Shown piece after piece: positions 1-64,000 of a stretch of DNA of 64,000 nucleotides. How positions within the stretch are numbered: position 1 is the stretch's first letter; each line of letters starts with the position of its first letter. Position numbers and translations under genes: made by a program. Source of the stretch: Escherichia phage vB_EcoP-ZQ2; the sequence record NC_070874.1. One strand, given 5' to 3'. Below the pieces are notes generated by a model, which saw nothing but the letters and a program-made list of their open reading frames with translations, had not been told where the DNA came from and did not search any database.

Positions 1-561
1 ACCACATTGCAGTAAGAACTTGTTAAGTGCCCAAGGACCACTAGCAACAGTTTCCATTACATTCTCAAAAGTCTTGAGACGAATACCTTCGCCGAATACT
101 TCTTTAGGCTTGGCTTCTGAACCATAGAACGCAGTCATAACTGCCTGCTTAGTGTCACTACGTTTAATACGTGATGCTTCACCAAGGATATCCAGCATCT
201 TGTGATAGATGACTGTATAAGCATCACGGCGTAATGGCTTACCATTCTCTCCCATGTAGTTAACTACGTTACATAGTTCAGCAGCAGAACGGTCACCAGT
301 CAGACAAGCCAGTAACTGTAAGCCAGATGATGTAGCATCTAGAGCTACGGCATAACCAATAGGCTTACCTGCTTTCATATCTTTCCATGCGTTTACACCT
401 GCAAAGAACAGAGCAGAATCTTCAGCTTCATCTACCAGATTAAGCAGGTTAGCTTCGTTCTCATCGAACCAGGCAATACGTTCATCCCATGTCTTTTTAT
501 CTAAGCCATAGTTATTGGCGATATCTACTTTCAGGTATTCACGAGCGGTTAACAGTTGCAT
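1..561 (-). CDS. T7-like RNA polymerase catalytic subunit of a split heterodimeric RNAP (N4 RNAP II gp16-like); C-terminal part lies beyond the window start
   Basis: Minus-strand ATG at 561..559 with AAGGAA RBS 6 nt upstream; frame stays open to position 1 (absent from ORF track because no stop in window). Translation MQLLTAREYLKVDIANNYGL...KPIGYAVALDATSSGLQLLACLTGD aligns with the T7 RNAP segment around KPIG...AFDGSCSGIQHFSAMLRD (motif A Asp). Confidence 0.8.
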   Translation of the reverse strand, partial: MQLLTAREYLKVDIANNYGLDKKTWDERIAWFDENEANLLNLVDEAEDSALFFAGVNAWKDMKAGKPIGYAVALDATSSGLQLLACLTGDRSAAELCNVVNYMGENGKPLRRDAYTVIYHKMLDILGEASRIKRSDTKQAVMTAFYGSEAKPKEVFGEGIRLKTFENVMETVASGPWALNKFLLQCG

Positions 562-618
562 TTTATGTTCCTTTTGCTTCTTGGCTCCCCACTATGGAGA
601 GCCTGCTTATTGGATGGA

Positions 619-858
619 TTAGCCAGCATTAAATGATGACAATACTATTCCTGGTTCCACACCTTCGGTGGCAATACCCAGATACTCAACGTGCACTTTA
701 TCAGGAGAAGAACACCAAGAGGAGTATGCACTCCATTCTCCATCTGGGTTAATAAGACGAGCCTCTTCTACGGTTTTAGCAGCTACCACAGCAGAATCGA
801 ATGTATCCCAATCTGTATTCTCTTCCTGGCTAATAAGCCATAGTTTTAATCTACTCAT
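619..858 (-). CDS. hypothetical small protein (79 aa) inserted between the two RNAP II subunit genes
   Basis: ORF track; start overlaps the stop of the upstream subunit gene by 8 nt (translational coupling); no recognisable motif. Confidence 0.4.
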   Translation of the reverse strand: MSRLKLWLISQEENTDWDTFDSAVVAAKTVEEARLINPDGEWSAYSSWCSSPDKVHVEYLGIATEGVEPGIVLSSFNAG

Positions 859-1669
859 CGTTTACTAGCTCCTTATCAGCGAACTCCAGTACAGCTTTGT
901 TGTAACTGGTTCCCTGATAGTTGATGTGGTAACCACAGGCATAGGTACGCCCACGTTTGTCGTATTTGTGGGCCAGTGAGAAGTTATTACCTTCTTTGGT
1001 CACTAACTCCATTACTTCCTTGGCTGTACGGCTGTACTTCTCAAAGGCTTTAACACGTTTCTCATAGTCCTGACGGGTTTCACCTTCTTTGGGTTTATCC
1101 ATGTTAGGACGGGAGTCTTTTACATAGTTAGCAACGTCCCAGTTAATACAGAGACGTTGATTGTTCATACGGTTGATGTGGTCAAGACAGACATCCATCT
1201 CATGATGGTTCTTCTTGAGGATGATGCTACCTCTGCTTTCATAGTAACCAGTATCACGGTTACACTTAACAGGCTTAGGAGCACTTACGATAGGCAATGG
1301 ATACTGGAATGCTTCCAGTTCCATCTGTACATCTTCACTAATCTCATAGATAACACCGAACTTGTCGATGGTAGGGTCATAGTTGAAGCAATCATTCTCT
1401 GCCATCTTATACAGACAGTCAGCGATGTACTGAGCATCATCTGAGTGACTCATGAGAGAGCCAATCATAGTCTGGATGTCAGCACGTTTATGTAGGGCAA
1501 TCTGCACCATTGCATCAATGAGCAACTTATAATCAATTTCCAAATAGGCAGCGAATGCCTTAAAGTCAATTTCTTCGGAGTCCTCGAATTCCTTCCTCAT
1601 GCGAGGCAAGAGCTGATTTTTATTGAATAGTTTTTCGAGTTGCTTCTGATGTTCAATAGATGAGTACAT
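851..1669 (-). CDS. T7-like RNA polymerase N-terminal-homolog subunit of the split RNAP (N4 RNAP II gp15-like), 272 aa
   Basis: C-terminal KYDKRGRTYACGYHINYQGTSYNKAVLEF matches T7 RNAP DWRGRVYAVSMFNPQGNDMTKGLLTLA; the homology continues in the downstream partial ORF (1..561), so the polymerase is split into two genes. Confidence 0.8.
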   Translation of the reverse strand: MYSSIEHQKQLEKLFNKNQLLPRMRKEFEDSEEIDFKAFAAYLEIDYKLLIDAMVQIALHKRADIQTMIGSLMSHSDDAQYIADCLYKMAENDCFNYDPTIDKFGVIYEISEDVQMELEAFQYPLPIVSAPKPVKCNRDTGYYESRGSIILKKNHHEMDVCLDHINRMNNQRLCINWDVANYVKDSRPNMDKPKEGETRQDYEKRVKAFEKYSRTAKEVMELVTKEGNNFSLAHKYDKRGRTYACGYHINYQGTSYNKAVLEFADKELVNDE

Positions 1670-1692
1670 CGCTTATTCTCCTAAATGTGATT

Positions 1693-1720
1693 AATAACCA
1701 AAAGCTGCGGAGCAGCTATT
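1693..1720 (-). promoter_or_regulatory. N4-type virion-RNAP hairpin promoter (leftward transcription), upstream of the RNAP II subunit gene
   Basis: CCAAA-AGCTGC(1703-1708)-GGA(1709-1711)-GCAGCT(1712-1717): 6-bp stem, 3-nt GGA loop, CC 11-12 nt from loop centre; same architecture as the copies at 5068-5084 and 5960-5974 and as the N4 P2 hairpin as I recall it (GAAGC-GGA-GCTTC after CCAAAA). Confidence 0.6.
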
Positions 1721-1722
1721 AC

Positions 1723-1995
1723 CTATCGTTTAGTCCAAAAGGCAATACGAATACTGTTCTCGTGGTCAAGGTAGTCGATGCGTACATATAAGCCATTGCC
1801 TTTAAATTCATTACCTTTCCTTTGAAAAGGCCATACTTGACTACGCATGGGAATCTTAACTAAACCAGATATGTGACCCAGCTTAGTACGGATCTTTAAC
1901 TCGTTCTGTAATGCACAATAGATGTCATGTCGTGTAAGTGCTCTGGCTCTGACTTGAGCAGACCACAGTTCTTCATATGTCATTATTAACTCCAA
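1723..1995 (-). CDS. hypothetical early protein (90 aa)
   Basis: ORF track; lies directly upstream of the hairpin promoter at 1703-1717. Confidence 0.5.
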   Translation of the reverse strand: MELIMTYEELWSAQVRARALTRHDIYCALQNELKIRTKLGHISGLVKIPMRSQVWPFQRKGNEFKGNGLYVRIDYLDHENSIRIAFWTKR

Positions 1996-2336
1996 TAGTT
2001 GTAAGCATTACCTAAGTATTTACGCCATGCTTCTGGTAATAACACGTTGCCAGTAACATTGATGAACAGGTATGGGTCCAGAAAGTCATTACTCATGACT
2101 TTGAAATCCCACTGTGGATTAGAAGATGCATAGGCAATGAAGCCTTCAATAAAGCCATAGATAGCGCCCTCTTTGATACGGTTACCATTGCCATCCTTTA
2201 CTGGAATGGCAAAGCTATTACCACAATGACCATAGGCCATACCCCAACGAGCACCATGTTTCTTATAAGCTAACTTGGCAGCAGCATTGGTATGCTGCCC
2301 TAGTGTATTGGTAGTAAATACTAAGATTTCTTTCAT
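1986..2336 (-). CDS. hypothetical early protein (116 aa), Gly-rich N-terminal segment (possible nucleotide-binding fold, unassigned)
   Basis: ORF track; N-terminus ILVFTTNTLGQHTNAAAKLAYKKHGARWGMAYGHCGNSFAIPV; compact spacing to neighbours. Confidence 0.55.
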   Translation of the reverse strand: MKEILVFTTNTLGQHTNAAAKLAYKKHGARWGMAYGHCGNSFAIPVKDGNGNRIKEGAIYGFIEGFIAYASSNPQWDFKVMSNDFLDPYLFINVTGNVLLPEAWRKYLGNAYNYWS

Positions 2337-2338
2337 GA

Positions 2339-2659
2339 TTAATCCTTTGGTTTAAGTACCTGAAATGGGAACACAGGACGTTTACTACGCCACTGGTTCA
2401 TAGCCAATTCACTAGTTTCAGAACCATCATGTAAATCATAGATGAATGAGATTACATAGTCTGGTTCTTCCGGGAAGTTCTCTGTAGAGAAAGGTAGACC
2501 TGACTCCTTAAGAATAGGAACCAGTGGAGATTCAGCATTGCAGTACAGAGTAAACTCTTCATTGAATGCTTGGCTTGTTTGAGATACATAATCAATATTA
2601 CGCATCATCTTATCTACATCAGTAAATGTAGAATCATGAACTACTAAAATAGTTTTCAT
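2339..2659 (-). CDS. hypothetical early protein (106 aa)
   Basis: ORF track; 2-nt gap to the downstream gene and 4-nt overlap with the upstream gene, same strand. Confidence 0.55.
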   Translation of the reverse strand: MKTILVVHDSTFTDVDKMMRNIDYVSQTSQAFNEEFTLYCNAESPLVPILKESGLPFSTENFPEEPDYVISFIYDLHDGSETSELAMNQWRSKRPVFPFQVLKPKD

Positions 2660-2910
2660 ACCTTTCTCAATGTCCCATAGATGTTATTATCGACAATACT
2701 CAAATCACAAAAACCAATCTCTTCTTGTCTCCCAGAGGATACCCAGATATTGTTTTCTGTTAGCTTGGGCTTCTTAGAGAATCCTATCAGTGAGGTATTA
2801 GCACTCTTATACTGCCGAGTATATAGAGCTATATACTTAACCCAATGAGGCACTTGGATAGTATGTCCCATATATTCCACGTTCTTGCCTGTAGGATATG
2901 TAATAATCAT
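2656..2910 (-). CDS. hypothetical early protein (84 aa)
   Basis: ORF track; 4-nt overlaps with both neighbours. Confidence 0.5.
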   Translation of the reverse strand: MIITYPTGKNVEYMGHTIQVPHWVKYIALYTRQYKSANTSLIGFSKKPKLTENNIWVSSGRQEEIGFCDLSIVDNNIYGTLRKV

Positions 2911-3128
2911 TTCTGGTAACCTTCTATGAAGTTAGTACGACGAATGAGCTGAGTAGATGCTTTAACAGCTGTCTTCTTGAACTCATCTTTGTGTTGGTTT
3001 TCCAATATCCTATCCCATTCTTCCTGGTTCCGTCGTTTCTGTAGAATACGACTACACTTCTTATGATTAGCAACTCCTTTACGTTTGTTACATACAGGGC
3101 AAACACCATAATCAGTTGAGTACATCAT
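2907..3128 (-). CDS. hypothetical small protein with CxxC zinc-ribbon-like motif (73 aa)
   Basis: ORF track; CPVC...HKKC near the N-terminus, basic C-terminus. Confidence 0.5.
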   Translation of the reverse strand: MMYSTDYGVCPVCNKRKGVANHKKCSRILQKRRNQEEWDRILENQHKDEFKKTAVKASTQLIRRTNFIEGYQK

Positions 3129-3129
3129 T

Positions 3130-3375
3130 TTAGTTAAATCCGTAATAGTTAAAGTAAGGAGCCTTTCTGTCTTCGGTTGATTTGATAATCACTGACTCAT
3201 CCAGAAAGTACATCTTATTATTAATACGTACTTCTCTGTAAGATAGCTTACCAAAGTTACGTATATATACCTTTCTAACATATACCTTACGGGTATGCTT
3301 TAGCATGAACCAGGCATACCCTTTGGGATTCGCTAATATTGTTTTATCTACGATGACATCACTAAGATTGTTCAC
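3130..3375 (-). CDS. hypothetical early protein (81 aa)
   Basis: ORF track; operon-like spacing. Confidence 0.5.
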   Translation of the reverse strand: MNNLSDVIVDKTILANPKGYAWFMLKHTRKVYVRKVYIRNFGKLSYREVRINNKMYFLDESVIIKSTEDRKAPYFNYYGFN

Positions 3376-3676
3376 CGAGTGCCTCCATCAGTATCTTACG
3401 AATAACATTAACATCAGATTCAGTACCAATTAAGCCAACAGGCTTACCTGTACTATCTGTTACAAAGGATGCAATCCTTTCCATCTCTGCTGTAATTAAT
3501 TTATCACCACTAATAAGACGATTACGAAGGTAAGCCTCATAAGCTACCTCTACATCTTCTACTGTGGTTCTTTCATTACGAGTGAATGGATTGCTTAACG
3601 GGAATGGTAAGTGGATACGTATATTCCGGTCAGCTATCTTAGCTGAATGAGGGAGTATACAAACAATTTCATTCAA
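3362..3676 (-). CDS. hypothetical early protein (104 aa)
   Basis: ORF track; preceded upstream (minus sense) by a terminator hairpin. Confidence 0.55.
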   Translation of the reverse strand: MNEIVCILPHSAKIADRNIRIHLPFPLSNPFTRNERTTVEDVEVAYEAYLRNRLISGDKLITAEMERIASFVTDSTGKPVGLIGTESDVNVIRKILMEALGEQS

Positions 3677-3714
3677 GGTTATTTCTCCTATTTAAATACA
3701 TATCTAACTATTCA

Positions 3715-3747
3715 AGAATAAAAAATAGAAGCCCTCCTAATGGAGGA
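3715..3747 (-). terminator. rho-independent terminator (minus strand)
   Basis: Stem CCTCC(3733-3737)/GGAGG(3742-3746) with TAAT loop; in minus sense followed by CTTCTATTTTTTATTC. Confidence 0.5.
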
Positions 3748-3867
3748 CTCCTTGTTATTTGATACACGGATGATTGAAGGTAACAATCTTACGTACTGGT
3801 TCAGACGTCTGTTTCTTAACAGCCAGACGCTCTTTCATCTTCTGTACGTCTTCTTTGGTTCCCATGA

Positions 3868-4050
3868 TTAATGATTTACGCATGATTTAGTTGTCCACAT
3901 AAAGTTAAAAGGTTTATTGTTACGTACAATTCTTACAACCATTTGATAGCCATTGAGTTGCACAACACCATAGTGTCGTTTCTGTACACCAGTGTGATAC
4001 CTACGAAAGATACATTCTTCAATGGCATCTTCTATGTTAGTGAATATCAC
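3868..4050 (-). CDS. hypothetical small protein (60 aa)
   Basis: ORF track only. Confidence 0.35.
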   Translation of the reverse strand: MIFTNIEDAIEECIFRRYHTGVQKRHYGVVQLNGYQMVVRIVRNNKPFNFMWTTKSCVNH

Positions 4051-4094
4051 TGGTTCTCCCGTAATACTGACAATTGAGCACAGGTGAATAACGT

Positions 4095-4247
4095 TTACAC
4101 ATCTCCACCTGGTTCATCTCTACCACGAGCATCACTCCCTATGACTGCAAACATACCAATAATTACACCTACAGCTAATAACCATGGAAATGCAGCTACC
4201 AGCAGTATCATTAATAAAATGCACAGAATCTCTACCAGTAGCTTCAT
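4095..4247 (-). CDS. small hydrophobic membrane protein (50 aa), not in ORF track (below its length cut-off)
   Basis: Minus-strand ATG at 4247..4245 with AAGGA RBS about 7 nt upstream; translation MKLLVEILCILLMILLVAAFPWLLAVGVIIGMFAVIGSDARGRDEPGGDV; fits tightly after the 4252..4437 gene. Confidence 0.4.
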   Translation of the reverse strand: MKLLVEILCILLMILLVAAFPWLLAVGVIIGMFAVIGSDARGRDEPGGDV

Positions 4248-4251
4248 AGCA

Positions 4252-4437
4252 TTATCCTTTGTGAAGTTTACGGATTTGTTTACGAGTAGGTTTAGCTACA
4301 AAGAAGTGGTCATAACATTGACCATTTTCATCTTTTACGGATACCTGCCAACGTGCATTCAGTGACATCTTACTGCCCCATGGTTGCAACATAACAATCA
4401 TCTTCTGTGAGTTATAACGGTTACATAATGTACGCAT
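4252..4437 (-). CDS. hypothetical small protein (61 aa)
   Basis: ORF track; the overlapping plus-strand ORF 4084..4365 is judged spurious. Confidence 0.4.
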   Translation of the reverse strand: MRTLCNRYNSQKMIVMLQPWGSKMSLNARWQVSVKDENGQCYDHFFVAKPTRKQIRKLHKG

Positions 4438-4540
4438 AATGGTTACTCCTTCATCTAATATAAATCTATATCTATCTGGTTACTGTTTCAGTACCCTTCG
4501 TCTAAAGATACTCAAAAAGTAGAAATAGCTTATCGTCTAG

Positions 4541-4572
4541 TTAAAAATAAAAGACTCCCCGAAGGGAGTCTT
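4541..4572 (-). terminator. rho-independent terminator (minus strand)
   Basis: 9-bp stem AAGACTCCC(4551-4559)/GGGAGTCTT(4564-4572), CGAA loop, followed in minus sense by TTATTTTTAA; sits just after the stop of the gene ending at 4581. Confidence 0.55.
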
Positions 4573-4580
4573 GTAGTTGA

Positions 4581-4961
4581 TTAGAAAGTCAGTTTACGAG
4601 CATATTTATTCTCGTCTGCTGGGATGTCAGCAGCCTCTGCTTTCACGCGTCTTAGCTGAACTTGCAGGTTAATGATACCCTCTTCACCTGGTTCCAGGTT
4701 CTGAGCATATGCGATTAACTGTTCCAGCAAGTCGTTCTGTGCACAACGCATAGCACGGAAGTCAGCGTTGCTGCTATTAGTAGGCAGCGGTTCCTGAGTA
4801 TCCAGTGGAATACCAGTAGGCAGTGAGATGAATTTCTCATCATCAGAGCCTTCATTAGCTACATAACCAATGTTCAGCCAGAACTGAGCTTTTGGTTTGT
4901 CAGTTTTAGCAGTGGTAGCAGCAGCGTTAGATTGACCGAAAGTGAATTTTTGAATAGCCAT
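4581..4961 (-). CDS. hypothetical early protein (about 126 aa from the internal start MAIQKF)
   Basis: ORF track gives 4581..5054, but that N-terminal extension runs into the promoter hairpin at 5068-5084 and lacks an RBS; the ATG at 4961..4959 has a GGAGAG RBS 7 nt upstream. Confidence 0.5.
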
Positions 4962-5058
4962 TTTGTACTCTCCAGATTTATGTGATTTACGGGTGAACTC
5001 GTCGGTGAGAACACCCAAACAAAGGGATAAAAGTTCAATGATTAGTGGATGCATTTAC

Positions 5059-5084
5059 ATCATCCATAAGACGCGGAGCGTCTT
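5059..5084 (-). promoter_or_regulatory. N4-type virion-RNAP hairpin promoter (leftward)
   Basis: CATCCATAA-AGACGC-GGA(5075-5077)-GCGTCTT: 7-bp stem (5068-5074/5078-5084), GGA loop, CC 11-12 nt from loop centre; intergenic between the genes ending at 5090 and starting at 4961. Confidence 0.6.
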
Positions 5085-5089
5085 TATTT

Positions 5090-5305
5090 TCAGAATGGAC
5101 AGCTTGTTTCAGCTTCAAGTTTGTCCATGAAGTAGCCTGAGTTATGCAGATAAGCATGTAATTCAACATGCCCTTGCATACGGTATTCATCGAGTAAGGA
5201 GAGAAACTCTCCATACTCTTTATCTGTAGACCTTCTTGCGTTACTGAGGTCTACGGGTTTATTACTAAAGCAACTCTCAATCATACGGATATTTTCTACA
5301 TTCAT
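5090..5305 (-). CDS. hypothetical early protein (71 aa)
   Basis: ORF track. Confidence 0.45.
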   Translation of the reverse strand: MNVENIRMIESCFSNKPVDLSNARRSTDKEYGEFLSLLDEYRMQGHVELHAYLHNSGYFMDKLEAETSCPF

Positions 5306-5359
5306 GGATGACTCCTAATTGGTTGAAATGTATCCGTAAGCTGTGGAACAGCTTAGTTT

Positions 5360-5506
5360 TTACTTATCTGATAGCAGGATGGATTTTACTTTGTGACCAT
5401 TACCATAGTCAGTGTTTACCAGAGGTTTTACAATGTGAACGGAAACCATCACAACAATTGCAAGGACACAAACAGTTAAGATAAATGCGTTTTCTAGTTT
5501 GCTCAT
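5360..5506 (-). CDS. small hydrophobic membrane protein (48 aa), not in ORF track
   Basis: Minus-strand ATG at 5506..5504; translation MSKLENAFILTVCVLAIVVMVSVHIVKPLVNTDYGNGHKVKSILLSDK with one predicted transmembrane helix; fills an otherwise empty 290-bp gap. Confidence 0.35.
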   Translation of the reverse strand: MSKLENAFILTVCVLAIVVMVSVHIVKPLVNTDYGNGHKVKSILLSDK

Positions 5507-5564
5507 AGTAGGAATCTCTTTTAACTTTTTATGCAGAATAGTTGAACTATCTAATGCCCTTAAC

Positions 5565-5586
5565 AGGAGGCTCCTAAGAGCCTCCT
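5565..5586 (-). terminator. stem-loop after the gene ending at 5594 (terminator or RNA-stability hairpin; weak U tract)
   Basis: 9-bp stem AGGAGGCTC(5565-5573)/GAGCCTCCT(5578-5586) with CTAA loop. Confidence 0.35.
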
Positions 5587-5593
5587 AATTGAG

Positions 5594-5917
5594 TTATTCT
5601 TTAGTCAGGATGTCGATGACTTTGGAATATTCTGCGTTATAGATACGAGCGTTCTCAGAATCCTTGCAGAATTCCTCGATACTTTTCTTACGCAGAGTCT
5701 CAGTCATAGCTGTTTCCTCTGCCAGTTTATTAACGAATGTATGCATTTCTAATTTAGTACGAATGGCTTGTTTCTCTGCCATAGTACTTACATATGAATT
5801 AAGCATACCTACTGCTTTAGTTGCAGTACCAAAGGTATCTGCAACAGTAGTAGCAGCTGAGTTAACAGTACCAAGCAGAGTTCCTGCGGTCATACGTACA
5901 GTAGCTTGAGTAGTCAT
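5594..5917 (-). CDS. hypothetical early protein (107 aa)
   Basis: ORF track; first gene downstream of the hairpin promoter at 5960-5974. Confidence 0.55.
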   Translation of the reverse strand: MTTQATVRMTAGTLLGTVNSAATTVADTFGTATKAVGMLNSYVSTMAEKQAIRTKLEMHTFVNKLAEETAMTETLRKKSIEEFCKDSENARIYNAEYSKVIDILTKE

Positions 5918-5949
5918 GATGATAGCTCCAATAGTTGATGATAGGACGA

Positions 5950-5975
5950 CATGTCCATAACATGCGGAGCATGTG
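5950..5975 (-). promoter_or_regulatory. N4-type virion-RNAP hairpin promoter (leftward)
   Basis: GTCCATAA-CATGC-GGA(5966-5968)-GCATG: stem 5960-5965/5969-5974, GGA loop, CC 11-12 nt from loop centre. Confidence 0.6.
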
Positions 5976-6118
5976 TAACGTGTAAGGTGGGGTAGGGTAG
6001 TGGCTACACCGTCAACATACCGGGGGGGATGGTTGAGTGTAAGGGTGTAGCCCTAGGTGTACCACTGCAGCTGTACATAGCTATGACCAAAATGGTATGC
6101 AAAAATATGATAGCTATC

Positions 6119-6445
6119 CTACTTATAAGCAGTTAAATAGGAGGAAGGAATCTGGGAGAGGATGTGGTCATAGTAATAGCAGTATGCTTCACTATTGGTA
6201 GAGTTTACAGGCATACCTATGTAGTCAAACACCCACAAACAGAAGTGGTTGAGTTCGTGGATGAGTGTATGTAAGGGTTCCATAAAGATACCGATCAATA
6301 CTCGATTACCAGAGTAAGAAGTATATCCCTTACAACCATCCAAGTCTGGCTCATACCCTTTAAGTTTCTTGTACTTTTTAATGAAGGTATCCCGGTCGAA
6401 TACTACTTCTAACTGTACCGGGTAGGGGGATGTGTTTAGTTTCAT
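6119..6445 (-). CDS. small HExxH (zincin-like) putative metallopeptidase (108 aa)
   Basis: ORF track; HTLIHELNHF contains HExxH; start overlaps the stop of upstream paralog E by 4 nt (co-transcribed). Confidence 0.5.
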   Translation of the reverse strand: MKLNTSPYPVQLEVVFDRDTFIKKYKKLKGYEPDLDGCKGYTSYSGNRVLIGIFMEPLHTLIHELNHFCLWVFDYIGMPVNSTNSEAYCYYYDHILSQIPSSYLTAYK

Positions 6446-6726
6446 TGCCTTTCCTTGTAGATTGGGGTGTTACCCTCGAAGGATAGGATGTACTTGTCTG
6501 TATTGAGATGCCAAGGACTAAAGCTACCTTGCCAGGACATAGGTGTTCCTGGTTCAAGTAAATATACTTCTGCCTTCTTATTGTATAAGAAAAGTAATCC
6601 TTGTAATTCATGCAGAGACTGCTCATCTGGAACCAAGATAAGTACATCTGCGTCTAGATTAGTTATATCTTTATGACGGTAGTAGTCATCCTCAAGTACT
6701 GCTGAATAAATTTTACTGATAACCAT
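6442..6726 (-). CDS. member E of a tandem paralogous small-protein family (94 aa)
   Basis: Shares core LILVPDEQSLHELQGLLFLYN with the four upstream ORFs; TAATG stop/start overlap with member D. Confidence 0.6.
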   Translation of the reverse strand: MVISKIYSAVLEDDYYRHKDITNLDADVLILVPDEQSLHELQGLLFLYNKKAEVYLLEPGTPMSWQGSFSPWHLNTDKYILSFEGNTPIYKERQ

Positions 6727-7046
6727 TAGAGGCTCTCGTCGCTAGATAAATATGAGGTAGATGGGTAGAGGGTAATAAGTCTCCCTGTTAGGGTAGTTAC
6801 TACCATAGGTTCATTCTCAGACAGTACGTATACACTGGTGTGTTCTGGTATTTCCATAGAATCTACTATCTTAATGAACTGGATAGGTTGCCCCAACAGC
6901 AGGCAAGTACCAATGAACACATCTGCTTCTTCACTTGGCTCATACAGGATGGTGGTAACCCTCCCTTTACCTGCCAGAATATTATCCAGTGTGTATGGGG
7001 ATAAATAACAAGTAGTGGCAAAGCTAATAAGACAATACAGATGCAT
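6726..7046 (-). CDS. member D of the tandem paralogous family (106 aa)
   Basis: Core TTILYEPSEEADVFIGTCLLLGQ, a more divergent copy of the family motif. Confidence 0.55.
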   Translation of the reverse strand: MHLYCLISFATTCYLSPYTLDNILAGKGRVTTILYEPSEEADVFIGTCLLLGQPIQFIKIVDSMEIPEHTSVYVLSENEPMVVTTLTGRLITLYPSTSYLSSDESL

Positions 7047-7049
7047 ACC

Positions 7050-7361
7050 TTACTTCCTTACGTAGTAGTAACGATACTCACCCTTCTCATAACGACTCTC
7101 CCATTGATAGCTATCAGATACCATCATGTATGGAATAGGGTCATTAGCGTTATAGTTGGTATAGACAGAAGGGGGAATAATACATACAACCTTACGGTCA
7201 TTACCTGCTAGGAAGAGTTGACCCCTTACTTCATGGTAGTCCTCTAGGGTAGGAACCAGGATTACTTGCTGAGGATTGCTGTTCATGACTTCTTCTAAAG
7301 TGAAGTCAGTTGTATACATAGGCTCTTTAGCAAAACTGGGGATAGTCATTATGAATTTCAT
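7050..7361 (-). CDS. member C of the tandem paralogous family (about 103 aa; start uncertain, 7361 or 7319)
   Basis: Core VILVPTLEDYHEVRGQLFLAGN; the track ORF 7050..7436 overlaps member B in another frame, so an internal start is preferred. Confidence 0.55.
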   Translation of the reverse strand: MKFIMTIPSFAKEPMYTTDFTLEEVMNSNPQQVILVPTLEDYHEVRGQLFLAGNDRKVVCIIPPSVYTNYNANDPIPYMMVSDSYQWESRYEKGEYRYYYVRK

Positions 7362-7725
7362 GATGGATTTTCCTTCCTTTGGGAATGGGTCTGAAGTAAA
7401 CGGAAAGTGTTTTATTAAAGAGGTTATGTTCAACAATCATTTCCCAACCGGGTACTTTATAGAACCGGATTCCAGGGAAGAATGTTTCGAAGTCTGCATA
7501 CTCAGTAAGGTCATACACCTTTGGTTCAGTAAGTATCTCAGTGTTAAGTTGCAGGTTGTATAGGAAAAAAGAACCAATAATCTCGTGTGATTCCTCGCAA
7601 TCAGGAAAGAATACTGACTGTCTTGGGGATAACATCTTACTTACTACCTCTGGTTCCTCTAGGTAATATGGTTCTTGCTTGCGTAGCATACCGGTAATAT
7701 CAATATCAAAAGCATAAATGCTCAT
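7327..7725 (-). CDS. member B of the tandem paralogous family (132 aa)
   Basis: Core SVFFPDCEESHEIIGSFFLYN; AGGAGG RBS before the ATG at 7725; preceded by a terminator. Confidence 0.6.
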   Translation of the reverse strand: MSIYAFDIDITGMLRKQEPYYLEEPEVVSKMLSPRQSVFFPDCEESHEIIGSFFLYNLQLNTEILTEPKVYDLTEYADFETFFPGIRFYKVPGWEMIVEHNLFNKTLSVYFRPIPKGRKIHHEIHNDYPQFC

Positions 7726-7740
7726 AGTTGCATACCTCCT

Positions 7741-7777
7741 GAAAAAGAAATGGGGTAGAGCCTCTCGACTCTACCCC
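7741..7777 (-). terminator. rho-independent terminator (minus strand) between paralog A and paralog B
   Basis: 9-bp stem GGGGTAGAG(7752-7760)/CTCTACCCC(7769-7777), 8-nt loop; in minus sense followed by ATTTCTTTTTC and then the AGGAGG RBS of the next gene. Confidence 0.6.
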
Positions 7778-7925
7778 TTACCGTTTTCTATCACGGGTCA
7801 GTTCATCACCCTAGATACATGTGTATCGTTAGCCTACTAGGTAGGAAAGGAGCCGGGCAACCCTGACTGTAGAAGTTACTAACTCTTTACGAGTACCGCC
7901 ACTGTCTACTAGGCGGCATGACTAA

Positions 7926-8216
7926 TCACATCGTCACCGTCATCCGAACACTGTCTTTGCTTCGCCTGACGGAGACACTATGAGGTAATTTTGTGAAGAA
8001 CACAAGAGAGGAAAATGTTTTATCTAAAGTATAAGTTTCCCTTGGTTCTTTGATGGCAATGTTAGGACGGTTCTCTAATAGCATAATTCCAGACAACTCA
8101 TGGAATGTATCATCATCGTGGGTGACTATGATGTCACCTGGGAAGAAGCCAGCCTTGGTGTGGTCTATCTCTGCGTATACATCTTTGGAGTCGTGGACTC
8201 TCATATAGATTCTCAA
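7926..8216 (-). CDS. member A of the tandem paralogous family (96 aa); probable TTG start
   Basis: Core DIIVTHDDDTFHELSGIMLLEN; AAGGAG RBS 6 nt upstream of the TTG at 8216..8214; C-terminal extent uncertain. Confidence 0.5.
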   Translation of the reverse strand: MRIYMRVHDSKDVYAEIDHTKAGFFPGDIIVTHDDDTFHELSGIMLLENRPNIAIKEPRETYTLDKTFSSLVFFTKLPHSVSVRRSKDSVRMTVTM

Positions 8217-8387
8217 AGGTTACTCCTTTTGGGAATAGGGTCATCGGAACATTACATACTATTTAGTATCATGAACTTTTTCTATATCATGACTAAAGTG
8301 TAACTGTATGGTATCGTTTCTTCAAGGGGTATCTCACCCCAAGAAAAGAATCTTCTTTAATAGACATAACTTTGTAGCGAGATAAGT

Positions 8388-9077
8388 ATGAGTGAACTAA
8401 CTAAGCAGCAGATTATTAATGCCTTACCTGCTAACTTCAAAAACAGTGTGACCCAGGAGTTGGTAGACACAATTAACAACATAACCCAAGACCAACTAGT
8501 TGCTGAGTCCTTTCGTGAAAACTTTATCTCCTACTCTGGTGTAATGAAGGAAGGTAAGTTTAAGACACAGGACTACATGAATGCAGTTCAGTATGTAACT
8601 TATAAACATATGGGCTACTCAAATAAGGAAGCCTACTTCAAAACATTCCCCAACCGACAAGCAGAACTTGTTGCACGAGGAACCAGTGAGAAAGATATTA
8701 GTGCTTATGTATCTGCTTACCACAGGGGTAAGTTAGTTAACCTCATCATGGAACAAAGTTTGGTTCCAGTGTGGATTGTGAACCAAGACAATTATCAGAA
8801 GGCAATCAACGTTCAGGTTGAACTGATGACTTCAGCAGCAAGTGAGAAAGTAAGATGTGATGCAGCTAACTCTATCCTTACTCACTTAGCTAAGCCAAAG
8901 GACCAGGTAACGAATATCAATCTGGACTTAAGAGAGAACTCCGGATTAACTGACCTCAAGGCAACACTTGCTGCATTAGCTGAACAGCAGATTAATGCAA
9001 TCAATAGTGGTGTACCTACTAAAGAGGTTGCTGGTTCTAAACTAGTACGAGCAGATGAGGACATTACAGATGTCTGA
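8388..9077 (+). CDS. first gene of the late operon, directly upstream of the large terminase (N4 gp69-like position; possible small terminase subunit)
   Basis: ORF track (229 aa); overlaps the large terminase start; function inferred from position only. Confidence 0.55.
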   Translation: MSELTKQQIINALPANFKNSVTQELVDTINNITQDQLVAESFRENFISYSGVMKEGKFKTQDYMNAVQYVTYKHMGYSNKEAYFKTFPNRQAELVARGTSEKDISAYVSAYHRGKLVNLIMEQSLVPVWIVNQDNYQKAINVQVELMTSAASEKVRCDAANSILTHLAKPKDQVTNINLDLRENSGLTDLKATLAALAEQQINAINSGVPTKEVAGSKLVRADEDITDV

Positions 9078-10659
9078 GTTAATTAAACAGGAACTAGATG
9101 AATGGCTAGACCAGGTGGATTACTCCCACCTAAACTCTTCCAACTATGTTCCCAGTCAGTTTGCTCTTACCTTTGCTAACTTTATTAAGTTGGTTAATGG
9201 CAAAGAGGGTGAGTCCAACAAAACACCTCCGGTTCACTTAAAGATGCTGGATAAAATGATTAGTCCGAACCAGTACGTAGTTAACCTATGCTTCCGTGGT
9301 GCAGGTAAGACTGCTGTATTCATGGAATACTTTACATTGTTTCTGGCAGTGTTCGGTCACTTACCTAGCTTGGGTAAAGTAGAAGGAATGATTTACGTAT
9401 CTGACTCAATGGATAACGGTGCTAAGTCTGCACGTAAGAACATTGAGTTCCGTTACAAGAATAGTGAGTTCCTTCAGCAATGGATACCTGAAGCTACCTT
9501 TACGGATAACCTATTAGAGTTTCGTAATGTAGAAGGGCATCGACTCGGAGTTAAGCTGTTTGGTGCTAAGACAGGTCTTCGTGGTACGAAGATATATGGT
9601 AAACGCCCAACACTTTGTGTACTGGATGACTTGATTAGTGATGGTGATGCTAACTCCAAGACGAGTATGGAAGCTATTAAAGATACTGTCTATAAAGGTG
9701 TGAACCATGCTCTTGACCCTACCCGTCGTAAAGTAATCTTCAACGGTACTCCCTTTAATAAGGAAGATATTATCATTGAAGCAGTTGAGTCTGGTGCATG
9801 GGATGTAAACGTATGGCCCGTTTGTGAGAAATTCCCGTGTAGTAGAGAAGAATTTCAGGGTGCATGGGATGACCGTTTCTCTTACGACTACATCAAAGCC
9901 CAATATGACATGGCAGTTAAGACCGGTAAGCTGGCAGGTTTCTATCAGGAACTTATGCTCCGTATTAGCTCTGAAGATGAGAGACTGGTTCAGGATAGTG
10001 AAATAAGATGGTATAGCAGACAGCAACTATTAAAGATGAAGTCCTGCTATAACTATTACATTACAACTGACTTTGCTACATCGGAGAAACAGACCAGTGA
10101 CTATAGTGTCATATCAGTTTGGGCTTATAGTTCTAATGGAGATTGGTTCTGGGTTGATGGTGTGGCTAATCGTCAGCTTATGGATAAAAACTTTGATGAC
10201 CTGTTCCGTCTGGTTCAGGAATACCAACCACAAAACGTTGGGGTTGAAATCACAGGACAACAAGGTGGATTCATCTCACTTCTTCAGAAGGAAATGATTA
10301 ACCGTAATGTCTTCTTTAACTTTGCATCCTCTGTGGGTGGTAAGCCAGGCATCCGTCCTGTAACCTCTAAGCTGTCACGTTTTAACCTAGTAGTTCCATG
10401 GTTCAAAGCTGGTAAGATGTACTTCCCGGAAGAGTTGAGAGATTCAACTATTATGGGTCTGTTCATGGGCCAGATTAAACTAGCTACCATTAACGGAATA
10501 AAGGGTAAGGATGACTGTATTGATACTATCTCCATGCTGGGTTATCTCAATCCTTGGAAACCACAAGCAGGTATGACTATGGTGGATAACAAAGGTGACC
10601 CAATGTGGGATGATGAAGAAGAAGATAGTGTTAACCCACTACGTTCATACATTGTGTGA
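9055..10659 (+). CDS. terminase large subunit
   Basis: 534 aa; Walker A CFRGAGKTA, Walker B-like LCVLDD, C-terminal nuclease-type acidic residues (ITTDFA, DDCIDT). Confidence 0.8.
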   Translation: MRTLQMSELIKQELDEWLDQVDYSHLNSSNYVPSQFALTFANFIKLVNGKEGESNKTPPVHLKMLDKMISPNQYVVNLCFRGAGKTAVFMEYFTLFLAVFGHLPSLGKVEGMIYVSDSMDNGAKSARKNIEFRYKNSEFLQQWIPEATFTDNLLEFRNVEGHRLGVKLFGAKTGLRGTKIYGKRPTLCVLDDLISDGDANSKTSMEAIKDTVYKGVNHALDPTRRKVIFNGTPFNKEDIIIEAVESGAWDVNVWPVCEKFPCSREEFQGAWDDRFSYDYIKAQYDMAVKTGKLAGFYQELMLRISSEDERLVQDSEIRWYSRQQLLKMKSCYNYYITTDFATSEKQTSDYSVISVWAYSSNGDWFWVDGVANRQLMDKNFDDLFRLVQEYQPQNVGVEITGQQGGFISLLQKEMINRNVFFNFASSVGGKPGIRPVTSKLSRFNLVVPWFKAGKMYFPEELRDSTIMGLFMGQIKLATINGIKGKDDCIDTISMLGYLNPWKPQAGMTMVDNKGDPMWDDEEEDSVNPLRSYIV

Positions 10660-10665
10660 GGAACC

Positions 10666-11376
10666 ATGCAGAAATTATCGGAAGTATATCGTGGCTTAGC
10701 ACTAAGTACCTTGAAGGGTACTGGTGCAGTCACGGATGACAGATTAGGCATTGAGCCAGACAGTAAGCCAGAAATATTGGCTGCTATTAATGAAGGGTTG
10801 GTACGATTGCATAGTCGTTTCCCTCTCCGAACTAATAGCTGCATTGTGGAGATGAAAGAAGGTCGTACTGACTACCCTCTTCAATCTCGGTATGCTTACT
10901 CCCGGTTTACTAAACCTACTCTTGAGATTCAATATCCATATATCATGGATGGGTTCATGAAACCTTTCCAGGATGACGTTATTAAAATCTTAAATGTGTT
11001 TGATAACTCTGGGAATCGACGTAGACTGAACGACGACTCAGACCCTAATGCAATCTTCACCCCAAGACCTGATACTATTCAATGTATGCGACCTCGACAC
11101 TTCGAGGCACTTAACGTAACTTATCAAGCTAAGCACCCAGTACTTACGGGTGATGAAGAACAGGAAGTTGACTTAGCAGACACGCTAATGACAGCACTTC
11201 ATAACTGGGTGGGTTATCGTTACCACACTGGTTTGAATACTCCGGAAGCTAATGCTAAGGCAGTAGAGTATCTGCAAACGTATGAAAGCATCTGTGGTGA
11301 GGTTGTTGATTACGACCTGGCTAATGGAAGTATTTCAATTACCGAAACTAAATTTGAACAACGAGGATGGCGATGA
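10666..11376 (+). CDS. virion structural protein (N4 gp67-like position)
   Basis: ORF track (236 aa); between terminase and tail fiber; start 7 nt after the terminase stop. Confidence 0.55.
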   Translation: MQKLSEVYRGLALSTLKGTGAVTDDRLGIEPDSKPEILAAINEGLVRLHSRFPLRTNSCIVEMKEGRTDYPLQSRYAYSRFTKPTLEIQYPYIMDGFMKPFQDDVIKILNVFDNSGNRRRLNDDSDPNAIFTPRPDTIQCMRPRHFEALNVTYQAKHPVLTGDEEQEVDLADTLMTALHNWVGYRYHTGLNTPEANAKAVEYLQTYESICGEVVDYDLANGSISITETKFEQRGWR

Positions 11377-14300
11377 ACGCACATACCCCCTTTGATGCAA
11401 ATCAGGATTGGTCTAATCCTTACTGTCAGAACAGTTCCAATGATCCTATGGTAGATGCACTACTTGGTAATGCTTACCATGTGGTTCGAACTGTTTACTG
11501 TAACTTGGGTAACCTGAAACTTATCTATGACTTCCTTAACCAGTATGGAATGGTACTTGGTGTACAGTCTGAAGCAGAACTTAAAGCACTAACAACCAAA
11601 GCTAAGTATGCACGTATCTATGGATTCTCTCGTGCAGGTGACCGTCAGGTAACTGACTACCTGTATGTGGAAGGTGATCGTACGGGTATTATTCCAGACG
11701 ATCCAAAGGCAACCGGTTCGTGGATTACTGTTGCTACTTCTGGTTCTAATAGTGGTGGTACTTCCTCTGGGGAAGGTGCTTATATTCCTTGGGTATACGA
11801 CAATGGTTCTGCTGCTGGTGGGGAAACCACAATCAACGTACCAGATGGTACGGTAGGTGTACCTTTTATCATTATTAATGGGGATATGCAGTATGTAGGA
11901 CGTGGCTTTGAATTTAATGCAGATAGCCTGTCGGTAACTCTGGCTCAACCTCTGGAAGAAGGTGATGAGGTAGTATTCCTTCTGACTGGAGTTCCTGCTG
12001 TACCAGATAATCCTAACGTTAATGACTGGGTTCAGATTAACTGGTTATATAACAATGGTGCTGCTATAGGTGGTGAGCAGGTTATTGCTATCCCTTATAC
12101 CTTCCAGTCTGTTCCTGCTGTGTATAAGAATGGGCTTCGTTTGTATAAAGGATTAGCTACTGAGTCATATACTGCTGACCCGGATAACCAACGTATACTT
12201 CTTACAGAACCACTGGCAACCAATGACCGGCTAATTGTGCAGATTGGTGGTGAAGCACAGGTACTGGAAACAGCAGACCATACCCTTCAGGAAGTTGCTC
12301 GTGCTACTAACGTTAAGGATAGTGAGGTAATTCTTAGTACAGATACTACCCAGTTCCTGAATAATAAGAAGGTTATTTATTCTGTTAGTGAGCAGAAAGC
12401 ATATGGATTACCTGTACTACCAACTAACGTATTCATTCAGTCTGTAAGCAATGGCAAGTTAATTTACTCACCTGGATCCATTGAAGTAGACCTAATCCCC
12501 GTACCCAATTCTGCAGAGAGTTTGGAACAGGCACTGTCAGCTGAAAATGGTGCATCGTTGATTGTAGATAAACTCCCGTATGCTGGAGCAGTACCAAGAA
12601 CCCAGCACGATATAAATTCACAATTTAGTAATATTCTTGACTTTCTAGGCGATGGGTATGATGGCACTACGGATGCTGCAGGAGCCTTTATCTCTGCCAA
12701 CACACTCGTTCCGAAAAGTAGAGAGATTGTTGTTCCAAGTGGGGTGTATCTTCTCAATAGTGACGTGGATTGTTCCGGTCGCCGTTTTACATTTGAGGAG
12801 CCTGTGACATTTACTGGTATTGGTAAGTTCTACCGGGCTATTGTCAATAGAATTATGCCGGATGGAACAACTCGGGTTTCTCAGTGGGCCAAACCAGGAA
12901 CTACCGAATATATGACGGCATCTGCTGTTTTCGGTGACAATGGGGCTACAGCAACTGGCATTCAGATTGGTGGAGCTGTGCCATACAATGGCACAGATGG
13001 TGTCATGATGTTTACCGATGGTAGCTCTGGGTGGTTAGGTGTTCGTGCATCTAAGTGGCCCCACCCTACGGAAATGGCGATATATCCAAGCTCTAAAGCT
13101 GGGTCATGTCAGACAATCTCAGGCAGTAATGCTGTAAAAAGACTGTCGGGTGCTAGCATTACGGCTGAAGCGATTGGGAAACCAATTTCCATCTATGATT
13201 CCCTATATACCATATCGACCATAACAGCAGATGGTTTTACTGTTAAGAATATTAATGGAACACCCGTTACTTGGGGGTCAACGGCAACTCACTCATTCAT
13301 TTTATGCTATTACAATGGTAGTGGTTTGTGCAGCGTATCTGGTACTACTGTGACACGTATTAGTGGCGACCCATTTGTAATTCCTGACCCGACAGTACCA
13401 CAAACAATGACTATAAACGGTATTGACTACCGTGTAGTGTCTTTTACAGACCCTCAACATGTTACCCTTAATTCTGCTCCAGGGGATTCAGCGTTAACGG
13501 AATATAAATTCTGGGGCACAGTCAATAGCCTTAACTCTGCTCTTAGGATTCATCGACTCAATGCTGCTGGGTTTGAGGAAAATATTAGTCTCATTGCTAA
13601 TAATGCTGGCTATTTTGCATTACACGCCGCAGCTGGTAACCCAGCCAATGAGCAGTATCCAATCTATATTGGGTCAGGTTGGGAAGATAACGGACAGATG
13701 CGTAAGAGTATTATCTCTGCAGGTAATGGAGATGTAACTCTTGGTGGGGGTTATGGAAATGGGCCGTTATACGTGCCATATAATCAAACATCTGGCCGCC
13801 CGCAAGTCATGGTGGATAACAGTACGGGTACAGCCACCATTTCGTCTACTGGCGGACCTACTCCGGATGCATCGTTAGCTATTAAAGCTAAGGGTACAGG
13901 TAGGGTTGTGTTTCACTCCGAGGTCGGGGTTAACGCTGCGATATACCCCTACATAGATAACGTTTATTCATGCGGTCAATCCGGGAATAGGTGGTCACAG
14001 ATATGGGCATCGAACGCCACCATCCAGACTTCTGATGGGACGACAAAAACTGCAGTTCAAGCATCCGACTTATCTACAGACTTTATTCTTGGTCTAAACC
14101 CTGTTTCTTATAAGAACATTGTCGGGGGAAATGTTGTAGAAGAGGTTGAAGATGGCGTAGAAGAAATTGAACGACAAGTGGTAGAAAAAGTTACTTCTTC
14201 TGAAGAAGTCCATGAACGCGTTGTTGATGGTGATGAAGTCTACTACGTTCGCAAGTTTGTTAACAAGGAAGTAGAACGACCAGTATTTCATGATGTTGAG

Positions 14301-14594
14301 CTGCGTGACGAGCTTGGCAATGTCATTGGTACAATCAAAACACCATTGATGGAAAAAGTGGTTGTTCCAAAAACTCGTCAAGTTATTACGCCAGTACCAG
14401 GGAAACGGACGCACTATGGATTTATTGCACAGGAGGTTAAAGACCTCGTAGACGAATTAGGAATTTCCGATTTCGGTGGGTACGTTGAAGGTGAAGATGG
14501 TAAACTTGGTCTTCGCTACGGTGAGTTCATCTCTCCGATAGTGTCTTGCTTGCAGGATATTATCAAGCGACTGGAACTGCTAGAGAAAAAGTAA
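11367..14594 (+). CDS. tail fiber / appendage protein with C-terminal intramolecular-chaperone (peptidase S74-like) autoproteolytic domain
   Basis: 1075 aa, Gly/Thr/Ser-rich; C-terminal IQTSDGTTK...YGFIAQEV...GLRYGEFISP resembles the SDxxxK cleavage site and conserved C-terminus of tail-fiber chaperone domains. Confidence 0.7.
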   Translation: MAMNAHTPFDANQDWSNPYCQNSSNDPMVDALLGNAYHVVRTVYCNLGNLKLIYDFLNQYGMVLGVQSEAELKALTTKAKYARIYGFSRAGDRQVTDYLYVEGDRTGIIPDDPKATGSWITVATSGSNSGGTSSGEGAYIPWVYDNGSAAGGETTINVPDGTVGVPFIIINGDMQYVGRGFEFNADSLSVTLAQPLEEGDEVVFLLTGVPAVPDNPNVNDWVQINWLYNNGAAIGGEQVIAIPYTFQSVPAVYKNGLRLYKGLATESYTADPDNQRILLTEPLATNDRLIVQIGGEAQVLETADHTLQEVARATNVKDSEVILSTDTTQFLNNKKVIYSVSEQKAYGLPVLPTNVFIQSVSNGKLIYSPGSIEVDLIPVPNSAESLEQALSAENGASLIVDKLPYAGAVPRTQHDINSQFSNILDFLGDGYDGTTDAAGAFISANTLVPKSREIVVPSGVYLLNSDVDCSGRRFTFEEPVTFTGIGKFYRAIVNRIMPDGTTRVSQWAKPGTTEYMTASAVFGDNGATATGIQIGGAVPYNGTDGVMMFTDGSSGWLGVRASKWPHPTEMAIYPSSKAGSCQTISGSNAVKRLSGASITAEAIGKPISIYDSLYTISTITADGFTVKNINGTPVTWGSTATHSFILCYYNGSGLCSVSGTTVTRISGDPFVIPDPTVPQTMTINGIDYRVVSFTDPQHVTLNSAPGDSALTEYKFWGTVNSLNSALRIHRLNAAGFEENISLIANNAGYFALHAAAGNPANEQYPIYIGSGWEDNGQMRKSIISAGNGDVTLGGGYGNGPLYVPYNQTSGRPQVMVDNSTGTATISSTGGPTPDASLAIKAKGTGRVVFHSEVGVNAAIYPYIDNVYSCGQSGNRWSQIWASNATIQTSDGTTKTAVQASDLSTDFILGLNPVSYKNIVGGNVVEEVEDGVEEIERQVVEKVTSSEEVHERVVDGDEVYYVRKFVNKEVERPVFHDVELRDELGNVIGTIKTPLMEKVVVPKTRQVITPVPGKRTHYGFIAQEVKDLVDELGISDFGGYVEGEDGKLGLRYGEFISPIVSCLQDIIKRLELLEKK

Positions 14595-14660
14595 ATAGTT
14601 CTAACGCGTCGTTGTGTATGGTTTTATGAACCTACTAGACCCAAAGTCTTAATAGCACAC

Positions 14661-14682
14661 AAACCCCTCTTCGGAGGGGTTT
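14661..14682 (+). terminator. stem-loop after the tail fiber gene (UUCG tetraloop; weak U tract)
   Basis: 9-bp stem AAACCCCTC/GAGGGGTTT with TTCG loop. Confidence 0.4.
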
Positions 14683-14705
14683 CCTAGAAAAACAAAGAGG
14701 TTGTT

Positions 14706-17057
14706 ATGAACGAAATGTTCTCACAAGGTGGTAAAGGCTCCACTGGTATACTTACCAATAAGCAAGCCATTGCCCGTAAGTTTGGTGTTAAGCAGAATGA
14801 AGTAGTCTACTTTGCTGTAGGTGTAGACTTAGGTGGTTACAAAGTAATCTATGATAAGACTACCCAGCGTGCTTACTCATTGCCCGTACTTCCTTCAGGA
14901 ACCACTGCTGTAAGTCTTAGCAACCAGGCAGTCCTGGTTCATTCAGCAGGTACAGTTGATTTAGGGGAACTGGCTGCTACATGCAGGGAGTTCGTGAACT
15001 TGTCTGACACGTTTGCTACTGGTTTGGTGGTAAATACTAGAAATGAATTACTATTTCATAATGGTATAGGTTATTCATATTTAGGTTCTCTACCTGTAAC
15101 TATTACCGCAGGAACTAACCCTGTTGGCAATGCAGACTGGAAGCCACAAACTGATCCTAATTTGAGAGAAGATTTATCTTCACCTGACCTAAATAAGGGA
15201 GCTTCTCTTGTTACTTTCCACTACTTAGGCGATACGGTGGAAAGCACATTAGGTAACATTCAATCAGTACCTTTTGAGCATTTCGGCGGCGGAACCTCAA
15301 AAACTGGGGAAGAAAACACCGCTGCTTTGAAAGCGGCTATCTCTTCACAGTTTAAGCACATTTGGTTTAATAACGGTCCCTATACTTTCTCTGGGGATAC
15401 TAATTTTACTGGAATCAATGGTAAAATTTTTGAGTCTAATACAAACGCTGCTTTTGTTTTCTCAGGTTTATTTTTTAACTTCAAATCTCCAGTGGACACC
15501 GAGTTCAGGGGGATCACGTTCAGTGCTCCTCCTACCAATACGGTGTTAAACTCCGTGACTCTTAGTAACTTCACTAATATTAAATTTACTAAGTGTAAGT
15601 TTCTTGGTTTTGGGGGAGACACTACAAATACCGCAGGTAGTGCAGCACTCATACTTTATGCTGGTGATTCCGAGACGGCCCAGTATGCTGCTGGTAGTTC
15701 TACTGGTGCTGTTCTTGATGGGTGCTATTTTGACGGCCTTCGCGACCGTTTGTGTAACTTCGCGGTTAGGGTCTACACAGAATTTACTGTGCCGACTGCA
15801 TCTATTGCAACTAATTCCAATAATAAAATCATTAACTGTGATTTTGTCGGGCATAACTGGAACGCAGTTGAAATAGCCGGGCCTAGTACCCACAGCAACA
15901 TTGTTAGTAACTGTTCAGCTACTAACCCAGGACTGTGCCCATTTGACCTGGATAAAGGGACGCACGATAACATCGTAGAAAATATTACGATACGTAATTT
16001 GAAAGGAGACCTTGGCGTAAGTGGGTTCACCCGCGCGTCGGCTGTCAACATTCAGGGTGCCACTGCTGACACCTACTTTGCATACAATAACACCGTTAGA
16101 AATGTAACATGTGTCACAACTAAGGATAATATCGACGCGTATAACGCCACCGGTTTTGGTTCCGGGTTCGCTGCTGTTAGTCTGGCATACTGCTACAACA
16201 ACTTTGTAGATAATGTCACTATGACATGTAACGGTGGTGTTCCGACCAAACCATCAAATGGCACAATGGCATTCTGTCATCTCACGTTTGAATCTATATC
16301 CGGGTGTACCGTTAATCGGGTGTCTACGGTTAACGCGTCTCATGGCATATTAATGACTTCATTCAAAAGTCAATCTATGTCGGCACTTAACGAGCCAAAT
16401 CATTTTTCCACGTTCCGTAACTCTGGGGCCAACCTAGAAGGTGAAATATTTTACGGGTATGCTACCGCAGCGGGTAGTCCATTGAAGATTATCCTCAATG
16501 ACATAGACCTAACTACATCTGGTGCTCAAAGTAACCTTACGTACAACGGACACAAATATGCAATTGTGTACCGCACAGCTGGAAGCTCTGTTAACTATTT
16601 AAGGATTGAGGAAAGCCGCATCGGATTAGCTACTGATTCTAATCTCTGGTTTGCTATGTGCACAGGGCCGCAAATTGGTTTGCGAGAGGTGCAAATCCAC
16701 GATGGCAACGGTACAGCGAATGTTAATAGTCGTTTTATGGAATCCAATGGTTTGTCATTAATAACAAATATTGCTATCGATAACGTATATGGGGATCTAG
16801 AGAGAAAACCTATCCAGATACAGACGGCGTTAGCCGGGCTGACGGGTGGTACGTTTAAACTTGTTGGTGGGATTTCGGATAGTGGGTTACCACAATCTAG
16901 ACCTGTTACGTTATTCGCCAATTCAGCAACCACATTCCCATCAGCTGCTCAGTTTGATACGAATATAATCTTACGTCGTACATCGGCTACTACGGGCCAA
17001 GCGTGGGGATGGATTAGCACAGGAACAGCGTGGGCAGCGTTAGGCTCACTGACGTAG
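14706..17057 (+). CDS. tailspike / receptor-binding protein with parallel beta-helix (pectate-lyase-like) repeats
   Basis: 783 aa; recurring NIVSNCSATN, NIVENITIRN, NNTVRNVTCV, NNFVDNVTMT segments typical of right-handed beta-helix depolymerases. Confidence 0.65.
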   Translation: MNEMFSQGGKGSTGILTNKQAIARKFGVKQNEVVYFAVGVDLGGYKVIYDKTTQRAYSLPVLPSGTTAVSLSNQAVLVHSAGTVDLGELAATCREFVNLSDTFATGLVVNTRNELLFHNGIGYSYLGSLPVTITAGTNPVGNADWKPQTDPNLREDLSSPDLNKGASLVTFHYLGDTVESTLGNIQSVPFEHFGGGTSKTGEENTAALKAAISSQFKHIWFNNGPYTFSGDTNFTGINGKIFESNTNAAFVFSGLFFNFKSPVDTEFRGITFSAPPTNTVLNSVTLSNFTNIKFTKCKFLGFGGDTTNTAGSAALILYAGDSETAQYAAGSSTGAVLDGCYFDGLRDRLCNFAVRVYTEFTVPTASIATNSNNKIINCDFVGHNWNAVEIAGPSTHSNIVSNCSATNPGLCPFDLDKGTHDNIVENITIRNLKGDLGVSGFTRASAVNIQGATADTYFAYNNTVRNVTCVTTKDNIDAYNATGFGSGFAAVSLAYCYNNFVDNVTMTCNGGVPTKPSNGTMAFCHLTFESISGCTVNRVSTVNASHGILMTSFKSQSMSALNEPNHFSTFRNSGANLEGEIFYGYATAAGSPLKIILNDIDLTTSGAQSNLTYNGHKYAIVYRTAGSSVNYLRIEESRIGLATDSNLWFAMCTGPQIGLREVQIHDGNGTANVNSRFMESNGLSLITNIAIDNVYGDLERKPIQIQTALAGLTGGTFKLVGGISDSGLPQSRPVTLFANSATTFPSAAQFDTNIILRRTSATTGQAWGWISTGTAWAALGSLT

Positions 17058-17063
17058 TAAAAT

Positions 17064-17090
17064 AAAAGGCCCATTTGGGCCTTTTCTTAT
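17064..17090 (+). terminator. rho-independent terminator after the tailspike gene
   Basis: AAAAGGCCC-ATTT-GGGCCTTTT followed by CTTAT. Confidence 0.6.
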
Positions 17091-17302
17091 ATAGAGTTTA
17101 CTGTTTGCATTACCCTAACTGATACTGCTGTTAGGGTAATTACTTGCCCAAAGATATTAAGCATACCTAGCTGAATACCATCCCCCATGTATTGATGCCA
17201 GACACTATGTCTGGATGTACCCCAACATACTAAGTATTATCTAAGAGTCATCTTATGATATGGCCCTATTGGGAATTCTAACTACACAACTACGGTAATA
17301 TT

Positions 17303-17632
17303 ATGAATGAATCAGGTGAACTGCTTCTAGTCAGACTGGAGGAACGATTGAAGACTCTGTTTGATAACCAGGCAAGAGACAGACAGGACCGTGAGAAACT
17401 AGAGGAAACTCTGGTGGAACTACGGGATTCAATCAATGACATAGGTAATAGACTAAAGAATGTGGAGGATAGCTTAGCTAAGAATGAACCTACTATTGAA
17501 GAGTTCATCACCATTAAGCATAAAGTTGTTGGTGCTGGAATTTTTGGTAAGTGGGTATGGGCTGGGGCAGGTGCAATTATTGGTGTATTGGCTGCTGCAA
17601 GACGGGAGATATTCGCATGGTTCGCAGGCTAA
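17303..17632 (+). CDS. lysis-cassette membrane protein (holin/antiholin-like; coiled-coil plus C-terminal transmembrane segment)
   Basis: 109 aa; C-terminal VVGAGIFGKWVWAGAGAIIGVLAAA hydrophobic segment; first gene of the lysis cluster. Confidence 0.4.
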   Translation: MNESGELLLVRLEERLKTLFDNQARDRQDREKLEETLVELRDSINDIGNRLKNVEDSLAKNEPTIEEFITIKHKVVGAGIFGKWVWAGAGAIIGVLAAARREIFAWFAG

Positions 17633-17877
17633 AAAGAAAAGTAGAGTTAGTACCTAACTGGAAAAGATGCTGGAAATGGGCATCCATTCAGATTAGTACA
17701 CTCGGGTTAATTATGTTTTCTGCCATAGATATCATTCAACCAATGCTGACAGGATTACCTCGTCACATCCTAGAAGATATTCCCCATGGTTCCAATATTG
17801 CAATCGCACTGTTTGCCTTAAGCATCGTAGGCAGATTAATACGATTCCGTCCGAAGGAAGATTCACATGAAAGCTAA
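17617..17877 (+). CDS. putative pinholin (two transmembrane domains)
   Basis: Start chosen at ATG 17617 (MVRRLKRK...) within track ORF 17551..17877; two hydrophobic helices; directly upstream of a SAR-type endolysin. Confidence 0.45.
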   Translation: MVRRLKRKVELVPNWKRCWKWASIQISTLGLIMFSAIDIIQPMLTGLPRHILEDIPHGSNIAIALFALSIVGRLIRFRPKEDSHES

Positions 17878-18502
17878 ACAGAAACTTGCTGCGAAAGGTG
17901 GTGCAGTGGGAGGGGTTGTCGCTGCTATCCTGGGGGCAGTGTTCTATATGGAAGGGGGATATGTAAACAATCCTCGTGACCCAGGTGGTGAAACCAATCA
18001 TGGCATTACCCAGGCAGTAGCTAAATCTCACAAAGAAGTTCTGGCTACTGAATACGGCTGGGATGGTTCTATGAAAGGTTTATCTAAAGAGATGGCTGCT
18101 GAGATATACATTGATGACTACGTACTTAAGCCTAACTTCGTAGCTTTCGCTGATATATCTCCTGCTGTAACTCATAAGCTGATAGATGCTGGTGTTAACA
18201 CTGGTGTAACTCGTCCAGCTAAGTGGTTGCAGTTATCTCTTAATGAAATGTCCCGTGATGGCAAAGACTACCCTAAAATACAGGTTGATGGTAAAGTCGG
18301 TACAAGCACTGTTAATGCATATAAAGCATTACAGAAAAAACGAGGCAAAGTTGCAGCATGTCAGGTAATGATTAAATTACTAGATGCTAAACAACTAAAC
18401 CACTACACCTCATTAAACATGCCAGACTTTACATATGGTTGGGTAGCTAACCGAATAGGCAATGTGCCACTGGAGGCGTGTAATGAAGATGCTAATCTCT
18501 AA
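17867..18502 (+). CDS. endolysin, N-acetylmuramidase (GH108-like) with N-terminal signal-anchor-release (SAR) segment
   Basis: 211 aa; N-terminal Gly/Ala-rich hydrophobic segment GGAVGGVVAAILGAVF followed by EGGYVNNPRDPGGETNHGIT. Confidence 0.8.
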   Translation: MKAKQKLAAKGGAVGGVVAAILGAVFYMEGGYVNNPRDPGGETNHGITQAVAKSHKEVLATEYGWDGSMKGLSKEMAAEIYIDDYVLKPNFVAFADISPAVTHKLIDAGVNTGVTRPAKWLQLSLNEMSRDGKDYPKIQVDGKVGTSTVNAYKALQKKRGKVAACQVMIKLLDAKQLNHYTSLNMPDFTYGWVANRIGNVPLEACNEDANL

Positions 18503-18989
18503 AGGTTGGCCTTATCTTCTGGTGGTGGTCCTGGGGGCCACCATTTACTTTTGGGGTAATTCCAATGGACAGTCTACTGTTCAAAAGAAGTGGGATGCCC
18601 AAAAGGTTGAAGACCAAAAGGCAACACAAAAATTACAGGACAAATACAATGCTCTCCAAAGAAACCATAGTTATGAAGTCGGGTTACTCACTTCCCGGTT
18701 GCAGACGGCTGAGAGTAATTACGCAAGCGAGCTTGCTCGCGTTAGCAGTGATTATGACAGCCGGATGCAACAGTCTGAAAGACGAGCATCGGTATATAAA
18801 CGTCAAGCCGAAGCCGGAACCTTTGAGTGCAGAAGTCTTGCAAGCCATGCAGCCAGACTCGACAACAGTCTTGAAGAAGGCAGACGTTTGGTTGAAGAAC
18901 TCAGGGCAACTGTTAGACTCCGTGACAGCCAACTAATTGAGTTGGGTAAACAGATTCAGGCTGACCGTAAACTTTTTGAACAGGAATAA
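18483..18989 (+). CDS. i-spanin (Rz-like)
   Basis: ATG at 18483 with GGAGG RBS 6 nt upstream; N-terminal transmembrane helix [16 protein letters not shown] then a long charged coiled-coil region. Confidence 0.65.
18673..18936 (+). CDS. o-spanin (Rz1-like outer-membrane lipoprotein) embedded in the i-spanin gene in the +1 frame
   Basis: ATG at 18673; signal peptide with lipobox [32 protein letters not shown], Pro-rich mature region; wholly inside the i-spanin ORF. Confidence 0.6.
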   Translation: MKSGYSLPGCRRLRVITQASLLALAVIMTAGCNSLKDEHRYINVKPKPEPLSAEVLQAMQPDSTTVLKKADVWLKNSGQLLDSVTAN

Positions 18990-18991
18990 CT

Positions 18992-21262
18992 ATGGAACAC
19001 CAAGACACTTTTAAGCCTTTACCAGACCCGGCTCAATCAGAGAAGTTAACGGACTGGAAAAAGGAACCAAGTATCCAATTACTGAAAGGTGATTTGGAAT
19101 CAGCCAAACCTGCTCACGATGCAATCATGGCTCAGATTCGTGAGTGGAATGACTTAATGGAAGTCAAAGGCAAGGCTAAACCCCCAAAGGTTAAAGGACG
19201 TTCACAAGTCCAACCTAGACTGGTTCGCCGTCAGGCAGAATGGCGTTATGCACCATTATCCGAACCATTCCTCTCATCCAATAAACTCTTTAAAGTAACC
19301 CCTGTTACTTTTGAAGATGAGTTAGCTGCACGTCAGAATGAACTAGTTCTTAACTACCAATTCCGTACTCAGCTTAATAAAGTAAAACTAGTAGACGATT
19401 ACGTTCACAGTGTCGTAGATGATGGTACTGGTATTGCTCGCATTGGTTGGGAACGTAAGACTGTTAAGATTAAAACAGAAACACCAGTCTTCCAGTTGTA
19501 TCCAATTGAGAACCAGGAACAAGCAGATATTCTTCAACGGGCTTTGCAGCTTCAGGCAGAGAATCCTCGTGAGTATGATGAAACAATGCCTGAAGATATT
19601 AAGGAAGCTGTTAACTACTTCAATGAAACTGGAGAAGCTACCTATGCAATCCAGACTGGAGTTACTGAAGTAGAGGTAGAGAAAGCACTGGTTAACAGAC
19701 CTACTGTTGAAATGCTTAATCCCAATAACGTAGTTATTGACCCAAGCTGTAATGGAGACTTGGACAAGGCTCTGTATGCAGTTATCTCATTTGAGACTTG
19801 CAAAGCAGACCTAATGAAGAACAAGGACCGTTACCACAACCTGGATAAGATTGACTGGGAAAGTTCTAGTCCTATGACTGACCCAGACCATGAAAGTAAA
19901 ACTCCTGGTGATTTCCAGTTTAAGGATGCACTTCGTAAGAAAGTAGTTGCTTATGAATACTGGGGATTTTATGACATTAACGATGATGGTTCACTGGAAC
20001 CAATTGTTGCTACCTGGATTGGTTCTACTCTTATCCGTATGGAGAAGAACCCATTCCCGGATGGTAAGTTACCTCTGGTAGTTGTTCCTTACATGCCACG
20101 TAAACGTGAACTCTTTGGTGAGGCTGATGCCGAACTGTTAGGAGATAACCAAGCAATTCTTGGTGCAACTATGCGTGGGATGATTGACCTGTTGGGTCGA
20201 AGTGCAAATGGTCAACGAGGGTATCCTAAAGGGATGTTAGATACTCTGAACCGACGTCGATATGATGATGGACAAGACTATGAATACAACCCAATGCAAG
20301 GCAATCCTAGTCAGGCCATTATGGAACATAAGTTCCCTGAGTTACCTCAGTCGGCAATAATAATGACTCAGATGCAAAACCAGGAAGCAGAAGCACTAAC
20401 TGGTGTTAAAGCATTTTCTGGTGGTGTAACTGGTGCAGCTTACGGAGATGTGGCTGCTGGTATTCGTGGTGCACTTGATGCAGCATCCAAACGTGAGATG
20501 GCAATCCTTCGTCGATTAGCTAAGGGTATGGCAGACATTGGTACTAAGATTTGTGCAATGAATGCTGTGTTCTTATCAGAAAAGGAAGTAGTACGTATTA
20601 CTAATGAGCAGTATGTAGAAATTAACCGTGAAGACCTTAAAGGTAATTTCGACATTGAGGTTGATATTAACACTGCTGAAATTGATAACCAGAAGTCCCA
20701 AGACTTGAGCTTCATGGTTCAAACATTAGGTAATACAGTTGACCAGACTATTACGTTATCTCTTGTAGCTAAGATTGCAGAACTTAAACGTATGCCTGAC
20801 CTTGCTCATGAATTACGTACCTGGAAACCACAGCCAGACCCTATGGAAGAACAGCTTAAGCAATTAGCAATTCAGAAAGCACAGCTTGAGAATGAAGAGT
20901 TGAAAAGTAAAATTGCACTCAATAATGCTAAGGCTAAAGAAGCTATTTCTAGTGGTGACCTTAAAGACCTGGATTATCTGGAACAGGAATCTGGTACTAA
21001 ACATGCTCGTGATATGGAAAAACAAAAAGCACAATCTCAAGGAAACCAGAACCTTCAAATAACTAAGGCGTTGACAACACCTACTAAAGAAGGTGAAACT
21101 ACCCCCAACATATCTGCTGCTGTCGGATATAACGCTTTGACTAACGGGAACTCTTTACAGGAACGTGACTTAGCTGCACAGCAAGACCCGACTTATTCAC
21201 TTAGTTCCCAGTATTATGACCCTAGCCAAGACCCAGCATCGGCTCTTGGTATGAACTTATAA
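18992..21262 (+). CDS. portal protein
   Basis: 756 aa; position between lysis cassette and scaffold/capsid genes as in N4-like phages; acidic C-terminus. Confidence 0.7.
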
Positions 21263-21275
21263 GGCAGACCTTCAC

Positions 21276-21620
21276 ATGAGTAAAGAATCAACAATCGCAG
21301 GACTGGAACATCGACTTGAAGCTGCTAAAGGTGCAGTTGCACACGCAGAAGATGTACGTAAACTTCTGGAGAATCCACTGTTCCGTAAAGTAATCCTTCG
21401 CCAGTTCTGTGTAGAAGATTGTGCACGTTACGTGCAGGAGTCTGGTGACCCACTGCTTGAACCGAATAACCGTGCAGATGCACTGAACATGGCACAAGCT
21501 GCTGGTCACTTACGTCGTTGGCTCGACCTCGCCATTCGTATGGGTGAGAATGAAGCTGACGTTATTCTTCAGGTAGAAGAAGAACTCGATGCAGTTCGTG
21601 CTGAGCCTGAAGACGAATAA
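21276..21620 (+). CDS. hypothetical head-module protein (114 aa)
   Basis: ORF track; between portal and scaffold. Confidence 0.5.
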   Translation: MSKESTIAGLEHRLEAAKGAVAHAEDVRKLLENPLFRKVILRQFCVEDCARYVQESGDPLLEPNNRADALNMAQAAGHLRRWLDLAIRMGENEADVILQVEEELDAVRAEPEDE

Positions 21621-21639
21621 TTAACCGGAGATATTTCCT

Positions 21640-22860
21640 ATGACTACGGAAGCTGCAACCACAGCTTCCGACATTCTCGCAATGTCGGATGATGAGATTC
21701 TGAATATGGAAGCCCCAGCAATTATTGCTGAGGAAGATACTTCCACTCAGAACAACCCAGAAACCAACGGCGTACAGACTCCTGATGAAGAAGTTGACAC
21801 CTCTGCTGTTGAAGACCTACCAACCGAAGAAACCTTCCCTGAAACTGAGCCAGTTGAAGATGATTCAGCAAATTCTTTAACTTCTGATAAAGTTGATGAT
21901 AAAGTTGTTGACACAGAAGTTGATAGTAACGGTAAGCCGATTACTGAAGCTGAACCTTCTACTGCTGAACCAGGCCAGGAACAGAAAGAAGAAGGCAAAC
22001 AGTCTGAAGGTCTGCCTGCTGACTTCAACTATAAGGAAGGTTATGAGAAGTTGATGGCTCCTTTTAAAGCTAACGGCAAAATGATTACTCCCCGTTCACC
22101 GGAGGAGGCCATTAGCCTGATGCAGATGGGTGCTAACTATACTCGTAAGATGCAAGAACTACAGCCGTACCGTAAGGTAATGCTGATGCTACAGAACAAC
22201 GGTTTAATGGATGAGGAAAAACTTTCTTTCCTGATTGACCTGGATAAGAAGAATCCTGAAGCCATTAAAAAGTTGTTGAAAGACTCTGGTACAGATCCTC
22301 TGGACTTTAATCCTGATGAGGAAATTAACTACCAGGGTGGCAAACACCGTGTTACAGACACCGAAGCAGATTTTGCAACCGAAATTGACGACTTAAAGTC
22401 TACTCAAGAAGGACAAGCTACATTAGGTGTTATTAGCTCGACATGGGATGCTGCCAGTAAAGATGCTCTTTATCAGAATCGTGGCTTACTCCACACCATT
22501 CACGAACAACGTGAGAATGGTATTTATGACACCATTGCTAATGAAGTGAATCGTCTTCAGGTGTTAGGTCAGATTCCGGTAGGTACTCCGTTTATTCAGG
22601 CTTATAACTACGTTGGTAACCTCCTTGCACAACAGGGAGCATTTAACCAAGTGGCTAAGCCTGAACCAGTACAAGCAGTTAAACCAGCTGTTCAGCCGGT
22701 AGTGCGTGTAGCACGGCCTAAGCAGACTCTGGCTAACAGTGAGCAAGCTAAAGCAGCTTCCCTTAATCGGGCTGCTACACGTAAAGCTACACCTATTGTA
22801 AACCCACTCGCTATGAGTGACGAAGATTTCGCTAAACTCCCAGTACCGGGTAGTCTTTAA
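21640..22860 (+). CDS. scaffolding protein
   Basis: 406 aa; highly acidic, low-complexity N-terminal half (E/D/T-rich); immediately upstream of the major capsid gene. Confidence 0.55.
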   Translation: MTTEAATTASDILAMSDDEILNMEAPAIIAEEDTSTQNNPETNGVQTPDEEVDTSAVEDLPTEETFPETEPVEDDSANSLTSDKVDDKVVDTEVDSNGKPITEAEPSTAEPGQEQKEEGKQSEGLPADFNYKEGYEKLMAPFKANGKMITPRSPEEAISLMQMGANYTRKMQELQPYRKVMLMLQNNGLMDEEKLSFLIDLDKKNPEAIKKLLKDSGTDPLDFNPDEEINYQGGKHRVTDTEADFATEIDDLKSTQEGQATLGVISSTWDAASKDALYQNRGLLHTIHEQRENGIYDTIANEVNRLQVLGQIPVGTPFIQAYNYVGNLLAQQGAFNQVAKPEPVQAVKPAVQPVVRVARPKQTLANSEQAKAASLNRAATRKATPIVNPLAMSDEDFAKLPVPGSL

Positions 22861-22876
22861 ACAGGAATGAGATGAT

Positions 22877-24079
22877 ATGTTAAACTATAACGCTCCAATT
22901 GACGGTCAGAAATCTAGCATTGATGGTGCTGGTTCCGACCAGATGAATACCTATTACTGGCTGAAGAAGGCTATTATTCAGTCCCGTAAAGACCAGTATT
23001 TCATGCCTCTGGCTAACACTGTTAACATGCCGAAGAACTACGGTAAGACTGTTAAGGTGTATGAGTACGTTCCTCTGCTCGACGATAAGAACATTAATGA
23101 CCAGGGTATTGATGCTAATGGTGCTACCATCGTTAACGGTAACCTGTATGGTTCTTCCAAAGACGTTGGTAACATTACTTCTAAACTGCCTCTGCTGTCA
23201 GAGAACGGTGGTCGTGTTAACCGTGTAGGCTTTACTCGTCTGGCTCGTGAAGGTTCTATTCATAAGTTCGGTTTCTTCTACGAATTTACCCAAGAGTCTC
23301 TGGACTTTGATTCTGATGACCAACTGAAAGAACACCTGTCTCGTGAACTGATGAACGGTGCTGTACAGTTGACTGAAGCTGTTCTCCAGAAAGACCTGCT
23401 GGCTGCTGCTGGTACTGTACTGTATGCAGGTGCTGCTGTCTCTGATGCTACCATTACTGGTGAAGGTTCTACCCCGTCTGTAGTTTCTTATAAGAACCTG
23501 ATGCGTCTTGACCAGATTCTTACTGAGAACCGTACCCCGACCCAGACTACTATCATCACTGGTTCTAAACTGACAGATACCAAAGTACTTGGTGGTACTC
23601 GTGTAATGTACGTTGGTTCTGAACTGGTTCCAGAACTGAAAGCGATGAAAGACCTGTTCGGTAACAAAGCATTCATCGAAGTTCAGCACTATGCTGATGC
23701 TGGTACTCTGATGAATGGTGAAATTGGTTGTATTGATAAGTTCCGTATTATCCAGGTTCCAGAGATGCTGCATTGGGCAGGTGCTGGTGCTCAGGTTGGC
23801 ACTAACCCAGGCTATCGTTCTTCTATGGTTGGTGGTCAGGAACACTACGACGTATTCCCGATGCTGGTAGTTGGTGATGATTCCTTCTCTACCATTGGTT
23901 TCCAGACTGATGGTAAGTCTGTTAAGTTCACCATCATGACTAAGATGCCGGGTAAAGAAACTGCTGACCGTAATGACCCGTATGGTGAAACTGGTTTCAG
24001 TTCTATCAAGTGGTACTATGGTATTCTGGTTAAACGCCCAGAACGTCTGGCTCTGATTAAGACTGTTGCTCCTCTGTAA
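22877..24079 (+). CDS. major capsid protein
   Basis: 400 aa; follows scaffold gene; biased codon usage; followed by a strong hairpin; size and position match the N4 major capsid protein. Confidence 0.75.
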
Positions 24080-24097
24080 TAGTCCGAAATAAAACAA

Positions 24098-24115
24098 GGG
24101 GGACATAAGTCCCCC
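24098..24115 (+). terminator. stem-loop after the major capsid gene (terminator/attenuator)
   Basis: GGGGGAC-ATAA-GTCCCCC followed by TCTTAATAAAA. Confidence 0.45.
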
Positions 24116-24146
24116 TCTTAATAAAACTAAATGAACCACAGGAAAT

Positions 24147-24785
24147 ATGAACATGAGCATTAACGATAAACCGACCACTGACGTAGAAGTGAACGTACAG
24201 GGCAACGAAGATACCGTTAACGATATTGCAATGCCTAGCGAACTTGAAGTTCTTAAGCAACGTGCAACGTTGATGAATATCAAGTTCTCTAACAACATTT
24301 CCGTTGAGAAGCTTCGTGAGAAGATTGAAGCTGCACAAGTAAAAGATGAACCAGTAGTAGAAGCTGCTGTTAACCCACTGGGTGCTAATCAGGAAGCAGG
24401 TGTTAAGAAGATGACCCTGGGTCAGAAGATTCGTGCAGAACAGACTCGACTGATTCGTGTACGTATCCAGAACCTTGACCCTAAGAAGAAAGATCTGCCG
24501 GGTGAGATTATCACCGTAGCTAACGAATATATGGGTACTGTACGTAAGTTTGTCCCGTTCGGTGAAGTAACCGACAATGGCTATCATATTCCGTACTGTA
24601 TCTACGAGTTCCTTAAAGAGCGTAAGTTCATCAACATTACGACTCGTAAAGGTAAGAATGGCTTACCGGACATCCGTGCAACAGAAGCACGTGAGTTCTC
24701 CATTGAAGTACTGCCTCCGTTGACTGAAGCTGAATTAGCTCAACTGGCTCAAGCACAGATTGCTGCTGGTAGCCTTAACGATTAA
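24147..24785 (+). CDS. virion protein (N4 gp55-like position)
   Basis: ORF track (212 aa); RBS-like AGGAAA before the start. Confidence 0.55.
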   Translation: MNMSINDKPTTDVEVNVQGNEDTVNDIAMPSELEVLKQRATLMNIKFSNNISVEKLREKIEAAQVKDEPVVEAAVNPLGANQEAGVKKMTLGQKIRAEQTRLIRVRIQNLDPKKKDLPGEIITVANEYMGTVRKFVPFGEVTDNGYHIPYCIYEFLKERKFINITTRKGKNGLPDIRATEAREFSIEVLPPLTEAELAQLAQAQIAAGSLND

Positions 24786-24806
24786 CGTATAAGCTACAGT
24801 TCAACA

Positions 24807-24845
24807 CGGCTCACTGGGGTAACTCCGTGGGCCGTTTCTTTTTGA
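24807..24845 (+). terminator. rho-independent terminator
   Basis: Stem CGGCTCAC/GTGGGCCG (one G-U pair) followed by TTTCTTTTTG. Confidence 0.55.
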
Positions 24846-24855
24846 ACCGAGAGGA

Positions 24856-25698
24856 ATGATTATGTCTTGTTCTGCTGAGGTAGAAGCTAACCGACTCCTA
24901 GAAGAGTTAACTAAGGGTGATGACTTTACCCTTCCTGATATTGATATGTCCGGCCCTGAATGGGATATCCCAGGTGGAGATGGTTCCCCAATCTTTGGTG
25001 CTATTACTAAGATAACCAATGAATCTCTTACTACCCGTGAAGTAGGTGGTAGTGGTACGTTTGATGCATTAATGGAATCTGCACATAATCACCTTAAAGC
25101 TGAGTTTAAGGCTAACCGTATTACAGGTGGTGAATATACCAAAGCGTATATTGCTATGATGGAATCATGCATGAGTAATGCTGTTCAGTTCTTACTTGGT
25201 CGTGACCAGGCATACTGGGCTGCTGCACTGGCACAGATTCAAGCAGTTACTGCTCGTGTTCAATTGGCAACTACTAAAGCTCAGTTTGTACTGGCTAAGA
25301 TTCAGGCACTGTCTGCTAAGAGTGAATACGCTCTTACTAAGATGAAGATTGCTACTGAATCTGAGACATATTGTGCTGCATTGTTTAACGTTAATCAGAT
25401 GTTACCTCAACAGCTTAAGCTGATTACTGAGCAAACCGAATCACAACGTGCACAGACACTGGATACTCGTACTGATGGTGCAGTAGTTAAGGGTTCTGTT
25501 GGTAAACAGAAAGAACTGTACTCTCAACAGATTACTTCTTATCAACGTGATGCAGAAGTTAAAGCATCTAAGCTGTTTACTGATGCATGGATTACTCAGA
25601 AAACTATTGATGAAGGCTTGAATCCACCAAATGGTTTCACTAACGCAAGTATTGATACCATTCTGTCCAAGCTGAAGTCTAACAACGGGCTGAACTAA
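24856..25698 (+). CDS. virion structural protein (N4 gp54-like position)
   Basis: ORF track (280 aa); helical, Q/A-rich. Confidence 0.55.
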
Positions 25699-25699
25699 T

Positions 25700-28354
25700 A
25701 TGGGTTTATTCAGTGGGAAGACTAAAGTATACGTAGCATCCTCTGTCTATAACATGGCAGGGGATATACATAAACGTCCTAACTATATGAAGACTGTAGT
25801 CATTGGCAATATTATTTCCAATACAGGATTCACTATGGCAGACACTATCTCTGATAGTTATCTGAATGGGCCTGGTATTCGTATGCGATTGTTCTCCAGC
25901 TGGAGCAAGAACCACTATGATTCAGAAGTTGGTATGGCAGGCTCTTCATTAGGTGTACTGGCTAAGATTGACCCTACTGTTATAGAAGGTCAAATTACAC
26001 CCCCTGCTGGAGAGTCTGTTTATGTTCAGGCAGCAGAGATTGGTTTTGCTGACTTTGAGCAATGGTGTGACCAGTATCTTTATGAGAATGCTCCAAGTCG
26101 AATCATGGAACGATTCGACATAGACATTAATGAAGATACTAATGAAATTACGATGACCTCTTTAGATGGAGGTTCCACTATTACATTCACACCTACTAAC
26201 TTTGAACCAGGTGCTTTATATCTCTATGCTGATTACTCTTTCTATAAGTCTCCCTCTACCAATCCACCGGTAGTAGGACCAACTACTGTCTATGATAGTG
26301 AGGGTGACTTACCCTCAACTTTGTTATGGACTACTGTCTCAAGTGATACGACAGCTAATACAGCCAATCTTACTAAGACTATACATACTCATTCCGTCTA
26401 CTCTGATGGTAGACCAGATGAAGACAGTACTGTCACCGAACCAAGTGTAGATAACTGGAACTCTTACGTTAAGGTTTACCGTAGAGGGTTTACAGAGAAA
26501 CCTAATGATGTAACTGTAGTTGTATCTGACAGAGTAATGACACATAAAAAGTTTGGTGAGATACAATCCAGTACTTCTGTAACTACCAATGTAGTTGATA
26601 TAGGTGGAGGAGTTACTCGTACTGATACAATTACTACAACCACAGAGACACTGGTTCGTAAGTACTCATCCCAGACTACTCGCACTGATACTGAGATGAC
26701 TGCTGTTGGTACACCTAAGCTGCTTATCTATAAGCAGAACTCTGGTAACGTTGCACTGGATTCACTGTTTAATACTGAGGCTACTGATAACCGATTCTAT
26801 CCATTCATTCCAATCAGGAATGATAAGCAATGGGTAGAGAACGACCCAATCTACCCACACTGTAAGAAAGCTCTTTATAAAGCTACTGGTGGTAAGCTCA
26901 ATAATGTAATGACGGAGCTTAAGAAGAATAAAGACATAGGTGATATTCAGTACATTTATGGCACATTCGGTGTATCTCTTAATTCTCCTGAAGATACTGC
27001 TAAGGAATACATTTACCGTTTCTTTCAGATGGCTACTGAAGCATTTCCACCTGACCCAACCTACCCGACTTTGGAAGCAGTAATTGCAGGTTATCAGGCA
27101 GCTAATGATGCAGTTGATGCATACGTAGAATGGTGGAACAGGACTGAAGGGCATACTATTGGAACTCCTCCACCACTGCCAGAATACCCTGTAATACCTA
27201 AACGAGAGTTTAGAGTGCATAGTAATAAGCATTATAAATATGACATGACCATTGGTTGGAACTATGTGTCTGAAACTACACATTCAGGGCAAGCATGGGC
27301 TGGGGCTAAGCAGGGACAACTACGAGCCAGGTATGCAGGTGATATTACACTTACCCGTAAGAACATAAGGACAGCTTCTAACTCCGGTTCTGCTAAGAAA
27401 CTCGAGGTAACATATACATTCTATTCAATGCAGGAGTATGAGTTACTTTGGCAGGACGGTAATAACACTTACCGTAAACTCAGAGTACTGGGCCTAAATC
27501 ACTATAACAGGGTGTATAAGAATAAGTCAGTGCACATTGATGTTGCTGGGGCAATGGGTGATGCAGAAGAGAGTGGGTTCATTATCCCACTACACACTAA
27601 CATTTATCGTTCCATGTCACTGGTTCGAAGTACTCAGCTATCCACTGCCTGTTCCTACTTAGTGATGAACTCATATAAGAAGGTTAAGAAGAAATGGTAT
27701 CAGACTGGGGCTTTTAAGATTGTTGTTGTAGTGGTCGCTGTGGTTATCTCTGTATTTACAGCTGGTGCAGGTGGTGCAGGTATACTTGGTGCATATGGTG
27801 CAGTTGGTGCATCTCTGGGTTTTGTTGGATTAGCTGCTGTGATAGTTGGTGCTGTAGCAAATGCTATTGCTGGAATGATTCTGGTATCCATTATCACTAA
27901 AGTATCCACTTCACTGTTCGGGGACAAGCTGGGCTTTATCATTGCTGCTATTGCTTCAATGGTAGCTATGAATGTTGGTACTGCTTTGTCTACTGGTACA
28001 TCCCTATCTACCCTGGCAAGTGAAATGATGAATGCCCAAAACATCATGCAGCTTACCAGTTCAGTAGGTAATGGTATTAGCCAGTATATTAATGCATCTA
28101 CGGCTGCTACTATTCAGAAAGCAGAGAAAGTAATGCAGCAGTACAATACTGATATGATGGCAATCAATAAGCAGTATGAAGAGATGTTTGGTACTGCTGG
28201 GCAGGGTGTAATTGACCCAATGCAATTCGTGTCAATGGAGTCACTGGATTCATTCTTATCACGTACTCTTATGACTGGTTCAGATATAGCTGACCTGTCC
28301 TTAGATATGATAGGTAACTTCTCTGACATGACTCTTAATACTGACTTAGTTTAA
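25700..28354 (+). CDS. large virion protein with C-terminal glycine-zipper transmembrane cluster (candidate ejection/channel protein)
   Basis: 884 aa; residues about 660-770 contain [51 protein letters not shown]. Confidence 0.6.
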
Positions 28355-28367
28355 CAGGAGAATCCCC

Positions 28368-28811
28368 ATGGATTTATCATTTTTAACAGGCAACCAAACT
28401 CCACAGCCAGCTGCTATGTCTTGGATGTCTAATAACAATCAGAACTTTAATACCCCGGCTATGAACTATAACCCTGGTGCAGCTATTGGTATGGGTACGA
28501 ATTTGGGTACATCTGCCCCTACTTCTTTCATGTCTGGTTCAGCTAATCAGTTGGGTCTGAACGTACCAACCTTCCAATTAGGACTGGGTGCACTTGGTTC
28601 ATTAGCTAATATCTATAGTGGTTTCCAGGCTAATAAGTTAGCCAAAGACCAGTTGAACTTTACTAAGAGTGTTACTAACACTAACCTGAATAATCAGATT
28701 AAGTCTTATAACACTGCACTAGAAGACCGTGCTCGTAGCCGTGCTGTTGCAGAAAACCGTGACCAGTCTTCAGCTGATGCTTACATTGCAGCTAACAAAT
28801 TAACCCGTTAA
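28368..28811 (+). CDS. virion protein (147 aa)
   Basis: ORF track; GGAG RBS before the start. Confidence 0.55.
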   Translation: MDLSFLTGNQTPQPAAMSWMSNNNQNFNTPAMNYNPGAAIGMGTNLGTSAPTSFMSGSANQLGLNVPTFQLGLGALGSLANIYSGFQANKLAKDQLNFTKSVTNTNLNNQIKSYNTALEDRARSRAVAENRDQSSADAYIAANKLTR

Positions 28812-28823
28812 TAGGAAACCATC

Positions 28824-30770
28824 ATGGCTCAGATTACATGGCGTAATGTTGATGCACCTAACTTTTCTGGAGTTGGTGACAGCATTCGCACATTTGGAAG
28901 CATGATTGGTAACGCCACCTCCGGCTTAAGTGATGCACTGGGTAACTTCCAGAACGCTGCCAAGCAGGAGGCTGGCAATGCCGTCATGATGAATGCTCTG
29001 CGGTATCAAGACCCTACTGAGTATCGTAATGCTTTGGCATCCGGTGCATTGTTTCAGGGGGTTGACCCTACACTGGTAAACCAACATACCCTCCAGAATC
29101 TGGATGAGCGAGCAGGTACTCTTCTGACTCAACAAGGTCAGCAAGGAACCAATGACTACAACGCTTATAACTTTGGTCGCTTAAAGGATGTTAACTCTGC
29201 ATTAGATAACGCATCCCCAGCTATTCGTTTACTGTCTGAGGCTTATCAGTCTGGTGACCAGAATCGTATTAATGCTGCATTGAGTCAGACTCGTGATGCA
29301 CTGTCTGCACTTCCTGCTGACCAACAACTGGATATGTTGGGTCGTCTACAAGGGCAAGGTGGTCAGGCTATTAACCAAGCACAGAACCGCTTTGATTTGG
29401 GCGTGGCTCAGCGTAATGATGCTGATTCACAAGCTGCATCCGGTATACTGACGGACATCTTCCGTAGTGCTTCCACTCCTATGGATGCACTTACACAGGC
29501 AGAGTCTGCTATGCAAAATGCTTCCCCTGGCGTACGTGCTGCAATTATGCGAGGTGTGAACGAGAGATTCCCAGGTACTTATGCCACGTCTGCTTCTGGC
29601 TCTGCTCCAGGAACTGCTGGTACTCGTTCTGGTTCTCCTTATGATGCAACCTATACCTTTGCTGCTACTGATAAGCCTATTACTGAAATGACACTGGGTG
29701 AGGTTACTAATCATCAACAGAGTATGATTAATAATCCATCACAAGGTCATTCCCCTGTAGGTGCGTTCCAGATTAATAAAGCTACTCTGGAAGACTATGC
29801 ACCTAAAGTACTTGGTTCAGACTGGCGTAATCAGCAAATGACTCCGGAAGTACAGGACAAAATCGCTGAAGCAATCTTCAATGACCGTAAGGGTGGTAAC
29901 CTTTCTAAGACTTGGGCTGCATTGCCTGACCTGGGTGTAGGTGGTTATAAGGATATGCCTTGGAGTGAGGCACGTCAGTTAATTGCACAAGCGGAGGTAG
30001 GAGCACCTCTTGATCAGCAACAGACCCAACAAGTAGTTTCAAAAATGGCAGGCAATACAGTTGCTGCACGTCAGTCTGAAGATAATACTGGAACCATTAC
30101 TGCTAACTATGCTCGTGCATTACGCGACAATTCTACTATTGGTGAAGTAGCAGATCGTCTTCTTAAGGATGCTTTTAAAGGTTCTGAGAAAGGATGGGTG
30201 ATTGCTCGACTGAATGATGTTATGCAGGAATCCGGGCAGTCTCCTGCCGTAGCTGCTGAGATTCTTAAGCAGTCTACTACTAACGTACCTGAAGGTATGA
30301 TTAGTCGAGCACTTGATGCACTTAACCCATTCATCTCTAATGAGGGTGGTGGTGGTATTCGTATTGATGATACCGTTGCCAGAGAACTAGCACGTTCAGT
30401 TCGTCGTGGGGAAGGTATTGAAGCTACTGCTCGTGATAATGTTCTTACACAGGTACAAGGTAATATTGAAAATGCTCAGAATCAGGTAAACCAGGCAGAA
30501 GCCTTGCTTATTGATACTCGCCGTCGTGTGGCTGCTGGGCAAAGAGGACTTGCTGCTACTATTCCTGCCCGTGAGGCTGAGTTAGTAAGAGCACGGGCTG
30601 CACTGGATGCTGCTGTTAATACTGTGGTAGCTAACCAGGGAAACCTGGTTCCACAGAACTTCCGTTCTAATGCTTCAGTAGAACGTGAGCGTAGTCGTGA
30701 AGACGAAGAACGGGCTAAACGTTATCGAAAATTAGCAGAGGGTTTACCTCCCTATATGCAACCTCGATAA
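28824..30770 (+). CDS. virion protein (648 aa), Q/A-rich coiled-coil; function unassigned
   Basis: ORF track; directly upstream of the virion RNAP gene; followed by a terminator. Confidence 0.55.
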   Translation: MAQITWRNVDAPNFSGVGDSIRTFGSMIGNATSGLSDALGNFQNAAKQEAGNAVMMNALRYQDPTEYRNALASGALFQGVDPTLVNQHTLQNLDERAGTLLTQQGQQGTNDYNAYNFGRLKDVNSALDNASPAIRLLSEAYQSGDQNRINAALSQTRDALSALPADQQLDMLGRLQGQGGQAINQAQNRFDLGVAQRNDADSQAASGILTDIFRSASTPMDALTQAESAMQNASPGVRAAIMRGVNERFPGTYATSASGSAPGTAGTRSGSPYDATYTFAATDKPITEMTLGEVTNHQQSMINNPSQGHSPVGAFQINKATLEDYAPKVLGSDWRNQQMTPEVQDKIAEAIFNDRKGGNLSKTWAALPDLGVGGYKDMPWSEARQLIAQAEVGAPLDQQQTQQVVSKMAGNTVAARQSEDNTGTITANYARALRDNSTIGEVADRLLKDAFKGSEKGWVIARLNDVMQESGQSPAVAAEILKQSTTNVPEGMISRALDALNPFISNEGGGGIRIDDTVARELARSVRRGEGIEATARDNVLTQVQGNIENAQNQVNQAEALLIDTRRRVAAGQRGLAATIPAREAELVRARAALDAAVNTVVANQGNLVPQNFRSNASVERERSREDEERAKRYRKLAEGLPPYMQPR

Positions 30771-30786
30771 AATCTTACATACTAAT

Positions 30787-30812
30787 AAAGCCCCATCCGG
30801 GGCTTTTCTCTT
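30787..30812 (+). terminator. rho-independent terminator
   Basis: AGCCCC-ATCC-GGGGCT followed by TTTCTCTTAC. Confidence 0.6.
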
Positions 30813-30855
30813 ACATTCACTTACTGTACAGTGAATCTTCTTATACGATATAAGT

Positions 30856-33800
30856 TTGAACAGGAATCATGCTATGTCAACATTTGACCGTCTGGCAGGT
30901 TTCGCAGACAGCATCACTACTGCTAAGCAAGTCGATGTCTCTACTGCAACCTCTCGGAAACAAGCTGAACAAGGGCAAAACCCTTTCCAATTAACCCCAC
31001 AGAACGCCTACCAGTTACAGGCAGGTCGTGCCGGTGATTTAGGTGCTGGTGCATTTGACCCAGGTTCTATTCAGGCAGATTTTACTAATGCCTCTCCTCT
31101 TGAAATCATAAACAAGTATGGCAATGAGCAAGGAATGGACATTCTTAATGCTCGTGTCAATGCAGCTAATGCTGTTCGTCGTGATTTAACTAAGAGTCGT
31201 ACATATGGTGAAGCACTTGGTGATACCCTTTCTGGTGTTGGTCTTGGTGTTGCTAATACCCTTGGGGGCATTGCTGCTCTTGGCACAGGCTTGGTCAATG
31301 ATAATGCCGGGGCATCCATTGCTTCCGGTCTTGACTGGTTGAACAAAGGTGTACACAACCTACAGTCTGATGCACTGAATGCTCGTCGTAATGTAGTACA
31401 GAACCAGAACGTAATATCTGCACAGGAAAACGAAAAACAATATAAGCAGGATATTGATAAAGGAGAAAGTGAACTCGTTGCTTCCTTGTCTCGTATTGGT
31501 CGGGATGCTTACGATTCAGTTGCTAATACTTTGTCCAATGGCATGGCTGCTACAGATGGTATTGCTGAAGGTGTTGGTTCACTGTTTACTGGTGGTCCAC
31601 TTATCCGTGGTGTATCTGCACTTGGTAAAGTAATGGTAGGTGGGGATAAAGCTGTTAAGGGTATTACCTTAGCTGCTGAATTAGGTTATCGTCCTGCACG
31701 TATTGCACAGACTGCTGGTCGTGTTGCTGCACCTGCTATAGCAATTGGTGGTATGGAAGCTGGTGGTGCATACCAACAGACTGCTAATGAAATTATGGAA
31801 ATGCCATTCAGTGAACTGGCTGCTAAATCTCCTGTATACCAACAACATATTAAAGATGGTTTAACTCCTGAAGAAGCACGACGTCAGACTGCATCTGAAA
31901 CAGGTATCACTGCTGCTGGCTTAACCGCCCCAGTTGCTGCTCTCACTGGTCCACTGGTATCCAAGTTTGAACTTAACCCACTTAAGGTAGGTTCACTGGC
32001 TGGTGCTGGTTCTAACATGCTACGTGAGACTGTGGAGGAAGGTATTCAATCCGGTTTCGGTCAATTCGCACAGAACAAAGCAATTCAGGGTAACGTGGAT
32101 GCTAATCGTGATTTGCTTAAAGGTGTAGGTGAACAAACTGGTCTAGGTGCATTGTATGGCTTTGGTTCTGCTGGGGTTGCTCAAGCTCCTGGTGTAACTG
32201 CTAAGACTGCCGTTGCTGCCGTTGGTCCTGCTGTACGTACTACCCTGGCTGGTGCTTCTCTGGCTGGTAAGGCACTAGCAAAAGTAGCTTCTCCTATTAC
32301 TAACATTCTGGTTCAGCGTGGAGAAGAAGTTGCTAAGCGAAATGAGCAAGCATCTCCTGTATCAGACGTTACGGTTAATGCTGCTGCACAAGAAGCTACT
32401 GCTCAGGCAGAACAGGCTCAAGCAACTGTTCAGGAAGCAGTAGATGCAATGGACATTTCTCCAGAAGAGAAAGCTGCTGCTACTCAGTATGCTGCTGACT
32501 TAACTCAGGCAATGAAGTTTGACCCAGTAGAACTGGAACAAGCTAGTCCAGCAATCCGTGAAGCTGTTTCTGGTTCCACTAACCGTGTTGAAGCTATTCA
32601 GAAGATGGCTGACCTGGTTAATACTGCCGAAGATCCTAACGTTCAAATGGAAGCTGCAATCCAGATGTATGACAACATCATGTCTATGGATAGCTTCATT
32701 AACCGTGACCCAGGTGCATTAGCTAATCTGGAACAGGGTTCTCCTGCTGCTAATATTGTTGACCAGTTCTCCGGTCTGATGGCTAACGTTCAGAATACAC
32801 CGAAGGTACTTCGTGCATTCCGTGCCATCCATTCCATGATTCAGGAACAGGCAGAAGCAGGTAAACTGAAGGCTACTGAAGAAGCTAACCAAGCCCAAGC
32901 AAACAACATTGCTATGGCTGCTGATATGTCTCCAGAAGTACTGGATGCTGATTCAGTGAACATGGTTCTGAAACACGCAAGTGAAGGTAAGATTACGCTG
33001 GGGAATCGTCAGCGTGCTGCCCTGCAATCTGCTGCTGCTCTATTGCAAGGAGCACGAGAATTTGATGCTAAAGCAGAAGAGCTAGGCTTACGTCCTCAAG
33101 ACATTGTTAGTAAACAAATTAAAACCGACGAATCTCGTTCTAATGAAGGCCAGTACTCTGCGTTGCAACATGCTAAACGCATTCGTTCTGCGTATAACTC
33201 TGGTAACTTCGATTTGGCTTCCGCTTATCTCGATGACTTTATGAAGTTCGCCCAGCACATGCAGAATAAGGTCGGAGCGTTGAATGAGCATTTGATTTCT
33301 GGGAATGCGGATAAGAATAAGTCTGTCCATTATCAGGCTCTTACTCCCTCCCGTGAATGGGTACGTAGTCGTACTGGCCTCGGTGTTAATCCGTATGATA
33401 CCAAGTCTGTTAAGTTTGCCCAGCAAGTAGGACTGGAAGCCAAGACCGTAGCTGATATTGCTAACGCACTTGCTACGGCTTACCCGGAGCTTAATGTTTC
33501 TCATGTGAAAGTTACCTCATTGGATTCACGTCTGGACAAGCCTGCTGCCCAGGTAGTTAAAGAGTTCCGTCAGGGCAATCTTGACGCTGCTCAATCCCAA
33601 CAGACTAATGAACCAGTGAATCAGGTTGATGAAACTCCTGTTACAAAACAGGAACCAGTTACCCCTACTGTACAGACTAAACCCTCTGTTAGTGAAGCTG
33701 TTAAAACAGAACCCACTATTAAAGAGTCTAAACCACAGTCTGTAAAAGAACCTGAGAACCAGTCTGAAAAACAGGATACCGTTGATCAGTCTACTGAATC

Positions 33801-36800
33801 TGAAAGGGATGCTTATGTAAAAGAGAATACTATTTCTCAAGATACTCTTAATAAGTATGGCGACCGTAAAGAGAGTCCATGGCTCTTTGCTGATGGTACT
33901 GTTGTTGGTTCTAATGGTGACCACATTAGCTTGTCCGATGTATTTGGACATGATGGTTATCGTGATATGTCACTAGATACAGGTGCTATTCGCTCTACCT
34001 TCTACAAAGGAAGCGAGCAACCATTTGTATCATTGCAACTGTTTGATAATCAGAAACTGACTACTGAACAGTTCAATACTGTTCAATCATTCGTAGAAGC
34101 AAACAATGCACTGATTCAGATTGGTGTAGATACATCTGGGCTTAATACCAATAACGTTGAGAAAGAAGAAGTATCACTGGCTCAATTGAAAGCAGACTAT
34201 ACCGTTGGTGGTAAACCTCTATCTCAAATGGAAACAGTGTTCCCTGTCTATAACAATGAAAAGACACCGAACCAGTTCCTTAAAGCATTCTCTCTACCGG
34301 AAGAACCTAAGTCCCGTACCATTGGTTCTGAATCTCCTTTGACTGATGTTAAGAAAGCACTGTCTTCTGTTGCTCGCTTTGAATCATTCACTCAAAAAGA
34401 AAATAACGCTCTCACAAGTGATGTGATTAAGCGTTACCAGGACTTATTTGATTTTGGTGAAACTCTGAAGACTACTCTGTCTGACCGTCTGGCTAAGTTC
34501 CTTGCTAACAAGAATGTTGGTAAACGTTTTGCAGAAGGTACTGAGGCTAACCGTTGGGTAGGTGGTAAATTACTTAACATCGTAGAGAAAGACGGAGATA
34601 CCTTTAAGTTCAATGACCAGTTGTTAGAGACTGCTGTACTTGCTGGTCTGCAATGGCGACTGACTGCTACACAGAATGCTGCCATTAAAGACATGCAGGA
34701 TGTGGCTGCAATTACTGGTGTAAATGCTTCCTTGTTACCAGAAGGTATCCTTGCAGAGTTTGAGAATGCTCAAACCTTAGTAGAAGCTACTAACTCACTG
34801 GCTCAAAAGATTGAATCTTATTGGGGTCTTAACCGCAATGCTGATGCACCTCTGGGCTATACCAAAGGTATCCCGATGGCAATGGCTACAGAGATTCTGT
34901 CTTCCCTTATTGAGATGGGTGAAGTTAAAGAGTCCATGTTGGATGTGTCTGAAATTGACTCAGAATCTAATAAGACCATTGGCCTGTATACCATTGAGAA
35001 GCTGGATGATACCGACGCCATTAACAAATTCCCTACTGCTATTGAGGAAGCTGTCCTCATAGAACCAGAAGAGAAACTGTACCTGGGTGATGACATTCCT
35101 TCCGTGGCTCCTACTCAGTTACGTAACCCAGCTGTTCGTAATACCCCAGAACAGAAAGCTGCTCTTAAAGCAGAACAGGCTACAGAGTTCTTTGTACATA
35201 CCCCAATGGTTCAGTTCTATGAGGCGTTAGGTAAAGACCGTATCCTCGAACTGATGGGTGCTGGTACTCTGAATAAAGAATTACTTAACGAGAACCACGC
35301 TAAATCGCTGGAAGGTAAGAACCGTTCAGTAGAAGACTCTTATAACCAATTGTTCTCTGTTATTGAACAGGTAAGAGCACAGAGTGAAGACATCTCTTCT
35401 GTGCCTATTCATTATGCATACAATATGACCCGTGTCGGTCGTATGCAGATGTTAGGTAAATATACCCCCCAATCAGCTAAGCTGGTTCGTGAGGCTATCT
35501 TACCTACCAAAGCTACCCTGGATTTATCGAACCAGAACAACGAGGACTTCTCGGGCTTCCAGCTTGGACTGGCTCAGGCATTGGGTATCAAAGTTCATAA
35601 AATGACTCGTGAAACTATGTCAGAAGAACTTACCAAAGCTCTGGAAGGTAAGCTGAAACCTGCTGTAGATATGATGGTTGAGTTTGATAAGTCTGGATAC
35701 TTACCTACTGATGCAGTGGATATCTTGAGAACATCTCTGGGTAATGATAAGTCCTTTGTAGCTCTCATGGCTCTTATGGAGTATGCCCGTTACCTTAACA
35801 GTGATGACCGTGCCAACTTTAATACTCCTCTGTACGTTGAAGCTGATGGTGTAACCAACGGACCAATCAACGCAATGGTATTAATGACAGGTGGTAAGTT
35901 CACTCCAAACTGGATTAAGAATACTGCCAAAGGTGGTTTGTTCTTCGGTAAAGCCGGTAAGACTATGAATGAGCATCATACTCAGGATGATAGTGTTGAC
36001 CTGTATGAAGCATCTACCAATAGTCTGCAATTCCATCTGAATGAATTACGTAATACTTATAGTAAGAATATTCCTGTTATAAACCAGATGGACCATCTCC
36101 AGAAGTTAATGGACCTGTTCATCAAAGACTTCAATCTTAATGAAGATGGTACTCTGGACCTGAAACGTGGTATCGCTAAAAACCCACTAACCATTACTAT
36201 CTATGGTTCTGGTGCTCGTGGTATTGCAGGCAAAATGGTAAGTGCAATTACTGATACCATCTACGAGCGTCTAAGCGACGTTCTGAAAGCCCGTGCTGCT
36301 GACCCTAACATTTCCCCAGCTATGGCGATGTTTGGTAAGGAGGCTGCGTCTGAAGCCGATGCTCAGGCTAAGCTGGATACTTTCCTTACTTCTATGAAAG
36401 AACTGACTGGCAAGATTCCAGCCAAACGTAAAGGTAGGTTATTTATTAAGGAAGTAGAAGGTGCTCTGACTGGCAAGTTAAATCCTCAGAAGTTTACCGT
36501 ATCAGGGGATGCTCTGAAGAACTTACAAGAGAATATGCTGCACTTCTTTGTTGAGCCAATGAGACAAGGTATTCGGTTTACTGTTGGTGAAGGATTAATG
36601 CACTCTACTGAGAACTTGCAGAAGGCTACCCAGATTCAATCTCTGGTATTGCAGGATATGTTCCAGCAAGCAGTACAGGCTAAGCTGGCAGAAAAAGAAA
36701 AAGACCCAACATGGAAGAAAGGTGATTTCTTAACACAGAAAGAACTGAATGAAATTCAGAATAGCTTAGCTCCTCTGGCTCCAATGATTAAAACTGGTTC

Positions 36801-39800
36801 GCAGACTTTCTACATTGCTGGTAGTGAGAATACTGATGTTGCTAACCAAGTATTGGCTACTAACTTAGATGACCGTATGCGTGTACCAATGAGCATCTAT
36901 GCTCCTTCGCAAGCAGGTGTTGCAGGTATTCCATTTATGACCATCGGTACTGGTGATGGCATGATGATGCAGACTCTTTCTACTATGAAAGGTGCTCCGA
37001 AGAATACCCTGAAAATCTTTGATGGTATGAACATTGGTATTAATGACATTACTGATGCAAGCCGTAAAGCTAATGAGGCTGTATATACTTCCTGGCAGGG
37101 TAACCCTATCAAGAATGTATATGAGTCTTTCTCTAAGTTTGTTAAGAATGTTGATTTAAATAAGCTGTCCGATTCAGCAATAGATGCTATTGCAAAGTCT
37201 GCTTTAGACTTTGAGCAGCGTGCTCATATTGCCAGGGTAGATGGTGATAGAGATTATAAAATTTCTATGATTAGAGATTCTGGTATTGCATTAATTGAGC
37301 GTAACCTACGTAACATTGCTTTGGGTGTAGATATTCGTCACAAGGTAATGGACCAGGTACAAGTCACTGTTGACCAGATGGCTGCTGTAGGTGCTCCTTA
37401 TGTGAACAACGGTAAAATCTCTCTGGAAGGTCTGACTATAGACCAGCAAGTAGCCAAGCTGAACGAACTGTTTGATGCTGAATTAAACAAGCGTCGTGAT
37501 GCAGTACGTGCTGCTAAAGCGGAACCAACGAAGGCAGAACCAGTGAAGGAAGTGCCGGTGAAAGTTGTACCAGCTATGGAGAAGGTAGGTCGTGTACTGA
37601 AGTCTGGTGTACGTCTGCTGTCTAATACTGCTATCACTAAGCTGGCTAAAGAAATGACCCCTGATCAGCAAGCAGTATTGAAAGAAATACAGAAATCCCT
37701 TGCTGCTAAAGACTATAAGGTTGTTTACGGTACACCTTCTCAACTGGATGCTTATGCCATTGAGAAGAATATTACTCGCCCAGCACCGGAAGATATTGAA
37801 GCTGCTGAAGCTGGTAATGCATACGGCTGGACTAACTTTGAAGATAAGACCATCTACTTAGTTACCCCTTCCTTAGAGACTCTGGTTCATGAATTAGTAC
37901 ATGCCTCTACTTTTGAATCTGTGCTGGCTCACTACGAGGGTACTCCTAATGAAGCAGTCCAGAATATTGAAGACTTGATGAACCAGTTCCTTACTCTGGA
38001 TGTTAAGGATGAATCTCCGGCAGTACGTGAAGCGTATGCCGATGCACTGAATACCATTAATGGTCACCTGTCTAATGGCTTCATTGAACCAGCAATGGCT
38101 AAAGCTGCTGCTCTGAATGAGTACATGGCTTGGGGTTTAACCAACCGTGAACTTATTAGTAAGCAGAAGAAAACCACTGCACTTAAAACTATGGTTCAGG
38201 CTGTATATGAAGCAATCAAACGTCTGGTATTTGGGCGTAAGAAAGCTCCAGCTAATGCAGATGATATGTTCTCAGGCTTACTGTTTAACTCTGCTGTAGT
38301 AATGCGTGGGCAGGCTCCTACTGCTGCTGTAGCTAAAGACACTACTCTGTTCCATAACAAAGCATACGGTAACAATACTCGTCTGGAAGAGTTAGGTAAG
38401 ACCTTCGATAAACTAATTACTGACTACATTGGTTCAGAACCAGTACAGCAAGTAATTCGTAAAGGTAAGTTCTCTGATGCAGTAGTGAATGCAACTAAAG
38501 TAACTCGTGATGTTCAGGCTCATGGCTTCACCATGAATATGCAGGAACAGCGTCTATTTACTAACATTGTTGCTGCACTTGCTACTGAGGCTGCTATTAA
38601 CCCAGCAGCCATGGCTCGTGCACAGGAATACTACACGCATGTTACTAAGAACTTGACCGTTGAAGCGTTCATGGCTGACCCAGATAGTACTAACCCTGCT
38701 GACCGTTACTATGCACAACAGAAGTTCGACACCATCATGGGTGCTAACAACATTGAGTTTGATGCACAAGGTCGTTCTTCCTTACTGCCTACCTTTGTTG
38801 GTCTGGCAATGGTAAGTGAAGAGGTACGTAAGGTACTGGCTGATATTCCTGTTATGAAAGCAGATAAGAAATCAGGTAATACTGTTGACGCAATGCTGAC
38901 TAACATCGGTACTGCTGCAATGGTTAGTCTGAATGCTCGTGTAGCAGGTGATACTAAAGCCACTAACGTGCGGGAAGGTATGGATGCACTGGCTCAGACA
39001 ATTATGGAGACTAGCCTTAATGCACAATCTTTCTATGATTCCGTTGCTACCCCTACTGGTAATGCTATCGACCGTGCTAACCAATATCTGGTGGATTCTA
39101 TTGATGTACTGTCTACTCGTACTTTGGAAGGTGCTCGTGAAGTTGCAGCTAATACCAAGAACCCACTAGTTAAAGGTGCTGCTCATGCTGCACAATTGGT
39201 AGCTGCTATTGCTACAGAGAAAAATGGTGCAATTGTAGCTGAGGGTGTTATGGCTGCAATGAACCAGGGTAAAGTATGGCAACCGTTCCATGACCTGGTT
39301 AATGACATAATCGGTCGTACTAAGAGCAATGCTTCTGTATACGATTTGATTAAAGCAGTACGTGCACAGGTGCAAGCTGACCGTCAACAGTTCCGTGAGC
39401 ATTTGCCTACCACTATCGCATCTAAGTTCAGCCGTAAGCTGACTAATGATGAGTGGAAAGCAATGCATACCGGTATGGGTAAAACTGACTTAGCTGTTCT
39501 TCGTGACACTATGTCTCTGGCTGAAATCCGTGACCTGTTGACTGACCAGAAGATTGTTGACCGTGAGGTTAATAAACTGGAAGCAGATTTGCAGAAGCAA
39601 GCCGGACGTAACTGGCCTCTGATTAGTCGTAAGTCTAAGCAACTGGCTCAGTACATGATTAATGGTACAGTCGGTAATAACCTGCTGCGTAATGCTACTG
39701 CAATTTCTCGTTTACTGGGTGAACGTAAGACTACACGTTCTGTTGTAGATGTAGCACAACTGGATAAATTGATTACCCTGTATGCACTGGAAGCAATGAA

Positions 39801-46827: not shown

Positions 46828-47580
46828 TTAAGCGTAGTATTCAGCCAGATGGTCTAAGAGTTTCTGGGCATCGTTATCAATGTAAGTCTCGGACTTATCA
46901 AACATACCCATTGGGGAACGAAGTCGTTTACCAACCGACTTCTTAGTTGGACGGGTTTGGAATACGTGCTTATATCCTAAGTCACGTTCTTCTTCCGTAA
47001 TTTCAAGCATCTTGTTTCCATACTTCTCCAGTTCTTTAATGTCTACACGCTCTGCATAAACCACTGTAGAGAAGTAGGCTTCAAGCCCGTTATTTTTAAG
47101 AGAACCTTTTACTGGGATGAATGTTTTCATCACACCGGCAGCTTCATCAAGTTCGTCTTTAGCATGAGCAGTAATGATTACTGGCTTACCAAACTTAACG
47201 ACTTTCTGTTGCAGCAGTATCTTAAAGAACTGTGCAAAATCCCCCCATGCTTTCTGCGTGTTTGCAGAAGGCAATACGTACTGGGATTCCAGCATATCCA
47301 TCATGAAGGTTGCTGAGTCAATGATGATACCATCAACATCATCTGCCATTTCTCCACCAGGAGATGCAACATCAAATGCTTCCCAGATTTGATACGGGTC
47401 TTCAATGTTGTAGGTATTGAACTTGTTACGGAAAGGCAGACGCTTACCTGCTTCAGTATTCAGATAGAGCCAGCGTTCCTGGTTCCTGATGTTACGCAGT
47501 GATGCTGATTTACCACTCGCTGAGAATCCTGCAATCAGGATTAGCTGAGTGTTAATATCATTGGGAATTACTTCGGACAT
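46828..47580 (-). CDS. P-loop ATPase (Sak4/RecA-like or AAA-type; replication/recombination accessory)
   Basis: 250 aa; Walker A ILIAGFSASGKS near the N-terminus; Walker B-like GIIIDSAT. Confidence 0.4.
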   Translation of the reverse strand: MSEVIPNDINTQLILIAGFSASGKSASLRNIRNQERWLYLNTEAGKRLPFRNKFNTYNIEDPYQIWEAFDVASPGGEMADDVDGIIIDSATFMMDMLESQYVLPSANTQKAWGDFAQFFKILLQQKVVKFGKPVIITAHAKDELDEAAGVMKTFIPVKGSLKNNGLEAYFSTVVYAERVDIKELEKYGNKMLEITEEERDLGYKHVFQTRPTKKSVGKRLRSPMGMFDKSETYIDNDAQKLLDHLAEYYA

Positions 47581-47636
47581 TATTTTTCCTCATTTAATTT
47601 AGGAGTCCTTCAAACCAAAGAAAGACTCCTGTTTGC

Positions 47637-49790
47637 TTACTTGCCAGCGAAGCGTTTAGCCACGGTGACCATTACGGTTGCATTCAATTCATCATCTGGT
47701 AATGGATTAGCCAGTTTCTTATTGAATGAGTGGACGGCTTGCTGTACTTGGGCAAAGTCCCAACCACTGTCAACCAATGCCAGTGCGTACTTAATCATTT
47801 GATTATTACGATTACCGGTAGCAATACGACTAGCGAACCAACGCTCCAGATTATCCAACGACTGTACTTCCTTCATCTGGTTCCGGAACTGCTCGTTCTT
47901 ACTAGTACGAGGAATAAAGTCACGCACGTCCAACAGATTTGCTTCAAGATTGTAATGATAGGAACCAGTCTCACAGGACATCCATTTCTTGGCTCGTTGG
48001 TTAGCAGATTCATCCGTTTCGAACGGTAGCCAAGACATAACGTTATTCATGAACTCTTTGTATTCCTCGGTGTCGAGGTGTAACTCATAGTTCATTGGAA
48101 TAATCAGTCGGAATCGGTTCTCTTCATCAGAATGACGCTTAGTGGTATAGGTCATGAACTTATATTCCTTCATCAGTTCATGGCACGTATGCAGTGGTAC
48201 TCCACCATCACAGTCAATAACAATCATGTTAAATCCTGGAATAACGTTCTCTTCGGAACGATGGCCATTTTTCATGTGATGGTTTACCCAGTGCATACCG
48301 GGAGCTTGGGTTAATACATGCAACTGGTCGAACGGTACACGTTCACCAATGTAGTCATAAGCAAAGCTATCACTATATGCCACTATCATCTCATTGATGT
48401 CAGTCTCTTTCAGAGTTTCCCCACGGAAGAACTCAATACCTTCATTGAAGGTTTTCTTAATGATGATGTGCTGTTTGTAACCCCATGCTGTAGCAAGGGT
48501 CATCATCTCATTACGGGCTGCATTACCACTCTTATAGAACGGCAATGACTCCAACAAATCAGCATGAGTCACTTCTTTACCTACAGAGGCAATGTACTTA
48601 GCCAGCTTCACATAGGCTTTCTCACGATTGAGAATACCCTGGAATGCTGCCCCGGATTCCTCTACAAGCAGGATTGCTTGTTTAAGGTGAGACATCTCAA
48701 TGAATGAACTCTGGTCAACAAATGCCAGTGCCCCAGCCAGTTTAAGTGCTTTGAAGTAACGGTGTTTTATTTCATTTTTACGGATTTCTTCATGGTCTGA
48801 CATAGCTGCTGCTTGTTTATCACAGTCAACTTTATAGGCCATTGCTGCAATGCCTACATCGTCTTCTACAACCATCCTATAACCGAATAAGTTTGGGTCA
48901 GCTAAATCATGAAATTTATTTGCCCATTTACTAACAGTAATATTGTTATCCGTTTTAATGAGATTTCTGTAAATTTCTTCTGGAGTCATACTCACAAAAG
49001 CTTGTTGGTCTACTTGACCAATTGCAAATAAGCAACGGCGAGCATAACCAGTATCCAGAAAATCATAGAATTGGTCTTCGATTTGACCACCATCTAACAG
49101 CTTACTTGGTGTACCAAAAAGTAGCAGATTAGTAGGAGTCTTACCGTCCAGTTCTTCCCCTCGCTGGCTCTCGGCAGTGTTCTTGGTCAGCTTCTGTTTA
49201 ACCTTACCCTGGTCATATAATTCCAGGAACAGAGTTAATACGTCTGTGTTGGCCAACAGGTTTGAACCAATTTCATCAATCTGAAGGTTGATTGAACCAC
49301 ACCCAGCCATTAACAACTTGTGACGTAATTGTTTAACTGCTGGTGGAGTACCAGAGTCAAACGTAAACGGATATGCCCCAGCACGTTTATATTCTGCTTC
49401 AACTTTATCAAACTCATCATTCTGGTCTGTACCCTGACGAGCAGCACGTTCGTTGGCAATCTTCCATAGGCGGTCATTTGCAATGACGGGCATGGTGTCT
49501 TCCATAAAACGTTTACGGAATCCAGACATAAACCCGTCTTCAATGATATTTACTGAGTGACCTTTACCGAAACCAGATGTAGCCAACGCAATAGCGTAGA
49601 TGTTTACCGGCAGGTCACCACGGTCTTTAGTTACAATGGTTGCACCCATGCAGGATGCCATTTTAGCCAAGAAGTAGGCTACTTCGACACGGAAAAATCC
49701 CCGGTCATTATTCTGGGTTTTATTGCAGAGCACATCTACGATTTCTTCAATCGCCGGATGGTGACTGATGCCAGTAAGGTCGATACTCAT
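47637..49790 (-). CDS. DNA primase (primase-polymerase-like)
   Basis: 717 aa; C-terminal half has an hhhDhD-type motif (NMIVIDCDGG) typical of archaeo-eukaryotic-type primase domains; position between DNA polymerase and SSB. Confidence 0.5.
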   Translation of the reverse strand: MSIDLTGISHHPAIEEIVDVLCNKTQNNDRGFFRVEVAYFLAKMASCMGATIVTKDRGDLPVNIYAIALATSGFGKGHSVNIIEDGFMSGFRKRFMEDTMPVIANDRLWKIANERAARQGTDQNDEFDKVEAEYKRAGAYPFTFDSGTPPAVKQLRHKLLMAGCGSINLQIDEIGSNLLANTDVLTLFLELYDQGKVKQKLTKNTAESQRGEELDGKTPTNLLLFGTPSKLLDGGQIEDQFYDFLDTGYARRCLFAIGQVDQQAFVSMTPEEIYRNLIKTDNNITVSKWANKFHDLADPNLFGYRMVVEDDVGIAAMAYKVDCDKQAAAMSDHEEIRKNEIKHRYFKALKLAGALAFVDQSSFIEMSHLKQAILLVEESGAAFQGILNREKAYVKLAKYIASVGKEVTHADLLESLPFYKSGNAARNEMMTLATAWGYKQHIIIKKTFNEGIEFFRGETLKETDINEMIVAYSDSFAYDYIGERVPFDQLHVLTQAPGMHWVNHHMKNGHRSEENVIPGFNMIVIDCDGGVPLHTCHELMKEYKFMTYTTKRHSDEENRFRLIIPMNYELHLDTEEYKEFMNNVMSWLPFETDESANQRAKKWMSCETGSYHYNLEANLLDVRDFIPRTSKNEQFRNQMKEVQSLDNLERWFASRIATGNRNNQMIKYALALVDSGWDFAQVQQAVHSFNKKLANPLPDDELNATVMVTVAKRFAGK

Positions 49791-50302
49791 TTGATTAATC
49801 CTACGCTCTTATTAGTGACGGCATATTCTCCGAAGTATTTTACGGCAGCTAAGTCATACGCTTTGGCTGCTTCAATTGCTTCCAGGAATACACCTAAATG
49901 AATTGATTTACGGTTTACTTTGATTTTGGCTAAGTAGTTACCCCTGAACTTAGTAACACCCATAAAACCACTGGTATTGTTTTTATTCAGTCCACGGTTA
50001 GCACCATTGGTGCTTTTATCCGCTTCTCTTAGATTGTCTATCCAGTTGTGGTGACGTATGGTGTCTTTATGGTCTATTAAACCAGTAGGCCACATACCGT
50101 ACACGTACAACCAAGCTAACCTATGAGCAGCTTCCCGTTTGGAATCAACTGTTATGTAGAGATAACCGTCACTGTTATTGAGCGACCCAGCAACACTACC
50201 GACAGGTGTTCGGTTACTGAGGGAGATGCGGCGAGTAAATATCCCAGTAAGTGGGTCATAATGCAGCAACTCTTTTAGCCGTTGCTGAGTCAGCTTAATC
50301 AT
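49787..50302 (-). CDS. HNH homing endonuclease with C-terminal AP2 domain (second copy)
   Basis: Start taken at internal ATG 50302 (MIKLTQQRL); HNH_3-like HRLAWLYVYGMWPTGLIDHKDTIRHHNWIDNLREA; AP2-like SGFMGVTKFRGNYLAKIKVNRKSIHLGVFLEAIEAAKAYDLAAVKYFGEYA; ATGA-type overlaps with both neighbouring genes. Confidence 0.75.
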   Translation of the reverse strand: MIKLTQQRLKELLHYDPLTGIFTRRISLSNRTPVGSVAGSLNNSDGYLYITVDSKREAAHRLAWLYVYGMWPTGLIDHKDTIRHHNWIDNLREADKSTNGANRGLNKNNTSGFMGVTKFRGNYLAKIKVNRKSIHLGVFLEAIEAAKAYDLAAVKYFGEYAVTNKSVGLIK

Positions 50303-51279
50303 GATGGAAAATATCTCTCTCTTTGTTTGCAAATGGACGCGACAGGGCAGTATAGACAACGCTTAACCTGCCCCTCCACGACCTTGATAGCACCCTTGCC
50401 ACCTTTTTCAGCCATGAAGATACGAGCAGATGCCATATCGTCAAAGTTTTTAGTACTTCTGGCTCCAGGTACATCTACCTTAGAAGCATCAGAGAAGTAT
50501 TTGAACTGTGGTTCTGTTCGCCACAACTCCTCGTCAGTACATTCAGGAATTTCCTCTTCAGGTGCATTCCAATACTTCTCAATGAGGTGAATCTTCTCTT
50601 CTACCCAACGTTCAGTCTTATCGACAGACAGCAACGGAATATCCTTATGCATAATACGATTAGCAGGATAGTTCGGATTGCTATTAGCCATATGCTTCAT
50701 GAAGTCAGTGAAGATGTAGTTAATACGGATTACATCCTCGGTAATGATGTCGTTGTGAATCCAACGGTACAAGCTGCCTTGCATCTTGTGTTCATCATCA
50801 CGGGAACCAGCAACCCAGGAATAGGTTGAGGTGGACTTAAAGTCTTGCAACAGACCCTCTGTTACGATGTCGAACTTACCACCGATAGTCCAACCCTTAA
50901 CTACCCTGGTTCCACGCTGTTCAATGTAGATTGGGATAAGGTCAGGGTTAGCATCAAAGTCTGCTTTGGTTGGGTTAATGACTACTGCATCAATTACTCG
51001 CTGGGAATAACCTAGCTTCTTCAATGCAGTCTTATGACCCAGCTTCCAGGCTTTCTCGATAGAATCATGTAAACCAGTACCCATTGATGTGGAGACAAAA
51101 TCCATAACATCAATTGACTGGTCACTGAGGTCTACACGATGTTTCATGACGATTTGCTTAATAGGCTTAAGCAATGTGGTAACAGACAGGTACTTAGGAT
51201 TGTCTACGTAATCATACTCATCATGTAGTAGCCATACAGCCAGAGCCAGTGAGACATCATGATTGTTGGTTATCTTCAT
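50299..51279 (-). CDS. putative PD-(D/E)XK-family nuclease (RecB/Cas4-like) with C-terminal Cys cluster
   Basis: 326 aa; C-terminal CLYCPVASIC; central GGKFDIVTEG...DFKS resembles a D...E-x-K active site; lies in the replication module. Confidence 0.4.
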   Translation of the reverse strand: MKITNNHDVSLALAVWLLHDEYDYVDNPKYLSVTTLLKPIKQIVMKHRVDLSDQSIDVMDFVSTSMGTGLHDSIEKAWKLGHKTALKKLGYSQRVIDAVVINPTKADFDANPDLIPIYIEQRGTRVVKGWTIGGKFDIVTEGLLQDFKSTSTYSWVAGSRDDEHKMQGSLYRWIHNDIITEDVIRINYIFTDFMKHMANSNPNYPANRIMHKDIPLLSVDKTERWVEEKIHLIEKYWNAPEEEIPECTDEELWRTEPQFKYFSDASKVDVPGARSTKNFDDMASARIFMAEKGGKGAIKVVEGQVKRCLYCPVASICKQRERYFPS

Positions 51280-51541
51280 TGTAAGCCTTTTTCAATATGC
51301 GATTGGCATAGTGCACAATCTTCTCTGAGTCGTACACCGAAGAGTTTCCAGGTTTACCATTACCCATACGGGCAGCAGCATTTCGCCATAGAGCTTTAAA
51401 GGCACAACCTTCATCGAAGGTCATGCCCAGTGCTTGGATAATATCCTCACACTCTGCTTGATATGGCTCTTGCTCTTTCCGCTGGGGATTCTTAATTAGA
51501 ACTACATAGTAGTTGTTAAGACCACCGGAGAGCTTAGTCAT
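51257..51541 (-). CDS. hypothetical protein (94 aa)
   Basis: ORF track; overlaps neighbours on the same strand. Confidence 0.45.
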   Translation of the reverse strand: MTKLSGGLNNYYVVLIKNPQRKEQEPYQAECEDIIQALGMTFDEGCAFKALWRNAAARMGNGKPGNSSVYDSEKIVHYANRILKKAYNEDNQQS

Positions 51542-51846
51542 TACTTATCCTTTGGAATCATGTTTGCCTGGAACTCTGGTTCAGACATCAGACCCAGATT
51601 GCTAAGAGACAGATAAACAATGTCTTTCAGGTCAACTGAGGTGTCGAAACGTTGATCCAGACTAATCTTCAGTGAGTGATTGGCACGAGCCAAATCTTTA
51701 TAAGTCACATAAGGTTCATCAGTGAGCAACATTGTGTTCATGGTAAGCAGGGAACCATCATCAACTTTAGGAAGTTGGAAGACTACCTGTGCTGCTACCA
51801 TCCAATGATATTTTCTGACTACAGTTTCTTTAGTACTTTTGGTCAT
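51541..51846 (-). CDS. hypothetical protein (101 aa)
   Basis: ORF track; 4-nt overlap with the DNA polymerase gene stop. Confidence 0.5.
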   Translation of the reverse strand: MTKSTKETVVRKYHWMVAAQVVFQLPKVDDGSLLTMNTMLLTDEPYVTYKDLARANHSLKISLDQRFDTSVDLKDIVYLSLSNLGLMSEPEFQANMIPKDK

Positions 51847-54422
51847 GCGAATGCCTTTTGAATTATTTGATGAACTTCTTCTGGGGTAGCGTGATTTGGA
51901 ATTTCAATCTCGTTAGCCCACGTTGGGTAAAACAAGGATAGTTCCCCACCCAAACCAACTTCTGGATGAGCAATATCAGGATGGTCTTGCCAGTTAACGG
52001 CCTCAACCAAGTGCTTGTTCGTGAATTGCAAAGTATCCATGTTGTCACGAATCATGAAGTACTGAGCATCGTGAATGTGAATACTAGGACGAATATCTAA
52101 CCTGAACTCACTGGCTCTGACTTTACGCATAAATTCTGAACCAGCACGGTTATTCAGTAGACACCAGCTTTGCCCTAAAGCATTACCAGCAGTTCTGCCT
52201 TCTGCTTCTGCTTCATACGGAGTCTTACATGTCCCACGTAATACTTGAGCCAGTAAAGGAGTACGCACTCTCAAACCGAATGCGGCAGTAACATAACCAG
52301 TTTTGGCAGCTTCGTCTAGCTTAGCCTGAACCCATCTGTCACTAACTACATAGAGATCGTGATAACGTTTCTCTGTAGTTTTAGCCTTCTCTTCAGAGAA
52401 GCCACAGTTTTTCATTAAGCCCATATAAGTACCACCATAGGTAAGCAGGAAGGTTGGAGCCTTCGAGTCACTACGCAATGATTTGTACTTATGCTGGATG
52501 GAGTTAATGGATTCTACCGTATCTTCAATGTCTGGCATCTGCTCACCAAAGTAAGCATACGCACGAAGACTGTGACCATCATAACCATCGGTATACACCT
52601 TAAGCTTCTGTGGGTCTTTGGTAGTTAAAGCTGAGATACGGTCTTCAAGGCTCGCAAAGTCCAGTCCACAAAATATCCAACCCGGTGGTGCTTCGAAGCA
52701 TTTCTTAATCTTCTTGGCGTATTTGGAGCCAGATGGAATGGTTTGCAGGTTTGGTTCAGAGGCAGATAATCTACCAGAAACCGTTCCCCCCAAATTGAGG
52801 TTGCCGAATAGGTAGTGCCATCCATCCGGCCCAGGTTGGGCATTTCTAAAGGCCGGTATGAAGCTAGTGATAATCTTATCCACGAGCTTATAGTCGATAA
52901 GTGCATTGAGCAGTTCCTTAACATCGTCACTCTGCGTATGCGTACGCAGTGCTTTAATAGTGTCACCGTCAGTAGCAGGTTGCTTGCTCTTAGTGAGTCC
53001 AAGAACCGGTAAGCCAATATAATCAAATAATAATTTCTGTAACTGTGGACCGGAGTTAGGATTAAACTCGATGTCACAGTCAGCAAGTGTTACTTGTTTC
53101 TTCTTGAGCTTAGCATTCTTATCATCTACCCATTCCTGACGAAGCATCAGGGTGAAGTTCTTCATGAGCTTGGACTCACGAATAGTTTTCAGAGCCTGGT
53201 TCCTGTCAGTTTCCATCTCCTTAGCTACTTGGTTAACGGTATCCATATTCATGGGCATACCGGTTAACTGCATCTGAATGATGTCTTCACAGGCTGGCTT
53301 AAAGATGTTGTTGTAAACATCCAGTTGGTCATCAGCAATGAGGGTATCCCAGTGCTTCTCGTAGGTATACCACGTACATAAACCGTCAATAAGGTTGTAG
53401 CGTAACAATTGCTCATTAGGAATAAGACGAATGTCTTTAATATCATCCTGAGCATAGTTACCAGCATACTCCTGAGCCTGGTCTTTCAGACTAAGGTGAT
53501 TACCGGCACAGCTGTTAGTAGCTAAGTAGGTGATTAGCTTAGTGCAATCCCAGTTACGTAGCATGATATCCATGCCATGCAATAAGCCTTCTGTATCAAT
53601 CAGGTTATCCATGAATAACTGATAGATAAGCACGTACACGTCATAGCTAATGTTGTGATACATCTGTCGTTGTGTGTACTTAATGAAGAACTCACGGAGA
53701 AGATTTCGAACAATATCATTTCTGTTTATACGCCCGTATGGTGCTTCAGTAGCCCCAGGAATTGGCTCGTAGTCCACATTAAAGGCTATGCCTTGTGTCT
53801 TACTCCAACAGAATGTAATTGTCCCTATACCGGCGTTATAATGCTTTAAACCGAATGCTTCGATGTCTATAGCCAAAGGCTTATTCATCTCAAGCAACTG
53901 GTCTAGCCAGGCTTTAATCTTCTCTGGAGTATCCGGGTAGGCTTCAAACTCAATGATTCCTTGACCTGGTTCAGCATACTGACCACGTATGTGGTTAAGT
54001 AATGCATCCATACCCTGAGCAATCTTGGCTTTTACTACAGGTGGGTCATAGAAGACCTGCCTGTAGCTGGGTGTATAGATAACCTTCTGTTTACCCCATA
54101 CTGAGTCACAAACATAGCCGAGGTTAGCCTCTGCTTTAGCTTCTTTAGTCAGTATTTTGAAGTAATCAGAATCGGTACAGATAATGTACTGAGTTTCTGC
54201 ATCATCCAGTACTTGTTGCAGTTCCTGCTGTATGAACTCTTTAATTTCCCTTGCAGGAGTCTTCTTCTTGCCTGGGGCAGAATGAAGTTCAATGAAGATG
54301 AAATCTTCCATGCTTAGGTCATTAGGCAGCAGGTAGGTTTTAATCATCTCCTCCCTTCGGATTTGATGACCGAGGATAGCAATAGGATACTTACCCGTAT
54401 CCTGAGAGGTGATGTAACGCAT
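51843..54422 (-). CDS. DNA polymerase, family A (Pol I-like) with 3'-5' exonuclease domain
   Basis: 859 aa; exo motif AIDIEAFGL; motif A CGLDFASLEDRI; motif B KAPTFLLTYGGTYMG; motif C IHIHDAQYF. Confidence 0.9.
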   Translation of the reverse strand: MRYITSQDTGKYPIAILGHQIRREEMIKTYLLPNDLSMEDFIFIELHSAPGKKKTPAREIKEFIQQELQQVLDDAETQYIICTDSDYFKILTKEAKAEANLGYVCDSVWGKQKVIYTPSYRQVFYDPPVVKAKIAQGMDALLNHIRGQYAEPGQGIIEFEAYPDTPEKIKAWLDQLLEMNKPLAIDIEAFGLKHYNAGIGTITFCWSKTQGIAFNVDYEPIPGATEAPYGRINRNDIVRNLLREFFIKYTQRQMYHNISYDVYVLIYQLFMDNLIDTEGLLHGMDIMLRNWDCTKLITYLATNSCAGNHLSLKDQAQEYAGNYAQDDIKDIRLIPNEQLLRYNLIDGLCTWYTYEKHWDTLIADDQLDVYNNIFKPACEDIIQMQLTGMPMNMDTVNQVAKEMETDRNQALKTIRESKLMKNFTLMLRQEWVDDKNAKLKKKQVTLADCDIEFNPNSGPQLQKLLFDYIGLPVLGLTKSKQPATDGDTIKALRTHTQSDDVKELLNALIDYKLVDKIITSFIPAFRNAQPGPDGWHYLFGNLNLGGTVSGRLSASEPNLQTIPSGSKYAKKIKKCFEAPPGWIFCGLDFASLEDRISALTTKDPQKLKVYTDGYDGHSLRAYAYFGEQMPDIEDTVESINSIQHKYKSLRSDSKAPTFLLTYGGTYMGLMKNCGFSEEKAKTTEKRYHDLYVVSDRWVQAKLDEAAKTGYVTAAFGLRVRTPLLAQVLRGTCKTPYEAEAEGRTAGNALGQSWCLLNNRAGSEFMRKVRASEFRLDIRPSIHIHDAQYFMIRDNMDTLQFTNKHLVEAVNWQDHPDIAHPEVGLGGELSLFYPTWANEIEIPNHATPEEVHQIIQKAFA

Positions 54423-54431
54423 AGCCTTACC

Positions 54432-54962
54432 TTAGAAAATCAGATGGGAAGCTGCATAGTACTCAATAGAGGGAAGAATCTTCTCATACTGTTTTATTGC
54501 CATAGGATCACCAGCAAGTGTCCAGGCTGCTTCACGAGTACGTGGCAGTTCCTTGTACTTACCAGTCTGGTCTTGGGCCACCAGACACTCAGGCAGAGCA
54601 TCACGTACATCCTGATAGGACATACAACCGCGAACCAGGCGATATACAGTCTGGTTCACAAGGTGTACTTCCATAATCAGACGACTGGAGGCTTTCAGAT
54701 ACTTGTCCATTGCAGGCCAAAGTTCTGGATTAAGTGTTAATCGTTCACCGTAGGTTGGAGGTCTGGAAGCATTAGAACGCTGATAGAACTCACCTTGATA
54801 AAGGAATCCAGCCGATACATCAATACCATTGATACGGTCGTTCTTATCAATGATGCCGTTTAACACACTATCAAGACGAACCAGTTCTGCTAAGAACAGG
54901 TGTTTGACTATCTCACTGCTATTGGCAACTTGACCAATAGTTGCTGAACCAATCTGAGGCAT
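54432..54962 (-). CDS. hypothetical protein (176 aa)
   Basis: ORF track; between helicase and polymerase genes. Confidence 0.5.
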   Translation of the reverse strand: MPQIGSATIGQVANSSEIVKHLFLAELVRLDSVLNGIIDKNDRINGIDVSAGFLYQGEFYQRSNASRPPTYGERLTLNPELWPAMDKYLKASSRLIMEVHLVNQTVYRLVRGCMSYQDVRDALPECLVAQDQTGKYKELPRTREAAWTLAGDPMAIKQYEKILPSIEYYAASHLIF

Positions 54963-54972
54963 ATATCCTCCC

Positions 54973-56283
54973 TTAGAAAGTTAGACCACCATACTTACTG
55001 GCAAGATTGCCATAGAACACTACTCGCTTACGGGCACGAGACACAGCGACGTAAAGCAAACGGGCAACCATATCAGGTTGGCGACAGCTTGAGAGGTCAT
55101 TTGCATCAATGAAGATTGTGTCGTAAGTAGAGCCTTGTGATTTATGGACAGTACATGCGTGAGTAGCACGTAGGTCTGGAATGGTTTCTTTAAGACGGAA
55201 GTAAGGTTCCCAGTTCTTCTCCTTACCCAACCACTTAACCAAACGGTTGAAGTATTCTGGGTCGGTAGGAACTGGAACTTCACTTACAATACCACCATAA
55301 CCAAGGTCCAGAGTACTATCACGAACTTCCAGTTCCAGGTCGCCTGTAACTGGAATCATGCGAGTACTGCTATCCTGGTCAATGAGTTTTACGTCTTGCT
55401 CGATAGACAGACGGTCTTCCACCCCTAAGCGAACAGCAGAGTTAGAAACTAACTGTTCACCGATGGAGTACTCACCTACATAGCCATTAGCTTCACGAAT
55501 GTAGTTATTGTAATTAATAACCTGGTCATTCGTATAAGCAACAATACGGCTATTGGTAGGTTGAGTGAAGTGACTGAGAACCAGTTTCTCCATCTCTTCT
55601 CCCTGTACCCAATCAATGATGCCTGGAATACACTTAATAGGCAGGAAGCCTGTCTTACCTTCCACGGTATCACGCAATTGCTGGTGCAATGCTTTGAGTT
55701 CCGGTGCATCGGTACGCATCTGTTCAGTCAGATAGTGTGTTGGGATATTACCTGCATACACTGGAGACTTATTCTCTTTAACAGGCAGAAGCTGAGAAGC
55801 ATCTCCTACGAATACCAGTTTGCACTGGTGAGTACCTTCACGAGCATACTTAAGCAACTGACGGTCAATCATGGATGCTTCATCTACGAAGATGATTTTG
55901 TTCTTCTTAATATTGAATGATTTAGACGGCACTACGTTAGCTTCACCAGTCTTAAAGTCATTCTTAACAATCAGTCCCTGAAAGGAATGATAGGTAGATG
56001 TAGGACGTCCAGTAGCCTGAGCCAGAACTTCAGCAGCTTTGTTCGTGGTCGCAGTCATAACGACTTCGTTATACAAGGGCTTGGTTCCCATAAGGGAGCA
56101 AGTTTCCATATATGCAGGCATAGTGTCATCAATGAGGTGCGACATTAGGAATGTCTTGCCAGTTCCCCCTGGGCCACTAATATTGAATTCGGTAGCATTA
56201 GGGTCGAGCAGGAAGTCGAAGAACTCCTTCGCAACCGCTTCTTGCCCCTTGTTCAGTGGGGCTTTGGTAGGTTTGGAAAACAT
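54973..56283 (-). CDS. SF1 DNA helicase (Dda/RecD-like)
   Basis: 436 aa; Walker A GPGGTGKTF; Walker B IIFVDEASM; C-terminal VHKSQGSTYDTIFID and LLYVAVSRA motifs. Confidence 0.85.
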   Translation of the reverse strand: MFSKPTKAPLNKGQEAVAKEFFDFLLDPNATEFNISGPGGTGKTFLMSHLIDDTMPAYMETCSLMGTKPLYNEVVMTATTNKAAEVLAQATGRPTSTYHSFQGLIVKNDFKTGEANVVPSKSFNIKKNKIIFVDEASMIDRQLLKYAREGTHQCKLVFVGDASQLLPVKENKSPVYAGNIPTHYLTEQMRTDAPELKALHQQLRDTVEGKTGFLPIKCIPGIIDWVQGEEMEKLVLSHFTQPTNSRIVAYTNDQVINYNNYIREANGYVGEYSIGEQLVSNSAVRLGVEDRLSIEQDVKLIDQDSSTRMIPVTGDLELEVRDSTLDLGYGGIVSEVPVPTDPEYFNRLVKWLGKEKNWEPYFRLKETIPDLRATHACTVHKSQGSTYDTIFIDANDLSSCRQPDMVARLLYVAVSRARKRVVFYGNLASKYGGLTF

Positions 56284-56316
56284 TAAAATCTCCAGTAAAA
56301 AACCCTCCGTAGAGGG

Positions 56317-56775
56317 TTAGATGTAAGGGGTTAAATCCGGGGGAGTATAGTCTTTCCCTTTCATAACTTTCATATTCTCATTGAAGACAGGTTCTCCATC
56401 TTCAAACTTAGAATAGTTAGAGCGATTGACTTCAGCCAATGCTCCAGGGACATTCATCCCAAGGAAAGTACCGACGCCAGTTGCTGTAACAATCTGGTCT
56501 GCCAGCGAATCCAGTAGTTCTACTGAATCTTTTATAACAATACTGTTATCTTTTTTGAGCAGATTGCCCACATGGTCAATTGCTGCCCGTAATGCATCAA
56601 TTTGTGAGGCACGTTCCGGGCTTTTACTGGTAATAGCGTTTAGCATTTCTGCTACTTCTTCCAGATGGCAACCAATCTGGGTACTAATGTTCTTACTCGT
56701 CGGATTCGGTACGGCTTTTAGAAACCATTGCCGTGTGTTTTCCAGCGTACAAACGGATGAACTTGTCATGCTCAC
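56317..56775 (-). CDS. hypothetical protein, possibly MazG-like all-alpha nucleotide pyrophosphohydrolase (start uncertain)
   Basis: ORF track (152 aa); LEEVAEMLNAI resembles the EExxE metal-binding helix of MazG-type enzymes; overlaps the upstream ORF by 83 nt, so the true start may be internal. Confidence 0.35.
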   Translation of the reverse strand: MSMTSSSVCTLENTRQWFLKAVPNPTSKNISTQIGCHLEEVAEMLNAITSKSPERASQIDALRAAIDHVGNLLKKDNSIVIKDSVELLDSLADQIVTATGVGTFLGMNVPGALAEVNRSNYSKFEDGEPVFNENMKVMKGKDYTPPDLTPYI

Positions 56776-57088
56776 TCTCTTGGTTAAGGTGGCGATTGTT
56801 ATATGCCTCCAGAATTAAGTCTCTTACATATGAGCGAATCTCATAAGCAGGACCAACTTGTTCTGATAGCCAATCAGCCACATGGGTTGGTAAAGGACGT
56901 AATACGTTTTCCATGAACGTCCGACGTGTGTCGGCTGGTTCAATGTTTAGAGAACGCAATCGCAAAGTAACAGTAGTTGGGTGAACCCCCAACGTCTTAG
57001 CGATAGTTGCGAGGGACAGACCAACAGCATTCATACGAATGATGTCTTCATCAGTTGCTTTGCGATTACTTCTGAATACTTTAGACAT
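56693..57088 (-). CDS. helix-turn-helix DNA-binding protein (131 aa)
   Basis: ORF track; LSLATIAKTLGVHPTTVTLRL is a canonical HTH. Confidence 0.45.
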   Translation of the reverse strand: MSKVFRSNRKATDEDIIRMNAVGLSLATIAKTLGVHPTTVTLRLRSLNIEPADTRRTFMENVLRPLPTHVADWLSEQVGPAYEIRSYVRDLILEAYNNRHLNQESEHDKFIRLYAGKHTAMVSKSRTESDE

Positions 57089-57147
57089 AGCTTATTTCCT
57101 CTTCAAAGATAGCCTCACTTTATTATAAGTGAGGCTATTTGAACAGG

Positions 57148-57315
57148 CTAGGACTGGTTCTTATACCATTCCCCGAACTCTTTCATCGCATCTTCTAGAG
57201 ACAAGCCTTCAAAGAATTGACTAAAGTGTCCGTTGTACGTCACACAAATCCTTGTAACGGTTTGCTTTAAGGGTGTGATTACTTCCCGTATATCCACCTT
57301 ATCAATACTAACCAT
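57148..57315 (-). CDS. small ORF (55 aa) translationally coupled to the rIIB-like gene, not in ORF track
   Basis: ATG at 57315..57313 overlaps the rIIB stop (TAATG); translation MVSIDKVDIREVITPLKQTVTRICVTYNGHFSQFFEGLSLEDAMKEFGEWYKNQS; followed by an 11-bp stem hairpin (57106-57135). Confidence 0.3.
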   Translation of the reverse strand: MVSIDKVDIREVITPLKQTVTRICVTYNGHFSQFFEGLSLEDAMKEFGEWYKNQS

Positions 57316-59351
57316 TACTTAGCAGCCTTAACTAGTTTGGTAGCTAACTTAGCTTCTTCTTCGGTCAGGCTCATTGCAGTGAATGACTTCTTAGCATGGC
57401 GCTTATAGTCTTGCAGAGCATGGCCTTTCTGATAGTCGGAATACGACGTATCATTCAGGATGCTACGCAGATTATCAGCGTGTGTTCCATTAATTGGTTT
57501 AGGGGCAGTTTTAACAGGTTTGCTTACCTTCACCGGTTTAGCTTTTGGTGCAGGAATGCGAGTACTACGGATAGTAGCAATAGCATCTACTACATCACTA
57601 CCTACGTCGAATGCACCCCAAGGCTTACGAGCTTTACCACGCAGTTCTACTAGAAGGTCAGCAGCAGCTAACTTATCTTCTGGTGTTGTTGCAGTGAGGA
57701 ACTCTTTTACCAGTTCCTGAATTTGTTCTTTCACAGTAGGAGCCTTCTTAATAATAGGTTTAAGGTCAGTAGCTTTCACTGGTTCAGCAGCTACAGCTTC
57801 ATTCAGCGACTCTTCCATATTCAGTGCTTCTTTACTAGCAACTGTACGGAATTGTTCTACAGAACCAGATGTGAGATTAGTGTATTTGAGATTAGTACCA
57901 CGATGTCCACCAACCATAATAAGTGTGGTAGGTGAACTATGGTTCCCAACGATGGCATCATTAAGCAACTTCTTACCTACTTCTGTCTTAGACAGGTAGA
58001 TACCATTGTTAACGTTATTACGTTCCTCTTCCGGTAGTTCAGCAATAATATGATATGCAGATACACGCATCTTATTGGTGCTGTACTGAGGAACAGCAAA
58101 CACATCTTCTGGTGCTACTTTACCAAGGATAGTTACGTCACCACCGAAGCTACGGATATAGCTCATGGATGCTACGTGTAGTCCATTAGAGCAGTCCTGG
58201 CGACGGTCAGGGTCTACCAGGTCTTCACGTACCTGCACTTTACAACCTACCCATTGACGAATGTTACCCGAGTGACAGTCAACGAATATACGTTTACCAT
58301 TCTCTGCGTCTTTATACTTCAGACGTTTCAGGAACAGGATTGAACCATCATCAGCAATAGGTAGTTCAGCAGTTTCCATGAACTTCATCAGGTCTTCCAC
58401 TGAGTGCAGACGATCTTTAATAACCGGAGCCAGACGCTCAAGGAACTTAGTAAAGCCCTTGTAGTCTTTTAGCTTGGCTGACTGACGTAAGTGACGCTGC
58501 AAGTTTTCAACTCCTGGGATAACCCCATTATTGGTAACAGCAACAACTACCTCATCTTCCTTCACATCAGTGTGGAAGTTAGCATCATCAGTACTAATAG
58601 CTCCCAATGCAGCCAACTTTTCAGAAGCAGCAGCTAGCTTATCCTGGTTCGTAGTTTTAGTTACTTCAATGTAAGGTGGTGGGGTATGTTTACGGCTGGT
58701 GAATACAATGTGTACTCCTTTGATGTGCTTGGCTTGTTTAGCAAACTCACTCATTTCATCATCGGATACTGCACGAATTGCAATAGGCCATTCCTGTTTA
58801 AGAGTACGGTCGGTATGGGCATAACCCCAACACAATACATCGTTAATAAAGCGAACCAGTGCAGGATGGTTATGGTCCTTATCCCAGCCAGTAACCCACA
58901 TCAAGTTGTCACGTCTGTCGTAGAAACCGTCTGCTACCGTTACTTCTGGTTCATTAGCCTGTACAGCCAGGAAAGTATCCATAGCTTTAGACACTAATGT
59001 TTTGGTTGGATTACCTAGCTTAATATCTGAGACGATACGGTCAGGTTGAGTACCCGTACCATCTTGAAAGAACTCTTTCAGTTTAGCTTTAGCTACCTTG
59101 AAGAAACGGACGAATCCGTTAGTATTCTTCTCTGCTTCCAGATATTCAGTACGCAGGTTTACCTCTGGTGCAATGTTTACTTCTATCTGGTCTTTAGTAG
59201 TTCCCAGACCTTTGGTTTGTGCTTCAGATACAATGCGAGCAACCCGTGGGTCGCTCTGAGGATATACAACCGTGGAGCCGTCAGGCTTCCACAATGTTAG
59301 GTTTCGACTGTCAACTGCCAGTGCGATGATAGAAATCAGTTCGATTTTCAT
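57315..59351 (-). CDS. rIIB: rIIB-like protein
   Basis: 678 aa; immediately downstream of, and 4 nt from, the rIIA-like gene; Lys/Ala-rich C-terminus; assignment by synteny with rIIA. Confidence 0.5.
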   Translation of the reverse strand: MKIELISIIALAVDSRNLTLWKPDGSTVVYPQSDPRVARIVSEAQTKGLGTTKDQIEVNIAPEVNLRTEYLEAEKNTNGFVRFFKVAKAKLKEFFQDGTGTQPDRIVSDIKLGNPTKTLVSKAMDTFLAVQANEPEVTVADGFYDRRDNLMWVTGWDKDHNHPALVRFINDVLCWGYAHTDRTLKQEWPIAIRAVSDDEMSEFAKQAKHIKGVHIVFTSRKHTPPPYIEVTKTTNQDKLAAASEKLAALGAISTDDANFHTDVKEDEVVVAVTNNGVIPGVENLQRHLRQSAKLKDYKGFTKFLERLAPVIKDRLHSVEDLMKFMETAELPIADDGSILFLKRLKYKDAENGKRIFVDCHSGNIRQWVGCKVQVREDLVDPDRRQDCSNGLHVASMSYIRSFGGDVTILGKVAPEDVFAVPQYSTNKMRVSAYHIIAELPEEERNNVNNGIYLSKTEVGKKLLNDAIVGNHSSPTTLIMVGGHRGTNLKYTNLTSGSVEQFRTVASKEALNMEESLNEAVAAEPVKATDLKPIIKKAPTVKEQIQELVKEFLTATTPEDKLAAADLLVELRGKARKPWGAFDVGSDVVDAIATIRSTRIPAPKAKPVKVSKPVKTAPKPINGTHADNLRSILNDTSYSDYQKGHALQDYKRHAKKSFTAMSLTEEEAKLATKLVKAAK

Positions 59352-59355
59352 CAGA

Positions 59356-61923
59356 TTAGTTACCTTTCAGTTTATTTAGACGATTACGGTAGAGGGACTT
59401 AAACCCAGGAATATCCTCTGGATTCTTCTTGAGGTGTTTAACCAAACTACCTAAGTCCAGCGACTGTAGGATGTCATTTTTATTCCAGCTATAGCTGAAT
59501 AATCCTTTGTAATCATTAAGTATTTGGAAATACTTATGATTGCGCGGATTAACCATCATTGTATATGGCTCTAAGTCATTAACTGACTTAATACAACCCA
59601 TTTCAACAAGTTTTTCTTTGTTGTCATGTGGTCGATTTCGTAGAAAGTCATATGCCCATTCATACTCTGGTTTAAAAATCAGATTCTGTAATGGTTTGAA
59701 GGTTAGACCCAGTATGTCTAGAATTTCCCAATACTCTCTGTCATCCAGTCCTACGTATTCCAGAATACCAATACGGTGTTCAGTGACATACTTCTTGAAG
59801 CCTTTACTGGTAATAACTGGCATCAGCTCCATAAAGCGAACATCATCAATGTGGATAGCACCTCGTCGTTTGGCCTTGTTAGCCTCGATTTGATTGCGAC
59901 AGACAACAGTTTCTGCTTTCATCTCATCAGATAACTCATACCATTTCCACATGGTTCCAATCCGAGCAGTTACAGGGCTACCAGCACCAACCTGATTAGC
60001 CAGTACATAGTACTTAGGCTGTTCTACCTCAACGAAACCATATTTCTCATGGAAGCTCGGGTCAGCAAAACCTTTGTCAATGTATGGCTTAGATACCAAA
60101 TCACCATTTTTATCCCGTGCAGGAGTAGTACCAAGAACTGCATTCAATGAAATCAGAGCATTGGTTTTACCCCCTGCTTTAGTTTTATTGGCAGCTATTG
60201 TCTTAGCTCGTTTCTCAGCAGCTAACTTAGCCTGTTCTCTACGGAAGTTAGTTGGTTTGTCCCACTCATTATATTGAGTAAGGTCAATTACCCGATAACC
60301 CATAGCAGTGAACTTAGCTACAGCCTCTTCTGCTGCACCCTTCTTAGGACCAACGACATGAACAAAAGCTGTACGCTCCAGGTCACCTCGGTTGTATTCA
60401 GGGAAATACGAGAAAGAGTCTGCACAATCAGACAAACGCCGGGTAACTACAACATTCTTGGTAGTGAATATGCCAATACCCTGATGGGAGTTAGGGAATG
60501 CTCTAAAGTAGTCAATAAGCTTACCTTTTACCAAGTCAACACTGTTACCTTGGTTCACTATGTAACCAGACCATTTAATACCCGTAGCTTTTAAAGCAGC
60601 AAGATGGGGTAAGTGCAGATGACGATATACTAATTTCTTGAATGGAGAGCATGTACTCTCTTCACGAGTATCCTTAAGAGCACGCATAGCTTTACCATAC
60701 AGTTTCTTAAGACCTGCATATTCAGGACGAGCCAATAATGCCTTATCGGATAAGTTACGCCAGTGTTTAATGTGATGCTTACGTTGCTTAGCCCATAAAC
60801 TAGAGGACATATAACGTTGAACAATAGGGTCTGTAACAGCAAGTAGGAAAGACGGATATTCCCAAAAGCGGGTAGAGGATTTAGAAGCATATTCTTCAAC
60901 CTGCTTAATAGCTTCAGGAATCTTAGCCTTAATCTCTTTCTCCATACGATCTACTAAATCTACACACAGAGTAGTAATACCATCATCAGTTAACTTCTGG
61001 TTAGATAGAGTTTCTCGGCTAGGAGCAATAGCTAGGGTATCTGGTGCAGCCTGAACTACTAGATTAGAAGCACCAATGATATTCATAAAGTTTAGGATAA
61101 GACCTACAGCCTCTTCACTAGCAGGGCTGGATACAATTGGGTACATTACATTGCCGTAACGAACGAATATGTTACTGTTACCCATATAACCCTTATACCA
61201 GCTATCAGACATATCATATGAACCAGGTTCAAATGACATGCCCAGTGTATCCAACAGAGTGTAGTCGCCTTGCTGAATACTAATGCCTTCTTCTGTTTTA
61301 ACGAGTTTAGTAGTACTAAGCTCGGCTTTAATTTCACCGTTAAACACAATTGATTTGATGTAGTGAATAAAGGTATTTAAATCATGTTTGCCTAACTGGA
61401 ATTTAACTTCCAGACCAGATTCCTCAGTAGGAATACCAGTAACAATGGGAACAATACCAGGCTTACCATCATTCTCAATCGCAGCCTTAGCCACGTTATA
61501 TACCGACATTTTTCCCTGGTTCCATGAAGTAACCTGGAAGCTATCTGTATAAGCGAATGGAGATTTACATCCCAGACCAAAGCCACCAGTAACACTACTG
61601 TTGGCCTTCTTAGTAGATGCACCATAGACACCATAAATGGAACCAATGAGTTCATCCGGGATTCCGTTACCGTAGTCTCGGAAGGTAATAAAGTTGTCTT
61701 TATCAATAGTGATGCGAATAGGAGTATCAGTCTTACCTGCTTCAATATGAGCATCCCAACTGTTACAGATAGTCTCACGAACTACTGCCAGAGTAGGATT
61801 GTTATATAGGGAAGTACTTAATACATGGAAGAATGCCGGGTCATCAGAGATGCCAAAGGCAATTGTTTCTTTGCCACCCAATGTCGCTGAGGTAGCTACT
61901 TCATTGGTATCTGCAACTAACAT
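59356..61923 (-). CDS. rIIA: rIIA-like protein with N-terminal GHKL (histidine-kinase-like) ATPase domain
   Basis: 855 aa; Bergerat-fold motifs ETICNSWDA (N box), RDYGNGIP (G1), GGFGLGCKS (G2). Confidence 0.7.
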   Translation of the reverse strand: MLVADTNEVATSATLGGKETIAFGISDDPAFFHVLSTSLYNNPTLAVVRETICNSWDAHIEAGKTDTPIRITIDKDNFITFRDYGNGIPDELIGSIYGVYGASTKKANSSVTGGFGLGCKSPFAYTDSFQVTSWNQGKMSVYNVAKAAIENDGKPGIVPIVTGIPTEESGLEVKFQLGKHDLNTFIHYIKSIVFNGEIKAELSTTKLVKTEEGISIQQGDYTLLDTLGMSFEPGSYDMSDSWYKGYMGNSNIFVRYGNVMYPIVSSPASEEAVGLILNFMNIIGASNLVVQAAPDTLAIAPSRETLSNQKLTDDGITTLCVDLVDRMEKEIKAKIPEAIKQVEEYASKSSTRFWEYPSFLLAVTDPIVQRYMSSSLWAKQRKHHIKHWRNLSDKALLARPEYAGLKKLYGKAMRALKDTREESTCSPFKKLVYRHLHLPHLAALKATGIKWSGYIVNQGNSVDLVKGKLIDYFRAFPNSHQGIGIFTTKNVVVTRRLSDCADSFSYFPEYNRGDLERTAFVHVVGPKKGAAEEAVAKFTAMGYRVIDLTQYNEWDKPTNFRREQAKLAAEKRAKTIAANKTKAGGKTNALISLNAVLGTTPARDKNGDLVSKPYIDKGFADPSFHEKYGFVEVEQPKYYVLANQVGAGSPVTARIGTMWKWYELSDEMKAETVVCRNQIEANKAKRRGAIHIDDVRFMELMPVITSKGFKKYVTEHRIGILEYVGLDDREYWEILDILGLTFKPLQNLIFKPEYEWAYDFLRNRPHDNKEKLVEMGCIKSVNDLEPYTMMVNPRNHKYFQILNDYKGLFSYSWNKNDILQSLDLGSLVKHLKKNPEDIPGFKSLYRNRLNKLKGN

Positions 61924-61966
61924 TTATTTACTCTCCAGATTAAATGTTGCTTCTCGGATGTGACTA

Positions 61967-62233
61967 TTAAGAATCTAATGCTGATTTACAGGCTTCGAAG
62001 ATTACTTTACGCATTTCCCGTTCTTTTTCCGGTTCCTCATGGGGACTGTAACCAAAAGGACTGTTTTGCATAAAACTAGCCAGAATTAGTAAATCTTCTT
62101 TAGATAGTTCATCAATAGTGATGGAGTATTGGTTTTTGCTTTTCACTGTAGCGTTAGCCATTGCGTTTACCTGCCATTGCTTGAAGGACAAATACAGCCA
62201 GATCTGCTGCTTGGTCATCACTAACTGGATCAT
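61967..62233 (-). CDS. hypothetical protein (88 aa)
   Basis: ORF track. Confidence 0.4.
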   Translation of the reverse strand: MIQLVMTKQQIWLYLSFKQWQVNAMANATVKSKNQYSITIDELSKEDLLILASFMQNSPFGYSPHEEPEKEREMRKVIFEACKSALDS

Positions 62234-62531
62234 TACCGTGCCCTAATTGAATGTGACCTTCATCATCCCATTCATCAAGCATACGCTGTACTTCGGACAA
62301 ACCGGCCTGAATCATTTCCTTGGTTGGTTCCAACCATAACTTACGTTCTTCTGCTAGTGCAGCAATGCACATGCATAGAGAGGCAATGTTTGCTGGGCAA
62401 GCAGCAATATCACCAGTTACTGCAATCTCACTAAGTGGGACAGCCTTACCGGTTTTACTATGAATTACTTCAGGATTGATCATGAATTTGCTCCAGGTTA
62501 TGGGCAGGAATAGGGAAGCATGGATAGTCAC
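62154..62531 (-). CDS. hypothetical protein (125 aa; start uncertain, overlaps neighbours)
   Basis: ORF track. Confidence 0.4.
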   Translation of the reverse strand: MTIHASLFLPITWSKFMINPEVIHSKTGKAVPLSEIAVTGDIAACPANIASLCMCIAALAEERKLWLEPTKEMIQAGLSEVQRMLDEWDDEGHIQLGHGNDPVSDDQAADLAVFVLQAMAGKRNG

Positions 62532-62688
62532 CGGTGGGGTCCAGTGTTACTGACACATGCAGTATATTGGTCATTTGAGTTAGCATTTGAGCAGCATTGA
62601 AATCATCCTGAACACAAGCGTATACAATGTCACCCTTCTCACCTTCACACATTACAGGTGTGTCTTTGATACGGTATTTAGCAGGCAT
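62470..62688 (-). CDS. hypothetical protein (72 aa)
   Basis: ORF track. Confidence 0.4.
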   Translation of the reverse strand: MPAKYRIKDTPVMCEGEKGDIVYACVQDDFNAAQMLTQMTNILHVSVTLDPTGDYPCFPIPAHNLEQIHDQS

Positions 62689-62697
62689 ATTGTTTCC

Positions 62698-62952
62698 TTA
62701 TTTTTTACTAATAATGGGGTTTTTGTAATTCCAGGCTTTACTAAGTTTTTCCAATTTAAACCCTGAATACCCATATTCTTTAGACAGAATCTCTTCAGCA
62801 GTATCCATTGCATTAATCTTGCTTAAACGCCCATCTATACAGATGTTTTTAAAACTGCCTGTGGATTCTCTGTATATTCCATTGGAATCTTTCTCCAACA
62901 TGGTTGCATACCAACTTGCCATAAGTCCTCCTGGGACAGTTATTGAAACCAA
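62698..62952 (-). CDS. hypothetical protein (84 aa)
   Basis: ORF track; followed by a hairpin AAGACCTCC-CGGA-GGAGGTCTT at 62966-62987. Confidence 0.45.
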   Translation of the reverse strand: MVSITVPGGLMASWYATMLEKDSNGIYRESTGSFKNICIDGRLSKINAMDTAEEILSKEYGYSGFKLEKLSKAWNYKNPIISKK

Positions 62953-62981
62953 AAAAAGACCTCCCGGAGGAGGTCTTAGGT

Positions 62982-63218
62982 TTACTTACTATTCTCTTCA
63001 ATGAAGCGTCTCATACGTTCCTTTGCTTCATCATGTTCCTTAATGGCTACATAGTCCCGTGCATAATAATATACACACCATAGGCCAATAGCACATGCAG
63101 AGAAGCGAGCCACTACGAAGAACATCTCTTCCAGGCTCTGAGCATTGTGTAATGAAAATACAAATTCCAGGACCAGGATTATATTTATAATCATTGCCTG
63201 GATAGCTAGTTTTTTCAT
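62982..63218 (-). CDS. small membrane protein (78 aa, two predicted transmembrane helices)
   Basis: ORF track; MIINIILVLEFVF and VARFSACAIGLWCVYYY hydrophobic segments; 4-nt overlap with the upstream gene. Confidence 0.5.
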   Translation of the reverse strand: MKKLAIQAMIINIILVLEFVFSLHNAQSLEEMFFVVARFSACAIGLWCVYYYARDYVAIKEHDEAKERMRRFIEENSK

Positions 63219-63997
63219 TCAGTAATAGTCTCACCAGGGATTAACTTACGGAATTGGATAAAGTGAAGCAGGTTACCTGAGTACAGATTCCCTTCTTTAT
63301 CCATGGATGTAACACCTTGTTCCCATGTAACTGGGTTCATGTTATTCACGTACTTCTCACTAAGGTTCATAGGCGTAGCCTGATGTTCCGTTGGGGAAGC
63401 ATGAATAGGTTGGTTTTCTACTAACTTAGCAAATAAGCCAAGGTCTTCTTCGATAGTAGATGGGAGTCCTTCAAAATTGTTATAAGAAGCACGAGCACAG
63501 CGTGCAGCACTTACTTTAAGAAGTAGGCCATGTACTTCTGCATCACTTGGTTCATCGCGTGCAACTCGATTACGTTTGCAGAAATTGTAAGCCCCAACAC
63601 GGTCAATATGAGCAATGTACGGCAGATGCCATTGTCCATATGGTAATGCTCTTGGTGTACTTTCTTCATGTGCCTTACGCATTGCTTGAGCCAGTTCACG
63701 AATCTCTGGTTGTGCATCTTTGTGGTCACGCAGTCCATAGAAGTTAGCCCAGCTAGTTGAAGTTACCACTACACGGATATGTGTGAAGGGTTCCAGAATA
63801 CGGTTAACAATCTGCTTATGTACTTGCCCACGACGCAACATTTCTGCATATGTAGCAACACTGGATGCAGCCTGTTCCCAGATAAAAATTGCATCACTGC
63901 GTTGGTCTTCAGATAATTCTTCAAATGCCTGCATACCTTTCTGGTTCTTGCCCCAGTGACTTGGCATCACTGGTTCATTACGAACCTGTTCAATCAA
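63215..63997 (-). CDS. hypothetical protein (260 aa)
   Basis: ORF track; no confident motif assignment. Confidence 0.5.
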   Translation of the reverse strand: MIEQVRNEPVMPSHWGKNQKGMQAFEELSEDQRSDAIFIWEQAASSVATYAEMLRRGQVHKQIVNRILEPFTHIRVVVTSTSWANFYGLRDHKDAQPEIRELAQAMRKAHEESTPRALPYGQWHLPYIAHIDRVGAYNFCKRNRVARDEPSDAEVHGLLLKVSAARCARASYNNFEGLPSTIEEDLGLFAKLVENQPIHASPTEHQATPMNLSEKYVNNMNPVTWEQGVTSMDKEGNLYSGNLLHFIQFRKLIPGETITE

Positions 63998-64000
63998 CTT

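Follow-up and report, generated by a model that had tools for sequence, protein, structure and literature searches.

A probable N4-type late lysis cassette in Escherichia phage vB_EcoP-ZQ2 with a putative C-terminally anchored pinholin

Gene layout and relatives of the locus

The window analyzed here is a stretch of 64,000 nucleotides from Escherichia phage vB_EcoP-ZQ2 (NC_070874.1). Five tightly overlapping genes on the + strand fill its positions 17303-18989, and encode a gp63-like protein, a gp62-like protein, an endolysin and an i-spanin, together with an o-spanin embedded in the i-spanin gene (Table 1). All of the open reading frames predicted from the sequence were found, including the +1-frame one ending at 18936, and neighboring genes overlap by 16, 11, and 20 nt. 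The portal gene lies directly downstream of this gp63-gp62-gp61-gp60 order (with the embedded gp60a), and the upstream edge of the lysis cassette region is marked by a terminator-like hairpin, which sits just 3' of the tailspike stop codon. In a repeat search of the window, no further copies of either of two intergenic hairpins were found.

Table 1. Positions of the genes and sequence features of the lysis cassette region in the window
Feature	Position	Strand	Details
Terminator-like hairpin	17064..17085	+	AAAAGGCCC-ATTT-GGGCCTTTT; -14.4 kcal/mol, z = -3.0
gp63-like protein, 109 aa	17303..17632	+	69% identical to N4 gp63; phrog_5211 match
In-frame TTG, Leu16 of gp63	17348..17350	+	Position of N4 Met17; 5 bases after GGAGG
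Counterpart of N4 gp63 "LIN domain", residues 61-74	17483..17524	+	NEPTIEEFITIKHK; alignment with N4 gp63
gp62-like protein, 86 aa	17617..17877	+	65% identical to N4 gp62; DUF7940; phrog_1356
SAR endolysin (by sequence hallmarks), 211 aa	17867..18502	+	Pfam PF05838 (6e-20) and PF09374 (1.2e-7); N4 gp61
i-spanin, 168 aa	18483..18989	+	phrog_6197 "Rz-like spanin" (5.5e-78); 57% identical to N4 gp60
o-spanin, embedded in +1 frame	18649..18936	+	95 aa from ATG 18649; 87 aa from ATG 18673

The DNA of the whole cassette is 95-96.5% identical over 1.9 kb to that of the published Gamaleyavirus genomes ECBP1, Bp4, St11Ph5, and pSb-1. In these records a holin, an N-acetylmuramidase, an Rz-like spanin and Rz1 have been annotated, and the annotation of St11Ph5 covers all five genes (gp63, gp62, gp61, gp60.2, and gp60.1). 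EC1-UPM and G7C are further published Gamaleyavirus genomes close to this system. The N4 counterparts gp63, gp62, gp61, gp60, and gp60a have protein identities of 57-79% (BLASTP E-values of 9e-55, 3e-44, 8e-104, and 8e-60 for gp63, gp62, gp61, and gp60, respectively). Published genomes of near-identical sequence already carry annotations of the five-gene cassette, and the N4 counterpart has been taken apart by experiment. The order gp63-gp62-gp61-gp60/60a-portal is common to 20 loci from Enquatrovirinae, Rothmandenesvirinae, Erskinevirinae, Zurivirus, and Pokkenvirus. A scan of IMG/VR with the i-spanin gave only nine close relatives, and the wider diversity was obtained by tblastn on a GenBank phage collection. 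The genes, their sequence features, homology and conservation were seen directly, and the gene order, the N4 homology and the family matches bear out the original prediction that a complete lysis cassette is present.

Endolysin and spanin pair

The endolysin begins with a basic tail, MKAKQKLAAK (+4), followed at residues 11-28 (nt 17897-17950) by an 18-residue, charge-free, Gly/Ala-rich segment, GGAVGGVVAAILGAVFYM. Its Gly+Ala content is 58% in the best 19-residue window, compared with 0.16-0.21 for the gp60 and gp62 segments; Hessa-scale insertion energies summed over fixed 19-residue windows did not separate this segment from ordinary anchors, whereas Gly+Ala content did. Immediately after the segment comes the EGGY motif of a GH108 N-acetylmuramidase domain, and a PG_binding_3 domain follows this domain. 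The protein is 69% identical to N4 gp61 over the catalytic part and matches PDB 6v3z at 9.5e-27, and the layout of tail, segment and EGGY is kept in the 20 loci. The basic tail, the charge-free segment and the hydrolase domain after it are the sequence hallmarks of a signal-anchor-release (SAR) enzyme, as had been predicted; export, tethering and release are putative.

The functional evidence on N4 comes from a 2025-26 preprint (Awuah et al., bioRxiv 10.1101/2025.11.12.688109), in which Stojkovic and Rothman-Denes (2007) are cited for the first description of the N4 endolysin. N4 gp61 complements endolysin defects together with a holin or a pinholin; when expressed alone it causes slow cell rounding, and G12E changes in it are rapid-lysis mutations (bioRxiv 10.1101/2025.11.12.688109). 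Gly12 of N4 gp61 corresponds to Gly15 of the present endolysin. Because N4 gp61 works with either kind of holin, a SAR endolysin alone does not predict a pinholin-type mechanism, contrary to this step of the original prediction; for the same reason, an endolysin requiring a canonical holin, which had been proposed as a refutation, is invalid as a test.

The i-spanin, whose start has GGAGG six bases 5' of the ATG, has an N-terminal membrane anchor (approximately residues 8-25) and a periplasmic domain of about 143 residues with a single Cys at position 116. The ORF embedded in its +1 frame has a lipobox, MTAG/C, with the Cys codon at 18766-18768, which matches the PROSITE PS51257-style pattern and has Asn rather than Asp at position +2. 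From either of two possible starts the mature o-spanin is the same, consisting of 56 residues, and is 79% identical (44/56) to N4 gp60a. Shine-Dalgarno pairing is nearly absent at the originally proposed start, ATG 18673 (-0.9 kcal/mol), which reads ACG in ECBP1, KP8, and one IMG/VR contig. All of the Enquatrovirinae loci examined keep ATG 18649, which is preceded by AGGA (-4.0 kcal/mol) and from which the St11Ph5 gene has been annotated. On these sequence grounds 18649 is the more likely start, from which the gene is best annotated, while the predicted ORF and its end at 18936 stand.

A chance open frame, with the phage using the i-spanin alone or another outer-membrane disruptor, might leave such a weak ribosome-binding site at ATG 18673. 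It would also be consistent with the finding that no Pfam, PHROG or NCBIfam model matches the embedded ORF, and that with the start at 18649 the lipobox Cys falls at residue 40, whereas the PROSITE rule allows residues 15-35. This explanation is highly improbable, however, and close to refuted. The +1 frame is free of stops for 146 of the 168 codons of the i-spanin gene, and an equal opening was obtained in only 1.6% of same-amino-acid codon permutations and 0.2% of synonymous resamplings (p = 0.016 and 0.002, respectively), namely, the open frame exceeds 98.4-99.8% of synonymous shuffles. The embedded lipoprotein ORF is kept in 18 of the 20 related loci, across several Schitoviridae lineages, with a lipobox and a mature part of 56-63 residues even where the identity of the i-spanin falls to 40%. 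In addition to the close similarity of the mature part to gp60a, N4 gp60 and gp60a together complement lambda Rz/Rz1 (bioRxiv 10.1101/2025.11.12.688109). The lipobox pattern, the open-frame statistics and the conservation confirm the predicted embedded spanin pair.

Assignment of the two small membrane proteins

Hydropathy supports the prediction of two small membrane proteins upstream of the endolysin. The N-terminal domain of the gp63-like protein (residues 1-74) is helical and acidic, with a net charge of -5. It is followed by a single C-terminal membrane segment of 25 Gly/Ala-rich residues with an embedded Lys83 (residues 75-99, nt 17525-17599), and then by a short tail, RREIFAWFAG. The PHROG family of the protein is listed as one of unknown function. 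With the helical domain and the C-terminal segment, the protein carries the family motif P-T-x-x-E-F-x-x-x-K-x-x-V-x-G-A-G-x-x-G-K-W-x-W, of which a core (P63-T64-E67-F68-K72-G77-A78-G79-G82-W86) is kept across 103 sequences. A search of 1.84 billion representatives gave 117 clusters at 50% identity, nearly all of 100-125 aa, and was more informative than the listing of relatives, whose top 120 were all of at least 84% identity; the C-terminally anchored family appears to be compact and tied to N4-like phages. A PDB sequence search with the 109-aa protein found only coiled-coil noise (keratin, syntaxin, SMC; E of about 0.1), and its AlphaFold2 model, of low confidence (pLDDT 52, from a 10-sequence alignment), weakly supports the helical segmentation only. 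In comparison with G7C and PhAPEC5, identity drops from about 95% to about 60% upstream of approximately 17500, which places a mosaic breakpoint in the middle of the gp63 gene. Many database records label the gp63 homolog as "tail length tape-measure protein" or "tail needle protein", and these labels are wrong.

The gp62-like protein, whose start has a GGGAG site (-7.4 kcal/mol), has a basic N-terminus and two membrane segments (approximately residues 21-47 and 55-78). It matches DUF7940 at 1.4e-14, the only Pfam holin-related family found, and phrog_1356, annotated as "holin", at 7e-30. Neither the 86-aa nor the 109-aa protein shows the pattern of a pinholin of the phage 21 type, in which the first of two membrane segments is weakly hydrophobic and resembles a SAR segment. 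A 22-codon upstream extension of gp62 (from GTG 17551) was considered as a conserved antiholin-type long form and was rejected for the group: Moo19 has a stop codon within it, its residues covary with synonymous changes in the gp63 codons that it overlaps, and the start here is a GTG with weak pairing.

The choice between the two proteins, like the other biochemical roles, is made by homology from N4 experiments, across the range of protein identities given above, and is putative. Lysis of E. coli by a cloned N4 gp60-63 cassette takes about 25 min (bioRxiv 10.1101/2025.11.12.688109). In the same work, N4 gp63, which consists of a coiled coil and a membrane segment at the C-terminus, complements a defect in the phage 21 pinholin and not one in the lambda S105 holin; when expressed alone it arrests growth, kills more than 99% of cells, and is triggered irreversibly with CCCP. 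N4 gp62 complements both holin defects, late, releases soluble as well as SAR endolysins, and is non-essential. The gp63 protein sets the lysis timing, and rapid-lysis mutations cluster in it just before the membrane segment, in a stretch which is conserved here: T65, I70, T71, and I72 of N4 gp63 are kept, and S62 is replaced by Asn61. By analogy, we regard the gp63-like protein as a putative pinholin and lysis timer and the gp62-like protein as a putative late-triggering large-hole holin. The original prediction had taken the second gene for the pinholin and had left the first, which it termed holin-like, unassigned, as a possible antiholin or lysis regulator; N4 speaks against both assignments, except that the idea of a regulator was half right, since the rapid-lysis mutations lie in gp63, which is itself the N4 pinholin.

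That earlier assignment, in which the 86-aa protein triggers the SAR endolysin as the pinholin and the 109-aa protein is an antiholin or timing regulator making no holes, is very unlikely to be correct. It would fit the two-segment topology of the 86-aa protein, with both ends inside, which the phage 21 pinholin and other class II holins share, and clustered rapid-lysis mutations are expected of a regulator; deletion of gp62 from wild-type N4 also shortened the lysis delay (bioRxiv 10.1101/2025.11.12.688109). The lethality of gp63 alone and its complementation of the pinholin defect but not the large-hole defect are contrary to it, as is the release by gp62 of soluble lambda endolysin, which is too large for pinholes. 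Furthermore, the first segment of the 86-aa protein contains Asp and is not Gly/Ala-rich (Gly+Ala 0.16), in which it differs from the first segment of the phage 21 pinholin, the one that leaves the membrane. From the plasmid cassette, deletion of gp63 delays lysis by 20 min and deletion of gp62 makes no change, although the authors note that plasmid expression ratios may not match those in infection (bioRxiv 10.1101/2025.11.12.688109). Since few substitutions can change hole size, the split into pinholin and holin might not hold in this genus.

Another explanation would make the 109-aa protein a membrane-tethered acidic factor like the "releasin" gp25 of phage Mu, which frees the Lys-rich tail of the endolysin and is not a hole-former. 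Mu gp25 has 99 aa and crosses the membrane once; its cytoplasmic domain, of 73 residues, is acidic, and its gene lies next to that of a SAR endolysin which needs two tail Lys residues for its release (PMC9239132). The 74-residue acidic domain and the +4 tail described above resemble these features, and earlier thesis work, as cited in the N4 preprint, called gp63 an activator of gp61. Nevertheless, we consider a releasin quite unlikely here. No DUF2730 (PF10805) match, the domain of Mu gp25, was obtained for the 109-aa protein at E <= 0.01, and the topology is mirrored, the anchor being C-terminal here and N-terminal (N-out/C-in) in the Mu releasin. Mu gp25 has no effect on cell growth (PMC9239132), in contrast to the lethal, CCCP-triggered gp63 of N4. 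The activity of gp63 with the endolysin of phage 21, which is unrelated, does not discriminate alone, because gp25 is a general releasin too. A pinholin of the N4 gp63 family is therefore our preferred label for the first gene, neither a tape-measure protein nor an unassigned one, and holin is that for the second.

The gp63 gene has a possible second start at TTG 17348, where ribosome-binding-site pairing is stronger than at ATG 17303 (-9.3 vs -3.0 kcal/mol). Its use would give a 94-aa form, which is the form in many public gene calls; the 109-aa form is also real, because residues 4-15 are kept across the family. One may imagine that in the clade of the window, St11Ph5, ECBP1, and pSb-1, gp63 is made from both starts (109 and 94 aa) as a holin/antiholin-type pair setting lysis timing or lysis inhibition, with the second product lacking in the G7C clade, which has CTG at this position; we regard this as a speculative and rather unlikely proposal. 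Because G7C, of the same genus, has been reported without lysis inhibition, lysis regulation here may differ from that of N4.

Putative mechanism and comparison with known systems

We think it likely that the locus serves an N4-like E. coli podovirus (genus Gamaleyavirus, family Schitoviridae) as its late lysis cassette, and that the products act as follows. The endolysin would be exported by host Sec and kept inactive in the inner membrane by the weakly hydrophobic N-terminal segment beside the catalytic EGGY. The gp63-like protein, anchored by its C-terminal segment with the acidic helical domain in the cytoplasm, would accumulate and then form small holes, and the resulting depolarization of the membrane would free all of the tethered endolysin at once for digestion of the cell wall. 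The gp62-like protein, with both ends in the cytoplasm, may serve as a second, late large-hole holin, as a back-up or exit route. The i-spanin in the inner membrane and the embedded o-spanin, an outer-membrane lipoprotein, would bridge the periplasm and, after loss of the wall, fuse the two membranes. The C-terminally anchored pinholin family should be of some value for studies of lysis timing and phage yield.

The N4 cassette has the same gene order and overlaps, and likewise lies beside the portal gene. It also shares the SAR layout, the embedded spanins, with a mature o-spanin again of 56 residues, and the conserved stretch that precedes the membrane segment of gp63. Several differences were found. 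Met13 and Met17 of N4 gp63 are Leu here, the Met17 position being a TTG which keeps the GGAGGA site, and Ser62, a rapid-lysis site of N4, is the Asn61 mentioned above. The long gp62 form begins with ATG in N4 and with GTG in the present phage, and the option of a short o-spanin signal peptide in N4 (Met26) is absent. The endolysin tail is longer and more basic (+4 vs +3 in N4), and a tailspike gene lies upstream in place of gp64/gp65.

Phage 21 (S21 and R21) is similar in that small depolarizing holes free a membrane-tethered endolysin, and N4 gp63 can replace S21. There is no sequence relationship, however. S21 has two segments, the first of which exits, whereas the gp63-like protein has a single membrane segment, at its C-terminus, and a large helical domain in the cytoplasm. 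The present endolysin is a GH108 muramidase, which we take to be a type of enzyme other than the phage 21 endolysin. Mu gp25 is likewise small, spans the membrane once and has about 73 acidic-domain residues in the cytoplasm; it differs in its DUF2730 domain, its opposite-end anchor and, compared with N4 gp63, its non-lethality. Like lambda Rz/Rz1, the spanin pair consists of a +1-frame gene for an outer-membrane lipoprotein inside the gene of a type II inner-membrane protein, although only weak PHROG-level similarity ties the present i-spanin to other Rz-like families. The lipidated Cys is the only one in the mature o-spanin, and the i-spanin likewise has a single Cys, so that the disulfide pattern presumably differs from that of lambda Rz/Rz1.

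Layout of the cassette and the adjoining tailspike module

Window 17303-18989 holds five tightly packed genes with short overlaps on the + strand, listed in the table below. The complete lysis cassette of the original prediction is correct, with all five genes at the predicted coordinates and in the same order as in phage N4, after whose homologues the gp63-like and gp62-like genes are numbered. The cassette is of an ordinary, known kind, the phage is nearly identical to published ones and novelty is low; the finding is valid and its functional labels need correction. The 1.9-kb cassette region has 95-96.5% DNA identity to the E. coli and Shigella phages ECBP1, Bp4, EC1-UPM, pSb-1 and St11Ph5 (Schitoviridae, Enquatrovirinae, Gamaleyavirus), and the five counterparts in the St11Ph5 record are gp63 (hypothetical), gp62 (holin), gp61 (N-acetylmuramidase), gp60.2 (Rz-like spanin) and gp60.1 (Rz1-like).

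Features of the lysis cassette and its flanks, in window coordinates
Feature	Position	Strand	Description
Tailspike gene	14706-17057		783 aa; upstream of cassette
Terminator-like hairpin	17064-17085		directly after tailspike gene
Hairpin 1	17109-17140		11-bp stem, 10-nt loop, -14.3 kcal/mol, z = -4.7
Hairpin 2	17198-17214		7-bp stem, 3-nt loop, -9.6 kcal/mol, z = -2.5
gp63-like gene	17303-17632	+	109 aa
gp62-like gene	17617-17877	+	86 aa
Endolysin gene	17867-18502	+	211 aa
i-spanin gene	18483-18989	+	168 aa
+1-frame ORF within i-spanin gene	end at 18936	+	o-spanin
Portal gene	start 18992		PF23899, 4.9e-150

The 245 nt that separate the tailspike terminator from the gp63-like gene contain two perfect hairpins, further copies of which were not found across the window; a search of this region for sigma-70-like promoters on the + strand gave none. 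Coverage of window 14000-24000 by the best megablast records is only 74%. For the C-terminal receptor-binding part of the tailspike (~15200-17057), megablast gave no match in the phage collection, and the flanks of this part are ~95% identical to ECBP1 and Bp4, so this tailspike head is not seen in those records. Identity to phage G7C switches from ~60% upstream of ~17500 to ~95% from there on, which indicates that the variable tailspike module brings the N-terminal coiled-coil half of gp63 with it.

A stretch that begins ~18 nt ahead of the gp63-like ATG and runs through the 5' part of the gene as far as codon 84 (window 17285-17555) is ~92% identical to positions 5001-5249 of Escherichia phage vB_Ec-G1 (PQ433349), a 151-kb Phapecoctavirus myovirus. 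The homology of its ORF EcG1_105 stops exactly at the membrane segment, and the following gene shares its N-terminus (MNEMFSQGGKGSTGILTNKQ) with the window tailspike. This fragment is probably the scar of a tailspike-module exchange between a podovirus and a myovirus. Weaker partial matches were found in ZCKP1, SKML-39 and AV101.

Endolysin and embedded spanin pair

The endolysin has the predicted sequence hallmarks of a signal-anchor-release (SAR) enzyme: a basic tail (MKAKQKLAAK, +4) is followed by the Gly/Ala-rich segment GGAVGGVVAAILGAVFYM, which is without charge (Gly+Ala 0.58 in the best window), and by an EGGY motif, with the domains GH108 (6e-20) and PG_binding_3 (1.2e-7). Among solved structures, 6v3z is nearest in sequence (9.5e-27), and Gly15 is the counterpart of Gly12 in N4 gp61. 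N4 gp61 complemented endolysin defects whether paired with a large-hole holin or with a pinholin, and alone caused slow cell rounding, which is SAR behaviour (bioRxiv 10.1101/2025.11.12.688109). Since it works with both kinds of holin, the original inference from a SAR segment to a pinholin is too strong.

By hydropathy the i-spanin, matching phrog_6197 'Rz-like spanin' (5.5e-78), has an N-terminal anchor and ~143 periplasmic residues. The +1 frame of its gene is stop-free over 146 of 168 codons, and its lipobox fits a PROSITE PS51257-style pattern, with cleavage before CNSLK, Asn at +2 and a predicted mature peptide of 56 residues. That this ORF is a chance open frame is excluded by shuffle tests, in which so long an open frame arose in only 1.6% of permutations among codons for the same amino acid and in 0.2% of synonymous resamplings, and by conservation: of 20 related loci in phages of E. 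coli, Klebsiella, Shigella, Achromobacter, Pseudomonas, Stenotrophomonas and Burkholderia, 18 have in the +1 frame a lipobox ORF whose mature part is 56-63 residues long. The arrangement described in the original prediction is therefore real and no product of chance.

The embedded frame stands, but its start is more likely ATG 18649 than the proposed ATG 18673. The latter has virtually no Shine-Dalgarno pairing (-0.9 kcal/mol) and is replaced by ACG in ECBP1, KP8 and one IMG/VR contig, whereas ATG 18649, better paired (AGGA 8 bases upstream, -4.0 kcal/mol), is kept throughout the examined Enquatrovirinae loci and serves as the start in the St11Ph5 annotation. The mature o-spanin is identical from either start; from ATG 18649 the lipobox Cys is residue 40, the PROSITE rule range being 15-35. 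Homologous i-spanin ORFs are present but unannotated in Burkholderia phage HN04 (~3577-4080), where only the embedded o-spanin is annotated, and in Achromobacter phage Axy24 (3675-4190), whose record instead has a short ORF on the reverse strand.

The two small membrane proteins

According to hydropathy and charge, the 109-aa gp63-like protein consists of an acidic N-domain of 74 residues (net charge -5), a 25-residue Gly/Ala-rich hydrophobic stretch containing Lys83, and a 10-residue tail. Its ATG 17303 has weak Shine-Dalgarno pairing (-3.0 kcal/mol); an in-frame TTG 17348, preceded by GGAGGA (-9.3 kcal/mol), lies at the position of N4 Met17 and is CTG in the G7C clade, and many public-data gene calls give a 94-aa form. 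Conservation of residues 4-15 in very distant relatives shows the 109-aa form to be real. An exhaustive HMMER search gave a family of 117 clusters at 50% identity, nearly all of 100-125 aa, whose most conserved positions (P63, W86, G77, A78, G82, G79, E67 and K72) lie in a stretch leading into the membrane segment. Many GenBank/UniRef records call the 109-aa protein 'tail length tape-measure protein', 'tail needle protein' or 'DUF342 family', names that are wrong for a membrane-anchored lysis protein. A 96%-identical copy is filed as an Enterococcus faecium hypothetical protein on a 2.76 Mb contig, which looks like contamination or a chimeric assembly, since the protein belongs to E. coli N4-like phage.

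In the 86-aa gp62-like protein a strongly basic N-terminus precedes two segments that are hydrophobic by hydropathy, and its ATG 17617 has a GGGAG site (-7.4 kcal/mol). For N4, an upstream extension of 22 codons has been considered a possible dual start. In the window it begins with GTG and is weakly paired, in Moo19 it is broken by a stop codon, and its residues follow silent substitutions in the overlapping part of gp63; judged from these sequences, it is probably not a conserved product.

Assignment of roles by comparison with phage N4

Protein identities to N4 are 69% (gp63), 65% (gp62), 69% (gp61), 57% (gp60) and 79% (mature gp60a). DNA identity is highest in two islands (0.80-0.86 vs 0.5-0.7 elsewhere), 17501-17700, where gp63 ends and gp62 begins, and 18801-19000, where the spanin genes are read in two frames.

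The cloned N4 gp60-63 cassette lysed E. coli in ~25 min, and gp60/gp60a complemented lambda Rz/Rz1 (Ramsey laboratory preprint, bioRxiv 10.1101/2025.11.12.688109). N4 gp63 complemented the pinholin defect of phage 21, not that of lambda S105, and killed more than 99% of cells (bioRxiv 10.1101/2025.11.12.688109). Both holin defects were complemented by gp62, only after ~2 h; its early triggering requires CCCP and the gene is deletable (bioRxiv 10.1101/2025.11.12.688109). Spontaneous rapid-lysis mutants of N4 were located in gp63 residues 62-72 ('LIN domain') and in the gp61 SAR segment (bioRxiv 10.1101/2025.11.12.688109). The LIN-domain residues T65, I70, T71 and I72 are kept in the 109-aa protein, and N4 S62 is replaced by Asn61.

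The acidic tethered cytoplasmic domain of the 109-aa protein and the Lys-rich endolysin tail suggest, as an unlikely alternative, a releasin-like role, as in Mu gp25, which acts on a SAR endolysin; however, the protein has no DUF2730 match, and N4 gp63 is lethal alone whereas Mu gp25 is harmless. The original prediction called the first protein holin-like but unassigned and the second a pinholin, an assignment contradicted by the N4 complementation data. By these data and N4 homology the labels are most likely reversed: the gp63-like protein would most likely be the pinholin and lysis timer, and the gp62-like protein a late large-hole holin, as their N4 counterparts behave.

Follow-up and report, generated by a model that had tools for sequence, protein, structure and literature searches.

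A conserved apolar segment of a gp53-type tail plug in an N4-like phage is a probable cork of the tail tube

An 884-aa protein encoded in the late region of Escherichia phage vB_EcoP-ZQ2 is, judged by homology, the orthologue of gp53, the tail plug of coliphage N4, and a long apolar segment in its C-terminal part is best explained as the cork of this plug. We consider it probable (about 0.8) that the segment closes the tail tube and that the rest of the C-terminus couples displacement of the plug to the release of gp52, then gp51 and then the virion RNA polymerase (vRNAP) and DNA. A preliminary description of the same DNA had taken the segment for a glycine-zipper cluster of an ejection protein, which would form a trans-envelope channel for DNA and co-injected vRNAP. 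A role in genome ejection was borne out, as gating by the tail plug in the N4 orthologue; the channel was not. The window is the whole stretch of 64 kb of DNA that was analysed.

The open reading frame of 884 codons was confirmed at its described position, and a single nucleotide lies between the TAA of the tail-tube gene and the ATG of the plug gene. The phage itself is, by its sequence, an N4-like podophage of the G7C/pSb-1-like group (genus Gamaleyavirus), and the DNA of the gene shares 94% identity with Shigella phage pSb-1 and 89% with G7C. In a phmmer search, residues 1-883 aligned with residues 1-883 of chain Gp53 in PDB 9YFT (9YFT_FA, E=0). The comparison of N4 gp53 with the ORF by tblastn gave 55.6% identity over the full length, and PHROG 2220 was matched with E=0. 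A weaker alignment was obtained with the 'N4 gp53-like protein' of 9ZE4, which is gp74 of phage DEV. Besides this identity (rounded, 56%), the protein shares with N4 gp53 its length, the position of its gene between gp54 and gp52, the N- and C-terminal knot segments, the beta-feather and an RTLMTG motif in the tail.

The comparison of N4 gp50-gp69 with the window by tblastn revealed a collinear late region, in the order capsid gp56, gp55, tail tube gp54, the gp53-type gene, gp52, gp51 and vRNAP gp50 (Table 1). For the tail tube, phmmer yielded 9D80_C of phage Moo19 (E=2e-148) and N4 Gp54 in 9YFT/9YF4 (E=6e-124), and tblastn gave 65% identity to N4 gp54. Pfam and NCBIfam hold no family for gp53, gp52, gp51 or gp54, and a match of the 884-aa protein to an ejection protein was found in none of PDB, Pfam and NCBIfam. 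A scan for promoters and terminators between 21 and 31 kb detected nothing notable in or around the plug gene. An antisense ORF at 27700-28047 was rejected as a gene; its low-complexity product mirrors the Gly/Ala/Val codons of the plug gene.

Table 1. Positions of the tail plug gene, its parts and its neighbours in the window
Feature	Position (nt)	Strand	Basis
Two tailspike/fibre genes (1075 aa and 783 aa) in the slot of N4 gp64-gp66	11367..17057	+	matches 9D80_D, 9D83_D, 4QNL_A, 4OJ5_A
Tail tube protein, gp54 orthologue (N4: dodecameric tube)	24856..25698	+	phmmer, tblastn
gp53-type tail plug gene	25700..28354	+	884 aa + stop, homology to N4 gp53
Residues 29-56, N-terminal share of the 'hydrophobic knot'	25784..25867	+	register with N4 29-56
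Residues ~186-338, 'beta-feather', optional insertion, four long Ser/Thr-rich strands	26255..26713	+	AF2
Residues 660-673, basic and aromatic flank ahead of the apolar run	27677..27718	+	conservation
Residues 674-720 (N4 gp53 670-716), C-terminal share of the knot	27719..27859	+	HMMER register, hydrophobicity, conserved Gly/Ala
Residues 721-774, second half of the apolar cluster, fourth apolar helix	27860..28021	+	N721, A724/A725, GDKxGxIxG
Residues 775-884, amphipathic helical tail	28022..28351	+	hydrophobic moments 0.31-0.43
gp52 orthologue, ejection protein, proposed outer-membrane complex	28368..28811	+	tblastn 60% over full length; PHROG 2646
gp51 orthologue, ejection protein, proposed periplasmic tunnel	28824..30770	+	tblastn 46% identity; PHROG 6126
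Virion RNA polymerase, gp50 orthologue, 3611 aa	30856..41691	+	tblastn 61-71% identity over residues 1-3500

For N4, the plug, its knot, its monomeric state, its retention on empty particles and the channel activity of gp52 and gp51 have been established by cryo-EM, mass spectrometry and bilayer recordings. Residues 9-724 of N4 gp53 were modelled in an asymmetric map at 3.6 Å (PDB 9YFT; Bellis et al., Nat Commun 2026, PMC13434306). The protein, present in one copy, is the tail plug on the 12-mer gp54 tube, showing a globular core plus a beta-feather outside the tube, and its residues 29-56 and 670-716 form six short helices, the 'hydrophobic knot', which corks the tube (PMC13434306). The last ~160 residues lie beyond the model, in the tail lumen; the end of the model corresponds to residue 728 of the protein studied here (PMC13434306). 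With its domains D9-D10, gp65, the receptor-binding sheath protein, clamps the plug, which results in a gp54:gp65:gp53 symmetry mismatch of 12:6:1, and the plug was observed together with its knot on full particles and, re-seated, on particles that had been emptied in vitro and not on cells (PMC13434306). In the scheme proposed by the authors, the plug is displaced laterally when the receptor is bound, and its C-terminus, as it is withdrawn, acts as a 'ripcord' for luminal gp52 (PMC13434306).

That the product is a virion protein, as the preliminary description had supposed, agrees with the presence of the N4 orthologue in the 9YFT virion model and its detection in the virion by LC-MS (PMC13434306). 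The gp53-like gp70 of Moo19 was likewise found in virions by mass spectrometry, and the 'plug' density at the tube tip of this phage was too weak to model. We infer that the N4 arrangement is carried over to the phage studied here, for which orthology, synteny and fold are established, as are the segment's hydrophobicity and its conservation.

The fold of the plug family, a globular core with or without a beta-feather, was recognised in the 884-aa protein. Its N-terminus aligns with N4 gp53 without gaps; conservation is among the highest in the first 60 residues, at a mean column identity of 0.67, and AF2 placed helices at residues 29-39 and 46-55. In the beta-feather, AF2 predicted strands at 211-234, 241-266, 272-300 and 306-334 with a pLDDT of about 90, and family members of ~740 aa are devoid of this insertion. 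Foldseek matches in BFVD to maturation proteins of ssRNA phages (E about 1e-4, probability 0.15-0.57) were rejected and probably reflect generic long beta-sheets. The register of the C-terminal part was taken from an ungapped HMMER block (609-710 versus 605-706), so that the N4 number equals the number used here minus 4. Both knot-forming segments of N4 (residues ~29-56 and the apolar C-terminal ~670-716) are thus present in this protein, and both are conserved.

Column conservation was analysed among 245 family members. In the flank ahead of the apolar run, which includes KKVKKKW, K663, K665, W666, Y667 and F672 are each conserved in at least 91% of the members. Within the run, charged residues are essentially missing over 674-729; residues 674-687 are conserved in apolarity alone and residues 694-725 in residue identity. 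At least 94% conservation was reached by each of G694, G697, G703, G707, G710, A713, G717, N721, A724, A725, G741, G745 and G766. The block 694-725 is followed by GDKxGxIxG, and position 749 is occupied by a small residue in 96% of the members. The position-specific conservation of Gly, Ala and a buried Asn over 694-725 argues for tight and specific packing, and it fits a helical bundle better than lipid-facing helices. Further downstream, the C-terminal tail carries the invariant motif ES..FL.RTLMTG (E847, F852, R855-G860). A search with the C-terminal 285 residues retrieved, at E<=1e-3, 1613 clusters formed at 50% identity, and in all of these the module is situated at the C-terminus of proteins of ~670-930 aa.

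The stretch of about 110 small and hydrophobic residues which had drawn attention to this gene proved to be real, non-random and conserved in the 245 relatives. Its GRAVY value is 1.66 over residues 674-774 and -0.43 elsewhere in the protein; when the whole protein was shuffled 2000 times, the best window of 101 aa did not exceed 1.08. The residues G/A/S/T/V/I/L/M/F make up 90% of positions 676-790. Here, G+A+S account for 42% (21% outside this region) and V+I+L+M+F for another 42% (25% outside), and residues 674-733 form a run of 60 residues free of charge. The string that had been quoted comprises residues 678-725 (nt 27731-27874), nearly all of it within the C-terminal share of the knot, residues 674-720. 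The cluster belongs to the C-terminal part of the protein, as described, but not to its extreme end: ~110 polar or amphipathic and strongly conserved residues (775-884) come after it. A helical nature, as opposed to burial in a beta-sandwich core, is in agreement with the six short helices seen by cryo-EM in N4 and with helices predicted by AF2, at a pLDDT of 30-40 for residues 721-774 and of 30-50 over the apolar and C-terminal part including the invariant motif, values at which the AF2 monomer model is of little use for this part.

Four transmembrane-like (TM-like) segments, at about 666-690, 698-733, 722-741 and 744-765, were obtained when a Kyte-Doolittle 19-residue mean (up to 2.5 here) was combined with a Wimley-White octanol dG <0. 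Within the gp54-gp50 cassette, a Kyte-Doolittle peak >2 occurs only in the apolar segment of the plug, and its TM-likeness exceeds anything in gp52, gp51 or gp50. Such strong TM-likeness is a counterpoint to a simple cork, which has no obvious need for it.

GxxxG-like ridges pack helices in any apolar environment, be it a membrane or not. Transmembrane glycine zippers were reportedly described by Kim et al. in 2005 as GxxxGxxxG-type motifs of channel-forming proteins. We counted such motifs in the apolar region and in shuffles of the same region. GxxxG occurs at the expected frequency (2 observed, 2.0 expected, P=0.64) and strict GxxxGxxxG does not occur at all, while the relaxed zipper [GAS]xxxGxxx[GAST] was counted 5 times for 2.9+-1.6 expected (P=0.16). 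Only for [GA]xxx[GA] was there a modest excess (16 observed, 10.7+-2.3 expected, P=0.02). Of the GxxxG/AxxxA spacing given in the preliminary description, this modest excess stands, and the enrichment of zipper motifs in apolar helices that marks a pore former was not found. A ridge of small residues is visible in the conservation of the family and not in the statistics of the single sequence. It follows G703-x3-G707-x2-G710-x2-A713-x3-G717-x3-N721-x2-A724 and, further on, G741-x3-G745-x3-[G/A]749. The segment thus resembles glycine zippers in having a small-residue ridge with a spacing of 3-4 residues on apolar helices, and the consensus of the plug family contains one G741xxxG745xxxG749. It differs in that the 884-aa protein itself has no strict motif, with A749 in place of the third glycine, and in its surroundings: in N4 gp53 the segment forms an intramolecular knot within a tube of protein and not a homo-oligomeric pore in a membrane.

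Transferred from N4, these features suggest the following sequence of events. One copy of the plug would close the tail tube of 12 subunits at its distal end, where residues 674-720 and 29-56 would fold together as short helices that form a compact bundle in the tube mouth. This cork would keep both DNA and the ejection proteins of the lumen inside, and the conserved small residues would allow very tight packing of the short helices, so that the plug is narrow enough for the lumen. The remaining ~160 residues, the apolar 721-774 and the amphipathic 775-884, would extend up the tail lumen. Upon receptor binding, the plug would be moved sideways and its C-terminal part pulled out. This withdrawal may free gp52 for the pore in the outer membrane, then gp51 for the periplasmic tunnel, and then vRNAP and DNA, with residues 775-884 as the proposed 'ripcord' touching luminal gp52.

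The literal form of the earlier idea, in which the protein is ejected and its glycine-zipper helices assemble as oligomers into a channel across the envelope for DNA and vRNAP, could appeal to the composition rich in small and apolar residues and to the position of the gene next to the ejection cassette. We regard it as highly improbable. It is contradicted by the N4 cryo-EM structure together with the motif counts given above, that is, zero strict zippers and P=0.16 for the relaxed motif. The N4 orthologue is monomeric, sits externally at the tip of the tube and is kept on empty particles, which contradicts an ejection protein in the sense of an internal, multi-copy and expelled component. 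As a monomer with about four hydrophobic helices, the protein cannot line a DNA channel of ~35 Å. The channel proteins identified in N4 are gp52 and gp51, with the N-terminal domain of gp50; channel activity in planar bilayers was recorded for gp52 and gp51 and not for gp53, and the orthologues of these two lie directly downstream in the phage studied here. Homology of the C-terminal tail of gp53 to gp52, by which the 'double ring' in the N4 lumen might have been explained, was rejected as well (BLASTP E=0.9).

What survives of this idea in a weaker form is a plug with two states. The module of ~100 apolar residues would cork the tube in the knot, and after receptor-triggered release the helices of residues 674-774 would be the first to insert into the outer membrane, anchoring the tip or disordering the bilayer and thereby seeding or orienting assembly of the gp52 pore. 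It would account for the four TM-like segments, the only such hydropathy peak in the cassette, and for the basic and aromatic flank KKVKKKW. The segment resides at the tail tip, which is first to meet the outer membrane; half of the cluster and the C-terminus lie beyond the N4 model, and relatives of the protein have been annotated by other groups as TM-helix proteins. A precedent is gp9 of phi29, whose lumen-plugging loops leave the tube and form a helix barrel (PMC6542822). However, with one copy per virion a barrel like that of the six phi29 gp9 loops is impossible, the N4 plug and its knot were found re-seated in particles emptied in vitro, and the invariant Gly/Ala/Asn pattern favours fixed intramolecular packing over exposure to lipid. 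We therefore regard insertion into the outer membrane as unlikely. A function of the segment inside the infected cell is hardly credible. In such a scheme the plug would be held in the inner membrane of the host, its basic flank in the cytoplasm, until extraction at tip assembly, or it would have a side role in lysis timing. The TM-like profile with its positive flank would fit, and the substitution Q98R in gp53 arose in a rapid-lysis screen of N4; but the lysis phenotype was not reproduced when Q98R was rebuilt in a clean N4 background, no structure or proteomic study gave any signal of this kind, and the conserved residues suit a packed knot.

The tail plug can also be compared with other systems. 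DEV gp74 (PDB 9ZE4 chain M), seen at 8.5 Å, has the same role as tail plug in a Pseudomonas phage (mBio 2026, PMC12892993). It differs from the 884-aa protein in its length of 740 aa, in the lack of a beta-feather, in ~13% identity in the core and in fewer glycines in the apolar stretch, and it is held by the receptor-binding fibre gp56-gp55-gp54. The L-loops of phi29 gp9 are similar in that, in the mature virion of this podophage, the distal lumen of the tube is filled by apolar helices (Xu et al. 2016 and 2019, PMC6542822). These loops, however, belong to the six tube subunits and turn on ejection into a six-fold barrel of hydrophobic helices with a channel of ~32 Å (PMC6542822), whereas gp53 is encoded separately from the tube, is single-copy and is re-seated after ejection in N4. 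No similarity to phi29 gp9 in sequence or fold was found for the 884-aa protein, and loops of the gp9 type were not detected in it. With the schitovirus ejection proteins N4 gp52/gp51/gp50 (DEV gp73/gp72/gp71) the plug shares one late operon and is functionally coupled, in that it gates their release. The ejection proteins are internal, occur in multiple copies, leave the particle on ejection and form channels in bilayers, whereas N4 gp53 is external and single-copy and stays on the particle.

The main difference from N4 concerns the proteins which hold the plug. At E<=1e-3, tblastn gave no match for N4 gp64 and gp65 in the 64-kb window, which leaves about 8 kb of a typical genome outside, so that this absence applies to the window only; every flanking gene was matched. 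Of N4 gp66, the first 72 residues alone are conserved, and two tailspike genes are found in this place (Table 1). The product of 1075 aa is a fibre like Moo19 and G7C gp66, and the product of 783 aa has an N-terminus like that of G7C gp63.1. The clamp in N4's tail-gating complex, consisting of gp65 (D9-D10) with gp64, was accordingly not found in the window. Since gp64 and gp65 have no homologue there, the gating complex must differ and use another partner, as in DEV. By their sequence and position, the two tailspikes are candidate plug holders in this phage. In G7C-like phages the trigger would then come from another contact of the plug, perhaps the beta-feather, with the gp66-like or gp63.1-like tailspikes. 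In these phages the N4 sheath is swapped for tailspikes, and the way in which they hold the plug bears on the coupling of receptor binding to ejection in phages for therapy of E. coli and Shigella.

The hydrophobic knot is already known as a feature, as it was published in 2026 for the N4 orthologue, and the present results add no new biology in this respect. They do allow the gene to be annotated as a tail plug. In PHROGs, the plug family is labelled 'unknown function', and all 56 related GenBank records name the gene 'hypothetical protein', two of them splitting it into two ORFs.

Within the apolar cluster of the plug (residues 674-774 of the 884-aa N4 gp53 orthologue), Asn721 is a single polar Asn set midway along the apolar stretch and is conserved in 98% of 245 relatives. 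Possibly it lies buried and keeps the helices together through hydrogen bonds. An antisense ORF over the cluster is almost certainly no gene and was rejected; its low-complexity product mirrors the cluster's Gly/Ala/Val codons. Near the end of the plug an invariant motif was found in every aligned family member, including the short forms of about 740 aa; the N4 cryo-EM map does not resolve the region bearing it.

Coordinates of features in the plug gene, the tail gene locus and the vRNAP gene
Feature	Window position	Strand	Basis or remark
Antisense ORF, 115 aa	27700-28047	-	low-complexity product
Asn721 of the plug	27860-27862	+	conservation among 245 relatives
Invariant C-terminal motif of the plug (residues 855-860)	28262-28279; surroundings 28238-28351	+	family alignment
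Fibre, 1075 aa	within 11367-17057	+	matches 9D80_D and 9D83_D (PDB)
Tailspike, 783 aa	within 11367-17057	+	N-terminus like G7C gp63.1 (4QNL)
Gly-rich apolar stretch of vRNAP, SGVGLGVANTLGGIAALGTGLV (residues ~126-155)	31231-31320	+	N-terminal domain

In N4, the plug is clamped by the sheath/receptor-binding protein gp65, with gp64. No homologue of these two tail proteins was found within the 64-kb window. The comparison of window 11367-17057 (+) with N4 30758-36192 revealed that their slot is filled here by the fibre and the tailspike, and the conservation of N4 gp66 is limited to its first 72 residues.

The plug gene (window 25700-28354) is labelled 'hypothetical protein' in all 56 of 56 related GenBank phage records. 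It is broken into two ORFs in pSb-1, Bp4 and vB_EcoS_Uz-1, by either frameshifts or sequencing errors, and the BFVD entries for the protein include fragments of 653 aa and 441 aa.

For the ejection proteins gp51 and gp52, the abstract of the N4 cryo-EM study (Bellis et al. 2026, PMC13434306) assigns the outer-membrane complex to gp51 and the periplasmic tunnel to gp52, whereas its results, figure legends and discussion state the opposite, with gp52 as outer-membrane complex and gp51 as tunnel. The assignment used here follows the main text. The N-terminal domain of vRNAP has been proposed as the inner-membrane component of the ejectosome. By appearance, the Gly-rich stretch of this domain resembles a zipper more closely than the plug segment does. 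As listed, the vRNAP ORF has a TTG start.

Follow-up and report, generated by a model that had tools for sequence, protein, structure and literature searches.

The 64,000-nt window analysed here, from Escherichia phage vB_EcoP-ZQ2 (NC_070874.1), contains a giant open reading frame whose product resembles, and exceeds in length, the virion RNA polymerase (vRNAP) gp50 of phage N4, and the locus thus raises the question of what the additional length encodes. The frame runs uninterrupted on the + strand from position 30,856 to 41,691 (10.8 kb), comprises 3611 codons when counted from a TTG, and is closed by a TAA stop codon at 41,689-41,691; a stop-free frame of this size cannot have arisen by chance. 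The initial annotation had counted all 3611 codons as protein. These codons do exist, but the TTG at 30,856 is merely the first mechanical start, and because an in-frame ATG at 30,874 follows an AGGA Shine-Dalgarno-like motif (30,862-30,865, + strand, 8 nt upstream) and gives the N-terminus MSTFDRLAGF... found in gp50 of N4, G7C, St11Ph5 and Bp4, the protein most likely has 3605 aa and is encoded, with its TAA, by positions 30,874-41,691 (+ strand).

The frame contains four Pfam domains of the N4 vRNAP (E-values from 1e-25 to 1e-100) and matches PHROG 2206 over its full length (aa 25-3604, 4111 bits), and the gene shows 94% nucleotide identity with those of pSb-1 and St11Ph5. The ORFs upstream of it are 46 to 67% identical to N4 gp51, gp52, gp53 and gp54, so that a single giant ORF stands beside gp51-gp54 homologs in the virion/ejection gene-block context of an N4-like vRNAP, and its length lies within the range of about 3400-3750 aa by which this class of ORFs was defined. 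Judged by these matches, the product is, as first annotated, an N4-type virion RNA polymerase, and the phage is a Gamaleyavirus, a G7C-like podophage of the N4 type. The gene itself is already textbook knowledge; the insert described below appears to be undescribed. An intrinsic-terminator hairpin, bidirectional, is located just past the stop codon (41,696-41,721), and equivalent terminators are annotated in G7C as well. An antisense ORF within the gene (33,526-33,951) is broken in the relatives and is therefore considered spurious. Several records of related phages misname the vRNAP gene, as DNA polymerase or gram positive anchor domain protein, and in the pSb-1 record it is split into three CDS.

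Compared with N4 gp50 (YP_950528; NC_008720), the ZQ2 protein shows 68.3% amino acid identity over 3472 aligned positions and is co-linear over its full length, including both terminal domains, the N-terminal (NTD) as well as the C-terminal one (CTD). N4 gp50 counts 3500 aa, as the initial annotation had put it approximately, and the ZQ2 vRNAP is 105 aa longer. Both share the plan NTD, linker 1, polymerase domain (Pol), linker 2 and CTD, and structures of the N4 protein have been determined (9PNR/9PNQ; PMC13434306, PMC13492108). The regions flanking Pol had been described as being of unknown function, which does not hold for N4, where the NTD is the membrane anchor (PMC13434306) and the CTD autoinhibits the polymerase (PMC13434306, PMC13492108). 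The ZQ2 NTD (aa 1-901; 30,874-33,576, + strand) is co-linear with that of N4 and, by analogy, would be a membrane anchor too. The CTD (aa 2237-3605; 37,582-41,688, + strand) is likewise co-linear with its N4 counterpart and carries an HExxH motif, HELVH (aa 2339-2343; 37,888-37,902, + strand), identical in N4 (aa 2228); the HExxH region of the CTD of N4-like vRNAPs has been predicted by HHpred to be a zincin-like MPTase (PMC5512222). Pfam peptidase models found no match in the vRNAP protein, the HELVH at aa 2339 included. Linker 2, AEPTKAEPVKEVPVKVVPAME (aa 2216-2236; 37,519-37,581, + strand; N4 counterpart 2102-2123), shows small length differences of 5-10 aa among relatives.

The polymerase domain (aa 1119-2215; 34,228-37,518, + strand) is equivalent to N4 Pol at about residues 1008-2103. 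All four Pfam domains lie in it with scores far above the cut-offs: PF21867 (aa 1426-1542, E 1.1e-54), the plug PF21624 (aa 1558-1640, E 1.5e-25), PF21894 (aa 1718-1934, E 1.9e-100) and PF21769 (aa 2016-2170, E 4.9e-52), and the N4-specific subdomains, including the plug insertion and the helical domain, are present. The catalytic residues R1523, D1658, K1769, Y1777 and D2050 align with R1421, D1556, K1667, Y1675 and D1948, the catalytic residues of N4 as reported by Kazmierczak et al. 2002, and the motif contexts are identical. They lie, all on the + strand, in the T/DxxGR motif TRVGR (R1523; 35,428-35,442), in motif A, YVEADGVTNGPINA (D1658; string from aa 1654; 35,833-35,874), in motif B, KNPLTITIYGSGARG (K1769 and Y1777; string from aa 1769; 36,178-36,222), and in motif C, KIFDGMNIG (D2050; string from aa 2047; 37,012-37,038). 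The central T7-like module that had been proposed from the last three strings is thus borne out by the N4 alignment. N4 and ZQ2 have in common identical residues in the T/DxxGR motif and in motifs A, B and C, the Pfam domains of the plug and the helical region, the CTD HExxH and the gp51-gp54 neighbourhood.

The length difference is concentrated at one place. Small indels consist of 9 additional aa in ZQ2 at aa 2121 and of 4-7 additional aa in N4 at aa 268, 968 and 2357, while the main indel is a single hotspot within linker 1, which in N4 is disordered over residues 907-1006 (PMC13434306). In ZQ2, linker 1 starts with a low-complexity part rich in P, T, Q, E and K (aa 902-976; 33,577-33,801, + strand; equivalent to N4 residues from 907 onward), with an entropy of 2.96-3.3 and a hydrophobic fraction of 0.12-0.23, for which structure prediction returned a pLDDT of 51-61 and no secondary structure. 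It is followed by an insert of 142 aa, which we refer to as module B (aa 977-1118; 33,802-34,227, + strand), where N4 has low-complexity sequence only. The insert begins at ...TES/ERD and is followed by MET, and the 105-aa excess stems almost entirely from this module of about 140 aa. Evidence for the module comes from the indel, the junctions, the pLDDT, the dN/dS ratio and the homologs described below.

Module B has a normal sequence complexity (entropy 3.5-4.0, 33-42% hydrophobic residues). AlphaFold predicts for the module alone an alpha/beta domain with five helices (pLDDT 93.1, pTM 0.87), and in a longer construct it reaches a pLDDT of 87-98 versus 51-61 for the linker; an independent model from BFVD, made for the copy in pSb-1, can be superposed on it with a TM-score of 0.93. 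According to these models, module B is a compact folded domain and not linker material. Its dN/dS ratio is 0.04-0.06, compared with 0.30-0.48 for linker 1 and 0.07-0.16 for Pol, and these substitution patterns show a strong purifying selection at the protein level, as strong as that on Pol. The suspicion that the extra length might hide an additional domain is thereby well founded. The G+C content of the module (0.39) is slightly below that of the gene (0.44).

No family match was found for the insert, or for any of its 19 family members, in Pfam, NCBIfam, PHROGs or the PDB sequences. A profile search of the PDB sequences gave nothing below E 0.03, its best match, an RNase A tandem construct, being spurious, and fold comparison of the module B model yielded no significant structural match. 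The top structural matches, weak and below significance, were the archaeal tRNA splicing endonuclease 2zyz and Hjc resolvases, which have a restriction-endonuclease-like alpha/beta core; a PD-(D/E)xK nuclease was not supported, since a significant fold match combined with a D...(D/E)xK signature was not found. A cell-wall hydrolase was not supported either: neither the insert nor the rest of the vRNAP matched a lysozyme, SLT/transglycosylase or peptidase model of Pfam or NCBIfam, and PDB lysozyme sequences matched module B at E 0.9 or more only. Module B, predicted to be globular and not unifiable with known domains, conforms to the LPD type; it matched none of the Pfam LPD models, which are not known to cover all 40 LPDs (LPD1-LPD40).

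An exhaustive HMMER search of 1.84e9 proteins retrieved 19 homologs of module B, with E-values from 1e-45 to 2e-4. The proteins hosting them carry SLT, ResIII/Helicase_C, methyltransferase (MTS), ddrB-ParB, InPase, LPD7/22/38/39 and TrwC relaxase domains, and most proteins with the module B domain are without an RNA polymerase. The nearest relative (P0004) is a 3253-aa protein encoded at the end of the block of virion genes in a P22/SU10-like phage, and the family is also represented by a stand-alone protein of 166 aa whose gene lies among those for replication. Other searches were less productive. A word-indexed homology search with the insert sequence gave no match and, with the insert profile, retrieved a stand-alone protein only (P0010); a single-sequence locus search found Gamaleyavirus copies only; and tblastn against plasmids gave a single match, to a Vibrio LPD7 protein. 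A degenerate DNA pattern of the module revealed five new viral loci. The same pattern hit 40 loci in bacterial genomes, which were set aside because their number is about that expected by chance and none of the 40 was validated by the family HMM. Eight residues of the family are invariant (S1001, P1002, L1004, G1008, D1016, H1017, R1040 and Q1066).

N4-like vRNAPs have been counted among the polyvalent proteins, large multidomain proteins delivered together with DNA, and ART, lysozyme or PBECR domains are optional in them (PMC5512222). The ZQ2 vRNAP resembles this class in being large and in sharing an accessory globular domain, module B, with other polyvalent proteins; it would, by analogy with N4, likewise be delivered together with the DNA, and its HELVH may correspond to the HExxH MPTase region predicted for the class (PMC5512222). 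Module B differs from the accessories described for the class in that Pfam's models for LPD, ART, lysozyme and PBECR domains all fail to match it. Going by the homologs retrieved, it is a member of an uncurated domain family whose other occurrences are in phage and conjugative-element polyvalent proteins.

Module B was found in 27 phage records and is missing from about half of the equally close Gamaleyaviruses. The Gamaleyavirus vRNAPs of St11Ph5 (YP_010659910), pSb-1, Bp4 and G7C, which show 87-94% nucleotide and 89-97% amino acid identity with that of ZQ2, carry copies of the module that are 91-98% identical to the ZQ2 copy. The vRNAPs of PW8, AN24P2 and CU10EC possess neither module B nor the module A described below, and the flanks of the module slot in PW8 and AN24P2 are at least 95% identical to those in ZQ2 or St11Ph5. 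Compared with these module-less relatives, 450 nt replace 54 nt between sharp junctions at about nt 33,778 and 34,224. Insert-less vRNAPs of the genus are shorter than that of ZQ2 (3452-3481 aa), and G7C gp50 (YP_004782180) is longer (3748 aa); in G7C a module A of about 130 aa, unrelated to B, lies upstream of B. In G7C and B2, module A occupies the same linker-1 slot and is 76% identical, whereas the remainder of the protein reaches about 25%, and the vRNAP of Pokken has a GNAT-like cassette in this slot. Two other vRNAP lineages (L024 and P0014) have divergent copies of module B, positioned upstream of Pol, and these copies do not cluster with the ZQ2 module. An origin by internal duplication was rejected, as no other part of the window matches the insert and module A is unrelated to module B. 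The portions available to us of the literature on N4 structures, on the evolution of the G7C set, on Possum and on polyvalent proteins describe neither linker-1 inserts nor an alternation of cassettes.

We consider it probable that the locus encodes an N4-like injected vRNAP in which module B is an exchangeable, co-injected cargo or effector domain carried in linker 1. By analogy with N4 gp50, the vRNAP would be packaged in the virion and injected into the cell, where the NTD would anchor at the inner membrane, the long disordered tether formed by linker 1 would lead to Pol, and the T7-like Pol would transcribe the early genes under autoinhibition by the CTD. Linker 1 would tolerate insertions and serve as a slot that receives ready-made cargo domains by recombination; module B, as a pre-made accessory domain, would be delivered to the cytoplasm and arrive on the cytoplasmic side of the entry site ahead of all phage gene expression, and it may act there as an effector on a host or nucleic-acid target, for instance in counter-defence or takeover. 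A more far-reaching version, which we advance tentatively, is that linker 1 of schitovirus vRNAPs would be a dedicated, hot-swappable payload slot, with module B, module A and GNAT-like effectors being recombined from the shared pool of polyvalent domains, injected in finished form and kept tethered where the DNA enters until phage genes are expressed and beyond, and with module B, a new-fold effector possibly directed against host defence, partly setting which strains a G7C-like phage infects.

Alternatively, module B could be a structural or ejection bead that has no host target and, in the course of packaging or ejection, adjusts how long the tether is or attaches gp50 to gp51, to the portal or to the membrane. 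Its position, with the membrane-anchoring NTD on one side and Pol on the other in a protein for which a beads-on-a-string passage has been proposed, is consistent with such a role, as is its size (about 140 aa, smaller than the beads of 250-300 aa thought to pass the channel), and the initial annotation pointed the same way by suggesting a role in genome ejection or cell-wall penetration. However, phages with nearly identical flanks manage without the module, members of the family are found in relaxase-type proteins and in others outside the vRNAPs, which use delivery machines unrelated to phage ejection, and as a stand-alone protein, and the invariant polar residues (D, H, R and Q) are more suggestive of a specific site than of a spacer. 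With no muralytic signal in the insert either, the earlier suggestion was not upheld, and we regard the bead as rather unlikely.

Unlikely, too, is a polymerase accessory that would bind single-stranded or hairpin DNA, a DNA end, or the host's SSB or gyrase where the DNA enters, and so aid early transcription. The module is immediately N-terminal to Pol, N4 depends on supercoiling and on the SSB of its host for early transcription (PMC4496689), members of the family occur in relaxases, which likewise handle single-stranded DNA, and the top structural matches are nucleic-acid enzymes. Nevertheless, N4 and the PW8-type phages transcribe without module B, an RNA polymerase is missing from most proteins that carry the domain, and the splicing endonuclease and Hjc matches fall below significance.

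Very improbable is a passenger, selfish or neutral and of no benefit to the phage, in which case module B would be an insertion of an intein-like or homing type or a remnant of recombination. Its presence/absence polymorphism with sharp junctions and its slightly lower G+C content could be read in this way, and introns and homing elements are known in other essential genes of G7C-like phages (10.1101/542787). An intein/HINT element was not supported, since the module has an alpha/beta and not a HINT fold, is devoid of a Hint/intein Pfam match, of a homing-endonuclease signature and of splice-junction residues, and lies in a disordered linker instead of the conserved motif typical of inteins, and against any passenger stands a protein-level selection as strong as that on Pol. 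Mere linker length variation, which fits the co-linear alignment, the mapping of the indels to linkers 1 and 2 and the 5-10 aa differences in linker 2, can practically be dismissed for aa 977-1118, where the main indel is a folded domain with normal complexity, a confidently predicted fold, very low dN/dS and homologs (E down to 1e-45) among unrelated proteins.

The sole substantial difference between the ZQ2 and N4 polymerases is, accordingly, a discrete, conserved and laterally exchanged domain in a disordered tether that the 2026 N4 structures left unresolved and treated as a passive linker. The module B family is an uncurated domain linking phage-injected and conjugative relaxase-type proteins, and it merits a database model. 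St11Ph5 or ZQ2, which carry the module, and PW8 or AN24P2, which lack it, form near-isogenic natural pairs with flanks at least 95% identical, and its function is therefore directly testable by host-range comparison. If the tether is indeed a cargo slot for exchangeable domains such as module B, N4-like phages would introduce pre-made non-polymerase proteins at time zero, when restriction, CRISPR and abortive-infection systems do their work in the cell.

The giant gene of the window is already known, from a known phage genus, and encodes a bona fide N4-type virion RNA polymerase (vRNAP), an assignment that follows from its Gamaleyavirus matches, its Pfam and PHROG domains, its co-linearity with N4, and its conserved catalytic residues and HExxH. 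The vRNAP gene matched 86 phage records (megablast), the best being Shigella phage pSb-1 and Escherichia phage St11Ph5 of the genus Gamaleyavirus (Schitoviridae, Enquatrovirinae), both with 94% identity over 100% of the gene. The product carries four N4-vRNAP-specific Pfam domains (aa 1426-2170, E 1e-25 to 1e-100), is covered from aa 25 to 3604 by PHROG 2206 "virion RNA polymerase", and is strictly co-linear with and 68.3% identical to N4 gp50 (3500 aa); an ejection-protein block with homologs of N4 gp54, gp53, gp52 and gp51 lies upstream. The residue numbers of the N4 catalytic motifs used in the alignment, which we take to be those of Kazmierczak et al. 2002, land on the expected residue types: the T/DxxGR Arg, motif A Asp, motif B Lys and Tyr, and motif C Asp of N4 correspond to R1523, D1658, K1769, Y1777 and D2050, all in identical contexts. 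The N4-type call of the initial annotation therefore holds, and the three motif strings quoted in it were located at aa 1654, 1769 and 2047. The C-terminal domain (CTD) of N4 contains a predicted zincin-like peptidase region with an HExxH motif (Iyer et al. 2017, PMC5512222), kept here as HELVH (aa 2339). In the public records of HK2, PD205, U1G, ECBP1, phi G17, CU10EC and pSb-1 the same gene appears under inconsistent names ('DNA polymerase', 'gram positive anchor domain protein', 'translation initiation factor 2', 'hypothetical protein'), and the pSb-1 record breaks it up into three CDS, probably because of frameshift errors.

The uninterrupted 10.8-kb ORF initially annotated is present as a single stop-free frame on the + strand (30856-41691), but its length of 3611 aa is most likely 3605 aa, since TTG 30856 is merely the first possible start, while ATG 30874 has an AGGA 8 nt upstream and yields MSTFDRLAGF, the N-terminus common to gp50 of N4, G7C, St11Ph5 and Bp4. 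A bidirectional terminator hairpin (41696-41721), whose counterpart is annotated in G7C, lies 3' of the TAA stop. Between the stop of the gp51 homolog (30770) and the vRNAP start lies a G+C-rich hairpin (30787-30806, AAAGCCCC-ATCC-GGGGCTTT), which is followed by TCTCTT, with no clean T-run, and was therefore unflagged by the terminator scan. The region 30500-42500 is poor in sigma-70-like promoter matches (8 vs 21.4 +/- 4.8 in shuffles), and downstream of the vRNAP gene, where genes are sparse, ARAGORN predicts a tRNA-Ile (43103-43177, - strand) with the anticodon AAT, unusual for bacteria and phages. An antisense frame of 139 aa (33088-33504, - strand), overlapping vRNAP aa 739-877, is stop-free in 7/7 phages compared, including N4. 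It underlies the most conserved part within the N-terminal domain (NTD; 126/139 residues identical to N4), codon identity is only mildly raised (0.88 vs 0.71-0.80) and its product looks like junk; conservation of the sense strand probably accounts for the open frame. In relatives, the adjoining antisense ORF (33526-33951) is interrupted.

The excess over N4 is concentrated in blocks of 90, 7 and 21 aa, all aligned within aa 991-1128, and N4 is a few residues longer at three places. Detailed reading of the alignment left aa 977-1118 (33802-34227), here called module B, without N4 counterpart. Module B is preceded by a P/T/Q/E/K-rich stretch and ends ~10 residues before N4 similarity returns at the start of the polymerase domain (Pol). 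The counterpart position in N4 is "linker 1" (residues 907-1006), a low-complexity, unresolved ~100-residue tether from the membrane-binding NTD to Pol according to two cryo-EM studies of 2026 (PMC13434306, PMC13492108). Ordinary length variation of linkers or loops accounts for the small indels relative to N4 and Bp4: +9 aa at aa 2121-2129 (37234-37260), close to the C-terminus of Pol, and, in linker 2 (37519-37581; A/E/P/K/V-rich), +5 to +10 aa.

Could the main insert be plain linker variation as well? Four independent tests agree that module B is a domain, based on composition, structure prediction, selection, and homologs outside vRNAPs. The linker (aa 900-975) has a Shannon entropy of 2.96-3.3 and is 12-23% hydrophobic; module B, at 3.5-4.0 and 33-42%, resembles the folded flanks. 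Structure prediction with a 19-sequence alignment gave an alpha/beta fold (mean pLDDT 93.1, pTM 0.87); the pSb-1 copy, modelled independently in BFVD, superposes on it with a TM of 0.93. When aa 900-1135 were predicted as a single chain, the linker, covered by two sequences only in the alignment, scored 51-61 with no secondary structure, and module B scored 87-98 with the same elements. Compared with G7C, St11Ph5 and Bp4, dN/dS is 0.04-0.06 in module B, vs 0.30-0.48 in the linker, 0.07-0.16 in Pol and 0.05-0.11 in the CTD. The family alignment has invariant columns at S1001, P1002, L1004, G1008, D1016, H1017, R1040 and Q1066, a pattern that would fit a catalytic or ligand-binding site. The proposal that the extra length may hide an additional domain is thus borne out; the alternative of co-linear similarity with length variation in low-complexity linkers applies to the overall co-linearity and the small linker-2 indels, but fails for the main insert.

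With tblastn, module B was recovered from only 27 phage records, in each case from a Gamaleyavirus vRNAP gene and with an identity of at least 91%. PW8, AN24P2 and CU10EC lack it, though they are equally close relatives (vRNAPs of 3452-3481 aa). In nucleotide comparison with PW8 and AN24P2 the flanks are at least 95% identical until ~nt 33778 and again from ~nt 34224, 450 nt of the window standing in place of a 54-nt N4-like linker. The G7C vRNAP (3748 aa) has, just upstream of module B, an additional ~130-aa block unrelated to it, module A (gp50 aa ~975-1100, L002), which outside G7C occurs only in Shigella phage B2 (Humphriesvirinae; L011 9001-9354), at the same place and without module B. 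Module A is 76% identical between G7C and B2, the remainder of the two vRNAPs being ~25% identical; it had no match in a Pfam search, and its sole PHROG match was a weak HTH family (E 0.011). This distribution gives four states of the slot (empty, A, B, and A+B), and module A, at least, has moved laterally between subfamilies.

A span census of the linker-1 region, by tblastn with aa 600-1500 as query, gave the empty-state span of 2200-2380 nt in the majority of N4-like phages, among them N4, phages of Klebsiella, Achromobacter, Pseudomonas and Burkholderia, and roughly half the Gamaleyaviruses. Longer spans occur in carriers of module B (2661-2718 nt), G7C (3150 nt) and the Stenotrophomonas phages Pokken and Piffle (~2640 nt); those of Erwinia phages Gutmeister, phiEaP8 and Kuerle are ~100-200 nt above typical. 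A third cassette occupies the slot of the Pokken vRNAP (L034; aa ~495-600 of the retrieved segment), where it follows that protein's P/E/T/V linker. It has an R-G-Q-G-G-A motif and sub-threshold matches to five Pfam families of GNAT acetyltransferases (best E 1.2e-3), and is probably a minimal GNAT.

Neither module B nor any of the 19 family members matched Pfam, PHROG or NCBIfam, and a PDB sequence search with module B gave no match. Exhaustive phmmer over 1.84 billion representative proteins returned 22 matches, ~19 of them genuine (E 3e-45 to 2e-4, 28-67% identity); two were discounted as repeat-protein artefacts. The genuine homologs occupy varying positions within large proteins, together with SLT, ResIII/Helicase_C, methyltransferase and LPD39 (P0003), methyltransferase, ddrB-ParB and LPD39 (P0004), LPD38 (P0005, P0016), LPD22 (P0006), SLT (P0009), a polyvalent-type InPase (P0012), or TrwC relaxase and AAA_30 (P0019); on a Vibrio plasmid, an LPD7 protein of 1417 aa encoded immediately downstream of mobC contains a further copy. 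These carriers are polyvalent proteins of Iyer et al. 2017 (PMC5512222), in which N4-like vRNAPs, with optional ART, lysozyme or PBECR domains, were already classed. P0004, the closest relative (63%), comes from a temperate podophage of 43 kb that is P22/SU10-like, where its gene closes the virion gene block. A stand-alone 166-aa member (L009 7294-7794, metagenomic contig ERZ23491061 scaffold_4375) lies among phage-type replication genes of a phage-like contig, flanked by genes for a PolB-exonuclease and ParB, with a prokaryotic ubiquitin-like cluster (Prok_Ub / E2 / JAB / ThiF) a few genes downstream of it.

Divergent copies of module B are also present just upstream of Pol in two more N4-type vRNAP lineages: the metagenomic P0014/P0023 (3597-3601 aa; P0014 with a weak PF21894 match and a Pol 25% identical to that of the window) and IMG/VR contig L024 (IMGVR_UViG_3300006805_000103; Pol 42% identical). 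Pairwise identity among the three vRNAP copies is only 28-33%, each being nearer to non-vRNAP proteins (P0002-4, 61-67%, for the window; P0015/L021, ~50%, for L024), and a neighbour-joining tree of this 130-aa domain weakly suggests that the same slot captured the family repeatedly. In a large viral protein (L028, IMGVR_UViG_3300046534_001237), the linker repeat ITATSEAITQASN occurs on either side of the module-B homolog, an arrangement that may be a trace of module recombination into repetitive linkers.

The gene and its insert have been in GenBank since G7C (2011), annotated merely "virion RNA polymerase", and the window protein is a polyvalent vRNAP with an accessory domain, a kind already described. 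In the literature, as far as searchable, no account of the module B insert or of a slot-like linker 1 was found. The module B family has no database model and may correspond to an LPD family of Iyer et al. for which there is no Pfam model.

Module B is a single domain in linker 1 that is folded, under selection and laterally mobile; it belongs among the domains of proteins co-delivered with DNA, and other cassettes use the same slot. By analogy with the N4 models, the NTD would insert at the inner membrane, and Pol and the CTD would refold in the cytoplasm and stay tethered through linker 1; this would place module B at the DNA entry site, on its cytoplasmic side, before any phage transcription. 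The N4 model proposes that beads of 250-300 aa pass a ~30-35 Å channel, and module B (~140 aa) is smaller. Its mobile fold, its family context, the slot cassettes and this putative placement make an exchangeable, pre-made cargo domain, putatively acting on a host or nucleic-acid target, the best-supported reading of module B. The rival readings are a role in structure or ejection, an accessory to transcription, a selfish passenger, and mere variation of the linker. If the Pokken cassette is a GNAT, a minimal acetyltransferase may be part of the polymerase which that phage injects.

Follow-up and report, generated by a model that had tools for sequence, protein, structure and literature searches.

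Genes joining an HNH nuclease to an AP2 DNA-binding domain form an established class among the homing endonuclease genes of phages (PMC2993671, PMC10448857). The HNH-AP2 genes of the T4-related phages RB16, RB43, RB49 and JSE, the 'IPA-HNH' of ICP1 and the HNH-AP2 proteins of cyanobacteria and ciliates share this two-domain architecture with the protein described here, which is 46% identical to 'homing endonuclease 3' of RB16. However, their insertion sites and hosts differ, and the ICP1 HNH domains are too divergent for Pfam HNH_3, which does match our protein. Another related enzyme is I-HmuI of Bacillus phage SPO1 (PDB 1U3E), an HNH homing endonuclease that nicks one strand; by analogy, the present protein may be a nickase as well. 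I-HmuI is encoded by a group I intron and has a helical (HTH) C-terminal DNA-binding region, whereas the present protein is free-standing and carries an AP2 domain.

Like the present gene, T4 mobE and other free-standing HNH genes of T4 lie between essential genes of nucleotide and DNA metabolism. The ORFs of T4 free-standing endonucleases commonly overlap the upstream ORF, the UAAUGA of mobE/nrdA being read as a translational coupling that limits expression, and these endonucleases spread with co-conversion of their flanks (PMC2988022). They have other DNA-binding domains and belong to another phage family than the gene studied here, which, unlike mobE, overlaps the downstream gene too. No experimentally characterised homing system in N4-like phages was found in the literature.

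The gene analysed lies in a stretch of 64,000 nucleotides from Escherichia phage vB_EcoP-ZQ2 (NC_070874.1), referred to as a whole as the window. The phage is a Gamaleyavirus (G7C-like Schitoviridae, an N4-like coliphage). The ORF list and translation place an HNH-AP2 ORF of 171 amino acids at 49787-50302 on the minus strand, from ATG to TGA. Its translation, Pfam and PHROG matches, and identity to annotated genes make it very probably a selfish, free-standing HNH-AP2 homing endonuclease gene, located in the exonuclease/primase stop/start overlap of Gamaleyavirus. A profile search assigns it to PHROG 99 ('HNH endonuclease', 1.5e-65). The gene is of a known kind, its PhAPEC5 counterpart already carrying the label of a putative homing endonuclease. 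The existing GenBank annotations of close relatives all read 'putative', and cleavage, nicking and super-Mendelian inheritance are, for them as for this gene, predictions. No matching family was returned by an NCBIfam search of the protein, and its base composition (GC 42.4% vs 42.9% for the window) gives no foreign signal.

The I-HmuI-like nuclease module covers approximately residues 40-120 (49943..50185, minus strand). Its core, residues 58-100 (50003-50131), matches Pfam HNH_3 with 41.5 bits against a cut-off of 24.8 (E 1.1e-10), and structure comparison indicates that the module resembles a solved member of the HNH_3/I-HmuI-like family in fold. The catalytic D77-H78 and the conserved N86, N90, R92, N99 and N102 are all in place, in the order D77-H78 … N86 … N90-L-R92 … N99 … N102. 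Among 102 homologues, H78, R92 and N99 are invariant and the remaining residues of this set are at least 90% conserved.

The AP2 DNA-binding domain is located C-terminal to the HNH domain, at approximately residues 112-160 (49823..49969, minus strand), and is formed by a three-stranded sheet followed by a helix. Although its Pfam AP2 score is below the cut-off (14.9-17.4 bits vs 33.3), the domain is real, as supported by both sequence and fold. A phmmer search against the PDB matched the AP2 domain of WRI1 at 2.8e-8, and the family profile matches WRI1 at 3.8e-12, as well as TEM1, ERF096 and AtERF1. Around half of the homologues have precomputed matches to both HNH_3 and AP2.

The upstream neighbour is an exonuclease of the PD-(D/E)XK type homologous to N4 gp42 (50299..51279, minus strand; PHROG 2139, 4e-151, with a weak PD-(D/E)XK match), and the downstream neighbour is the DNA primase, the homologue of N4 gp43 (47637..49790, minus strand; PHROG 2135, E = 0; PriCT_1, 9.4e-7; N4 synteny). 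The plus strand reads TCAT at 49787-49790 and at 50299-50302, that is, ATGA on the coding strand. At 50299..50302 (minus strand), the exonuclease TGA (50301-50299) overlaps the endonuclease ATG (50302-50300), as seen in the sequence and in the alignment with empty sites. At 49787..49790 (minus strand), the endonuclease TGA (49789-49787) overlaps the primase ATG (49790-49788) in the same manner. The sequence and the domain matches therefore bear out the original prediction of an HNH-AP2 endonuclease gene between nuclease and primase genes, with four-nucleotide ATGA overlaps at both ends.

The endonuclease, exonuclease and primase ORFs are in three different frames, each with its own stop, which rules out the ORF being a misannotated extension of a neighbour, an alternative raised with that prediction. 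The exonuclease (326 aa) and the primase (717 aa) have the same lengths as in empty-site genomes. These full-length neighbours, combined with zero Rfam matches in 47000-52000 at E <= 1, rule out a group I intron, another RNA element or an intein. The DNA polymerase and gp40 genes of the same operon likewise overlap by 4 nt. Since genes of this operon typically overlap by ATGA, the overlaps alone are unremarkable.

A longer, TTG-started form of the endonuclease is possible (to 50359, 190 aa), and the PhAPEC5 annotation begins at this upstream TTG, unlike the ATG in the window. The ATG position is the start in all of the orthologues of 63-80% identity, two of which have their own Shine-Dalgarno sequence there. 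A scan for sigma-70-like promoters around the gene gave 4 sites against 8.3 expected from shuffles, N4-type middle promoters lying outside the scan. Terminator-like matches numbered 6, all weak and none convincing, where 2.5 were expected. Inhibitory RNA structure is not predicted at either junction, where folding is no better than in shuffles (z = +0.8 to +1.8). A hairpin that masks the ribosome-binding site, the kind of regulation found in T4 I-TevI or segB, is thereby rejected.

Since no promoter or terminator stands out and no inhibitory RNA structure is predicted, expression by translational coupling inside the replication operon, as originally suggested, seems the most plausible route. 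The endonuclease would be translated from the operon mRNA via re-initiation at the exonuclease stop (ATGA), using the region where primase translation is initiated in genomes with an empty site. The sequence 5' of the endonuclease ATG is the same as that preceding the primase ATG in genomes without the insert. An AGGA Shine-Dalgarno-like motif is found 8 nt 5' of the primase ATG (49799..49802, minus strand), within the last endonuclease codons (…GTA GGA TTA ATC AAA TGA), and it is kept in PBM-3, PhAPEC5, Moo19 and L084. We infer that this motif would serve primase initiation, the end of the endonuclease gene providing an AGGA-N8-ATG site.

The same gene, at the same site and with both ATGA overlaps, is present in PhAPEC5 (gp46, AGV99328.1), PBM-2, PBM-3 and UE-M6, where it appears as 'putative HNH homing endonuclease', and in the Shigella phage Moo19 (gp58). 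Identity to the window copy is 98.2-98.5% in nucleotides and 97.7-98.2% in amino acids for the first four phages, and 80% in amino acids for Moo19. In comparison with the PhAPEC5/PBM relatives, the window copy is accompanied by an HK2-like exonuclease allele, a short gp41 variant and a primase divergent at nt 301-900.

In 42 sequenced relatives, the exonuclease/primase junction is empty in 34, contains the 512-bp insert in five and holds another HNH-AP2 gene (~475 bp) in three. Carrier and empty alleles of one site thus occur naturally in about 40 sequenced coliphages. The empty relatives, which include G7C and St11Ph5, share with N4 a direct ATGA overlap of exonuclease and primase; the junction spans 301 nt in empty genomes vs 813 nt in carriers. 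The empty-site junction of the St11Ph5/G7C type is ATTGACCTTACCGGAGTAGTGCA, and that of the HK2 type is ATTGACCTGACCGGAGTCACTCA. Synteny with relatives lacking the gene, a comparison proposed from the start, accordingly reveals a precise insert at an uninterrupted ATGA junction. The ATGA at 49787..49790 duplicates the ancestral overlap, and with one ATGA counted the insert measures 512 bp. The tight overlaps had been taken as a mark of long adaptation; they are not, because both derive from the ancestral exonuclease/primase overlap, which the insert repeats.

The embedding of the gene in the replication operon with coupled translation, beside an exonuclease and nearby genes for a Sak4-like annealing protein, a single-stranded DNA-binding protein (SSB) and a RuvC-like protein, could point to a domesticated component of replication or recombination, for example, a nickase starting recombination-dependent replication and co-expressed with exonuclease and primase. 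This is highly improbable in the light of the census: far from being universally conserved in the family, the gene is missing from 34 of the 42 relatives, and N4, G7C and St11Ph5 replicate without it. Moreover, a different HNH-AP2 gene (32% identical) takes its place in three phages, and it diverges in the manner of an element that moves horizontally. The role in replication or recombination that the original prediction had entertained is therefore not supported. As a mobile selfish gene rather than a part of the replication machinery, the endonuclease gene would have little import beyond annotation.

Copies of the gene in the window, PBM-3/UE-M6 and PhAPEC5 share 98.2-99.0% identity. These represent three backgrounds; their exonuclease and primase genes agree at 92-95%, and there each has an empty-site phage as its nearest relative. 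Incongruence between the gene and its flanks was assessed by pairwise identities of 11 loci. Among carriers, dS is 0.036 for the gene but 0.26 for the exonuclease, 0.49 for the primase and 0.58 for gp44, a 7- to 16-fold difference within Gamaleyavirus. Because of this gap between gene and flanks, recent and horizontal spread within the genus is the conclusion drawn from the sequence comparison, and the proposal of an old insertion is wrong at this level. Orthologues of 80%, 69% and 63% identity are located between exonuclease and primase in Moo19 and other N4-like contigs. As they occupy the site in other N4-like phages, the association of the lineage with the exonuclease/primase site is judged to be old, although the insertion within the genus is not. 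A JGI metagenome scan found no relative above about 53-55% identity in other genomic contexts, and an IMG/VR search returned known isolates only.

These orthologues at the same site in other genera, with a gene dS vs Moo19 (0.94) near that of the flanks (1.1-2.1), would also be expected from an old, vertically inherited insertion that suffered many precise losses instead of repeated gains. Such a history is nevertheless quite improbable given the low dS of the gene within Gamaleyavirus. In addition, the flanking genes of carriers do not have their nearest relatives in other carriers, and the carrier-type primase patch described below, the expected remnant of a deletion, was seen in no empty-site Gamaleyavirus genome when the first 90 nt of the primase were compared.

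The dN/dS ratio of 0.13 vs Moo19, over approximately 20% protein divergence, indicates purifying selection on the gene, that is, selection for function, as far as substitution patterns can tell. Among near-identical copies the ratio is 0.28, a figure with only ~8 substitutions behind it, and vs Moo19 the ratio of the gene is 2-4 times that of the flanks. Both values would suit an inactive or decaying relic with an open frame and no cutting activity, kept since imprecise removal harms primase translation, for which the gene provides the AGGA motif, and moved passively by general recombination. Extensive recombination and module exchange have been described among G7C-like phages, so that part of the spread could indeed be passive (bioRxiv 10.1101/542787). 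Still, a relic is unlikely, as the catalytic and metal-ligand residues are all intact and invariant and the ratio of 0.13 reflects purifying selection. As far as the insert edge, the window exonuclease allele resembles those of HK2 and St11Ph5, both empty-site phages; its last 100 nt have 0 differences from HK2, 4 from PBM-3 and 6 from PhAPEC5. Conversion initiated by a break would fit better than random recombination, because copies in three backgrounds share 98-99% identity and the crossovers hug the gene.

A candidate target of the endonuclease is found in the primase gene, where a patch at nt 9-30 (49761..49782, minus strand) is polymorphic between carriers and empty-site genomes. Carriers read …ACT GGY ATM AGY… (T-G-I-S), whereas empty-site genomes read …ACC GGA GTM RYK… (T-G-V-V/T). 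Compared with St11Ph5, Bas96 and G7C, the patch differs at 8-9 of 22 positions vs 6-9 of the 270 positions after it (Fisher p 5e-8 to 4e-6). The rule is obeyed at nine of nine empty-site loci and at all carrier loci read directly; for carriers of the EC1-UPM type, the primase start was examined in EC1-UPM. Identity to the window over the first 90 nt of the primase is 97.8-98.9% for the four Gamaleyavirus carriers, and it does not exceed 92.3% in any Gamaleyavirus with an empty site. Moo19, from another genus, is only 83.3% identical over this region, yet it keeps the T-G-I-S codons; it was assigned to the rule by these codons.

This polymorphism suggests that the patch is the endonuclease target, recoded in carriers for resistance to cutting, and also a co-converted marker. 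It may, however, just be a leftover of the original donor sequence. The real cleavage site could also be elsewhere, because the free-standing endonucleases of T4 often have cleavage sites hundreds of bp from their own gene (PMC2988022); the candidate site here is 9-30 bp from the insert.

I-HmuI-type enzymes are nickases. Under the homing model, when a carrier shares its host cell with a relative that lacks the gene, the AP2 domain and the N-terminal sheet would bind the intact exonuclease/primase junction, most likely contacting primase nt ~9-30, and the HNH site would nick or cut there. The break would be processed and then repaired by recombination with the carrier genome as template, steps that the phage exonuclease, Sak4-like annealing protein, SSB and RuvC-like genes could carry out. 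The gene would thereby be copied in, along with a short tract downstream of it. Carriers would escape cutting because the insert interrupts the site and the neighbouring patch encodes T-G-I-S instead of T-G-V-V/T.

Other HNH-AP2 genes are found in the same neighbourhood. G7C gp41.1 (51% identical) is located on the opposite side of the exonuclease, with a 4-nt overlap with it. The endonuclease of EC1-UPM, U1G and PGN829.1 (32% identical) occupies the very same gp42/gp43 junction and came with N4-like flanking sequence. Both are lineages distinct from the present gene, presumably with different target sequences. A bolder, tentative and on balance doubtful proposal is that the present gene and its target form a compact pair, with recognition of the first ~30 bp of primase adjoining the insertion point and immunity through T-G-I-S. 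The gene would be hard to lose after taking over the primase initiation region and supplying its own replacement, and, with gp41.1 and the second junction lineage, gp41-gp43 would be a small 'endonuclease island' that drives allele exchange in N4-like phages and possibly excludes the replication genes of competitors.

N4-like phages are used in phage therapy work, and genes of this kind shape mosaicism around replication genes. The 20-bp candidate target/immunity patch, together with a second endonuclease competing for the junction, could offer a simple model for homing and marker exclusion.

Finally, the gene at 44263-44760, regarded in the original prediction as a paralog, does share the architecture (HNH_3, 3.5e-17; AP2, 2.2e-6), but paralogy was an overstatement. 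Alignment of the two products gives 30% identity over 123 residues (E = 2e-7). Their closest relatives differ as well: the gene at 49787-50302 has 98% matches in PhAPEC5/PBM-3, and that at 44263-44760 has a 98% match in G7C only. The low identity and these matches in other phages rule out a recent intragenomic duplication, and the gene at 44263-44760 is, on these comparisons, a distant homologue that was independently acquired.

The HNH-AP2 ORF (49787-50302, minus strand; ATG to TGA, 171 aa) lies between an upstream exonuclease ORF (50299-51279, minus strand; PHROG 2139 'exonuclease', 4e-151, with a weak PD-(D/E)XK match) and a downstream primase ORF (47637-49790, minus strand; PHROG 2135 'DNA primase', PriCT_1 domain). 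By synteny, these neighbours are homologous to gp42 and gp43 of phage N4, respectively. TCAT on the plus strand at 49787-49790 and 50299-50302 reads as ATGA on the coding strand: the exonuclease stop overlaps the endonuclease start, and the endonuclease stop overlaps the primase start, as the original prediction had described. Each of the three ORFs is in a different frame, which rules out a misannotated extension of a neighbour.

The Pfam HNH_3 cut-off (24.8) was clearly exceeded (41.5 bits), while the AP2 scores (14.9-17.4 bits) were under the cut-off of 33.3. A PDB search with the single sequence matched the AP2 domains of Arabidopsis WRI1 (2.8e-8) and TEM1. A profile of 102 homologues matched WRI1 (3.8e-12), TEM1, ERF096 and AtERF1, and its positions 40-120 matched the HNH homing endonuclease I-HmuI (9.8e-8). 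The AlphaFold model built from the 102-homologue alignment is confident (pLDDT 95.4). Within the family, H78, R92 and N99 show no variation; conservation of D77, N86, N90 and N102 is 90% or higher. The conserved catalytic residues and the domain matches indicate an intact nuclease site, and the protein is predicted to be an I-HmuI-like HNH nuclease with the AP2 domain as C-terminal DNA-binding module.

G7C-like coliphages (Gamaleyavirus, Schitoviridae) match the region at 90-93% identity. In the gene-free HK2, St11Ph5, Bas96 and G7C, and in N4, exonuclease and primase are joined by a direct ATGA overlap; the gene thus lies in this overlap as a 512-bp insert, with the overlap repeated at both ends, and synteny with these relatives shows a precise presence/absence. 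When all phage records were searched with the 301-nt empty junction, the gp42/gp43 junction was uninterrupted in 34 named phages, carried the 512-bp insert in five (PBM-2, PBM-3, UE-M6, PhAPEC5 and Moo19, of the genus Moovirus) and carried a different insert of ~475 bp in three (EC1-UPM, U1G and PGN829.1), encoding a different HNH-AP2 protein with just 32% identity to that of the 512-bp insert. A third HNH-AP2 lineage, represented by G7C gp41.1 (51% identity), is found in several phages on the opposite side of the exonuclease. The gene is therefore not universally conserved, and the suggested role in replication finds no support, the junction being uninterrupted in those 34 phages and in N4. 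Nor is the 'tight integration' a later adaptation, since the overlaps were inherited from the empty site.

Translational coupling to the replication operon, also proposed, is plausible. The ATG of the gene occupies the position of the primase ATG in empty genomes, with identical upstream sequence, and its last codons (GTA GGA TTA ATC AAA TGA) place AGGA 8 nt 5' of the primase ATG. These two features favour re-initiation at both ATGA overlaps as the most plausible mode of translation. No conspicuous sigma-70-like promoter or terminator was seen around the gene in a scan that excludes N4-type promoters, and no stable RNA structure at either junction (z = +0.8 to +1.8). There is precedent in T4, where the start of free-standing endonuclease genes likewise overlaps the upstream ORF in 5 of 12 cases, and where the UAAUGA of mobE/nrdA has been read as a coupling that holds endonuclease levels low (PMC2988022).

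There is evidence that the gene has moved horizontally. Its copies in the window, PBM-3/UE-M6 and PhAPEC5 share 98.2-99.0% identity, against 94-95% for the exonuclease and 92-93% for the 3' two-thirds of the primase. Compared with PhAPEC5, the window shows a synonymous divergence of 0.036 for the gene, against 0.26 for the exonuclease, 0.49 for the primase and 0.58 for gp44. For every carrier compared, the closest phage in the flanks is an empty-site one (HK2/St11Ph5/pSb-1 for the window, Bas96/G7C for PhAPEC5, St11Ph5 for PBM-3). The window exonuclease allele is HK2-like up to the insert (no difference over its final 100 nt, versus 4-6 for other carriers), and its gp41 is the short HK2 variant, not the long PBM-3/PhAPEC5 one. 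The locus is a mosaic in which a junction lies near the gene. In base composition, the gene does not differ from the rest of the genome. A dN/dS of 0.13 against the more distant Moo19 copy indicates purifying selection, although selection on the neighbours is estimated as 2-4 times stronger.

Orthologues at 80% (Moo19 and two SRA-derived contigs), 69% and 63% identity all lie between exonuclease and primase on N4-like contigs, and no relatives above 53% identity were found in other contexts in JGI metagenomes; together, these argue for a lineage that is old at this site. In the 69% and 63% orthologues (N4-like loci L079, 3001-3510, and L082, 3001-3498), spacers of 8-15 nt and Shine-Dalgarno sequences of their own take the place of the ATGA overlaps, so the overlap is a property of the Gamaleyavirus/Moovirus site rather than of the element. 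The predicted 'old insertion' hence holds for the lineage at the site, but spread within Gamaleyavirus is recent.

After the insert, carriers read ATG AGT ATY GAC CTT ACT GGY ATM AGY CAC (T-G-I-S), whereas every empty-site genome read has ACC/ACT GGA GTM RYK CA (T-G-V-V or T-G-V-T). Over primase nt 9-30 (window 49761-49782), St11Ph5, Bas96 and G7C differ from the window at 8-9 of 22 positions, but at only 6-9 in the following 270 nt (Fisher p 5e-8 to 4e-6). In a search of all phage records with primase nt 1-90, the four Gamaleyavirus carriers were 97.8-98.9% identical to the window and empty-site Gamaleyavirus each at most 92.3%; Moo19, from another genus, was only 83.3% identical yet kept the T-G-I-S codons. 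We infer that this patch is a candidate site of recognition or cleavage in empty genomes, and that carriers have a recoded version co-transferred with the gene. Free-standing endonucleases of T4 often cleave at a distance from the genes that encode them (PMC2988022).

HNH-AP2 genes form an accepted class among the homing endonuclease genes of phages: a table lists them for T4-related phages (PMC2993671), and a discussion of ICP1 and other phages notes that such genes gather around essential genes and bracket them (PMC10448857). In G7C-like phages, exchange of modules has been reported to involve endonuclease-related genes (bioRxiv 10.1101/542787). Judged by its sequence, the gene shows the domain architecture, intact neighbours, sporadic precise insertion and history distinct from its flanks that define free-standing homing endonuclease genes, with the primase patch as a candidate target-site difference, and is best classed as a putative one of the HNH-AP2 type. 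It is a 98% allele of a gene of known kind, already labelled 'putative HNH homing endonuclease' in PhAPEC5 and later records. What is added here is a defined empty site with a candidate 20-bp target/immunity patch, and a gp42/gp43 junction contested by two endonuclease lineages.

The other HNH-AP2 gene of the window (44263-44760, minus strand; HNH_3 3.5e-17, AP2 2.2e-6) has the same architecture, as predicted. However, it is not a paralog in the sense of duplication within the genome, which is excluded by the 30% identity between the two copies and by its one close match in 50,697 phage records, a G7C gene (98.2% aa; next best 49%). It is another sporadic and probably mobile endonuclease gene, and the two were acquired independently from a large family (PHROG 99). 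It lies near the only tRNA of the window (tRNA-Ile, anticodon AAT, 43103-43177).

Other variation surrounds the locus. The 162-aa occupant of the EC1-UPM junction (locus L026, 5781-6269), also found in U1G and PGN829.1, shares 4 nt with the exonuclease and 8 nt with the primase. In EC1-UPM, the adjoining sequences are N4-like (exonuclease end RYYP*; primase start MIDL, with the Ser codon missing), which suggests arrival with its flanks from a more distant donor. The polymorphic gp41 (51257-51541, minus strand) has a 94-aa form in the window, HK2, pSb-1 and Bas96, overlapping the exonuclease by 23 nt, and a ~155-aa form in PBM-3, PhAPEC5, St11Ph5 and G7C; among carriers, only the window combines short gp41 with the endonuclease gene. 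In G7C-type phages, the HNH gene gp41.1 lies between gp41 and the exonuclease. Primase nt 301-900 (window ~48891-49490, minus strand) is 78-84% identical to every relative compared, against 92-98% for the remainder, and could be a hypervariable segment or a recombinant one from an unsampled lineage. An endonuclease-containing insertion occurs in the Sak4-like gene of Bas96, annotated as a joined CDS. Finally, in the annotation of PhAPEC5, a 672-bp intron with another HNH gene splits the DNA polymerase (locus L022, 8046-11203), and locus L084 likewise has a split polymerase with an HNH ORF inside; the window polymerase (51843-54422) is an uninterrupted ORF of 859 aa.
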